This document shows, one piece after another, positions 1-64,000 of a stretch of 64,000 nt of DNA. A program made the position numbers and the translations under genes. The stretch's first letter is position 1. Every line of letters begins with the position of its first letter. The DNA comes from Oikopleura dioica (Eukaryota > Animalia > Chordata), in the NCBI GenBank assembly GCA_907165135.1, contig OU015569.1:2852001-2916000 (forward strand). The letters are read 5' to 3'. Under the pieces are notes generated by a model, which saw only the letters and a program-made list of their open reading frames with translations, was not told the origin of the DNA and ran no database searches.

Positions 1-1123
1 AAATGGAATTATAGGGTCACAGAATAAGCTACTCTATTTAGTTTTTAATTTAATTTTTGAATTCATTTAACACTTGAATTGCTCGGGAAATCTCACGAGC
101 GCCTACCAGACAGATGCTCCTATTTTAAGAGAGATTAAAGTTATTGAAAGTGTAAGGCCACGGAGATAGATTTTATAAAGCACTGCCAGCATTGGCATCT
201 TGCTACGAACCGCAGAAATTTTCGTATTGAAAATATTATTTATATGGCAAAGAATATGATGATCTTAAGATAGACTTTGGAATGCAAGAGCGAGGAATAT
301 GAAAATTTGTCTAAACGTGGTTTTGATTTGAAAATTGAAATTGAAATAAATTCAGCTAGAAAGACTCGAACGCCCCAATTCTATGTCTCTATCGACGCTC
401 TTACTGCTACTGTAATAACTCTAGAATTTTTCAAAATACTCAAAGTCGAATTTCATTCGCGAATGTAAATTTAAGACGACCGTAAACTGATCAGCTCAAA
501 TTTAAAATTAGAAATAAAGAATCTCCTAATTTAGTATTTTTCATTCTTTGTTCGTTTTGAAAGTTGATAGGTAAAAACGTAAAAGAAGAATAATCACAAT
601 TGTTGGATTAACTCAATTCCAGGTTTTGGGGGTTTCTAGTTTTGTGTAGTTTTTTTTTTGAAAGGTTGAACTTCTTGATTTTGGTGTTTTTCTTTGAGTT
701 GGGAAGAAACTTTTTACAGAATTTATCGAATATATAAAGTGATGGAAAAGAGCTTGAGAGGGAAATATAGAAGGAATAAGAAAATAAAAGGATAGTCTGA
801 GGTCATTGAAGCAGGTCATGAAATCATCGAGATTGAAAGGTTCAAAGTTTTAATCGGTCGAAAGTTTCGTTTAAAGCTTGAGTTCGATAGAGATTGAGGG
901 CGTCAAGTGGTTGAGATAGGAATTTTCACAGAGAAGCAGGATTTGTCTTTTTTAAAGTTGTTTTTTTCGTAAGTAAGGGGAACGGCAGGGCAACTCTTCG
1001 TAGACCTTTCGTTTCGTTAAGTTGGATAGTAGAAATCTGGTAGATTGGATTTAGCTGCGTAGAATTAGTAGTAGTGACGAGCTTTCGTTTCTGAAATTGA
1101 TTGCGAGAAGAAAACCAGGGAAA

Positions 1124-3151
1124 TCAGGGAATAACTTCGCCACTGGGCAGCCAAGGCTCGCTCCCTCCGTGGAGCTTGATCACGTGAAGAACGGCCTGAA
1201 AAAGGGATCATAAACGAATCGAAGCGGGAAAAGGGATCTTACGTCCTCAATCTCCTCGATGGTGTCACCCGTCACTGAAGCGGTGAAGCAATCGGCGAAT
1301 TCGGCTGAGACCCGCTCGCCTTGCTGGATGATTTTGATACATGTGTCCTGTGTTAGTCTTTTATTCAGCTCTCTGAAGGACAAGGTCAGCCTAGAGAAAA
1401 GAAAAATGCGTGCTTACTGTAGCCATGCTATCTTCTCGTCCAGGACGTTCATGCCCCGGCGGTAGGCGAGTTTTGGCTTGATGTAAATTGCGATTGGGTA
1501 CATGCTCTTTTTCTGCAGCTCTGGAATGGCGTCTCCCCGGACGTCGAGAACGCAGTGAAGCCCTTTGCTCGAAACCGCCTTCACGGAATTGATTGAAGTC
1601 CTTAAAATACGATAATAAAAACATCGCTTATTATATAACCTAAAATCGAGTAGTTCTATAGAATGAAAAAGACGCATGAGGTGCGGATTCCTTTTTATTT
1701 TTTATTTGAGCGGGTCCTCGACTTTAAGACTACAAATGCTGTTATAAAAATAGAAGTTTGACCTTGACGAACATACCCGTAGAGGTTATCGTTGTGGATT
1801 CCGACTTCGAAAAAGAGCCCTAAATCTTTCTGGCGCTTCATTTCCTCCTTTCCGATAAAGTAGTAGCTTCCCACCGCGCCGTTAACCTCGTTCGCTCGTG
1901 GTGCTCTCGTAGTGTCTAAAAAGACGAAATAGACAACTTCAAAGGTGATTAGATTATTGTCTTCCCATACGATAAGAACGATAGTTCTTCTTTACTTCTT
2001 CTACAGAAAAAGGATAGATGTACCCCAATTGCTACTTACGGGGAATGCAGACGCCGAATTTCTGCGGACGATCTTGAATTAAGTCCTCCATAATCCTGTC
2101 TTTCATCGGACCGAGGATGACGATCGGACGCACGTAGTCGATGCTTTGCTGCGATTAAACGATGATGAACATTTAATACAATGGAATGGAGGCTAACCTT
2201 GGTGACAGGCTCGTAAGAAAGAATCCATTCATCTTGCTGATCTGTTGAGTTTAGCGATTGCGTCGTTTCTTGTGCCTCTTTCTAAACAATTTTGATTACA
2301 CCAGGGCTCGTTCTAATTGATCATTTATAAATCACCGATTTTCGCTGGAATTCCGATTGTTACTACTGCAAAGTAAGTGTTGCAAATCGAGAAGCCGTTT
2401 GCGGCTTCGAGCAAGAATAAGAGCGGCTTCTCGATTTTCAGCATTTTACCGAAGTAACAATCGGCATTCCAGCGAAATTATTCACTCAGAAATGAGAACC
2501 GCCGTATTTATTTACCTGTATTTCCAAACTAGTCGATTCCGTCAGCGCCGCAACATTGTCGACGCTCTTCATGAAGGGAAACTTGCGCGTCATCCTTAGC
2601 TTCGTTTTCGGTTTCTTTTTCCTTTTGCCGTTTTGCGCGTGGAGTGTCGTTTCGTTGGGCGGAAGCTGTTCACAGAACTCAAGCGACTTTGGGGTCGAGT
2701 TGAATTTCACTTGGTTTATCCTTTTTCGCTCTTTGCGCATCACTCTGTGTTTAGATGGGATGATCCCGCTAGCGTCAGAGCTGTCTGCCAAGGCTTGCTC
2801 ATCTTCTGCGCTGTTTGTGCACTGAAACAATCCTTACTTTCTCTCCAAACAACCTGTCAAACGAACACTACTTTTCGAACTTCATATCTCTTAAATCAAC
2901 TAAACGGGCAATTCCGACAGTAATCAGGCCCCGCGTGAACAAGTCAGGCCGGTGTTTGTCACTCAGGCACTGAGTGATTTTTGACAATTTGGTGTACCAT
3001 TTTTACAACTGCAAAAAGTCCTGTCTACAGGTTACTCAGGTAAACTCAAGCCTTTACTCTGGTCAGGTTGTTTTTACTTACGACGATCTGAGCTTGCCAC
3101 CATTCGGGGTCGGTCGCATTCGTCACGTGGATGATATCACCGTACTTGAAG
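1124..3151 (-). CDS. dlg1: Discs-large-type MAGUK, 3' part (SH3-HOOK-guanylate kinase), multi-exon; 5' end unresolved
   Basis: Spliced exons read [20 protein letters not shown] (SH3), [29 protein letters not shown] (HOOK), [33 protein letters not shown]|[65 protein letters not shown], colinear with DLG1-4. A possible micro-exon EYRPQ near 4102-4115 resembles the end of PDZ3. Confidence 0.88.
2384..2437. repeat. Short palindromic element (AAATCGAGAAGCCG...CGGCTTCTCGATTT family)
   Basis: Terminal inverted repeat with internal AGCCG-n-GCGGCT; related copies at 5905-5981, 8101-8212 and ~8304-8358. Confidence 0.75.
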
Positions 3152-3480
3152 CTAAAGTTAAACAATTATGAAAAAACTAACACCAAGAAGTAGAAACCGA
3201 ACAAAAAGTTCACTAAGTTCTGAGTGATGTCACAGAGAGTGAACAGTACGGAATGACATTTTTCATTAGCTGAAAAAGAGAAAACGCAATAACAAACGCG
3301 CATTCTCGCCCCGACCGCATCAAATGTTATCTAACTCATTCTCGCTGAATTGACGAAATTCCGATGAAACTATGCTCCCATGCAAATCTGGTGCAAACAC
3401 ACAAGGGCCGAAATACAAGTAGAACTACTTGAACGCGAAAGATTTGTGAAATTCTTTTCAGGAGCTGGCTTACTATCTGC

Positions 3481-3619
3481 CTGAGCTCGGCAATCCGTGT
3501 TGAAGACCTGAGTCAGGGTCTCAAATATATCTAATGCAAAGCAGCCTTGCGTAAACGGCTTTTGATTAAAAATCTTTCAGACCCTGACTCAGGCTTTCTA
3601 CACAGCTCGCCAAGCCCAT
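3481..3619. mobile_element. hAT-type MITE copy (CTGRGCTCGG ends)
   Basis: ~40-bp imperfect TIRs containing CCTGAGTCAGG/CCTGACTCAGG; flanks CTATCTGC / CTATCGGT look like a decayed 8-bp TSD. Confidence 0.75.
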
Positions 3620-4159
3620 CTATCGGTAAATGACTGAAGCATTCTTTATTCTATTCTATCTCGCTTTTTGAAACTCTGTTTTTATTGCAAATTATATGAT
3701 CAGCGTCTAGTAAGGTCCCACGGAGAAAAAAGATCCTCCCAAGTTAGAAATCTGCTTACACCGTGAAATGACATTAATTTGCGAGAAATCATCGGCTTTG
3801 CTTGAATCTCCTTCTTGCCGATCATCGAAAAGAAAATATCAAGTGTTGTGAAAACAAGAGATCCTATTAAATTGAATTCCTGGCTGAGAATTGAATCCCT
3901 ACTTCGGTGCGACCACCCGCCACTTTTTTTCTTTTTTATCTGGCTTAGAAAAAGAAAGAGAGAGTAAATTGCTCGGGCGAGTTTGTAAGATTCTCAGCAG
4001 GGGCCGTGAGATCTGACGTTATATCGCCAATAAATCATGTTTTGTGCCTGTCTCAGCACTTCACCAGCAGGCAGTGTACCTTTTTCTTTCCTTTTACCTG
4101 GGGTCGATATTCTGTAATCAAGTCAGTAAACAGAAAGGAAAAGTCGGAGACTCGATGGC

Positions 4160-4200
4160 CTGAGCTCGGCAACCCATGTGAAAAACCTGAGTCAGGGTTT
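4160..4200. repeat. Solo left end of the same MITE family
   Basis: CTGAGCTCGGCAACCCATGTGAAAAACCTGAGTCAGGG with no matching right end nearby. Confidence 0.65.
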
Positions 4201-5904
4201 CGGAAGAGGTTTGATAAAAGTCGCGCAGATTTCCAAATCAATTGATTTGTCAAAACTCTGGAGAAGCCGTGCTTCGCACGTCTTTTTTCGTCTCGAAGAT
4301 TTAAAAGTAAAGTGGGTGATTCGAAGACAACATAGTTTAAAATTCAATTTGGTGTATTGTGAAAATGTCACAATTATGTTATTTTGTCGAGGCGAGGCAA
4401 TTAAAAATTGAGTAGAAAGCTGGGTCAGCTCTTTTTACTTTATATTAATTTGATAGCCGAAATAGCCAGTTCTTGACAAAGAGTTTCTGACACGCTGCTG
4501 ACAAACAGTCATCATATTGAAAAGGCGATATAATATCGCCGATATTGGAATTAGTGACATGGATTTCGAGTTTTTGCAATTTAAAGTTGCAGATAATGGG
4601 TCCACCGTAATATCGGAATAACCTCAATTCTAGCTCTTTTCATTGAAAAAGCGGATGAGTTGTCTACTTTTCGAATGTTTGACTTTTAGAATGGTCTTAT
4701 TATTCTCGTAATCAGTAATTTGTACAATCAGGCTTTGAAAATTCATTCAAAGAAAAAGTAGAATAGAATCAGTTGAAGATAGCTTCATTACTTAGTGTCA
4801 TTCAGAAGAACTGATTGTGCATTGAGATGATTGATCATTGAAAAATTTGTTCTTCAATAAGAGTAAATATGCAATTATTGAATTTTCCGAAAATATCTAT
4901 TTTTCTCACCTGAGTCCCTTTGAAGGCAATCCGGAGTCAAGAGTAGCATCGTAGTCGAAAAGTGCTTTTACGAAGAGAGTTTTCTTCGCGACAGTTTGAA
5001 TGCTCATCGTTCTCCAACTCTTCCTTTTCGGTGTTTTCAAGGTTCACTCTTATCGGCTCGTTCTTATCAGTTACGATCTTATCGCAAATGGTCTCTCTCT
5101 TGATCCATGTTGTTGTTTTGCGTTTAGGCTGTAAGGAAAGTAGTAGCAACTTCGTCGAATCCGGATTGGCTTCTTTCTTGGGAAGACCTCTCTAGGGGAT
5201 GCTATTAGCAAGAGCCTCCGCTACTAACTCTAATAGCGAGTTTATTTTTTCGTCTTTTTTCTTTCAGTTTTGTTTGAGCTTGGCACGAAGGAGCCAATCA
5301 CGCTCGCGGCTGGTGACTCATCGGCTCGACCCTTTTCGCGCCACCGCGGAAATCTGTTCTTCGAGTCGAAAAACGACGATTCCAGAGACCAACTTTTTCT
5401 AAAGGCTCATCCTTTTTTCTATTCGGAACGAACTAAAGGCCCAATCAGCCGAGATCGGAACTCGCGCGCCAAATACGAAATCGATCGAAATCATCTTTTC
5501 TTATTTTTCTTAAATCAAAGTCATCAAATGAATACTTAGTCAATTATTCTGATATTTGCAATAGTTCTAGTGCAAAAAGAGAGAAAGAAAGAAAAGTTAA
5601 CCTTGAATCAATTGTTGAATTGTTGAAAATTCAAATTTGCAAATGCGAAATTTTCGCTGCCAAATTTTTAAATCGAACGATTGGAAAATTTTACCGCTAA
5701 TTGCGAAAGAAATCCTTCAATATTATCATTTGACCGTGAAGTTTGATAATGGCCATCCATCTAACCGCCCTCCCCCGTCAATTAAAGCCGCTATTTTGAA
5801 AACGCGAACTTTTGCAAGATTCGTTTTTTTGCTTGAATATATCGCGACCTTACTGTTATCTGTAAATGTCTAGAAGATCTTACTAAACTTACAGCTTTGC
5901 TTCC

Positions 5905-5981
5905 GAAATCGAGAAGCCGCTTGCGGCTTCGAGCTGCAAAATGAAAAAAGCCGCGTGAATCGCAAGCGACTTCTCGATTTC
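5905..5981. repeat. Short palindromic element, second copy
   Basis: GAAATCGAGAAGCCGC...GCGACTTCTCGATTTC. Confidence 0.75.
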
Positions 5982-6271
5982 AGTAGCACATCTGTTAGTT
6001 AGGCGCAAGTAGGATCTTCTGGAACATATCCAGGTACTAAAGGTCGGGTATCACGTTGTATTTTGTTTTGCGCGAAAAATGCAGTGAATTCAGAATCGCG
6101 GCACTAGAATTGCGAGTGAATATTTCCTTGCTCGACTCATGAATCGGAAGGGCCGAAAACAACTTCTCTCTTCGCGATTTTAGGACGTTGGCTGGGCTAA
6201 TTGAGAGTACAAATGACTCTGCTGATTGAAAACATCCGGTCGCTGCGTATTCCCCAACCACAATGCAGCAT

Positions 6272-6906
6272 TGACGCGCTTTTTAAGGTTACTGTATTTA
6301 TTTCACCCACTTACTACTTTGAAGACCCAGATCACTATATATATTTTGAATCAGCAGAAAATATCTAGAAACTTGACCATAACCGATTCTCAAAAATCAC
6401 TTCCGTTTACGATTCTAGAGCCGGAAATGTAAAAATCATGAACGAACGGTACCCAAAGAACCCCTAGACAATGGCATATCAAATTGAATCTTGTGTCATT
6501 TTAGAGTTGCCTGTGATAAAATAAAGGCTAGATAAGCTCTTTATAATCGATTCTAGAGGCGGGAATTGATAAAATTTGAAAATCGGAAGTTGCGTCATCA
6601 CAAAAAAACAGGACTCACTCGCTTTAGCATCGACAGAGAGGTCATCTAGCCTTTATTTTATCACAGGCAACTCTAAAATGACATAAGATTCAATTTGATA
6701 TGCCATTGTCTATGGGTTCTATGGGTACCGTTCGTTCATGATTTTTACATTTCCGGCGCTAGAATCGTAAACGGAAGTGATTTTTGAGAATCGGTTACGG
6801 TAAAGTTTCTAGATATTTTCTGCTGATTCAAAATATATGTAGTGATCTGGGTCTTCAAAGGAGTAAGTGGGAGAAATAAATACAGTAACCTTAAAAAAGC
6901 GCGTCA
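6272..6906. mobile_element. Non-coding fold-back element, ~260-bp arms and 110-bp spacer
   Basis: 6272-6533 is a highly similar reverse complement of 6644-6906. Confidence 0.85.
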
Positions 6907-6959
6907 TTGTCAATGCTTCTTCCAAAAACGTGTTCCTTCCCAAATGTTTCAACAGAAGT

Positions 6960-7139
6960 CTGGGCTCGGCAACCTGTGCAAAAACTGAGTCAGGATCCTC
7001 AATGAGTTAAACGAAAAGCCGCGGAGCGACTTTATTAAGTTTGAAACATAGAATTGTATAGTATAATACTATTAGTATTCCTTCGTTTAACTCTTTGATG
7101 ACCCTGACTCAGCTTTTCGACACAGGTTGCCGGGCCAAG
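6960..7139. mobile_element. hAT-type MITE copy
   Basis: CTGGGCTCGGCAACCTGTG...CACAGGTTGCCGGGCCAAG TIRs; partly matching flanks ACAGAAGT / ACAGGAAA. Confidence 0.75.
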
Positions 7140-7368
7140 ACAGGAAAAACAAAAACATTGTTGATGAATTTTTCTCAGCTTTAGTTGTCGAAAAAGACGT
7201 TTATGTAATCGTCTTTTTCTTCCCAGTCGTCTCCTTTGAAGTTGTGAATTGTAAAGCTTGACTTGCTTTTTGGAAGATTGAAGAAATGGAAGAATCGACG
7301 AGTTGTGACGGTATCCAGTAGAATGTGCGTTAGTGCTCACTGAGATCGACTGGAGTACTTTTGCTCGA

Positions 7369-7713
7369 CTAAATGGGGAAATAGCTGCTCACGTAGTAGA
7401 GCATCCCTTGACTGGCGGGCATGGCGACGCCCCTCAACTCCCTTTCAAAGGGATTTTGGACCCGAATTCTTAAGGGCCTTTGGCTTCCTTGACATTCTTG
7501 AAACATTGAGATTCCCTTTTGTCCCCGCCCATTGTTAGCCGCGTAGAAATCGTAAAACAGGAAACCTGAAAACGCTTCGTATAAACCGCGAGCGGGAATT
7601 TTTAATCCGACCCAGAAATCGTCCCAAGAAAAATTCGTTGGAGTTTGAATTGGAAATCGATTTACCCCCATAAAGGGACGAGCTTCGAGAACATCTCCGT
7701 CAAAACAAAACAA
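7369..7713 (-). CDS. Probable exon of an unidentified gene
   Basis: 114-codon ORF with a GTGAG donor-like site near its end; no recognisable domain. Confidence 0.3.
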   Translation of the reverse strand: MFCFDGDVLEARPFMGVNRFPIQTPTNFSWDDFWVGLKIPARGLYEAFSGFLFYDFYAANNGRGQKGISMFQECQGSQRPLRIRVQNPFERELRGVAMPASQGMLYYVSSYFPI

Positions 7714-8100
7714 CAGGAAGCATAAATTAGAAGCAAAAGATCGAAGAGAATTTCGAAGGACGAAAATCGCGAACGAACAGTATGGGTTCAGAAACGACGC
7801 TCTTCATATCGTTCTTCCTTCTTGGGTAAGCCCTTCTTTTTCACCGTGTTTTGAGAACGCACTCAACCAAGAAAAACTGCGTTCAATCAAAATTTTACAC
7901 TGCGTGGCGTCATTGATTTTCAGCCAATTTCGCGAAAAATGCTCTTTTGCTCCAACGAAATAATTTCATCGGGCGAAATGGTAGTTTACGCGTGTTTCGT
8001 TTTTATATGCTGATGATCCTTTTTTCAAATGGCTTGAAACGTACTAATCGTCGATTTCCTGCTTGAATTTGGGTTAAAATAATTAAGAAGCATCATTTTA

Positions 8101-8212
8101 TGGTTCAAATCTAGAAGCCACTTGCGACTTAGAAAAATAAAATCTAGCCGCGCAAGCTGCGGCTTTTTCATTTAATTGCTCGGAGCCGCAAGCGGCTTCT
8201 CGATTTGAACCA
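8101..8212. repeat. Short palindromic element, third copy (fragment follows at ~8304-8358)
   Basis: TGGTTCAAATCTAGAAGCC...GGCTTCTCGATTTGAACCA with internal AGCCGCGCAAGCTGCGGCT. Confidence 0.75.
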
Positions 8213-8439
8213 TGAAAACGATGCTTCTGAATTATTGTAACCTAAATTCAAGCAGGAAATCGACAATTAGTATGTTTCAAGCCTTTTGAGAATAAGGATC
8301 TAACCGCGCTAGGCGCGGCTCTTTCATTTTTCCTCGAAGCCGCAAGCGGCTTCTCGAATACAGTATGGCTTTCTTACTTTGAAAACTAATTCTCAGGCGT
8401 CTTTATCGCATCATGTTTATTTTAGCTTTTATTCGAGTA

Positions 8440-9107
8440 TTATTTTTTCTCCATCATCGACAAGGCAGTAAGAAAATAATTTTGCGGCAGCGGTTTTAAT
8501 TGATATTTTTTGAGGAGATAACCGACCGTACTGGGTAGCTTTTCGAATTCTCCGGTGAACTTTTCGTTTCTGTAGACTTCGTCGTGTGTAAAGGCGGAGA
8601 TGATTTCGAGTTTAAATCTTGGCAAGTCCATGCTTTTTAAAACAGAATGCGCGACGTAGAATGTTCTAGCAGCGTGATAGTCTGATGTGACGATCCGGAC
8701 GATTGTTGGGCCCTGGAAGAGGCGCGCGATGATTTCGAAGCCGTAGAGAAAGTTTTGTACAGTATTGCGAGCTTCGTTTTCGAGGATGACTTTTGATGAG
8801 TCCACGTATTCATCGGCTGTTAATCGAGCCATTACTTGAGCCTCGGTGACGCCGACTTTGGCAGGATCGCCGCCGGACACGATCAGATAACTGTCATGTT
8901 CTTTTTATCGGCTTTTTAGATGCGCTACTGCATGATTAAAATTCAAAGTTGAAAGATTTGCTGTTAAAAAATCTACAAGTAAGACAAAAAGCCCTTTCCT
9001 TTAGCTAGGTGTGAAGCAAGCTTAACTCTGGCTTTTAGTGAGCTTGTCGCGCTCCCATCCATCTTCAACGCTTCGCCCAGACAGAGGACAACACATCTTC
9101 TGTCCAT
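8440..9107 (-). CDS. DUF218 / YdcF-ElyC-SanA-like protein, two exons (intron ~8891-8976)
   Basis: MDRRCVVLCLGEALKMDGSATSSLKARVKLA..|YLIVSGGD..GVTEAQVMA..ILENEARNTVQN..IVTSDYHAAR matches the VxLG, SGG, TEA, E-x-x-x-x-NT and VTSxYH motifs of the family. Confidence 0.8.
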
Positions 9108-10190
9108 CTTTTTCTTTTCTCGAAATTTGTTGTTTTTTCTAAGTTTTCTCGTTTTTGTCTTTGTCGTTTTCTGAGGGGTTGGCTGCTTAGGGCCGGTTAA
9201 ATAGGTCTCAACGTTGGCGTCGCCTTTGACAACATCACAAGTCGCCTCGTGAATCGTAAACAGAGCCTCATGCGGCGTTGGAATGTGATGCAACAATCCA
9301 TGCCCTTGCTAATTTTTTCAGGGTAGATCTGGACACATTCTCGTTCACAGTAAACAATGGCTTAATCGCCCGCAATTGGTGTGATTAGTGTGGCTTCAGA
9401 TTGATCGGGCTCGGATTGAGCAAACTTTCAAGTCGTAACTTTCACAGTCATAGCGCCAAATTTATTTTTTATTATTGCGTTTTTATTTGTTTGATTTTGA
9501 TAGTATTAAAACGAATCATATATTATTTGATTAAGCATATCTTGATTTTTGATAACGGTGTTCTTGGATAACCTTATTATTATTATTATTACCTTTTTCT
9601 TTTTATGGAGCTGGGCTCGTGACTACTAACTCCATCATGTGATCGTTGAGCAATAATCTAACTCCAACCTAAGCTTTTAAAAGAGCGTATGCTTGTTGGA
9701 AAGTAGCGACTTTCGTAATATTTGCGAAATTTGGGGGGAATCAGCCGGCGTTTTAACTTCCGTTTCCCACGAAATTTCGACATAACAGCTCAACACACGT
9801 CGTTTTGGCTTGTCTTAAAAGATGCTCCGCAGATTGTTAACCTCAAGGACCTTGGACTTGTAACAGTTCGCAGCGGCTGAATTTCGATACCGCCGGATAC
9901 CTCGCACTCCACGCAAGCGAAGTACAATTTTAACACCAGCGATTTGAAACGATTGACCCTGTGAGCTTGACGAGTTTCGTGGAAAGGCAGATAGGCTTAT
10001 CTGATTTTGACGCACGAATAATTAATAGTGTAACTCAAACAAGCAGTTGTCGGAACGTTACGTGTTGCGGGCCTAAACTTCCTCGTTAGAAATTCTTCAA
10101 AGTTTCTTCGAAAACCTTATGTGGGCTTTTTGAAATAGCTTTTTCACATGGGGGAAAGTTACGGTTTTAGAAAATAGCGGGATTATTTAG

Positions 10191-12816
10191 GATGGCGACC
10201 CTGCTGCCCTGGAATTTCTTTATCACGCCGTTCGCATATTGGATGACGAAACTGCAACGTTCCGATTGGAAAAACCAAACCTCTCCTGACACGATGAGCC
10301 TCACATTGACCAACATCTCAATCGAGCTGGGCAAGAATCAAAACTTACGAATCGGAAGTGGGGCGGCTCCTCCCGCGACGGAAGACAACTGCACCAATGA
10401 CTGGGAGTTTAACCCGCTTCAAAAGTTCTGGAGCTCGACACTTGCCATTTCGACGATGGGAACGAATCTGATCTTCTGCTTCTTGACGACAATCTTAGCA
10501 AAGAAGATTCCTAGAAAGACGCGATTCTTAGGTATTATGAATGTCCCAGTCCAGCCAATCTTTTTTTCCTTGATTTTCAGTAATATTTTATCTAAAAATT
10601 TGTCTCCAGGTTGCCTTCTTGGATATGTTCTGTGCTTGAGCGCTACGCTGGCAATGGTGCGAATCAATTTCGAGGATAAAATACCAGTCTTCTTTGGAAC
10701 TACGATGGGCATTGTCGTTTTGATTACAATTTGCTGCGCAGTTTTCCAGACGTCTCTTTTTGGCCTTGCTTCTGAGTTCCCGATGGACTTGGGCATCATG
10801 GGCGCTGTGATGGGCGGCCAAGGCTGCGGTGGAATTTTCGCCTGCGTGGTCAACTTGCTTACCTTAGGTTAGTAACGATAACTAAAAAGAACTGGCTGAG
10901 CAAAGAGTTCGCTGGCTGACAGCTACGGCGAGTTTATTAGATTCGCAAAAAAAAAGAAATAAGTTTTTGTTCAAAGCAAAAAAAGGTTCTTTCTAAAACG
11001 TATGTTGGAACCTTCCTATTCACACAATGTTGTGAATAAGCTACAAGGGTTGTTTTGTGACGCTAATGGCAAATTGCTTGTAGGCCTCTTCGACGATCCA
11101 CTGGAGTCTGCTTTCATTTTCTTTTTGCTGGCGATTGTGTTCACCCTCTTTGGCATTTTCATGTTTCTGCGAATAATTCGCCACCCACTCTACATTCAAC
11201 ACGTTCACGATGGCGATCAGAAAAGCATGGACAGGTTTGCTAAGTGATCCAAAATACTAATTTCGCGACATGGCGTTATTACTCAAAATCGCCAGTGAAC
11301 CACCACCACAAGTGCGTTTAGGCAACTTTTCTTGTTATTTCAAATCGATAAAAACGAACGTTAAAATTCTTGTTCTTATTTTCTAAAAAGTTCATCAACG
11401 ACACTCTTTTTTCATTATTCTAAAAACTAACTCATCAAAAAACGAAAATCAAAGCTCTGGAAAAGGCTATAATAGGATTGGCAAGGTCTAAAACTATTTT
11501 AGCAATGCAGAAAATGTCGAAAACGAAGCGATGCTGAGCGATGCGAATATCACCTTTGGCGACTTTGTGAAGACAACTTTGTGGCCCTACATGCTTTCCG
11601 TGTTCCTCTGCTTCGTCGTCACATTAGGTAGGAGCTAACTGTATTCTTTGGCTATTGAGACGCTAAACTTCAAGCATCTGCGCGTCTTGTTAGCAACAAG
11701 CTCGCATTAGCGCGTTCTTCGAGGATGTTTAATGTCATATGTTTCATTGTAATAACGTGCGTTTTCCGAGACGCGATTTTAATTTTCTCGCAGGGCTCTT
11801 CCCCGCCGTCGCAGCTTTCGTCCAGCCCATCAATTACGATTGCAATAATGTCTACCACACGAAGTGGTTCCAGCCCATCTGGTGTTTCACTCTCTTCAAC
11901 GTCGGCGACACCATAGGAAGGCGTTTCAATGCACAATGCGCGATTTCCGCTTAAAATTTTTGAAGCGTTGTTTACGTCCTCGAATGATTTCATGCCTTTG
12001 GCAGATTAGGCTGGATAATCACGTTTTCGTTCGAAATTTGCAAACACCGAAAAAGGCCGAGTCTCTGCCTCCAAAGTGCCTTTTCCTAAGCCACAAGAGG
12101 TAATTTAACCCTTTTTAACGCATTCTAGAGCTCGTTTGGCTCACGATGGACTTATAAACTCAGAGTCAGCGCGAAAATAGCGAGATAGGGAGCAGGAACA
12201 TTGCTCTAGCATTTTCAAACACGTTCACTCAAATCTTATCGTTTATTTTGAACCAGTTTACACAACTGTTAATGGAAACGATAACAGACCTCAACTTCCT
12301 TGTCTAAATACGTTTTAGCGAGTCATCTAGTGATTTTATATTTTTGCGAATAGATAGTTGATTCATCGAATGGTCAGTTTCCTGTATATCACCAAAAAAG
12401 AACCGCTTTTTCAATTCTTAAAAGCTTCCATTGTTCGTTCAGTCGATGAAACTGCTCACCGCTTCTATCGTCCGATTCGGCTTCGTCTTCCTTCTTCCCC
12501 TATGTAACATCGTAACAGCCGATCGAAGCACCAGCATCGTCTTCTACTCCGACTGGGTTTATATAATCATCATGGCTGCAATGTCCCTCTCCGGTGGAAT
12601 CATCTCAAGTAAGGCTTCGTCGATAAGATCAGATTTTCGACGATAAACGAAAGAACTTGGCTAACGTATGTATTTTCAGCTCAAGCTATGTCTTTTGCCT
12701 CGCAAATCGCGCCAAGACATTTGAGCGACGATGTTGGTAACACGATGGGAACCTCGCTCGTTGCTGGTCTTTGTGGTGGAGCTGCCTTTTCATTCCTCAT
12801 TCTTTTCGTCATGTGA
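10191..12816 (+). CDS. SLC29A1: Equilibrative nucleoside transporter (SLC29), multi-exon; first exon unresolved
   Basis: GMATLLPWNFFIT, FGLASEFP..GAVMGGQGCGGIFA, FQPIWCFTLFNVGDTIGR, RFGFVFLLPLCN, MSLSGG and a final TM helix ending SFLILFVM*. Confidence 0.92.
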
Positions 12817-15535
12817 TGAGCTTTTATACCTGTCGATTGCATTTCTTTTTGTTCTGCTGAAAATAAACCATTCTCCTGAGTGCCAAGAGTGATAAACCTG
12901 GGTTGTTTTGATCCAAGCAACTGAGTTTGTAAGACAAAGAGCGTTCGAGGTGGTGCACCATTCGAACTCGGTTGGAGAGCGCCACCGATACCGCGCGGGA
13001 CTTGCGCTCAACTTACAGAAAAAGATCCCTTTTCCTTTCGCTGAAAATTTTGAAATGCACTAAGCCGAATATCTGCTTTTTGTGTAGTTTTTTTTTCTAG
13101 CATCATTCTTATCATCTCGTCAGCACGGACTTTCAAGAGGATTCCAATTGGGAAAACAAGAGACAGCGAAATTTATCAGAGCGAGTTAGCCGATTTAATA
13201 ACCGATTTCTCGAATTACTTCTTGAATTGCTGGGATTTTTGAGATGAGAAACAAGAAGAGATCGTCTAGAACTGACTCAGGTTTGTTTTTATTCAGATAA
13301 ATTTTGATGCATTTATTGTCAACAAGCTTCAATTATTAAGACATTGTCTTTCGTAATCAATTAATTCGTAATGTCCTCTAGATTCAATTTACGGCCCAAC
13401 AATGTGAAGTTTTTGCCTAAAAATAAACTCGAAAGAAAACGAATTCCTTGGAATCCCATTAGGTGAATTCTAGCGCTCATAATATCGGTTTCCAATTTCA
13501 GGGAATATAAAAAGATTTCTCTGAATGCGAACAAGTTGCCAAAACACCTTTTATCCGGCTTCTATGAATAAACCACACCCTTCTTTTTCTATAAATACGA
13601 TCCCAAAATACTCAACAATCCACAAATCCGCGAATATAGCCCTTTTAGTTGAAGCTTGTTTTACACATGACAACTGGGTATTTGCGCAACTTTGAAAGCC
13701 AAAAGAAAGAAAGTTTTCTAAAAAAGGTGCGCGGCGATCGCTAGAATTCAAAGGGTATTATTTTAATCGCGCATTATCGGATTGCGAGAGGGAGACCGAT
13801 TAGATGTTGCCGGGAATCGTAAACGTGCGTGCTGGGATTTTATATTTTTGGTAAGAGAGCCGCGCTAACGAGATAACTGTGTACTCAGGCCGGGCTTCTA
13901 ATGAGTCTGAAGAGAGAGTCACTTTCCTGGCGCACAAGGGTCTTACCGAATACGCGCCACAATTAAGACACTTGCATCCACGAGAAAGCCCATCTCATCC
14001 TCTCGAGATAAGTGATAGAAGATATGTGGCTTATGTTCTTCTGGCGCACATTAGAACATGGACTATCCGCTAGCAGCTACTAGCTAACTGTCCTCACTAA
14101 GCCGCGATTGAGTACTTTCGAGTAAACGTGTCTCCAAAATCGCAAAAATTAGAAAGATGATCTTTTGAGCCGATTTCGCTTTCGAAGTCACCCGATCAGC
14201 CGCTGACATCAGCTTGGATTATCAATGCTCCCTATGACCCGAGTCGTGGCGCGATTTTCACGGCTTCTGAAGTTCGCCCTAAACTCGCATAATTTTCATT
14301 TCAAAGTACTAAGTCTTTATTAATTTTAATGCTCCTCCCTTGTCATCAAAACTTCAGCGCGGTCTTTATCTCTTCCCAAATGACTATTTGTAAAGGGATA
14401 TTATTATTCCAGTTCTGAAAAAGAAAAACACTTTCATTTCAGAAGCAAATGACGTCGCCACCCTCGAGTTCAGCAAAGCAGTGCGCGATCTGAGCTTCGA
14501 AGTAATAGGTAAACGATTCAATGAGGGACTGTTTATTTACGAGTCTTTCTCAGAGCCCCTCGGACTGGACCCTTTTGTCGAGATGCAGAAGGTCGAAAGA
14601 AAGCGGCGTTTCAGTTTGAAGGCTTCGGCGAAACGGGCGTTCTCGCGTGTGACTGGGCGGAACAAAAGGAACGGGCAGAACAAGCTGGTATTCCGAGCAA
14701 AGGAAAATGAATAGGAAGTAAGCCAGCCGCTTTCGGATAAGGATACTCCTCAGTCCCGAAATGACGGGTGCAGGAAGTGAAATAAGGGGTTATGAGTGCT
14801 TCCGCCACTAGAATTTTATTCGAATTAAACACGCCGCGCTCTAGGTAGACTAAACACGTTGTCATAGCAGAGCACTGTCTTTGCTAGTAGCTTACTAGCA
14901 AAAGTTCATATTATCGATATTTACTGTATAAAACAAGAGCCAAAATAAAAAGCCCTTCTTGAGAAAGCCAGGCGTAACTCTTTCGCGATGTCCATTTCCG
15001 ACTTCCCAGATGTGCCCGATGATATTATCGCCTGATTATCGAAATCCAACAAGGTAAATATCGTAATCTTTAAAGCCCTTCAGTTTTGGTGGAATGCTCG
15101 TCGAAACTCCCTCCTGATACAGAAATCTCGCGTTCATGAAATATGAGCTTCTTCAACTCAATCAAACAAACTTGCAATAAACAATAAACGAAATGCTTTT
15201 TAATGAAGTGTATTTTGTAGAAAAATAGAATCTTTTATTGTTGATAAATATTCTTGAAAGAAGAAGCGTATAGAAAAATAATGAAATAAAATATAGAACA
15301 TGAAGAAGAATATAAAAATAATAAAAAAATGGCTCATCGTTCTCTTGGTCGTTTTCAGTGGGAATAGTCGAAAAACGTGTCTTTTTCAATGTTCAAAACT
15401 GTACTTCTCCTTATCGCAGATCCTTTTGCCAGTGTGCAAATTTCGCGAAAAATAATTCGCGGTTTCTGTTCTCTTCGATATTTACTCTCGCCTGGCGCGA
15501 AATTGGTACCGAGGGACTGGTTACTGAGGGATCGA

Positions 15536-16909
15536 TCATTCGAAAATGCTCGTTTCGAAAAAATAAATTGATATTACGCATAGTAAATTTTGGAACATTC
15601 CTTGAAGCCACGAGTCGACGAGGAAGGGTGTATCTACATCCGAGGACGTGAATAAGTCCTCGTGACTCTGAGGAGAGTCGACGCCTACGGAATTGTTCGA
15701 GTACTCGTCTTTAATCCAGTCTTCCGGGGTGGGGATTCTTGCGCCAGTGACTTCAAGCATGGGCAGATGCTGGCTCATTCCGTGCTTCGTCTTAATAAAA
15801 ACAATCGAGTGATGATTTAATGAGTGCAACTCACGTGTTCTTCCATGGGAACACTCTCGTTCATGATCGGAATGCCGAAGTCAATTAAAACGTTGGAGAG
15901 ATCTGGGCAGTACGCATTGCGGTTGAGCGGGGATATCTTCGCCGTCTCCTGCGACTGTTTGAGGCTGCTCGAATCAACAATGACATTGACGTGATTCTAA
16001 AATAAATATTAATTCTTTATTGCCAGACGGACTATTAGTGGTCGGCAAGGCATGCTAAAGGTTAGCCTCTTCAACAATCACTAATAAACGAAATCAAGCT
16101 CACCTCTTGCGAGTCGGAGATTTTCGCCCTTTTCGCCGGACGCCCGCCATCATGCGAACTTCCTGTCGACGAGTTCTGTAGCTTCCAGCCAGATGGTGAT
16201 TCACTAAACTCGCTGGATCTTCTCAATTCACTCTCAATGTCACTCTGAAAGTATAAAGTTAAGCTCGATAATCCGCCGCTGAAAAGAAAAAACGCACCTT
16301 TGAAATTTTCAGACTCAGGCGCTGCGCCATGTCCACCATTTCCTGTATTGTGAGTACCTTAAAATATTCATGAGGCATAATGTTTTGTTTTCGCATTGAA
16401 TAGTAGATAGAAGTCGCGATTGGGATAAATAAACACGCGATTCCTGAAAGCCCGAAATCTCCTTCGAGTCGCAGAATACAGCATCAGCTAGTATTTGCAC
16501 TGGGAGGAAATTGTCAGCGAAAGTTGTGTGGTAGTTTGGGAGTGATTTCTTTTCTGCGATCGAGTTTACTCACGTCATGGCGTGCGAGGCGAAAGCTCAG
16601 CCGTATGAGCTCTTTCGGCGTGTATTGTGCAGGACGAGGCTCCTTGACGGATGGCTGAGGGGTCCCAAGGCAGCTCAGCCAGTCGAGCGAAGTAAGCGAG
16701 TCGTCCTTGCTCACAGAGCTCACATTCTTTGCCAGTTTGTTCAGTGTGCGGATGGAAGTCACTGGAAGCTTCGAACTGAAAGCAATTTTAGAGACAAATA
16801 TCGTTTGAATTTTTGTATTCATTTTTGGAGCCCCTGAAATCAAGGAGGAATGATCATACCTTTGGCAAGGACCTTCAACACTCATTTCTCTTTCCTCAAA
16901 CTTTTTCAC
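15536..16909 (-). CDS. Multi-exon gene with a FoxJ/FoxN-like DDSLTSLDWL motif; forkhead domain not confirmed
   Basis: DDSLTSLDWL followed by PRPAQYTPKELIRLSF and several GT-AG bounded exon-like blocks at 16.3-15.6 kb. Confidence 0.35.
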
Positions 16910-18644
16910 AATCGTTTCTCGTTTTTTTCAAAATTCTTCCTTCAAAATTTCTTTCGAGTCTTCCCGAGTTTTTGCTTTGTCCGAGCGATCTTTTCGATTT
17001 CCCTTACTCTCAAGTCCTTCTAAAATAAAATGTGAAGGTATTTCTTCGTACTAATGAAATGAAAAAAAAAGTTTGTGGAAGTTGTAGCTCGGGCGCCATT
17101 GAAACTCGCGCGGTGGAGTTCGCATTGTGCAAGCTTAAGTATCAAACATGGCTACCGCTGAGACCAATTGAGGGACAATTCCTGCCCGCGAGGCAAATTA
17201 AAACTCGCCGGGAGTGCGAGCACAATTGTTCCCAGCCCCAATTTCCGTCGCCGCGCAGTATTCTCAATAGAAGTTGAAATTGTGGAATCGGGCTGTTTTC
17301 TCTTCGCAGGGGGAATACGTTCGCCCCTTCGCAAAATCAAGACACGTATCTGGTTTGAGTTATTGAGTCCGAGCCCGTGCTTTGTGTGCCTTGCCCTTGG
17401 GTCTCGAATGTTTTTTGTCCTCAGCTTACATTGTTGGTCTTGGGCACACAATAAACCGAACTGCTCAACCCGGAGCTTCTCAGCTCACTTCCGCCTTCCT
17501 TTCCATAATTTAAAGCTCTTAGAAGAATCTAAAAATCTTTTCATTCTCATTCTTAAAATTGTCAGCTCCTGATTTTCTGCATCATAAAATTTTTAATATT
17601 GAGGGCAAGCTTTAATTTGCAGAAGAAGAGCTAACCCTAGCCCCAACTATAATCATCCTTCGTCAATGCTAACCCTAACCTAAGGAGGAAAATTCTAGAT
17701 GGAATTAACAATAAGTGGTAACTGACGGCAAAGTTGAACAAATATATGTTCTCCTAATATCTATGCGGTTTTTGGTGACATATTCTCTTTGACATAAAAA
17801 CTGTTATTGTACAGTAGCTGTCAACACAGGAAACTCGCCGCCAATTTCCTCAAGGCAAAGTTTACCCACTTGACTAAATGCCACCGTCGCCATTTTCGTG
17901 ATGGAGATTTTAAAATGCTAGAAAATTATACGCGCCCACAAGCAAGTACGGCATCGCCCCGCGGCGAGTGCCATTGACGACTTTGCGAAGAATAGACTTC
18001 TCCTTCAAAAAAGTCAAAAAAAAGAGAGCCGAAACTACACAGCGAAAGGAACTCTTGGTAAGTAACGAAATGGGGCAATTTCAGAACGTAAACAGTCGCG
18101 AAAAAACGGCGAGAAAACTCACGACTTTTTTATTTATGACGACGTTGCCCTGTCACGAAGTAAAGCTATGTTTGGATTTGCGTATTACTGCATTTTTCAT
18201 CGTTCGCAACAACTAATAAAGTTGGATTTATGGACCCGCATTAACAAAAGACTAAGACTTAGAACTTAGAACTTGCTGGAGGTTTAAAATTTCTCTAATA
18301 AAAATCAAAATTTAACTGTAATGCCATCAAGCGTTCTTTTACAAAGGAGGTTTTTTCTCTCTAATCAGAATTTGATGTTTGCACGGTTATTGAGGCCGAG
18401 GCGAGAAAAATGGAAATACAAGTTGATCCGGATGGCGGCTTTAATTGAATTGTGTGGCGATTCCAAACACAGTCCCAAGGCATTCCCTAGCGACCTACGA
18501 TTTCTTGAAAAACAAAAAAATTGTAGTACTTGTGAAAAAAGTGAACACTTTTTTAAAATAGCTTTATTTTATTAAATAAAATGTCGCTTTTTAAACGTGA
18601 GCGAGACAGAGCGTTTTTAATCACAGACTTTCAGCAGCCAAGAC

Positions 18645-18779
18645 ATGGATGGTGGGGTAAGCAACAAACTAAAGCAAAAAGGCTCAGAGCAAACTTCAGT
18701 CGAGCAGAAACCGCTCTCAGTTGACCAGTGGTTTGACAATAATCCGAGAAGACACAAGGCACAGAACAAAATCAAGTGA
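18645..18779 (+). CDS. Candidate 44-aa small ORF
   Basis: T-rich AG acceptor-like site just upstream, ATG..TGA, and AATAAA ~16 nt after the stop. Confidence 0.25.
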   Translation: MDGGVSNKLKQKGSEQTSVEQKPLSVDQWFDNNPRRHKAQNKIK

Positions 18780-18921
18780 GCGTCAGTAAAGTGAATAAAC
18801 TTTGTATGTTGCTTTAGGAGAATACACGAACGAATTCCTGAGTCTTGCTGGGCTGCTTACGACAGATTTCTGAGAACAGAAGGTAAGAATTGATTTTTAC
18901 TTTATTTTTTCGTTTACCTCA

Positions 18922-19643
18922 TTACAGTAGGGTGATATTGAACCGAATTTCAGTTTCATTCCATTCCCATTCGTGGTCCCCATCACTCCAATAATTAACG
19001 ACTTGCTTTCCATCGTCGTCATAACTTTCCAATTCTTGTCGACTATCTCGTAGTACTAATCCCGTATATCTATGAGTTTCTTCCACCACGACCTTGAACT
19101 TTGGCCCGCCATCTAAAATGTTATAAATGAAAAAAAAAACTAAAATAAATTTACCCTCATTTCCGATTTGAAGGCAAACTCGTTCGTCTTCTACATAATA
19201 GTCACCCAAAAATTTAAGAGTCCATCCGCCCAACTTAACAATGAAATCCTGATAAACCCAAAACTTCATTGAAATTTTAATAATGTCTTTAAAAAAAAAC
19301 AAACACATTAAACTCTTTCCTTCAAATTTGTTTTTTTCTCGCCGCGTTTAAAAAGTTTGAGAAAATTCAACATTTCATCGTATTCCATCTGCTCTCTCAA
19401 ATCCGGACCGCCAAAGAAGTGACCTCGAACAAGATTCTTGTTTGGTTCCAGATCTGCTTAATAACACACTTTAAAAAACTCCTAAAGCCCAGTCTTACCT
19501 TCAATAAGAGCCCTGTAAGCTTTCTCCTTTCGTTGAAACTTTGCTTCTGCCTTTTTGAAAGCAGCTTGAATTTCCACTGCGCTGGCGTCTTGCGGGACCC
19601 CAAGAACTCCAAGGTTGTAGTCTCTTGAGGATTCTGAGCTCAT
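18922..19643 (-). CDS. Protein with truncated J-like N-terminus (no HPD) and unknown C-terminus, multi-exon
   Basis: RDYNLGVLGVPQDASAVEIQAAFKKAEAKFQRKEKAYRAL resembles DnaJ helices with the HPD loop missing; GTAAG donor follows. Confidence 0.5.
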
Positions 19644-19859
19644 CTTAAATAAAAACGCCGTCAATAAATATTAAAAGATTAATTGTCATAAAAATAAGTC
19701 TAATTGAAAAAGCGCCCTAACTTCGAAAAAAAATTGCACTGAAAGGCGGCTGCAGCAATTTTTGAGACACAAATCAAAGCTAGCCAAACAAACTCGTTTA
19801 TTATTCAAAATGTGAGCTGCTTTATTTATGCTTAATTTCCCATCATAACAACCTTTTTA

Positions 19860-20663
19860 TAGGCATACAAAATGACAACGAAGAACTCCTCTCAAAACTG
19901 GAAAACTCCAAAGCCGAAAGTATCTACGCCCTGCGCAACAACGACAAGCTCTACGAGGCCCGCAATCGTGCAGAACTTGCTTCTGTGCTCTTCGAAGAAG
20001 CTCAAGAACAACAAGATTCAGTTGACCAAATGCGACGAGAACTCGCACACGAGAAGCTAGTTGTTTCTTACGGAGAAGTTGAGCGAACACCTGTTTCAAT
20101 CGCTAGAAAAAGTCAGAAGAAAACGGAAGTCGTCAAGCTGCCAAAAATCGACCACATTCCAGGAAATGCCTTTATTAATGGATTTCTTGAAAGAACTTTA
20201 GATAGCAAGAGCATATCTTTTTTACGAAAAAAAATTAAAAGTTTCTAAAAGCAAGAAAAAGTACCTTCATATGTGGATACAAAAGCAAAGGAGATGAAAT
20301 TAGTGAAGGATACAGAATTGGAATTGGGGGATTTCAAATTTGAAGAAGACGAAGAAGTTCCACAAGTCACAAATTATGCTGGTACTAAATTAGGCATTTG
20401 ACTCCTTTCTAATACAATTTAGGGTCAAAGGGCCCTAGATGGAGGCCAATTCAACATCAAGGCTACGGAGAACTCTTCAAGACGTACAAAAATCGACGAG
20501 CAAAAAGTCAGCAAAAGGTTTGGCTTTCTTTTTCTTCGCCATAACGTTTTTATCCCAGAAAAACGACAGCATCGGAGTCAACGATCTCAAAGAATTTGAG
20601 CAGCGGCGAGTGCAACCATCGAGTTTCCATTTTAGAGCCCGACAAGGACTTCTGCTCCAATAA
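19860..20663 (+). CDS. Hypothetical coiled-coil-rich protein, multi-exon
   Basis: Open E/K/Q-rich frame (DNEELLSKLENSKAESIYALRNNDKLYEARNRAELASVLFEEAQEQQDSVDQMRRELAHE) and short introns; ends approximate. Confidence 0.5.
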
Positions 20664-21331
20664 ATTGTACACAACGTTTGTCAAATTAATAAGTGCAAGT
20701 GCAACTCTGGTTAAATACGCTCTTTTTTTTCTGGGCGAGGCGGCGAAATTAGTTGCCAAGTCTCGAAAATTAATATTTGATCGATAGTACGGCGGCAACT
20801 GAAGCCCGACTTTGATTGCTTTTCTGAGTTTTCACTGTTCTTAGTTTAATTTGATCAAGATTTGGAAGGCATTAGCTCTTCTTGACGAGAATACTCTTGA
20901 GGAGTCTTGAACTGGAATTGCAGGTCTTCGTGGGGCAAGGAAAGAACGCAAATTGCTGATGGAGCTAATCTGAGGAGAATCGGCTTTGAGTCCCTCTGGC
21001 GACTGTAACTGGGCGAGGACTCGGACACCGCGTTATCTAACCTTGCGTGAAAGGGAGAACCAAAATGGAAAAGCCCCAAATTTAATTTTGACTTTGCTGG
21101 CGACGCCAACCTTAATCATTTTTCATGTTTGCTTCTTCTCCTCAACTGCACATAAACTCAACCCTGGTGTATTTTTAGAGAGACCTTCTTTTGAACTGTA
21201 AGTAGTTTTTAGATTTGATATTATTTGCTGATCATTATTTCATTTGATCCGAATTTTTTCTGAAGGTTCCAAAATAGCAAGATGATATTTATTAATTTTG
21301 AGTTAAGGATCCCCCCGTAGACCGGCAGACG

Positions 21332-24327
21332 ACGGATTGAGTTGGCCCACTCCGCACGTGGGGCCAAGGCACAGGAGGTGTCAAGCCGAGATTGAATAGA
21401 TGCAAGGGACCACGCCGCCGGGGCGAACTCCTGCAGAGTCCAGTTCTGGGCCAAGTTTGGAGCAACTCTCGGTGTGAGACCTTGAGTAAACAGAATCAAA
21501 GGTCACATTGAGCCCGAGATCAGGATCAAGCTCATCCCCGGATAAGCCCTAAAAGTGAAGATATAGACGACCAAAAAATATAATTTGATGAAACTACGCC
21601 CAATAGGGTAATCGAGGGCGTAGAATCCGAATCTTCGGTTGAAAAAAACTTTTAATGTCAAATAAGCCACGGGCAGTAATCTTTACAACAATTACTGCCC
21701 TTAATTTCTGAAAGTATTTCCTGGATCCTGAGGGACTCATTTCTTATAAGGGCAGTATTTGTTGTAAAGATTACTGCCCTTTATATTTTCGATTAAAAAA
21801 GAGTCGAAAAAGCTTTTATAAAAATGGAAACATATATTTTTACAAAAAACAGTTATAGTACAGTGTAAGAGAGTGGGTAAGTGATGATTTTCTTGTCGAG
21901 ATTTCGGAACTGCTGGCAAATTGAGATCGCGTTGTCCAATTTCCACTCGGTTGTCTGGCTCTCGATCTTGGAATGATGGTAGAATACTCTTTCACAGCGA
22001 ACGATTGACTCGACTTTTCTTCTTGCGTGGCGATTGACGGCAAATTTTCCAAGGAAGTAGCCCTTGTAGTCCTTGAGAAGAAGGGAGAACGCGCGAACTG
22101 AAGCTGGTGGAGACTTGTATGAGTTCTTGAGCTGGAGATGTAGGGTTTCGCACTGATTGGTCGTCCAAAACGAGATCCGCTCACAAGAAGCTGATGAAGA
22201 TTCCAATCTGCTTTTGAGTGTCGCTTTGTTATCCATTCTTTCTTGAAGTATTTGTAGTGAAAGTCTTCGATTCGCTTCCTTTTTTCTTCGCATTCGATGG
22301 CTGGGATTCGCTGTGTCTCGAGGATGTGTAGAGCTTGATTCACAATCATGGGATCGCAGAAGGGCATTCCAAGGTAGACATCGTAAAAGTCGACTCGAAG
22401 TTTGACATCAAAGACGAAATCCTTGCGGCCCAGCTTGAGTCTCCAGTTCTTGATGACGCATTGGCAGTAATGAAACTCGCAGCCGCAGACTTGAGCATCA
22501 GGCCACAGCTCCTTGATTATTTTCTTCGGCGTTGGCTCGTAATCTACTCTCCAGTCGTTGATGAGAAGTTCTTGGCCAGTTTCTTCGAAGTAGAGCTCGC
22601 GGATTTTCTTGAACATCGCTCTGTAGGTAGACTGCGTCTTGTCCGGCAACCAGCAGAAGAGAAGTGGATAGCTCATCCCTTTTCGTCCGTTGTCTGACGA
22701 ATAGTAGCGGACAATGCTGTACTGCTGGTAAACGCCGGGCATCTTGCTGTTGACATCAAAAGTTCCGTCGATGAAGCAGGGTGACTTGTTCAGAGGATGT
22801 CTATCATCAAGAAGATGAATTTCGCTTTTGAGTATCCAGAGGGTGATTGGGCGGCCTTTGCTGTTCGTAAATTGCGCTTGAAGAAATCGTTCGTTGACAA
22901 CACTGGCTGAATCGGGATGATAGAAGCTGACGTTGGGATCGTGATGGTAGACAGGAATCGATTTTGCTTCTTCTGGAATTTCTGATGCTGGTGATGTCCA
23001 TCTTCTGGCAAGTTTTTCTCGGATACTTCGCTTCGTCTTTTCGGTGCCTCCAGCGACATCTTCCTTGAATTGGTCAACCCAATGGCCTGGCAAGTTGGCC
23101 ATCTCAGCATCGTATTGTTCTCGTTTATGGTCAAAAGAACGAAGGGTAGCATTTTCCTTGAAGAGATCTTGAAGCGGACGGATGTTGTCGTTCCCAGGGT
23201 GATTGTGACCTTGAACTTCTTCAAATGGTGAATCAGGGCAGACCTCAAGAACAGCGTAGTTGTCAGGATCGCGCACCCCGTCGGCAGTAAGGATGAGCTT
23301 GTGTCGTGGAACTTCCTTCGGTTTGCGCCCCTTTTCTCTCTTCCATGATGTCGTGGTCAAAATCAGAGCTGGATTGAGAATCGCTAATCTCACACGGTGA
23401 GGGCATCGTTTTTCGGCTGGAGTTCGATGTGTTCCTCGCTCACACCAAAGAGTGATCTTGTCCGCAGCAGTAGATCCATGCATCACATGGTAAGTGTAGT
23501 GGAACTCTCCAATTTGAAGATTGAAGTGAAGACTTTCTTTGGTTCTTTCGCCGGAAGTAATGTTCAATAATTTAGGAGCGGTGTTGGTGCCATAAATATC
23601 TGTTGGCTTATTTGGCAAAGTATCAGCAATTTTTTGATAATCTGACATTTTCAATAAAAGCATAATGAATCGTTTTCTTTTATTGACCATGCCTTCTGCT
23701 TGAGTCTTCAGCTGCGCGTTATATGTCGCAACTGTCTTTTTAATCTTCAAATCGGAAGCAATTAAGATGGGCAAACTTTTATCAAGCAGCTGATAGAACA
23801 AACAACTAATAAAGGAAAAGATTTAATAAAAGAACTTCAAAAAATGACCCTCAGGATCCAGAAAATACTAGATAACAAAGGGCAGTAATCTTTACAACAA
23901 ATACTGCCCTTATAAGAAATGAGCCCCTCAGGATCCAGGAAATACTTTCAGAAATTAAGGGCAGTAATTGTTGTAAAGATTACTGCCCGTGGCTTATTTG
24001 ACATTAAAAGTTTTTTTCAACCGAAGATTCGGATTCTACGCCCTCGATTACCCTATTGGGCGTAGTTTCATCAAATTATATTTTTTGGTCGTCTATATCT
24101 TCACTTTTAGGGCTTATCCGGGGATGAGCTTGATCCTGATCTCGGGCTCAATGTGACCTTTGATTCTGTTTACTCAAGGTCTCACACCGAGAGTTGCTCC
24201 AAACTTGGCCCAGAACTGGACTCTGCAGGAGTTCGCCCCGGCGGCGTGGTCCCTTGCATCTATTCAATCTCGGCTTGACACCTCCTGTGCCTTGGCCCCA
24301 CGTGCGGAGTGGGCCAACTCAATCCGT
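21332..24327 (-). mobile_element. Mutator-like (MULE) DNA transposon, ~3.0 kb
   Basis: ~451-bp TIRs (21332-21782 / 23877-24327, one mismatch seen) around a single transposase gene. Confidence 0.93.
21853..23801 (-). CDS. MULE transposase with FLYWCH-like finger and DDE domain; one frameshift near 22165
   Basis: WCER..RCPHRV..GHNH finger; FIDGTF (D1), VDYE (D2), GCEFHYCQ (CxxH); TTNQCETLH (catalytic E) lies in the overlapping frame, rejoined by one extra T in a T-run. First ATG at 23690. Confidence 0.9.
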
Positions 24328-24942
24328 GTTTCCCCCCGTAGACCCTGCTGGAATTTTCAAACATAGGTTTGTCCCCCTATACCCTTAGACGTCTTTTATA
24401 TTTTGCTATTAAAATGTAGCTTAGAAGGAGCTTTAGAGCAAAAAATTGTTAACTTGGTGATACCCTTAAGTTTAAACGCTGAAATTAGTAATTAATTAGT
24501 ATATACCGATACCGGTATAACGACAAATATCTTCTTTATCAACATATTCTAACGGAAAATTTAAATTTAAACCTACATATTTATTTCTAGCTTGAACCAT
24601 GTAAATTGGAGCGAAAAAAGAGAAATTATTTTTGAATAATTCAAGCGGGCAGCCCCCTTCTGCATTCATTTAGTCGAACTTCTATCTTTTCTCTTTTTTG
24701 CTTTTTGGTGCTCTTTTTCATTCAACCGAGTTCAGCATATTTTTCAAACACTCGAGAAACGTATTTTTAATATTTGAAGAGAATCACAGACTTCGAGAGA
24801 AAAAGGGAAACTCGAAATCAAATCAAAACAAAGTGTCTTTGTAGATTCTAAATGCAAACGGCAGGTAAGGCTCAGCTTTCTCTAGTCAATTGGTTTTCAG
24901 ATAGAAGACGAGATTTGCCAAGCGACGGTTAACGATTGCTTC

Positions 24943-28040
<3,098 letters not shown>

Positions 28041-28439
28041 AGTTGAAATTGACGAACTTTGGAAATCGAAATTGCCAACTGCACTATGCTTTGATGTTTG
28101 TCTCTAATCCTTCCTGAAATTATTTATACTCAAATATCGTTGGCTGCCGAATAAAAGCTCTTATACTTTCTCATAAATTTTTGCGATTTTAATTTATTTA
28201 TGGCCTAAGACATGGAAGACAGTGAGCTAAATAGCGCCCACCAGAGTCACCAGAATTGAGAAGAAGTTGTTTAGAGATATTTGTGATTTGCTGTTTGTAT
28301 AATAATAAAAAGTACTAGGTGGAAAGGCAACGGTGAGTATACACTGGTTAAGAGTTCAGTTCTTGAAGCAGAAGAAAGAAGTCGTGGTTAGAGTCGTCAC
28401 TGGAAGTAAGTGCACCTGACCAGCAGGTCACCACCACTC

Positions 28440-30920
28440 TCAGACGTTCTTCATGATCTTCAACTCGGACTCGCTCAAGTGAGGAATGATCTTGAGCAGC
28501 TCCTTGATGCCTTGCTCAACTGTGACCTGAAATTCCAAAATTAGATAATTTTCTTCCAAGTGTCTCTTGATTAGGGTTCATCTACTCTAGATACTCACAG
28601 TAACTGTTTGATGACCGAGCTTCTTGATCTTCTGGTAGCTGACTTCGTAATCTCGCTTGTCAGCGTCAGTACCTTTACCCTCGGTGATGTTGCATCCTTC
28701 AACGTTGGCTTCGATGAGTTTTGCAACCTAAAAAATGTCCTTAGTCAATTATACGGTTAGAATGGATTGATTACCTCCATCTTGGTGAGGTTCATGGACT
28801 CGTCACCGACGTTGTAAGCGTTTCCTTGCATGGAGGTGTAGTGCTGGATGGCGAAGAGGAAAGCACGGGCAACATCCTAGAACATAAGAATAATTCTTGT
28901 ATTTACACTCAAAGCTGGCATCGTGCCAGAGTATTCTAAGAATAGCCATACCGGCCGGTTTCTAAGTACGAGAAAGCCCCGGGCAATCCTTTATCAATTA
29001 CTAAATATATTTACATTTTGTTGCTCCCTAAAATATCCGACAACACCATGTAGCGTTTATAAATTTAAAAAAAATAGTCTGGATACCTTGACGTGGAGGA
29101 AAGTTCGCTTGAAGTGGGGCTCGTAGAGATCAAAGGTCTTCATGGTGCAGGCCTTGTGGAGGAGATCGTTGATAAGGAGATCAACTCGGAGTCGTGGGGA
29201 GGCACCGAAGACGGTGGCAAGTCGGAGAGCAACACCGTTGGCCTTCTTGAGGACTGCGGTCTCACCAGCCTGCTTGGTCTCACCGTAGAGAGAAACTGGG
29301 TTGCAGGGAGTGTCTTCAGTGCAGATACCCTCGACGACACCGTAGCAGGAACCAGTAGAGGCGTAGATGACTCGCTGGTGAGGTTTGAGCCATTCGCAGA
29401 GCTGCTCGACACAGGTCTGGTTCAAGGCGGTGGCAAGCTCGGGCTCCTTTTTGCAGGCAGGGTAACCGACGATAGCAGCAAGGTGAATAATGACGTCGTG
29501 GGATTCGACGAGGGCCTTGTATCGTGGAGTGTCGAGGACGTCACCTATTTGGAAAATTCAGAAAATGTCGGCTTTATTTTTATGAAAATTGTTGTATCGC
29601 CACAAAATCGAAAAGGCGTTTTGGGTTGTACGCGGTTATCTGTGTACCTGTACCCGTGAATGCTCTTTTTTGTTTCGTGGGTACCACGGACCCGTGAATG
29701 CTCAACTTTGGTTTCATGTGTACCAGGTACCCGTGAAGGCTTTTCTCAACGTTCGCGTGTACCAGGTCCCCACGAACATTAGTTTTGACTTTCATGGGTA
29801 CCCATGACCCGCGAACATTGTTATTAAGTTTCCTGGGTACCAAGCAGCTGCGGTTGGTAGAAATTTTTCTAGACCTTGTTTTGACTCAGTCAATATCAAC
29901 CTATTAAGGTCAACCTTTCTATCTTAATCTAAGCCCCTTACCTCGGGGCTCCGCCCCTTCGGGCCTAAGATGCCGGGGTCTAGTCTAGGGTTACTTAGGG
30001 TTACCTTCAGTAACCCTAACTAACCCTAGCCTATCCCCCTCGGGTAAGTTTGTTCTGTCATTTTGCCCAGTGCCCCCTAACACTAACCATAAATTAAGGC
30101 AATCATAAGTTGGAGCTTATCATTAGGCCTCGGACGTAAAAATATCGATTTTCACCATCGGAGCTTCGTATGAGGACGAGAGTAGGCTCATTCGAAAGCT
30201 CTTAAAGGGAACTTTCTTGGCGGCAAATAAAAAAATTGGACCCTGTCTTCCTGTTTCAAGTTATTTCGTAAAAACGTTTTTCGACTTTATCTTTAACGGC
30301 AGATTACTTCAAACTGGGGGGCAGGGCCCAATTTTTTTATTTACCAATAATAAAGCCCTCTTCAAGAGCTTTCGAATGAGCCTATTCTCAATCCCATACG
30401 AAGCTCCGATGATGGTGATGGATTTTTACGTCCGAGGCCTACTTATCATTAATTTTAAGATGAGCGCTTTTCCATTGTCTTCTATCTTCTGAGTCTCATG
30501 AAAGTTGAAAAGCGTTCGTAAGACTTCGGTACCCACGAGCTTTGAAAATAGCATTCGCGGGGACCTGGTACACACGAAACTTAAAGAGAGCGTTCGCAAG
30601 TACCTGATACCCACGAAACTGAAATTTAGAATTCACTGGTACCGGTACCCATGAAACTAAAATAGGAGATTCACGGGTATGGTACACAGATAACCGCATA
30701 CCACCGCGTTTTGTTGAAAAATGAAAATACCTTTGATGACGGTGAGATTTGGGTGGTGGAGGATACCGAGGAGGGAAGCAGATCCCCATCGGAAGATATC
30801 GTAGACGGTGACTTTGTAACCCTGTTCGAGGTAAAGGGGGACCATAGTGGAACCGAGGTATCCAGCACCGCCGGAAACGAGGATGGTTTTAACGTTCTGA
30901 TCGTCTCGTGGGACAGACAT
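28440..30920 (-). CDS. NAD-dependent epimerase/dehydratase (extended SDR), bacterial-type, five exons
   Basis: SGGAGYLGS (Rossmann), [25 protein letters not shown] (YxxxK), [41 protein letters not shown]; ends MKNV*. Confidence 0.92.
29629..30700. mobile_element. Fold-back element with minisatellite arms inside epimerase intron 1 (29545-30730)
   Basis: Ends CGCGGTTATCTGTGTACC / GGTACACAGATAACCGC; about five ~39-bp GTACC..CCCGTGAA units in each arm, in opposite orientations. Confidence 0.8.
30124..30441. mobile_element. Nested hAT-type MITE
   Basis: Long imperfect TIRs starting TAGGCCTCGGACGTAAAAAT; exact 8-bp TSD CTTATCAT (30116-30123 / 30442-30449). Confidence 0.85.
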
Positions 30921-31725
30921 CTCGAGAAAGAAAGTTTTCTGAATGAAAAGAAGATAAGGGGCATATATCTCTAAGCAAAACGAGCAGATGTTAACAGCTC
31001 TAAGAATGAAATCTCTCTCACGTATAATAACGTTCTCGTAAGTTTCTATTGAGTTTCAAAAATTGATGAGCCGACGAATGTCGTCTGATGTCGTCTGAGG
31101 AAGAGGGAAATCAACGAGCTCTGAGTTGAACCGGCTAGCCGGGGGGCATTTCACTCCACCTGGTGGAGGTGGGGTCGTAAATGCTGAAGCTAGTTTCCTG
31201 TTCGTAACTCTTCTCGAACAGTACTTAATAACCACACCCATCGGCTTCTAGTGCTTGAGTCGGACTTTAGTGAACGTCAATGGAGCATTGAGAATTCTTC
31301 CTCTCGCTTCTTCCTCAGTGATTTTTATAGATAAGCTCTTTTTTATCTCTCCTGTAGTAAAGAACCGTCCATATTCCTGCCCGCCTCTTTCTGTCATAAA
31401 ATAAAAATAACGAAGGAGGATAAAAATTATCGAAGGAAGAACGAGGTGACTTAATGTGACACGCAGACTTACGATTTTTTACCGATTTTCCGTCTCAATA
31501 AAGTCGACATTTTACGATGCTAATATGACCATTATGTCGCGGATAAAGCCTCTCCAAAACAAAAATAAACGCTCAACATATCTTCCCTTATCTTCACGAC
31601 AAATACACTGGGCCCAAGAATCGCACTTCTTGTTGTTGTATATATATTTCATTTATTTCACATTTCCGCAGAAAGACAAATTCATAATTACATCTTATCA
31701 CGTGATAAGAGGAGCGATAATTTGA

Positions 31726-32909
31726 TTAAAATAAAACTTGACTCCAGCCAAGCTCGTCGACAAAGTCGAGCATGAAGTTGCAGTTGTTACTGTAACAGCA
31801 CTGTCGACAAACAGACGGGCCCAGATCAGAGTCAGGTCGACATTGGTGGCCGCTCGTGTGAGGAGCATCTTCTTCGAAAATTGCAAAGTTGTTGAGTTTA
31901 TCAGACTCGCATGCATCTCGGGCTTTACAACCGGCTGAGATTGATCTTACTTCTCCGTTGCGCATTCTTGATGTTATTGAACAAGCAGTTATCTGTGCAT
32001 CGCACGCTTCCAAGAAGCCGACTTGAGCGCATTCGTTCCAGTTACTAGCATCGCACGTCCAGCATGAGATTTGCGAGGGCTTTTGCGGCGCGTTGTAGGA
32101 GATCACTGCACCGCCAGAGCCATCACTCGATGGTGAGTACGAGAATTCCTGCCCGTAACCGAACGCGGCTCCATCCACTAAAACGTGCTCTTCGTCCGAG
32201 GTTGTTCCCGACGAAGGTTGGAATACTTCGCCGTATCCGTTTAGATAGTGCTCGTTTTCGTTCGAATTCGAATTAGTTTCTGGATCAACTTCTGAAAAGA
32301 TAGTGTTAAAGAAAGTAGAAACAGTGTTTGTCCGCTGAGAAAAACCCCCAGGTCATTAAGTCCTGGGAACGGCGCCAAAAAGTGCCCAGCGTGGAAAACT
32401 TTCCAAATTAGCGGCAAAATGAGTAGCTAAAAATTCACAGCCTCTAAAATAATCACCTTCTGGTTCGACAAAGTATTTCTCATGAGGTTCTTTGTTGTCT
32501 CCAGCTCCGCCATCATTTCGTTGAGATTCATCTCTCAATAGGTCTATTATCTTAGATTCTAAAGCGCGGAATATTTCTCCTTTCAACCTTTCCTTGGTTC
32601 TCTTCATTCTTTACAAAAGAAAATAGCTTTTCTCGCAGGCGGATATCTTGCAAGTTCTTAAAACGCGGATTTTCTGGAGTAACTTTTCAGGGATTACAAG
32701 GATCGGCATTGAGAGTGAGATCTTTGCTACAGTAAGAACGCGGTAAGTATTAATGTCAACCGGTTGCGCCTGCTATCCCTTCCTTCGCCAGCCTGTTGAA
32801 AATCTGAGAAAACCAAATCGCCTTCTTCTGGCTCCACATTGATCACAAATGACATCCCTGCCCCGAGAAGGATGCAGAGAAGCCCAATGCTGAGAATCAC
32901 TTTGGTCAT
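31726..32909 (-). CDS. Secreted protein with C-terminal Ly6/uPAR (three-finger)-like Cys-rich domain, multi-exon
   Basis: Signal-like MTKVILSIGLLCILLGAGMSF; SCWTC..EC..C..C..GC..C..C..CRQCC..NNCN pattern. Confidence 0.6.
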
Positions 32910-33337
32910 GTTCGACTTATCCTCGCCTTGGCGCTCCATTTTTTTGCGATGCTAATTTGTGTATCTCGTCTCTTATCGAGGCCAGAAAAAAGTGATTGGG
33001 GACTGGAACTTGGATCCAGTTTGGAACTTGGCGACAAGAGCATCCAGACTTCTTTATATACCCTGAGAGGATAAGCGCATTTTCCGCTTTTGTGAACACT
33101 CTTCAGTGAAACTTACCAGAACTTGTGGTTTTCTTTGTAACATGAGTTATGTTGCTTGGGAAGCTTGGAGAGCTGTTAAAGATTTATACGCACGATAAAT
33201 AATGAAATCGGCGTTTTTCGATGAAAAAGGTTCGCCTCGTAAAAAGTAATTACAAATAGCTTTCTTTATTGCAGTCTATTTAACTCGCGGACTAGGCTCA
33301 TTTGTGATCATCTGGTCATTTCAAACAGAGAAAGATT

Positions 33338-33796
33338 ATGTCTCCCAAGCCGATTAGGATCGAGCCTTCTAATTACACCTCCCAGTAAGAGCAGCTTTTT
33401 TATTGTCTTTTTTTAATACGCTTCAGAGTTTGGCAGACGAGGCTTTGCTCTGCTCGAGGTTGCGGATGTGGCCATGCGCCTTTGACCTGCTGCTTGAACT
33501 GCTGCTGCTCGGGTTTCGGAGCTGCAGATGTAGCCTACAGATACAATAAGGGAGCTTGGCTTTCTGCTGGCATCGGCACTTTGATCCAGGTGAGAGAAAA
33601 TTACGCGAAAAGAGAGTTATTATTTTCACAGTATGGAGGGCCCCTTTCATCTTGCTTCTTGAGCTGTCTTCGGGGCGAAGTCCGAGCTGTGCATGGAATC
33701 GAAGGAAATTGCTGTGTCGACTGGTGTGCCTCTTTCTGGTGCGCCGCCTGCGTCCTTTCTCAGCTGCAGACACAAGCAAAAACCCTCAATGCTTGA
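33338..33796 (+). CDS. PLAC8/cornifelin family protein, three exons
   Basis: WQTRLC, Cys cluster CCLNCCC, LRGEVRAVHGIEGNCCVDWCASFWCAACVLSQL; GT-AG introns keep the frame. Confidence 0.85.
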
Positions 33797-34207
33797 AAAT
33801 AAACCTTTTCTACCGTTTGTATTCGATTAGAATACACTTTAAGTCTTCTTGTTGTAACATTTATCAACTGAAAGAGAGAAAGTCCGTTTTAAATTTATTC
33901 CGTTCGCCTCGTTAGTCGTCAATCAGTTATTTTTTGGCGCAAACTAGAATCCTTTCCTCGGCATCTGTCTAGCGCGGTCGCAAGAGAATATAATTATGAA
34001 AGAAAATCGCTTCGTTGAGTTTTCTGCATCGAATGACTTTCATTGCTGAGTTTCCTTGCTTTCAACTTTCAAGAGTAAACGGGTCATCATTAATTTGAGC
34101 ATAACGATGTGCAAATTAATTTCATTTTCTAATTTGGCAGTGAATAATTTTATTTATAAAAATTGAACTGTACAGTAATGTGAACGAAAGAGTGAAAAAT
34201 GAGCGGC

Positions 34208-34977
34208 TTAGGAGCTCGAATCCTCGTCATCGGTCTCCTCGTCGGTGTCGTCGATCTCCGACTGAGTGACTGGCATCTCAGGATTGATGATCTGCCATTT
34301 GCCTTCGTGCACTTTGGGCGTCCACTCAGTGATGCCCGCATTCATGCAGATCAATTTTCGCTCTTTCCAGCCGCTTTTCAAGCCGTCAGCGGAGCTTGGT
34401 AACGGCCATGCTTCTTTTTTAGCAAGAATTTGCTTGATTTCTTTCTTGCTGACTCCATCAAGCATTTCTAAATAAAACAAAGTAAGTCTTGGTCGAGGTC
34501 TTGAAGATAACTCACCTTGCTTCTCAGCAGACCAGCGAATGCCATCATTGAAGGCCACGGTCCACTTGACCCAGATGCGGTGCTCGGTATCTAAATAACT
34601 GTAAGATTTTTTGTTATTAAATGAAATTCACCTGGTTTCAAATAGAATTTAATCTTGACCGAGCCATCCGCATCTCGCTGGCGTCTCTTTCCCCAGCAGA
34701 GGTAGATGCCGCCGAAGCCCTAGAATCAAAATTTGATAAATTGAATTCAAAGAAAATTTACCTCGACTTCCCAAGGGGTGTTTTCGTCGAAGTTCTCCGG
34801 TGCTCGTTCCAACACCTCATCGTTCTCTTTGTCGCTACCGCTGTCTGCGCGGGCGACCTTTTTCTTTCTCGGCGCTTTCTTGGGCTTCGGTTGCGACTCG
34901 ATGACCGCGTTTCGAACAGCAAGAGCTGTCTTCGCCTTTTTGTGCGAACTCTTGCGTGCCTTACTGGCCCCTGCCAT
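34208..34977 (-). CDS. Basic-acidic protein with possible divergent chromodomain, four exons
   Basis: K-rich N-terminus, PWEVE...IWVKW....W.AE spacing, acidic tail; all introns GT-AG and in frame. Confidence 0.55.
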
Positions 34978-35910
34978 CTCAAACTCAACCAATTTCGCTG
35001 AAAAAAACTTGATTAGATGTTGTTATAAAAATCAAAAAGTTTTGCAGCTGAATAAAAAATTGTTTCTGAGTTCAGAAAAATCTGGCCTCTCTCTCTCTCT
35101 CTGACAACAAAACAAGACTGAAATTGACAATTTGTTTGCAAGAAAATATTGGTTTTGGCCCTCTAACGACGAAAAGTAGCGCGCCACAATTAGCTCGATG
35201 TGTATCTGTTATTGCGGTTCCGAGAATTTTCCGTTAGATTTTCTTAATTGCCTGATTTCGATCGATTCGAGCTCCCAACTGTCAAAATTTCTGACTGCCA
35301 AGATGAATTTCTGGGATCTTTAGAAGGCAAAATATTCTGATGTTCGCAGTAGAGGAGCCAACAAATGTGAAAAGGAAGTCAGAGTTGACGATGGATCGAG
35401 TCGGTCTTCTCATACTTATTTTAAAGACAAAATAACCCTCTAATGGAGTCTTTTTCCTTGAACCTGAGCTAAGAAGAAGATCTAAAGGAAAAGATGCTTG
35501 TACTGGCTTGAAGAGCTCTTCATAAAATGAGTAGTCGCATATTACTTACAACGTGAAAATGTATCTACATGCCATCAGCTAGATTTAATTTTCGTTACAG
35601 TAAATAAGACCTCAAAGTGAGCGACAAAAGCATAAATCAATGGACAACGCGGGTCCTCGTTTCAAGAGGCTCACTAATTATGTCCAAGTTCTGCTTTTTG
35701 TTTTGCCATTTTTTGTTGAATGGTTTTTTTTTGTCGAGTGCCCCCGGCCCGAGCGTTTGGGCCTGATTGGTGACGCATTTTCTTACCCGTTATCCTCCGT
35801 CGAACTCGCGAGAGAGCAATTTTTATCGCAGTGCTCCTTTCTCATCCCTTTCTTCATATTCTTTTCTTCGAGCAAGATAAACCTAGAAGTAAAGCCACAG
35901 AAGAGCCCGT

Positions 35911-36830
35911 ATGTCAGAGCCAAGTGAGCTACTAGAGACTAACGACACAGCATTCGCGGATGTCATCGCAAACGGAACAACCCTGGCCACAACTACAGCT
36001 TCACCAAAACAGCAAACAGATAGCGGCTCAGTAACTACAGCGGCAAAAGTGCTGCTTGATAAAACCACGGAAAATCAAATCACAACGAGTTTGGCAAAAA
36101 CGACAGCCGCGCCGACAATTTCTTCAACAACTACAGAAATATTAGCAAGCACAGATGTAAGTAGCAGTTAGTTTTATTACATAAAAATAGTGATTTTTTC
36201 TGTTTACATCAAACATAAGATATATGTTCAAAATAAGAGGCTCAATCAGCAGAAACCGTGTTTATATATCATCTTGTTTACAAGCTAAACATGTATTTAG
36301 TTTTTATGATTCTCTAAATCGCTCTTTCCATATTTGGAAAACAGTTTTTCTAACAGCTGACCGTGCAAATTCAAAAGCTAGCTTAATTCTCGCTTAATTT
36401 CATTGAGATAAAATAGTATTAGAATAAATATTATCAAATATTTCTGGCGACGCTTCAAGACTTCAAAAGCAAGTAATTTCGCGTCTTGGACGATTACGGC
36501 AAATTAGCGAGCTTTCAATTTTCGCCGTTTATTCTGCTAATCGACTCTAACCGCCATTTTAGAAGGCTCAAGATGATGGCTTTCGGGTGGTAATAATCGT
36601 ATGCATCGCCGTCGGGGCCGCTCTTCTCATCGCCATCGCCTTGCTCATCGTCGTCGTAAGTATTTAATCCTTTTCAAAATGCAGGCGACTAATTAGTCCA
36701 CTTTCAGATCCGCAAGAAGCGTAAACAAGGGGGAAAATACAACCCAAAAGACTGCGAGAAGCATGCCGGGGTATCGAATCAGTGGAATCATCAAATTTTC
36801 GACCCGCCATTGCCGGAACGTCTTATCTAA
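35911..36830 (+). CDS. Miniature Crumbs-like (CRB3-architecture) single-pass membrane protein, 153 aa, three exons
   Basis: Exons 35911-36156, 36563-36655, 36708-36830 splice in frame: Thr-rich ectodomain, one TM, tail RKKRKQGGKYNPKDCEKHAGVSNQWNHQIFDPPLPERLI*. Confidence 0.82.
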
Positions 36831-36991
36831 CAAGCAGAGACTTAAAAATATAATCTTGCCCACTGATATAAAAACGCATTCAAAACTGTCTGATCTTCAG
36901 TTTCACTTCCACCATCTTTCACCAGGTACAGCACTGTAACTGTATATTTCGATCAACTGCGATTCTTTCACAAGCTCACATGTTCCCAGCT

Positions 36992-37177
36992 CTGGACTCG
37001 GCAACCTGCGTAGAAAACCTGAGTCAGGTTCCGAAGAGTTGAAATGAAAAACCGCATATGCTATAGCGGTTTTTTTTAGATCAAAGCCGTAAAGCGGCCT
37101 CGCAGAATAAAACGCGGCTTTTCATTTCAGCTCTTGAGAACCTGACTCAGGTTTTCCACACAGGTTGCCAAGCCCAG
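36992..37177. mobile_element. hAT-type MITE copy with intact TSD
   Basis: TIRs CTGGACTCGGCAACCTG / CAGGTTGCCAAGCCCAG; exact 8-bp TSD TCCCAGCT (36984-36991 / 37178-37185). Confidence 0.9.
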
Positions 37178-37518
37178 TCCCAGCTGCTCAAGGGACGTTC
37201 TCCTCCCTTCGGTACACAAAAATACTTTTCTGTTTTTTTTTTATTTCCATTCTCGTTCAACAAAAATATAATAAAGCTTGTTTTGCACCTTTATAAAGGA
37301 GTAATTGCGTTTTTTTTTTTATTTCTAAAGAAAGTTTGCTTGAAGAACATAAATAATGAAGAAATTTTTAAATAAGTGTTTGAAGAAAGGAGGAAAAAGA
37401 GAAGAAACGGGATTGTGCGCAAGAAATGAGCAGTAATTTGAAAATAAATATGCAAGAAATACTGACAGGCTTCGATAGCAACGATGATGAAAAAAGAAAA
37501 TAAAAAAATAGCACTCTA

Positions 37519-38600
<1,082 letters not shown>

Positions 38601-40041
38601 TTGACTTGGCCTTCTCCTCCGCCAGACTGTAATTTTCGAGGATATTCGGCCTCAATCGCCGCACAGCAAAGGTATGAAATTTAACACGCACTCTCATACC
38701 ATGCGAAACCGCTGATATATCCTATTGAACGTTATTTTAGGAAAATATGTTTCCTTCCGAGTTCACCTTTTGACTCTCTGTGTACTCGAACAAGTCGCCT
38801 TTCTCTCCCCTCTGCACAATTTCATAATGTATTGGGTTCTCGTTGCTTCAGACACGGATAGAATAGAGCTTGAAAATTTCAAAAAATTATAATTATTTTC
38901 TGAGATGAAATCTATCCGTTTCCTCTCGTCATTCCAAGTGGCGAGTACGTTCATCATTTTGCTTCCTGTTAAAATCTAAAAGTTAAAATTTCAATTTCTC
39001 AAGTTTAAAACTCAAATTAGCTCTCCAGCTTTCTCTAGTACAGGTTGGGATGTCAGTGAGCCCCCTACTGAGGCGGCGTGCGTCTCTCTTTCTTCAATTT
39101 CCGATAAAAACAAAATTGAGTCACGAGCAAGAGGATGAGCTCTTGTCCGGCCCTGGAAAGCACTTGGTAAAAATAGCAGCGCAAGACGGTAGGAGACTCC
39201 GAAAGGGTGATGCTGGGCTTTGCGTGGGGTAAACTGAGAAATAAGAAGGCCCCTACGGACTCGCTCCGATCAATAATTCATTCGCCACCCGCGTTACCTT
39301 CTATACAAAAATATACCTTCTTCTCCCGACAAACCAGGGCCTTTCTTGCCTCCAGCTTCTGTCAGGGGAATTCTCGCCGCGATTAAAATTTACGCACTTG
39401 GTTTTTGATGCACAAAACTATCCAAATTCAGGAAACGATCTCTGTCATTTCGACTTGCAGCAGTTTCTGCGAGCCAGTTGGATTGTCCTTGCTTTACCAG
39501 ATTATCTTCTTTGACTTGCTTATTAAGGCTATAATCTTATAAACGCTGCTTGCCGAGGAATTCTTGCTGTATCGATTGTATGCTCAAAATCACTACAAAC
39601 TCGACTATGTAGGTGAAACAGGACGCTTGAATGCGCGCTATATCTGGAGATATATATCCCGATTTATTAACTATCATTGATCAAAGTCGGACGGAGCCAT
39701 TTTTAAGGACGAGGCAGATGCTACTCCTAATTCGCAGCTGTGATTCAATGTTAAACTTGCTCCAATAAAATTTATCACTTTGAGATTTCATTTCTTTGCT
39801 GATAACTTTCAAATCTCGTGAGAAAGTCATCAGCAATAATTGCCGACAATTTCTGTATGTTTTTCATTTTCTTTCAAACTCAAGTTTATTACTGTTAAAA
39901 GAAATGATTTGAGGCAGGGGTTGGCAGTTACTGTAACTGAAGGCGCATTGAGGAATGGCAGCGAATTGAAATTTGGTCAGGATAGTTTTCAATGATATTA
40001 GCGGTAAATTGAACTTACGAATTAAAATGATTTAATTGAAA

Positions 40042-43000
40042 TTATTCGTTAAAGATTTCGCCATGAATGAGAGTCGTTTCTCCAACGGTAGCGCGAGTGT
40101 AGTTTTCGGCGTTTTCTCGCTCTCGCGTAGCTTCTTCCATTGGGTCCGGAATTTTAGATCTGGTTTTGGTGGAAATGAAAGATGTGAACTCGGGCCGGAC
40201 TACGTCACGAAGTAGTACCCATCTATAGCGAACGGATTCAGGAAGACAGAGCAACAAAGGTTCTACCAATTGTTTTACCAGAGAGCTAAAGTTGCTAATA
40301 GTGCGCTGCGAAACGGAAGTTTACTTACAATTGATGAGCAAACATCATCCTGGTTGTCCAGAAAACGTCGGGGGTTCCTCTTTGAAGTCTCACTAACAGC
40401 ATTTTCCAGCGATCATCCATCTCATCGGCAGGCGTAAAAGGCTCGAATGGCTTCTTGAACGGATGTGCGATGCCCAAGCTCGACCTGATTCCATGACCAA
40501 AAATATCGATGTACTTGTCAAGAATATCTACGAATTCTTTCATGGCGACGATGTCTTCAAGTACAAGCTCTTCCGAACTTTTCTTTGCGAGTTCTTTCGA
40601 ATTTTCCGGCAGTGCTTCTGTTAACTTTTGAAGTGAGTGCTGGTAGAATTCTAAGAGCTGCTGGATCGAAGTGTTATCCATGTGATTCTCAGCCTAAGAA
40701 TAGTTTCATCTCGTGTTTGAACAATGAAATTAACGCACCATTGGGAAAAAGCGATGGTATTCGTATCGGTATCCTTGTGTAAGCATGAGATGAGCGTGTT
40801 GCTCATTGAAACTCATCCTGTCGTAATGCTCCCTTGGTCGAACTCGGTCAGTCCATTCGAGGAAAATGTAACGAGAGACCGGAAGAGTCTAAATTGACTG
40901 TTTATCGACGATCGGAGAAACAATTACTTACCCCAAGGTTGGTCAAGTGCTCAATGACATGAAGCAAGCCATGAGTCCGATGACTCTCTGTCGCCAACAG
41001 GCTGTGGATCGGATACTTCCAGCTGTAGTTCTCCATGATGTCTTTAAGAACGTCGGACTTGGGCTTATCATTATTCAGATTCGATTCGACCACGTCCCCG
41101 TAGAACTGGAGGTTGTAATCCTTGCGCGCTCTGTACCTCTCGTACTGGGTGTGCTCGTATACCCTGCAAAAAAAGTAAGATTTTTAAACTTTTCTGAACA
41201 ATGCTTACCTTACAAAGCTGATGAGCCGTGGCTTTAGTATTTCAAGATATTCTTTGTCCTCGTGTCTGAAGCCGTAAGTAACCACGCAGATGAACCAAGC
41301 ATGGACGTTGGCGTAGAATTGAGCACCAAGTTTCTCATAAACTTCATCATACATCGGATCACCAGGGTCGCACATGCACACGTTTGCATGTCCTAGGAGC
41401 ACGGTGAGAAAACCGAGCGTAGCCTTGACAAATTCGAGCAAATCCTTCTTGGCAACAAAGGGGCCGAAGTTTTGCGGTCTGCCATGCAATAAGAGTGACT
41501 TGAAGAAACTCTTGAAGCTCTGGTTGGAGGTGATTTCAAGTCGAACTTCAAGTTTTCCTAGCGCCAAATCCGAAGCAATCTGGAGGAGAGTTGTGATGTA
41601 CTTGATTCCCGTATGGTGTCTTGGTGCTTGAGTATAAATCGGCGCTGACTTATTGATCTTATTGCATTTCATCTTTTGATAGTACAACTTGTTCCCGTTT
41701 TCTAGCTCTTCGTCAAGTTGCTTGATGGACTTTTCGATTTCGTGAAAGAGAGATGCGACCATGTCTCTGTGTGCATTCGCCAAGCCTACCCAATTGTCGC
41801 CTTCTTTGAATGATATTGCTTCAAAATAGCCATCCTCGCCCGAGTTGTAAATAATTCCTCGATTCTCGCCGTCATTGAAAAATCTTGGCTCTTCCCCATG
41901 AAGCGAAAGTCTGTACAGTGGATTGACAATGTCGCTTTCGGGACTATCAGGGTTTTGCATGAAGTAGCTTGACTCCGCCTGCCTACCCTCGAAGGGAAAA
42001 GACTCGTAGTCTGGAGGATCGAAAACTGATCCTTTCTCCGAATCATCGGACGGACCGACCGACTCTTCAGTCAAGTCCCATGCATTGTATTTGAGTGCCT
42101 GTTGTGAAGCCTTCTTACTCTTCCAAAATGCCGCTTCTCTCTCTAATTGGCTTTCGTGGATCTTTGCTACTCGGTGGTCTCTTGCCATTTTCTCTTTGAG
42201 TCTGTCAGTGTCGACCAGAATTTTTACTTCTTCGTTTGCTAGCTCGCTAGCTGTGGGCCGCTTAATTTCTACGCTCTCGACATTACTTCTAATCGCTTCT
42301 CGCTGAGGACATCGTTTGTAATGTGGCCAATACCGAAGGCTTTCGTCGAAATACGGATTCATGAAGGGATCGCGTCTTTGTACCTCTGCAGCTCCGTCGT
42401 CTTTTTCGATTTCCCAGTCATAGTCTATGATGCTACCTCTGATTTCGATCGCCTGCTTTTCAAGATTGTTCTCTTCCATAAACAGTGAATCGTATGTTTC
42501 CTCATGTTTCTTCTTTTTTCCTTTCACGCGTCCCACATCTGCCACAGCGACGTCTCTCACCGGTCCTTGGTTAGTATTTTTTCCTTCTTCGGACTCTATC
42601 TCTAAATTCGCAAGTGGTTCTCTAGGAACGATCTCTTTCGTATGTCGGGATTGCGGAAGCTTGTCCATATTACATTCGAAATCCACTTTCTTTAGTTCGT
42701 TCAAGAAGTTCTCGCACTTTCGACTTCGATCTTCATCAAATTTCAGTTCGTTTTCAAAGAAAGGATCCGGATCAGACGAAGACCATCCCCAAGTTTGCGG
42801 AATCATGTCATCATTGTCTCTCAGTTCTTTTCCTTTTTCAATCACGAATCGCTGCCAGTTAGACAAGCGCTTCAAAAGATCGAAGAATCTCTTCCTTTCT
42901 TCGGTAGTTGGATTTTCTCAAGAGGTGGAAGCTCTGTATCACCAGTTGGAATACGACTCTCCTCAAACGTGTCGTAAGGGGAGTTCTTGTCGATATAGAA

Positions 43001-44035
43001 GAGACTGTAATCGAATTCATCTTCGTCGCTAGAGTCAGACGGCAACCGCGTTCTTTGGGGAATCGGGCTGAAATTCAAATTAATGAAGAGAAGGCTTCAG
43101 TTGATAACGACTTACGTTGACTCGTATACTCCGCCCGAATTTTCCAGGGATATTTCAACGCCACTGTTCGACTGGATTGAAATAGGGTCGCGTTCCTGCT
43201 TGATATCGAAGGATTGTTCAAGCTTCAACCCACTAGGCTTCGCTTTAGTTTTCTGCCTCTTAGCGAGATGAACGCTTGGTGAGTTTAGTCCAGCAGCTGC
43301 TTCCTGAGATGTCTTCCTCTTGTTACGAGAATGCGCTCGAGCTTTCCTCCGCTCTCTCCAATCGTCAACTTTTCCTTCATCGATAATTGGGGAAGGAGCC
43401 GCACCCTGTCCAGCTATCACTGTTGCAGGAAACGTCTCACTCCCCGACTGAGCCATACTTGCATTCATACTAGTATTCGAAGCTTGCGGACGCTCCGCTG
43501 TACTAAATACGCTCCCGCTAACACTTTTATTCCTAAAAAACAATCAGCGTTACTCTTCCAAAGCTTTACTTAAAATGATCACCTTTTAGAAGGGGTCGCT
43601 GTTTTGGATTTCGGTGGAGGCTGCAACTGTCGACTTGTCGACGGACGCACAGGAGGAGGTTGTCTCTTTCTGGCTGAAGATGGTGCGGAATCACGACTAG
43701 TTGAAGGACGAGCTGGACTTGGCGAAGGGGTGAGCCGGGTCTTCATTCGACTCGTTGAAGGTGTCACTCCACTCGTCGAAGGGGTATCTGATTGAGTATG
43801 TCTTCGCATCGATGTATTTCCAGGCCTAGAGTAAAGAATGGTTATCAAGAAAGCTATAATTCTGTAAAACTAACGTTTCACGTGGCTGCTGCCGAGTTCT
43901 GGGTGGTGGCCGCAGCGTGTTTCCTTGTCGTGACCCCCTAGCCCTCATCTGAGCCTCCAAAGTATCTTGGGTTCGGTTCATTGAATTATCGACTTCCTCT
44001 TGATCCCAAGAGCCTTTCTGTTTGTCTCTGCCCAT
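40042..44035 (-). CDS. Large orphan gene: disordered S/P/R-rich N-terminus and helical C-terminal region
   Basis: Chain of ORFs including 556 aa at 41205-42875, linked by GT-AG introns and one A-run slip near 42915; no domain recognised. Could be more than one gene. Confidence 0.6.
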
Positions 44036-44666
44036 TTCGATTGGGATCTAACAAGTTAGCAAGTTCTCTGAAAGTCAAACGCTCTTAAATTGATGTGGCG
44101 AGGAAAGATACAGTTAATTTCTTGTAACTTCAATCAAACGCGTCTAGGACGAATCAAAACCTTTGGTAGAAGTCATGGACCATGACTCATGGTCGCCTAC
44201 GGATGAATGAAATGAGGCCGGTCAGTGATGGGTGGAGGGGGTAAGAGCCTCTTACTAAGAGGGATTCGTTTGAGGTCGTCGTTAAGAGGGTGGAGGGGAG
44301 CATTTTTAGAAATTGTCAGAGAATCACCATCAAACCGACCGGTCAATAAATATCCAAAAATATTTTCTTGGTTTTTTCGAAATCCTTCAAAAACCCCCAT
44401 CAGTTTTTCGCGGCGATTCTTTTGGGCTAAAGAACGTCAACTAAATCCAACAGGAACCCCCTGAAAACTGGCCCAAAATTTACCCGAAATGCCCTAATTT
44501 GGACTTTATTTCGTAATTTGTGACGTCATGAAGTCAAAATTTTCTGGTCAGATCTAGCCTATTCGACTCAGACTTTTCTGCTCTTTCATCTTAGCACAAA
44601 AATTATTTATAAAAATTTGCCTCAAATGGAGTTTATAATTTCATCTAACTTTACTGCTGTTTCTGC

Positions 44667-44978
44667 TAAAATAAGAGACTGCCTTAATCGTCGTTAAAAC
44701 GTTGCATCGGCTGCCTTAATCGTCGTCGCTAAAACGTTGCATGGGCTGCCTTAATCGTCGTCTTGGGAGAATCTGGAAAGTCTAGAAACACTCTGAAAGC
44801 GCTGGTTGGCGCGCGCCTACCTATCTTGAAATTGAAAAAGGCAAGATGAGTCAGACGACGATTAAGGCAGCCCATGCAACGTTTTAGCGACGACTAAAGC
44901 AGTCCGATGCAACGTTTTAACGACGATTAAGGCAGCCGATGCAACGTTTTAACGACGATTAAGGCAGTCACCTATTTT
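44667..44978. mobile_element. Small fold-back element with ~31-bp tandem-repeat arms
   Basis: Units GCTGCCTTAATCGTCGTTAAAACGTTGCATC ~3x on the left and ~4x inverted on the right; ends TAAAATAAGAGACTGCC / GGCAGTCACCTATTTTA. Confidence 0.85.
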
Positions 44979-45636
44979 ACCTACAGCATTTACTACCGAA
45001 AGATTACTAAGGCTGACGATAATATTGAATATTGAAGTGATGGCCGTTTTTATTTATTCCATCTTTTATATATTTTCAGTAGTTTTTATCAGGATGAATA
45101 AGTAAGTTATGAATGATCGTTGAAATTACAAAGGGAAGAAAGTTCTCGTGAGCAATGATAGATAGAGTATCTTGAGGATGCAGTGGTAGGACTTTTCAGT
45201 AACTGTATTTTAGTTAAAGGTATAAAAGTGTGGCTAAATTAGTTGTGGTGCCGTAAGCGACGATAAAGAGCTGAAAAAAGCAGTGTGAAAAGCATTTAGT
45301 TTGTTATGGAATCGTGTCGAATTTACATTTACACAGAGCATCATTTACAAAAATGAATAAATGTTAAGTAAATAAATTATGCGAGGAAAACTGTCTTTGT
45401 TTTGTTACGATCGCAATAAGTGGAGTTGAAGTAACAGGAGAATATTATGTGGAAAGCAGCAAAGGCGTAAATTGAAAATGGGGAAAAACGTAGCTTCCAG
45501 TGCCTTTAAAATTAATAGTATTAGAGATTGAAGGCGTTTTTGAATAGGTCACTCTGACAAATGGAGAGAAAAGGAAATGGGCTTGATTTATCAATCTGCG
45601 ATGGAGCAAGAAATAAGCAGCGTAGGTCTGGTTTTT

Positions 45637-47777
45637 TCATTTGCTTTCGTCTTTTTCGCTTTTGGGCTCAATCTCCAGACGGGCTAGAATAGAGACGTTA
45701 TTCTCTCTAGTTTCTTGAGCTCTTACATTCTATCGACGTTCGCTCTGAAAGCAAGTCTTTCAGCTCCACCGAGAGAGCTTGATTTAGTCGTTCCAGGCGG
45801 GCGTTGCGTTCTTTGAGCGAATTGACCATGCTGCGGATTTCGCTGAGTTCCCGAGATTTCGCCACATCTTCCTCATTTTCAACAGACTTTGCCGTATTCG
45901 CCGGCAGCGAGGCAGATTCGCGAAGCGGCGGAGGGGGGACTGGAGTGATTGCAGAATCCGCACTTGTTCGTGGACTGAGTGAGGATTCCCGAGGAAGTGA
46001 TTTCGACTTTCTGTTCGACTCCGACCTCGGCTCTGTCTGTGAGAGCTCGGAATTCGCATTCGAAGTCACTGTTAGATATATTAATTGGAGAATCAAAACG
46101 AACAGAAGTACCTTTGAGACTCTCCGTCGACTTCAAAAGACGGTCGAAATTCTTGAAGTCGGCGAAATTCTCTTGCGTCGAGTTTGTCGTTTCGTAGTTG
46201 TCGGCAGACTCTTCTTCTTCCGATGACGAATTGCGAAGGATTTTTCGAGAGCTTGAGCACGATGCTGAAGACGAGGCTGGTTGAAAGTCGATGTCGGAGT
46301 CACTCTGTGAACTTGCAGAAGTCGTTGTCGACTAAATTGTCAAAAATATTATCTTGTTCTTTAAATTCGATAACGTACCTGCGCGTCGCTAGAACGATGC
46401 GTCAATCGCCGTTTCTGGTACTTGAGATACATCTCTCTCTTCGCTTGAATGGTGCCACAGTTTTTGGATGGAGTCGAAACACTTTGCGGCAAACCAGTTT
46501 CCTTCGTCGTTTGTTCAGCGCTCTCCATGTTTGCAAAACCAGAACCAGCAACATGCGATAGTTCCGTAGGGAGCGTTGCTGCTTTCTATAGATCAAAGGG
46601 TGAGTAAATTCGACACCAATGAAGTTTAACCCTTACCTTACGAGCTGCCATGGAGTTTGGAGTCATTCTTAGAGGCACAGGAGCATGTAAATGATCGCCA
46701 TCTTTTACATTTGCAGCAAAGTTGGGCAGTGTGTTAGCTGAAGAAACCTGAAACAGAAACGTTAGAAAGAGACATATCGTTGTCAATATGTACTCACAGT
46801 GGAGAATGATTTTTCTGAGAAAGTTTCCCAGTTTTCGTCGGTTTTAGCGTTGTCCGGTAGTTGCGCCGTGTCTTGACCGCTCTCAATCTCGACTGCTGCT
46901 GCGTATAGATCCGAAAGCATATCTAAAATGAGAAATAAGAATTGATTAAAAACGAAGGATGTTTACCAGAAACTTCGCCCAAAAGAGCATCAGGAAGAGT
47001 GCTTGGAAGTTGAAAACCGTGTCGACGCAGCGATGTTAGATGAAATGCAATAGCAAATTCCGGCATCGTCAGTCTCCCGTCCCTGTCAATATCTGCTAGC
47101 TCCCAAATGTGACTAGTAGAAGAATCAAGTCATTTAACATTTGCAATATTTTTACCTGAGTTCGACGGTGGGTAACTTTGATTTGAAGAAAAATTCGCGC
47201 GCCTTTTCACCGGCAATCCATCCGCTTGGATTTTGGCTCAATTTGATGAACTCGTCCGAGTAATACTTCTTCTGCTCCAAATCTGGCAGCCATGGATCTC
47301 TCGTGCCTCTCGTTTGTTGAGGCATGGGCGCGGGGACGCTTGGGAGTGGTTTTATTGCTCGATTATCGAGTTCGTCGTCAACTTTCGTTTCAGGAATGTT
47401 TGTTTTCAGCTGGGGCTGAACAACGCCGACGCGGTTAATGTGAGCTGCCGTATTCCACTGGCTACTTTCATGAGAAACAGACCTTGCCATCTGACCGGCG
47501 TAACCGACTCGAGAAATCTACAATTCCAGAATCGTAAAGAAAAGTTAAACTTGAAAGCTAGCGAGAACCTGTTCAACGGGCGGTAGATGACGAAGACGGG
47601 GTATTGGCGCGATAGGGGCACCGGAAACGCCACTAACCGGAAGATCTGATGACTCCTAAAATGCAGTTGAAGATTGTGACAGGCTGCCAAGCAGTTCTAC
47701 GGTAGAACTTCTACCTTTCGGTCGCCGCTCTCAAAAGAGACAGGCCACTGCCCAGTAGAACGAGCCGAGTTCAGCAT
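45637..47777 (-). CDS. REPS1: REPS1/2-like EH-domain endocytic adaptor, multi-exon
   Basis: EH domain (EQKKYYSDEF..IAGEKAREFFFKSKLP..IWELADIDRDGRLTMPEFAIAFHL) and C-terminal coil NARLERLNQALSVELKDLLSERTSIE like the REPS tail. Confidence 0.82.
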
Positions 47778-47882
47778 CTACAAAGAACCCTTGAAGAGAG
47801 AAAAACGATCATCAATCAAGGAGAGAGCGACAGTGATTAATTTGCCTATAAGCAGCCCAGTGCTAAACTATTCGTTGAACTT

Positions 47883-50800
47883 TTAGCAGAATTTCGCCTT
47901 CGAGAAGTCCATCTCTGGATGTTGTTTCATGAAGTTCTTGAGCATGTCTTGTTTCTTTCTCTCTTCGCTTGTAGGCTCGCCCATCGCTTTTGCCCGCTGG
48001 TCGAACATCATCTTTTCGACCATGGAGCGAGTGTCGCCATCCAGATCTAAATTCAACCATAAAATAAACTGCAGAAATTATGAAAATAAAATAGATCTCA
48101 ATTGCAAAAATACAAAATCGGGAAATAATGGAGCATTGCGGCGCTACATGAAGTTCGGACTGCTCTTTGAAGGTTTCTTGAAAGTTGCCAAAGCTTGGAC
48201 CGAAATGCACATTCTTGACAATGCTCTGAAACCTAACCGGAGGTGCTGAAATCTTTGGCCGTTTCTGCTGATCTTTGGGAAGCATGGGTAAATTATCCAC
48301 AACTGACAAAAGGAAGTGCTCGCTCGATGTGAACCTGACATTTATTCGATCTTTCTTGCCTTTCTTCGATCTTTATAGGGGTTATATCTAACTCATAGAA
48401 CTGAAGGGATCCTAGCTTCTGCTGAATCTCCCACTTCTAGCGTAGTTTGCCTGCTCTCTATATCTGGACGAAGGAAGAAAACGAGTAAAGTATCTTTGAC
48501 GTCTGTATTTCGAGCTGGAGTAAAATAGAGGTTAATTCACGAACTGCGAGAATTACCGAATGAAGAGAAATACACGGCGGCGACCGAGCAAAGCTCGATC
48601 TAGATAAGCAAGTGACCTTAGGGGACGAGGGAGTCTAACGAATCTAAGATCCCAATACCCCCATGAGACTGAAACGTCCTCTAAGGCCAAAGTGTGTGAT
48701 TTTTGCAGGAGTATAAGCGTAAGATGAGTAACATGGCAGGTTCGAAACGTCGAGGCAGTCTGATTCGCGTTAAAAACCCTTTTTGGGAAAAAGCTTGAAT
48801 CAGATGCGAAGTTTTCGTGATGTCCGAGCGGTGATGACATGAAGGAGTAGCTGCACATGTAGAAGAACTCAAAATACGTCGGCGACGGTAAACTGTGATA
48901 ATTTCCGTACCTTTTCAGGCCCCGGTCGATGAATAGGGGACCTGAGTGGGGCAGTACTTGCGCTTAGTCGTATGACTGACCCGAGTTTGTGCCGATGTTT
49001 AGAGGTTCGACGGGCCTCGTTTCACGGTGTGCTCGTTTTGTATGTTTCGGGAGATGAGCTGCTCCAACTTCGGTTAAAGTCGCATTCGGATCGGCGCCGG
49101 CTGAGTATTGACGATCTGGTGAAGACTTTGGACGGGTTCTTTTCTTGCTGTTTTCAGTTGCTGAGCCCTCAACTACTGTTGAATTATGTTTATCGACTGA
49201 CATATGGCTATTGTCGGGCGCAGCAACCTCCGAAATCACTGTAGCATCAGCTGACATGTCCTCGGCAGTTTCATAAAGAGTACCACCAGAGTACCAGCGA
49301 TCTGACGGCTCGGCTGGAGCTACCGACGAGTCCAAAATAGATGTAGCGGTTGTATCTCCCAGATTTTCCATGTCCAATCGGCGTCTACTTTCCAAAATAG
49401 GTGATAGAGATGATCTTGGCGGTTTTTCCATAGCAACCATCGGAGTCGACGCGACCTGAGAAGATTTCCTCCCCCCCATGCGACTTCGACCCGGACTTTT
49501 CCATCGGTTTGGAAGTAGGAACAGGCGATTTTTGTGGGACTTTCGACTTAACGATTTCGGTTAAATGTGGGAATACGTACTCGGCCTCGTAGTAATCAAT
49601 CCAGCGTAAGTCGTGATTTCGTTCTGCGGCGTGAACCACGTGTTCTCGATGGATGAAATCACGTTGTCCTTTTTTATCTTCGACCATGACGACCCAGTCG
49701 TTGCTCGAAACGGCTTTCAGGGGACCTACCCAGCGTTCCTTCTTGCTTTTAGCGTCGGTCAGGTTTTCTCGCTTAATGTACACGACAGCGCCAGCGGGGA
49801 TTGGTCTCGGCTTAGGCTCGTTTTTCAGCCTGTGCTCCATGGCTCGGTCAGCAGCTTCCATCGCAGTTTTCACAATGGCTTCCGCCGATTTCGCTAAAGC
49901 TCCCACATTGAGACCAAACACCTGAGGTGTTTCCGCTGTCATTTCTGCGCCAGTAGAGTGGGTGAAAGTACTTTTTCGGCCAAACCAAACTTCTCGCGGT
50001 GAAATTTTCGTGCTTTTGTTTTTCACACTATTGAGCGCGCGCATCACGTGGGGAACGCAGTCGGCCCAAGTTTTTCGACCGGAAGATGAGTTGACCATGC
50101 AGAATAGACTGTTTTTGATAGTCCGATTCGCTCTTTCTGCGAAAGCGTTTGATTGAGGGTGAAATGCGGTACTTATTGTATGTTTTATCTGGTTAAGCTT
50201 ACACATTTCGTCAATCACGCTTGCGCAGAAGTGGGTACCTCTGTCACTGTGTAGATGTTTCGGCAAGAAATCCATGGGAAGGAAGACCTTGTAGATGAGC
50301 GCTTTTGCAGCGCAGATAGCAGTGTCGGACCGCGTCGGAATGCACCAAGTGTAGCGAGAGAAAGTGTCCGCCACCACCAAATAATACTTGAATCCGCCAG
50401 CGGGAGGCATACAAGCGAAATCGATCTGAATCGATTCGCCAGCTGTTTTTCCACGACGAAGGGTTCCAAGTGGCGGTTTGGTACGAGTTCCAGCAGATCC
50501 TTTTCTGCGTAGGCAAGGGACGCAGCTGTGGACGTAGTTAGAAACATCGTCTTGAAATGAAGGCCACCAACGTCCTCTAATCGCTCTAAAGTCCGCGGCT
50601 CGCCCAGATGACCGGACAAGTCGTGAGCTAGAAAGAGAAAGTGACTTTTTACCGCTTCCGGTACCACCGCCCGCGCGCCAGATTTGAATTGACACATCAA
50701 GCACCCGGTAGTGTTATCCAGGAACAGAGCTTTTTCCATCTTGAGTAGAGACGATTGTCGGTGGTCGGAGTCCTTCACCAGCGATTTTATGTCCAGTGGC

Positions 50801-53800
50801 TCCTTACCAGATTCCAGAAAAGTGATGATTGCACTCAGAGCAGAGTCCTCCCTTTGATAGTCCAGAATGTTATTATAATTCGCTGACACCAACGGAATCT
50901 CCATTGGCGCCGCGATAGCCTTGACGTTTACCTTATGTATCTTCACCTCTGATAAAGTGATTTTCTCCGGAAACTGATTTTCGTTCCAGAAAGGGACGAA
51001 GACACGTACTGGTGAATTCTTGTCGATTTCGTACTCGCGACCAACGGGAAACTCAGAGTCGTATCCAAGTGATTTGTCGTCCTCGCCAGGTCTGCGGCTC
51101 ATAAAGTCGGCGAATTGATTTTCTGATCCCTTGATGTAGACAATGTGAAAATCGAATTCTTCCAATCGGCTTTGCCATCGGCTTATTTTAGAATTCTTGA
51201 ACTTCTTTTTGTGTAGGAAGATCAAAGATCGGTGGTCTGTGTGAATCTGAAAGAATCTACCTTTCAGGAGCTTTTCCAGTCGCTCGCAGCACCAGACAAT
51301 GCTAAACATTTCCTTTTCTGAAGTGTTCCATTTTCTTTCAGCTTTGTTGAAGGTGTGGGAAATCGCGCTTACTAGGTGCACTCTCCCGCCATACTCTTGT
51401 AGCAGGACGCCACCCGCTGCGTACAGGCTCGCGTCTGTGTAGAGATGAAAAGACTCGTCAAAGTTAGGAAAACTTATGACTGGAGTCTCGGAGAGTCGTC
51501 GTTGAATTTCCTTGAGCGCCAAATCCGCTTCTTTGGTCCACTTGAAACAATTTGTTTCGTTCGCCGAATTTCGAACATCGTTTATGGGCTTCATTCTGCT
51601 CGAGAAGCAACCGGATGAAATAGCTTCGCCCATTTTCGTTTCTAGAAAACCTCGGATCCAATTCAATGACCCGATTAATGAAGCTAACTCCTTTTGGGAG
51701 CGTGGGGGTTTCATCTGACGAAGAGCGGAGACTTGCGCAGGGTCCGGTTTGATTCCATCTTCGTTGATGATTCGGCCCAAAAGTGAGCTTCGGATTGTAG
51801 GAAAGAGCACTTTTCGCCCTTGAGTTTAGCGTTAAACTTGCGGAGCGCGATGAATAGGTTTCGGAGAGTGTTGTAATAGCAGCTGAAAGTCTTCCCAAAA
51901 CACACTATGTCATCGATATAAGAAAGCATCTTTTTCCTGGTGGGGCTTGAGTCGAGAATTGTGTTTACGACGCGCGAGAATATATTCCCCGAGCATCGAT
52001 AACCGAATGGTAGTCTGCAGAAGGCGTAAGATTTCCCACCCCACTGGAAGGAAGTCTTGTACCTGTCGCTTTTCTTTACAGGGCACTGCCAATATCCACT
52101 TCGTAGATCAACTGTGGCGAAAAACTTATTGCCCGGTCCAATGTTCGCAATCGTATCCTCCATGCTTGGGAGATGGTAAGGGTCGGATTTGTCGGAGAGG
52201 CATTTGTTCAGGCTGTTTTTGTAGTTGATGCAGAAGCGCATTTCCCCAGATTTCTTAGGAATAGGCAATACCGGGCTGTTAAACCCTTTCTGGTCTTTGA
52301 TCTCTTCTATTATTTTCGTTTCGAGCAGTTCGGAGATGTGATCGCTGACCTGACCATGAAAAGCTTGCGGAATCGGGTGTTGACTGATGTTTCGACTCGT
52401 ACCATCAGTCGGGATTTCGATCTCGAACGGGAATTCACCCATTTTTTGACCGTCGCAGCCGAATCTGTCGTCGAATTCCAAACACAGCTCGGCGACCACC
52501 TTCTTTTGCCCCGGGTCGGCGTTTGCTGGTAGGGTAATTCCGAGTTTTTGCTTCGCTAGCTGAATGGGGCACCTGGCTGCGTTCTTGTTAGGTGCGTCCA
52601 GCTTTGGGACTTTTGGTGGCGGTTGAGTGCGGGATCGATCGCTATCCTTGACCGCTGATCTAGTAGTCAAGTATTTCTTGATTTTGGTCCGCTTCACTCC
52701 GTCCAGCTTCACCACTTGAGTCTCAGTTTGTGTGAAGGCTTCGTTGTAGCAAAATGAGAGAGTACGATTCTTATTGTCGACTGTGAAGCTGTCCGTCATC
52801 GCATTCTCTAGTATATCGCGGCCCAGTAGACTTGGGTATTTACTGCCTGGCATAATGGTGAGATTCAGGGAGAATGCAGGGCCACCATTGAATGATAAGC
52901 GGCAGGGAAGGATACCCATCGGCTGCTCGGCGGGAATATTTGGGCTGAAACCGGTGACCTTGAAGGGACAGGGCTTCAGCATCTGGAGAAATTCGTCGGG
53001 AACGTAAGCAGCGGACAGACAGGAGGACTCGGCTCCGCTGTCGACTTCCATCGATACGTCAAAACTTTTAGAGCCCGTAATGATGGTAGCCGAAGCGAAA
53101 TAAGCCTTTCCTGGTCGCTTCTTCTTCACTGTGTAAAAGTGAACGTCGAATGGTTGGAAATCTTCAACGTTCTTAGTCGTATTTATCTTCTTGGATTCTG
53201 GTTGTTTATCGTCTTTCCCATCCTTAGAATCGTTGCTGGCGCGCTTAGCATTCTTCTTCTTTTGTTCTTATTTCTGTTGAAGTGCTGGGAGACGGTCGCG
53301 CTGTCAACTCGATTCTGTCTTGTGGATTGGGCGAGACGGCAGAGTTCGTTGATATCGTAAACTTTTGATAGGCTTGGAAGGATTGCGTTGAAAACGTCTG
53401 GTTCTTCTTTCCTAAGATTCAAGTACAGCATCATCGTCGAGAATATGTCAAATATTTCATCGACCCCGGCGTCGGCTGACTTCTCTTGTCGGTAAGAGTT
53501 CAAAGTCGCTTGCTTCGCCTCGTTCATCTTTTGCAAGACGTTGGCGGTGTAGTGTGCAAACGGCTTCGAATGGTCGTATTCGACGTCGAAAACTTCGCTT
53601 AGCTTCAGTAAGTAGTGACTCTTCGCGGCGAATGATTTCTCTAGCAGCGCCTTGGCCGATTTCCAGTCTTGACAATTCAGAAATTCGGTTCCAAGTGAGC
53701 GTTCGATGTTCAAGTCGAAGTGGCTGTACACTGCTGCGATGAAAGGCTGTTCACGTGAAGGTCTGTCGCGGACGTAGGCGCGGTGATAAATGTCGGCTCT

Positions 53801-56594
53801 GCCCAAGAAGGTGTTGAAAGATGTGTTGCATGCGGCGTCCAGCTTCGGCAAGTCTTGGACGTGACGAGACCAGGTAGTGGCCACCCATGCTTCTTCTCTC
53901 ATTGTCGCATTCGTAGAGTCTTTTCCTTGATCGAGCTCGCAGGTAAGAAGCGTTGTACTGAGCTGTTCTAATTTTACTCTGCTTTCTGTGATCAAGGGCT
54001 CTAGGCTTGGCTTTAGTGATTCGTCATTTCGCACTTGTTCTTCGAGGTAGTTTACTCGATCGTTTATGCTTCTTATTTCGGTGACGGTTTCTAGCAGTGA
54101 TTTGTTCGCCGCCATAGCTCGAAATATATCGGCAGTAAGGGTTTATGGGCCTTGGATTACCTTTCAGGCCCTCAGAAAATACTGCGACTAAAAGTCGCAA
54201 TATGATGAGCTGAGGTGCCTTTTTGCGCAAACGCCCGACGATTTCTCTGTCCAGCGATTGTCGAAATTTCAAGGTCTGGTCCAAGGGTCGATTCTTCGTA
54301 AACTTCTCTCGATTTTTGGTGAAAAGTGGCGAAAGAATTATGTTTTTCTCAGTATTTTAGGTTTTCCCCGGCGTGCGTGCGTGGTTGCGTGGGCGCGACT
54401 TTCGGCGCGTGGGTCGTGGTGGCGCTCGTGCGGTGGCGCTCGCTCGGGGTGGTGTTGGTGTGGTGCGGAAAATTCTCTGAGTGGAGTTTCTCCGGCGGCG
54501 CGGTGGCGGTTGGTGATTCGGTTCCCCTCGACTCCGCTGACGGCCAATCAGCGTCCAAGTTGCGAAACTTCGGTTGTCGATGGCGGAAAAATTTATCTTT
54601 TCTCCAACGGGACTACTCTGATACCACTGAAGGGATCCTAGCTTCTGCTGAATCTCCCACTTCTAGCGTAGTTTGCCTGCTCTCTATATCTGGACGAAGG
54701 AAGAAAACGAGTAAAGTATCTTTGACGTCTGTATTTCGAGCTGGAGTAAAATAGAGGTTAATTCACGAACTGCGAGAATTACCGAATGAAGAGAAATACA
54801 CGGCGGCGACCGAGCAAAGCTCGATCTAGATAAGCAAGTGACCTTAGGGGACGAGGGAGTCTAACGAATCTAAGATCCCAATAGAACATATGTGATATAT
54901 TCTGAACGACCTGGCAGTCTCTAGACATTTGACCCTGTCCCTGCTCTTATCAGTGTTCCTGTTTTTTCTATTTAAATTGAGGGTTGCTTTTGGAGGAAAT
55001 ATTAACTAAAGAGAGAGCGAGCATTAACTAAAAAATAGATTTCCTCTGGGCTTAGCGGTGTCTGACTGAGTCTTCTCAACTTGATGCTCTTCGCGGTGCA
55101 AGATAGGAATTTTGGACCATAGACGGTCTATCGCGCTAGGCCTCGTTCTCAATTTCTTTTCTCAGATCTCTCTTGTCTGTCTTGCGTCTCAAAGCTGCCG
55201 AATTTGCGGTATGTGAATGTTATTAAGACCTGCTCCTTTTTGGAGTCCTTGGGAACGGGTATCACGGTCTCATGTGCACGATGCATGATTCGATTGACAA
55301 AGCTAAATGCCATCCAACTTTTCTACGATAAAAAAATGAATCGGCATGAGGCCAGCTACAGTTGCTGTTACCAAGAGTTCATCAAGCTTTTGATCAGTTG
55401 TGGGCTTGCCCTGCACATAGACGGGTATCTTGCTCTTTGAGGGCGTTTTGCGAACGACTTTGTGCGCTTTCTTTGACTGACACGCTCGCTTCTTACCTGA
55501 GAGCTTCGAGTTCTCGGGGTTGACCTTTTTGCAGTTAATCTTGGGATCGCTCGTGACAAGGTGGCTCCACCACTCCATTTGGTTCACTTTTTCAATGTTG
55601 ATCGTCAGAGTACCCGTGTTCAGCGTCCAGAAACTTTCTTCTTGCTAAGTAAAACTTTATTCAACAAGATCTTGTCTTTCAGAAACAATACCTTAATTTC
55701 AAATGGAAATTCCGCGTCGATGACTGGCTCTTGATTCTTCAAGGCGACGTAAAGCCGCTTCTTCTGAATCTTGACGTTGACATCGCGCGATTTCAACTTT
55801 GGGAGGCGGAAAGGTACTCTCACTTCAACCTAATAAAACATTTGTTTCTTTAGAAATTGAGATTTTCAACTTTCTACTAAAATGTCAAATGGTCTTATGA
55901 CTTGGCTGAAGACTCACCTCTTGCAAAGTCTGCGTCCACTGGTAGTTTTCCATGTCTGCGCCGTTACCCGCGTTTGGCTTCAACAAATTCTTGTCTTCTT
56001 CGTCTTCCTCTTCGTCGCAGTTCGGCTTCTGTTCCTTGAGCTCTGGGAAGCCCTTCGCGTCTCCGGCGGCCTTCTTCTCCGAGTTTTCTTTCTCGAGCGC
56101 GGCGGCCTGTTCTTCGCTCACTTCGACGATTTTGGGCGCCTTGGCTTCTTCCTCGATCCGTTTTCGTTCCCGCTCTCGTTGTTCCTCCAGCTTTTTCTGT
56201 TGTCGAGCCTTTTCTTTCTTTTTGCTATCTGCCTCTGCGTACGCGATCTTCGCATGGTGCTTTAATCAAAAAACAATCAATTTCACAGGCCCATCTCTAG
56301 CTTTTACCTCGAATCTCTCGTCAACAAGCTCTCTGGCCACCTTCTTCGCTTCCTTCAAATCTTCATCGGATCCGGTGAAAAAGTCGGTCTTGCGGCGCAA
56401 GAACGAGAAAAACACGTCGACAAGGCCACGTACTCCCCCTTCAGTGTACTGAGACAATTTAATGAGTTAGGAAGAACAAAAAAAAACAGACTCTAGTCTA
56501 GGCTATTATTTATCATTCTTGTCAAGTCTTGATTTAGACTAAGACGTACCTGGGCCATGTGAAGGAATTGACCATCGAATCTTTCGTCTGCCAT
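47883..56594 (-). CDS. NUDC: Nuclear distribution protein C; last intron (48047-55496) carries an LTR retrotransposon
   Basis: [79 protein letters not shown]|[31 protein letters not shown]. Confidence 0.95.
48402..48657 (-). repeat. 3' LTR
   Basis: Matches 54628-54883; preceded on the minus strand by short purine tract ATGGGGG. Confidence 0.95.
48964..54115 (-). CDS. Gag-Pol, present as five overlapping ORFs
   Basis: Gag (53183-54115); protease VDSGA; [11 protein letters not shown] and YIDD; RNase H TDAS..E..TDH; integrase HHCC, D,D(35)E and VGP motif; S/T-rich terminal ORF (48964-49479). Each frame change falls at a short base run. Confidence 0.92.
54616..54626 (-). promoter_or_regulatory. 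Primer-binding site TGGTATCAGAG (tRNA-iMet-like)
   Basis: Lies 1 nt inside the 5' LTR end (..CTTCA-G-TGGTATCAGAG on the minus strand). Confidence 0.8.
54628..54883 (-). repeat. 5' LTR
   Basis: Matches 48402-48657; followed by the PBS. Confidence 0.95.
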
Positions 56595-56964
56595 TATGCC
56601 CGACACACAAATCTGAAGAAAAGAACAGGTCATAGATCAATTCTAGCGTAAATTTTAACTGTATCAAAGAATTCATTGAAGTTTAACATCAATAAATTTT
56701 AATAAGCAATCCATGCTTTTATTATCGTAAAGTTATCTGCTATATTGTTATTTTGATAATAATAAAATACTATAATATTATAGTAGTACTTCTATCAAAT
56801 TAATTTAAAATGATAAAATTAAATGTTGAGAATTTTCTCTTTTCATTAGAGTGGGAGTAAAGGGTTGACTTGCTTGACGCGTAGTGACTTGTGGCTTAGA
56901 GCTGAGCTGAGAGGGCGGCCAATAAGCGTTGTGGTCTTCGTTTTTTTTTCTTTTCACTACTGCG

Positions 56965-59900
56965 ATGGCGCTCGGCGGCGGCTCACTCTCTTCTGGGCCG
57001 CGGCGGATCCGTCAGTTCGCGGAGCCGAGAACGAGCAACGACGGGGCGCAAAAGAAGCAGCACGACAACAAAAGAGAGAGAAATTACCACACAACGCACG
57101 GTGATCGATCCAACGTGAAAAAAGCGTCACTCTTAAATCACACACACACTCAGTCAAAGACACAAGCTCGCCAGAGAGACGTATCCACTAACGCTACTCC
57201 TCGCAACTCAAACTGAGGCAGGAGCTGCTACTCTTCACGGGAAGAGACTGCAGGAAGAGCAAGAACAGAAAATAACAACCCTCATCTTTCAAATCAGTCA
57301 AGATCGTCCTGGTCATGATCTAAGACCTCCATGAGTGGCACGCTTCCAAACCAAAAGCAGGTAAAACAACCTTCAACAGTAACTCTAACGGTTTTATGAA
57401 GAGCTACTATAGATTTCATCTTACAGAGGGGTTCTAGGGAACGGAGCTTTTTGTGTTATTTTATTGATCTGGTGTCTGAACTTGATAACCTGTGTTAAAC
57501 CCTGAGTCAGGCTCCTAAAATACCATCAAAATCTGTCTTGAACAATTCTGGGGAAGGCGCTACGCGGCTTCGTTTTGAGAAAAGCCGCTGCGCGGCTTTT
57601 AATTAAAGATTTTTCAACACCCTGACTCGGTACTATTCATATTCGCAATTGGAAACTTCATTTTTCTGACCAAAAAACGGTTTTCAGAAATTAAGAAGTC
57701 GAATTCTGATTGTAGACTCTACAATGTAGAGGGCTTGTGAGCCGCGGAAATGGACTATAATCTGTAAATGATCGTTTAAATTGGTCTGCTGATCGAATGA
57801 GGCTTATAAACACTTGTGACGTGTGCAGCGCCTTCGTGTGCATAGTTGCTCGTTTTTGGCAATGTGAACAGTGCCAGTGAAGGATCTGACAGTATAAATT
57901 GACTTTCGCCTCCTTTGGCAAATTAAGAATGCGCTCTTCAGCTCTTCTCATGTGCCTACTTACATGTGAGAGCTCCTCGCATAAAAACCCACCGCTCCGA
58001 AGCATAAAGAAAAGCATAAAGCACTAAAGTTAGTAAAGTCGCTCTTCTGAAAGCTGGGCTAAGTCGACCATTTATCAGACTAGAACGAACTCGTAACAAA
58101 AGACGCTCCTGACGTCACTCACCTTCGAACAAGTCTAGTACTATTGTGAATTTATACAGAACAAAGCGAAAAAAGCTCCCACTAAGAAGCAGCCATGTCT
58201 TAGGGGCTCTGGAAACATAGATGAGCTGGACTAGGAAACCTGTGTTAAAAACCTGATTCAGGGTCTGAAGAATCATCAATGATCTACACGATTTTTTTAT
58301 AAACGAAATTATCAGTCATGTCTATTTTTCTCATAATTGCTGTTTTTTCGGGTCACAATTCTAGAGCTAGCTTCTGTCACGATACATTTCTTTTGTCTAA
58401 AGATTGTTTTCTTTTCAGAAAATTCAAAATCTGGTGAGACAGAAGACAATCGAGTCGTTCGAGTGCTGCGCTGGTCATCACCAGTCTTTCTTCACCGATC
58501 CCAACGATGGAACGATCCTCAAGAAAAACGAGATCGCCGACGGCAACATCTCCGAAGGCCACATCATGAAGAAGATGCAGAGCCAGACGATTTCGGTGAG
58601 TAGACAGAGAAATCTACAATCTAGCTATCACGGGAAAGACTCACAGAAACTCTGTATTTTACTTTCTGTGTCTATTTGATCAATACTTCATATGCGCTAG
58701 ATAAAATAAAGATAACTTTCCATTGTGGAATTCCAAAAGCGGAAATTCTTGTATTTTCATATTGTAATATTTATTCAAGTGTTTGATTCCCAAGCTAATC
58801 GAGCTCGTGGAGATCGAAAAGGTTGAATTCATCAAAATGGAGAACCTGACTCGTCGCTTCAAAGCACCCGCGATTATGGACGTCAAGCTTGGATCGAGAA
58901 CGTATCTTTTCTACGAGGCCAACAATCGTCAGCGGAATGACCTCTATAAAAGGTGAGAGCCCAGGAAACGAGCCATGGAAACACGGTCGATGCTACTTTA
59001 TATTCATTTACTGTAACTTGGCGCTGTAACTAGAAAACTGGGTCGGCAACCTGTGTAGAAAACCTTAGTCGGGGTTTGAAGATCTGTAATGAAATCTTCG
59101 CGGTCCCTTCGAATCAATTTTCGAATACAGGCTTTTTATTAGAGATCTTCCATACCCTGAGATTTTATACACAGGTGCCGAGCCCCGACTAGGCGAGTCG
59201 GCCTAGTTGTAGAAAAGGCAGCATAACTCGATTGTGGCTTATGTTTCTTTTCTTCGCTTTGCCCTCATGTTTTCTTAATCAGATTTTGACTTACATTGAT
59301 TTACAATTGGGCCTTTTACATAAGCGAATTAAATGTCACACTCTCATTTGACTAAATTGACAAGGATTAAGGCCAATTACTACTGATGATTTTGAATTCG
59401 CGAAAGTATCCGTATAAGTCTTTTCTTTTGTATAAAAAGCGATTTGACACATGTTTAGATGATGAAAATCGACAAAGATGCGCCGACGGATCAGGAGCGT
59501 CAGAATGAAACAATTTCTAAATACAGATATTTAGAATTTAGGGACTCGTCCACTACCTCGAAAAAGGAAGGAACGGGAGTTCAGCACTATATTCATTAGA
59601 ACGACTGTTTTTTATCCACAAGCGATGAGATCCAAAAATTCTAGTGTAACCCCTGTCAAAGCTTACAGAATAGAAGGCTTCAGGCGTTCTTGCGGCGAAA
59701 AATTCGATAAATTTTGCCTCAACAGGTGAGAATTTGGCGATATGAAAATCTCAATTGCAAACGCTGGGAAATTCCGCATATTTGCGCTCTCAGCTATAAG
59801 AATTGGAACTGACTGGTTCGATTTAGGATAGCCGACAAAAAGACTGCCATGAAGTACTTCGAACTGTTCCTGCGCTGTTCCACGATTCCATTAGCTGAGA

Positions 59901-60222
59901 TCTGCACCAAGATCGTGAAGAAACTCACCTACATCAAAACCCGCGCTCAATCTTCTCCCTTCTTTTCCTCACATTTGGTAAGTCCTACGAATGCGGCACT
60001 GGTTTTGACTTTTTGCTCTTTCAGTTTATAGGAACGTCGTTACTGTTCATCCTCGACGAGAATGGCTCATTCGACGTGAAACTGATCGACTTTGCCAAAG
60101 TGCGCGAATTCAACCCGACGAAGGAGGACCCGTTGCCGAATAGCGAGTGGTTCCGCGGTCTGGACAACCTTATACGCGATTTCTCCGAGATTTCTACCCT
60201 CAATGTTCCCACTAACAGCTGA
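56965..60222 (+). CDS. Inositol-trisphosphate 3-kinase (IPK family, ITPK-like), multi-exon; first exon uncertain
   Basis: AGHHQSF..GTILKK, PAIMDVKLGSRTY (PxxxDxKxG), NDLYKKM..DAPTDQE, YRIEG, SPFF..FIGTSLLF, VKLIDFAK, GLDNLI. Confidence 0.9.
57476..57630. mobile_element. Decayed hAT-type MITE copy (further half copy at 58226-58265)
   Basis: CTGAACTTGATAACCTGTGTTAAACCCTGAGTCAGG...CCCTGACTCGG with internal AGCCGCTGCGCGGCT. Confidence 0.6.
59038..59187. mobile_element. Decayed hAT-type MITE copy in an ITPK intron
   Basis: CTGGGTCGGCAACCTGTGTAG...CACAGGTGCCGAGCCCCG. Confidence 0.7.
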
Positions 60223-61106
60223 AAAATACCGCTTTTTCGCTTCTATTCATGATCGACAATGAATACCACATGACTTCGTTTACCTGACTTTTCGCCAAAG
60301 CAAAAGCTTCTTAGAAGCGGAAAGTCAAGTAACTAACTCGCCCTTTTTCTTACCGTTCTCATGTTCGTAAAAAACTTCTACTGTTAAATCAAATATAAAT
60401 TCATTCTATGATGACTCAAATAATAAATATCGTTATTTTCGCATGTTTTCTACAGCTACGTGCGAAAAAGTGCAATCCAAACCAAATTTATTTTCTTGTT
60501 AATTCTGACAATCAATGAAAAGATTCTAAACGGCTATGAAACTTTTTGTTTAGTCTACTGTAAATAAGATCTATTTGGCTTTTCTATGGGTCGCGTAAAT
60601 TTATTTGTTTGCGTTGACCCCCTTTGAAGAATCCCCGGCGATTTTGCGTTCCATCCCTAGCGCCGTCGACCCGTGCATCCACGCCCACGCATCCACCGGA
60701 CAAGCCACTGTCAGTCATACAATTTAACATCATTTTTAAAATCAGAGAGTCTTAATCAGCAGAGAATTGACTACCAGCCAAGTTGAGGCTCAGCTTTCAG
60801 ACTTCCAACGCGAAAAGGGATTAAACCGCTGAACATCGATTTTTGTAAAAAAACCTTCCTTTTTCGAATCGCAATAAAATTTATTAAGAACCTGTAAGGA
60901 AGGCTTCTCAAAAGTCCCTAAGTCACAGATGCAAGAATAGGAAATTTTCCCCATCAACGAAAAGGGATGAAAAATTTTAAAAACATAACCATTCTTCCTC
61001 TTCGTCTTTTCTATTTATTGAGGATTCGAGATCATCAATTGTTTGGATTATCTACATTTGTATTATTTCAGAAATAGACAAATGAACTCGGATTGAATTC
61101 TGCAAG

Positions 61107-64000
61107 ATGGATTTCACACAAGATCTTCAACTGCGAAATGAGGAGCTGCCAGAGGATTACTGGAAACTAAATCGAAAAGAAAACGCCGAGCGCATTTCCA
61201 GCAGAATTCTTAGTTCTTCAAACGAACAATTAAAAGAATGCTGGGACTGGATCGCCGACGAGGGACACAACAACTTCCTCGTCGCTTTAATTTGTAAGTC
61301 GAGAATTTCAAGCTTGGAAAAATGATCCAACTTTCATTTCAGATTGGTCGATGGATGAAGAACATCTTCAATCTGGAAACTTAAGGAGCACCTTCAATAT
61401 GGGCTGGACGGCTCTTTTCTTGAGGGAAGAAAAAGCAGAAAAATGGATTGATGCGATTATGTTTGAGGTGGACGATTTCGGAATCGAGCCCGAGGAAGAG
61501 GTAAGTTACCTATTTAGAATTATTTGTAGCAAATGTATCATAAAAAATGAATAATTTTAAAGTGTGTAAGAAAAATTATAATTTGATTAACCGATACTTG
61601 TAGAACTGGCGAGAACTTGTCAATATCTACACTGAGAAACGAGCGGAGGCAGGATTCACGATGCGATCCGGTCTGCGAATCGCATATGCAGTCTGTGTGG
61701 GATTTCTGCTTCTGACGCTTCCCGGCCAAAAAGCTGGACTGGAAATTAAAGCCATCAAAGATTTATTCGCCGATGCTAGCAAAAAAGAACGACTGGGAAG
61801 AATCCTTAAGGACAAGAGCAGCAAAGCTATCAAAGGCTTCAAGTCACGAGCGAACTGGACTATCAGTCAGTTCCACAGACATCTCAACCTTTCAGCAACG
61901 GAGGACACGCCGCCAGGTCGACCATCGAGAGCATCGTCAGCGAGTTCTGGAAAACAGGGCTACGCGTCTTCAGTCAACAGCGGAGAAGCTCCTGTTAATC
62001 AAGCAACAACTTCCAACCCGGCTTCGTCTCAGACGAACCAACAACCGCCTCCTCAGTCTTCACCGGTGATCAATCTGGTACCCTCGGTTATGGTTCCGAC
62101 TCGTCCGACTGGAACTCAACCTCAGTCTACACAACCTCAGTCAATAGTTCTTAATTCGAATCTTCAGCGACACACAGATGTATCAGAATTCGCACGGCAA
62201 GTACCAACACAAGCAACATTGAATTCACATTCATTCGATCCTTCCATGGCCATAAGGGGAGTCACGCTTTCGGAAAGCCGACAACGAGCGGAAAATCAAC
62301 AACAGAATGTTACACAAAATCATATGCAGCAGGTTTCTCTCGCTCAACTCAACATTTCCCAGCAATGTCTCAACATTCCCAGCAATGTCTCAACATACCC
62401 AGCAATGTCTCAACATGTGCGGCATCCTGCACAATATCAATATCGGCAGCAGACGCCCTACGGACAACAATTCAGTCAGAATCAATTCAGTCAGAATCAA
62501 CATCGCCAGAGTTCATTTCAAAATCCGAACCCGTCAGCGAATCAACAGCGAATACCTGACCTTCCGCCTAGAAATGGCCTAGGTGGACCTTTTATCCAAT
62601 ATTCTAATGAATTGCAACAGTATAATCATTATTCTCCTGGGCTAAACCGTAACCATGTGCGACCTCAAAACCCAACTTCATTCCTACCAAACATCTCAGA
62701 TGCCCCGAATACGCAGGCTCCTCAGTCAGCCGGCAGAGTCCCTCCTCAAATTTCTCCACAATTGGGCTCTTTATCTGGCACTAGAAATCGAGCACCTCCA
62801 CAAAAATCTCCGAGTGGACAAGTTCAGACTCCTGTAGTATCTCAGCAGCGACAAATACGGCCTAATGCACCAACTCAGCAGCATCGACCGCCCAATCAGC
62901 AAGGAATACTTCGGCATCCTCCATCACGGCAGCAGACCCCTGCAACTTCGCCGCCAGTACAACCTCAGCGAAATGGAATTCCTCAACAGGGTCATGGACG
63001 AGTGCGTCAGATTCCTGGGCTTGCAGTGCGCCAAAATGAACCCTCTCTCCAGTCACAACAACCCCAGCGCAATGCATCACTTCAACGGCCTCAGCAGCCT
63101 AGCCAGAGGCTCAACGGACGTCCTCAAAACCAAAGAGCTCAACAGATTATTCCCAATAACAATAATGGCTTGGCAAGGGCCCCCGAGTTCTTCCACTGCC
63201 GAATCTTCCAAATCGCATGCGTGTTAGAGTTGTTCGCCTCCCTTCGAATCTCCCTGAAAATGGTTCTCATTGGAGCGATGAAGTTGCTATTTGGATCATG
63301 CAACACGAAGAGTACCAGCGATTATCACCAGGCTATTTTCTGTGTGTTCAAATTACGCGTCAGCTTCCAGCTGAACTCTATTTAAAATGGCTCGTTGTTC
63401 GCGCTAGAATCATGGAATTTCCCAACTATGGAAGAAACGGGTTTTTTTAAGAACGAAAACTATGATGAAAACGATTTTTATAAATCAGGAGGTGTAGAAA
63501 TAAGAAAATTTGTATAAATAAGCGGTTAAGTTGCAAAATAATTTGATCTGTTAAAAAAACCTGTTAGATGTGATCACGCTCGGTTAACCTTCCAAGCATC
63601 ACAACCGAGCCCGGACTCTGTGCCATATGAAATCGAACGATCAACAAGTAATGAAAACATTCTGGGCGAGGGAACTTGGACCCTACATTGGAGAAAGAAA
63701 GTAAAGAAAATAGCTTCTAGCAAGGAAGCGCTGCCAACTTCGACAAACGAGGATCCACCTGCTGATGATGCGATCGTTAACAACGCTGAGGTTGAGGACG
63801 ATCCTTACAATATGTTCATGCAAAATACCCCGGCGCCGGCTCTTGTAATTTGCACTTCAGTATTAAAATTTTAACTTTCATTTAAGCTACCTGGTGATGA
63901 AGATGTTCCACCTACACCGCAGGCACAACCCTCTTCACCAGCACCCCCATTAGTGCCAGTATCTCCAGGTCCTAAACCTCCTCAGCCTCAGCCAGCATTA
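61107..64000 (+). CDS. Orphan gene with globular N-terminal exons and long Q/P/S low-complexity region; appears to run off the window
   Basis: GT-AG linked exons at 61107-61500, 574-codon ORF 61661-63385, further ORFs to the edge; no domain recognised. Confidence 0.6.
62350..62416 (+). repeat. Coding tandem repeat, 3 x 20-21 nt (CAACATTTCCCAGCAATGTCT)
   Basis: Units of 21, 20 and 20 nt followed by a partial unit. Confidence 0.85.

Follow-up and report, generated by a model that had tools for sequence, protein, structure and literature searches.

The 64,000-nt stretch of Oikopleura dioica DNA analysed here (the window) contains, on its plus strand, a short three-exon gene for a single-pass membrane protein whose cytoplasmic tail carries the signature residues of the Crumbs family. 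The three exons join in frame to encode 82, 31 and 40 residues, 153 in all, with GTAAGT at both donor sites and a polypyrimidine tract ending in AG at both acceptors. Exon 1 (35911–36156) encodes the initiator methionine and an acidic, mucin-like ectodomain rich in Thr, Ser and Ala. Thr and Ser together account for 36.6% of its residues, and it carries two sequons, NDT at residue 11 and NGT at residue 21. Intron 1 (36157–36562; 406 nt, GTAAGT...TTTTAG) separates it from exon 2 (36563–36655), whose 31 codons comprise an acidic juxtamembrane segment, KAQDDGFR, and the transmembrane (TM) helix (about 36587–36655). The core of this helix, VVIIVCIAVGAALLIAIAL, has a Kyte–Doolittle mean of 3.25 over 19 residues. 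Intron 2 (36656–36707), a phase-0 intron of 52 nt, interrupts the coding sequence where the TM helix ends, ahead of the basic stop-transfer cluster, and exon 3 (36708–36830) encodes the 40-aa cytoplasmic tail, IRKKRKQGGKYNPKDCEKHAGVSNQWNHQIFDPPLPERLI, and the stop codon. Translation and the splice borders confirm the original prediction of three in-frame exons encoding 153 aa, with a Thr/Ser-rich segment bearing NDT and NGT and one TM helix. Within the tail, a FERM-binding motif is recognizable by sequence at 36720–36758 (R5-K-Q-G-G9-K-Y11-N-P13-K-D-C-E17, numbered by tail position), and a C-terminal class II PDZ-binding motif, ERLI, at 36816–36827, with PPLP directly before it.

The gene is flanked upstream by a divergent minus-strand neighbour with its ATG at about 34977, which leaves the gap of about 930 bp that had been predicted; the intergenic and 5′ region runs from this neighbour to the start codon (34978–35910). 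An in-frame TAA at 35890–35892 lies 18 nt 5′ of the ATG, and exon 1, in which a hydrophobic N-terminal signal was looked for, contains none. The 3′ untranslated region (UTR) starts at 36831 (36831–36991) and includes a block, 36953–36991, that is conserved with a divergent O. dioica lineage. Further downstream lies a convergent C2H2 zinc-finger gene. Single exons served as search queries, and the database proteins P0002, P0003 and P0008, described below, as full-length stand-ins; the genome searched was the O. dioica assembly OKI2018_I69 (64.28 Mb, 19 contigs). Searched exon by exon, Pfam matched no family, exon 1 included. No annotated OKI2018_I69 protein matching the 153-aa model came back from the protein database; the gene may be unannotated in this assembly and may need adding to its annotation.

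Crumbs proteins cross the membrane once and continue straight from the TM helix into a short cytoplasmic tail (less than about 40 aa); they are recognized by a FERM-binding RxxxGxYxPS motif and a PDZ-binding ERLI (PMC5968619). The 153-aa protein shares this layout, with a TM helix and then a 40-aa tail. Four of the five residues of RxxxGxYxPS are present (R5, G9, Y11 and P13), the Ser being replaced by Lys. The essentials of FERM binding, given in PMC4359734 as a Tyr and the Glu six residues on (Y10/E16), correspond to Y11 and E17. The protein ends in ...PPLPERLI followed by the stop, and so presents a class II PDZ motif (E/D-R/K-L/I-I/L). An alignment of nine tails, all of which end in ERLI, left K4, R5, G9, Y11, P13, E17, E37, R38, L39 and I40 invariant. 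With the exception of K4, these are the published signature residues, which upholds the earlier reading of GKYNPKDCE and PPLPERLI as the mark of Crumbs. The two Thr that serve as aPKC sites in the FERM-binding motif of bilaterian Crumbs are absent, this segment reading RKQGGKY; the aPKC sites are missing in C. elegans too (PMC5968619).

The same genome contains two further genes of this kind, neither of which featured in the original prediction. One is a canonical long Crumbs on the minus strand (G000:C1, about 3,990,732–3,996,534), with EGF-rich exons, a LamG match and a TM helix. The other is a 67-aa paralog, g7374, on the plus strand (G000:C5:12,003,809–12,004,056; Oidioi.mRNA.OKI2018_I69.chr2.g7374.t1, P0009). 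O. dioica therefore has three Crumbs genes, encoding a long, a 153-aa and a 67-aa protein. Two other LamG candidates for the long gene were rejected: that at 5.32 Mb on contig C4 is a CELSR/flamingo-like 7TM receptor, and the sequence downstream of that at 6.66 Mb on contig C1 is not Crumbs-like.

Long Crumbs proteins carry EGF repeats and LamG domains, whereas the 153-aa protein has neither; the resemblance lies in the tail. The tails of long Crumbs from Drosophila and O. dioica are equal in length to that of the 153-aa protein and share with it the pattern RxxxGxYxP...E...P-x-ERLI. Aligned without gaps, the O. dioica long tail, LRSKRRATGTYS followed by PTRHEKQPEVIKQTMWKSLESPEPERLI, and the window tail are identical at 16 of 40 positions. 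BLASTP of the window tail against the last exon of the long gene gave 11/28 identities at E 4e-4, a value that refers to a single comparison. The two proteins differ within the FERM-binding motif, the long one keeping the canonical GTYSPT with both Thr (RRATGTY) where the short one has RKQGGKY.

The 67-aa paralog consists of two exons, MVLSKEAKIGIIVGSIAGFIVITLVIWWICY and VRRKRKKAGEYRPERMERAQIQVNTITSSGNVERLI, and is nested antisense within an intron of a dynein heavy-chain gene. Like the 153-aa gene, it has a 31-codon TM exon, a phase-0 intron at the equal position and a tail of the same type, VRRKRKKAGEYRPERME...VERLI (BLASTP against the window tail, E 1e-5). Unlike it, its ectodomain amounts to about eight residues and is devoid of sequons. 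An ortholog of this paralog, P0010, is present in a relative on the spliced contig L042. Both short genes are set apart from the long Crumbs by an intron between TM and tail, a TM helix followed by an R/K-KRK run, a FERM-binding motif free of Thr and the lack of a signal peptide. The intron of the short genes separates the TM helix from the basic cluster, whereas the tail intron of the long gene splits the FERM-binding motif itself, after TAC AG. Most introns in Oikopleura have been turned over. Judged by their sequences, the two short genes are mutual paralogs, and both have been kept in related taxa.

The gene is unlikely to be a chance occurrence: in the 64-Mb genome, a DNA pattern for GxYxP...ERLI-stop occurred in two places, the 153-aa gene and its paralog, and once in the reversed control. 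A scan for ERLI-stop with a preceding Glu or Pro yielded 30 places, among which a Crumbs-like immediate upstream sequence was found at the 153-aa gene only. The long Crumbs is one of the 30 (L013), its tail being split by an intron. By tblastn against its own genome, either short tail matched only itself.

Several of the searches are compatible with a different origin, namely that the protein is a small mucin-type glycoprotein of the glycophorin C/SMAGP/syndecan kind that gained a 4.1/FERM motif and a class II PDZ ligand independently. Type III glycoproteins such as glycophorin C and SMAGP lack a signal peptide, expose a mucin-like N-terminus, span the membrane once, and combine a juxtamembrane 4.1/FERM-binding motif with a PDZ ligand; more generally, many small TM proteins pair a basic-GxY motif with a PDZ-binding end. 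The ESM Atlas look-alikes of P0002 were clusters of SMAGP, glycophorin A, TMEM154, opalin and syndecan, and no cluster among its neighbours was named Crumbs. Full-length relatives gave only generic TM/juxtamembrane matches in Pfam, with no Crumbs-matching family, and single-sequence phmmer searches with the tail never reached Crumbs, returning spurious antibody matches from PDB and only close relatives from 1.84 billion proteins. However, although the glycophorin C/SMAGP type provides the nearest ESM Atlas clusters, the tail follows Crumbs and not these families in its sequence, its motif spacing and its ERLI end, glycophorin C-type tails having EYFI-like ends and another Tyr-to-Glu spacing. 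The agreement with Crumbs covers the whole 40-residue tail, in its length, R-xxx-G-x-Y-x-P, Glu at +6, PP near the end and the exact ERLI. Moreover, a profile of the nine tails searched against 177,635 PDB sequences had as its top match the Drosophila Crumbs tail (4wsi_X, also 4yl8), aligned end to end at E 0.029; this value is of marginal significance, but the match is the sole meaningful one, the next standing at E 1.2. A profile of five sequences placed Crumbs at E 1.1. Together with the 40% ungapped identity to the long Crumbs tail of the same genome, these observations make convergence improbable, and we favour membership in the Crumbs family.

Further support for a short Crumbs gene comes from its relatives. 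Searching 1.84 billion representative proteins with the 40-aa tail, phmmer returned three, all of them close: P0002 (153 aa, with a tail 90% identical to that of the window gene), P0003 (102 aa) and P0004 (62 aa). A profile word search of proteins added P0007 (103 aa), P0008 (120 aa), P0011 and P0012. What the searches recovered from the window's own lineage was near-identical DNA only, the TARA contigs L026–L028, which encode P0001. P0002 is an uninterrupted open reading frame (ORF) on L038, a 1105-nt Logan contig of run SRR26381724. P0003 is encoded by L039 and L040, the former ending in AATAAA and a poly(A) stretch, and P0008 by the spliced transcript contig L043. The genomic counterpart from the taxon of P0008, the TARA metagenome contig L041, has a phase-0 intron that separates the TM helix from IRKKR, exactly at the position of intron 2; the uninterrupted ORFs of the relatives thus represent spliced mRNAs. 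These transcripts encode proteins of the same architecture (102–153 aa). Overall, at least five related taxa, presumably other appendicularians, have kept the short architecture intact, with tails 50–90% identical to that of the window gene.

The transcripts also bear on whether the 153-aa model is complete, or whether signal-peptide or EGF/LamG exons lie upstream of 35911, possibly past the divergent neighbour. In favour of such exons, AG dinucleotides occur at 35899–35900 and 35902–35903, in the interval that separates the ATG from the last in-frame stop, and the RNA compared at this locus comes from the divergent lineage only. There is also a signal-peptide-like ORF upstream, starting at an ATG at 35680 (MSKFCFLFCHFLLNGFF...). 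We rejected this ORF as a signal-peptide exon: near-identical TARA contigs carry a 2-nt indel within its T-run, which breaks the sole in-frame splice path found, and no such path is conserved. In four independent transcript contigs of relatives, the coding sequence begins at the homologous Met and is preceded by in-frame stops in the 5′ UTR, and none of the relatives checked has an N-terminal hydrophobic stretch. Hidden EGF/LamG or signal-peptide exons are thereby largely excluded, as had been proposed for the window gene from its lack of room for EGF exons and of a visible signal peptide. With a gap to the neighbour of only about 930 bp and the long Crumbs on another contig, we judge an incomplete model to be very unlikely, and take the short, signal-peptide-less protein as the actual product.

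We also compared the exons of this gene with related sequences. The RNA runs used belong to a divergent lineage labelled O. dioica, with 5–20 aligned reads per run. Over exon 3 these reads show 13 differences, 12 of which fall at third codon positions, and the only residue changes are S to T and H to Q. Beyond the stop the reads extend to the 3′ UTR block at 36953–36991, skipping 36831–36952; six reads contain the joint 36830→36953. A block of intron 1 (36501–36556) also aligns to divergent-lineage reads, at about 90% identity. Because these reads continue into exon-2-like sequence, they derive from unspliced RNA or DNA. No splice junction of the 153-aa locus occurs among the 5–20 divergent-lineage reads per run, which is not evidence against expression. 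In exon 1, the comparison with P0001 (a 95%-identical allele, on L026) gave four non-synonymous and two synonymous changes, which indicates that the ectodomain sequence is weakly constrained, and among more distant relatives this exon is essentially unalignable. The third-position changes in the tail and the freely changing exon 1 indicate that the TM helix and the tail are under purifying selection, the ectodomain seemingly retaining only its composition and its sequons. A non-functional relic, either a decaying partial duplicate of a Crumbs 3′ end or a chance ORF, would suit the barely constrained ectodomain and the missing OKI2018_I69 protein, yet is hardly credible given an architecture intact in at least five related taxa with tails 50–90% identical, a polyadenylated transcript in one relative, tail substitutions at third codon positions and intact splice sites.

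We conclude that the locus very probably encodes a genuine short member of the Crumbs family. As read from its sequence, the protein would comprise a disordered, probably N-/O-glycosylated ectodomain (about 90 aa), a single TM helix inserted as a signal-anchor, and a 40-aa Crumbs tail with Crumbs-like function. Because no cleavable signal peptide is present, the TM helix would most likely serve as a reverse signal-anchor and give a type III topology, with the N-terminus outside. The acidic DD ahead of the helix and the RKKRK behind it agree with the positive-inside rule, which would place the Thr-rich, sequon-bearing N-terminus outside. As the FERM-binding residues and ERLI are kept, we infer a mechanism like that known for Crumbs and CRB3. 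The juxtamembrane motif is predicted to recruit FERM proteins, for example moesin or Yurt/EPB41L5, at the apical membrane, and ERLI to recruit the PDZ domain of PALS1/Stardust or that of Par6. With both aPKC Thr absent, the control of FERM binding through phosphorylation by aPKC has probably been lost.

A PALS1 ortholog, sought exon by exon in the O. dioica genome, was not identified. The sole match in the L27_N domain search was weak and lay in a coiled-coil protein, and none of three L27 matches was near a guanylate-kinase match. The guanylate-kinase exon of a MAGUK in the window could not be assigned to a subfamily.

The closest known counterparts are the short Crumbs proteins of vertebrates and nematodes. 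According to PMC4359734 and PMC2064851, vertebrate CRB3 resembles the 153-aa protein in its short, domain-less, glycosylated ectodomain, its single TM helix and its tail of some 40 aa, which carries a FERM-binding motif and ends in ERLI, and it coexists with long EGF/LamG Crumbs paralogs, as in O. dioica. CRB3-type proteins are about 100–150 aa long and have no recognizable ectodomain domains; the O. dioica protein has 153 aa and its relatives 102–153 aa. EGF-like and laminin-G repeats, not found in the 153-aa protein (by Pfam in exon 1, and in the transcripts of relatives), are likewise missing in the accepted members CRB3 and CRB-3. The 153-aa protein differs from vertebrate CRB3 in its longer (about 90 aa), Thr-rich ectodomain, in the Lys after the FERM-binding motif's Pro, and in its lack of the aPKC Thr sites. 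Furthermore, CRB3 has a cleavable N-terminal signal peptide, whereas the 153-aa protein and its relatives have no hydrophobic N-terminus.

The original prediction had treated the short form as known only from vertebrate CRB3, which is incorrect. C. elegans CRB-3 (C35B8.4), as described in PMC4359734, is a 100-aa apical protein with a short domain-less ectodomain and no predicted signal peptide, and its authors proposed that the TM helix serves as an internal signal for the endoplasmic reticulum. By the same account, the FERM-binding Tyr and Glu are conserved in CRB-3 as in the 153-aa protein, and a triple crumbs deletion in C. elegans is viable. The two proteins differ at their ends, EGLI in CRB-3 and ERLI here. 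Nematodes and tunicates are far apart, and the short forms may therefore have arisen independently. Our search of the literature turned up no description of a short Crumbs from a tunicate; PMC3620549 used an O. dioica crumbs sequence, called the shortest there.

One possible history, which we put forward tentatively and consider less probable than its negation, is that a short Crumbs already present before tunicates and vertebrates diverged gave rise to the 153-aa and 67-aa genes. CRB3 would then not be a vertebrate invention, and the ancestral gene would have split in appendicularians into two, one form glycosylated and the other little more than TM helix and tail, both without a signal peptide and the aPKC switch. 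If this were true, the 67-aa form would be nature's equivalent of the intracellular-only Crumbs constructs used in experiments.

The apical domain of epithelia in animals is set by Crumbs, and how far this role depends on the large ectodomain is a long-standing question. A compact chordate genome with one long and two minimal Crumbs genes would offer a natural dissection of tail-only function, the minimal pair consisting of one form whose mucin stalk is about 90 aa long and another with almost no ectodomain. A short Crumbs lacking a signal peptide in O. dioica would also mean that such proteins are not confined to vertebrates and nematodes, which bears on the timing of the origin of CRB3.

The sequence downstream of the gene is occupied by a palindromic MITE of 186 bp (36992–37177), with 64-nt arms that are 88% complementary. 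The similarity to the divergent-lineage reads stops exactly at 36991, which is the edge of this element. At least 100 matches to the MITE were listed (orientations counted separately; 961 first-look candidates), spread across the genome, and the near-full-length copies among the matches listed are about 70–77% identical to it.

The canonical long Crumbs of the O. dioica genome (assembly OKI2018_I69) lies on the minus strand of contig C1 (G000:C1 ~3,990,732–3,996,534; sequence pieces L035/L036) and comprises EGF-rich exons, a LamG match and a TM helix. Its tail reads ...RRATGTYS|PTRHE...PEPERLI, with the FERM-binding motif interrupted by a phase-2 intron. A short paralog of 67 aa, annotated as OKI2018_I69 chr2.g7374 and referred to here as micro-Crumbs, is encoded on the plus strand of contig C5 (G000:C5:12,003,809–12,004,056; positions 1340–1432 and 1477–1587 of piece L030), within a dynein heavy-chain gene, antisense to it and nested in one of its introns. 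In micro-Crumbs the ectodomain measures ~8 residues and the TM helix is followed by the tail VRRKRKKAGEYRPERME...VERLI; the TM/tail intron is shared with the short Crumbs gene of the window. Its ortholog, P0010, is encoded by L042, a spliced contig of a relative. The search for Crumbs also turned up a CELSR/flamingo-like adhesion GPCR on the minus strand of contig C4 (G000:C4:5,325,379–5,329,776; piece L033), whose open exon of 1466 aa carries LamG, EGF, GAIN-like and 7TM regions.

Within the window, reads from the RNA runs of a divergent lineage align with ~90% identity to the 3′ end of intron 1 of the short Crumbs gene (36501–36556) and pass unspliced into exon-2-like sequence (TTTAG|ACGAGCAGCGATGAG...). 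No alignment to the same reads was obtained for exon 1. Unspliced RNA, DNA carry-over and a conserved intronic element are all candidate causes of the intronic match.

Immediately 3′ of the gene lies a palindromic MITE of 186 bp (36992–37177), with arms of 64 nt that are 88% complementary. Similarity to the divergent-lineage reads ends exactly at its left edge (36991), suggesting that this element is a lineage-specific insertion. A genome search, with the two orientations of a copy counted as separate matches, returned at least 100 matches (961 first-look candidates); near-full-length copies among the matches listed show ~70–77% identity.

On the 5′ side, the T-run at 35725–35733 varies in length, being T9 in the window and T7 in the near-identical TARA metagenome contigs L026–L028. 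The similarity of L026 to the window stops at ~35550, pointing to a structural difference further 5′.

The convergent downstream neighbour of the short Crumbs gene (window positions 37742–38363, minus strand) encodes a C2H2 zinc-finger protein, with Pfam matches to zf-C2H2_15 (1.3e-14) and zf-H2C2_2. An MPP-type MAGUK gene, of the PALS1 or another subfamily, occupies ~1,400–5,100 on the minus strand of the window, with guanylate-kinase exons at 1471–1605 and 1764–1916 and an SH3-like exon (ALFDYDA) at ~4909–5043; 31 kb lie between it and the short Crumbs gene.
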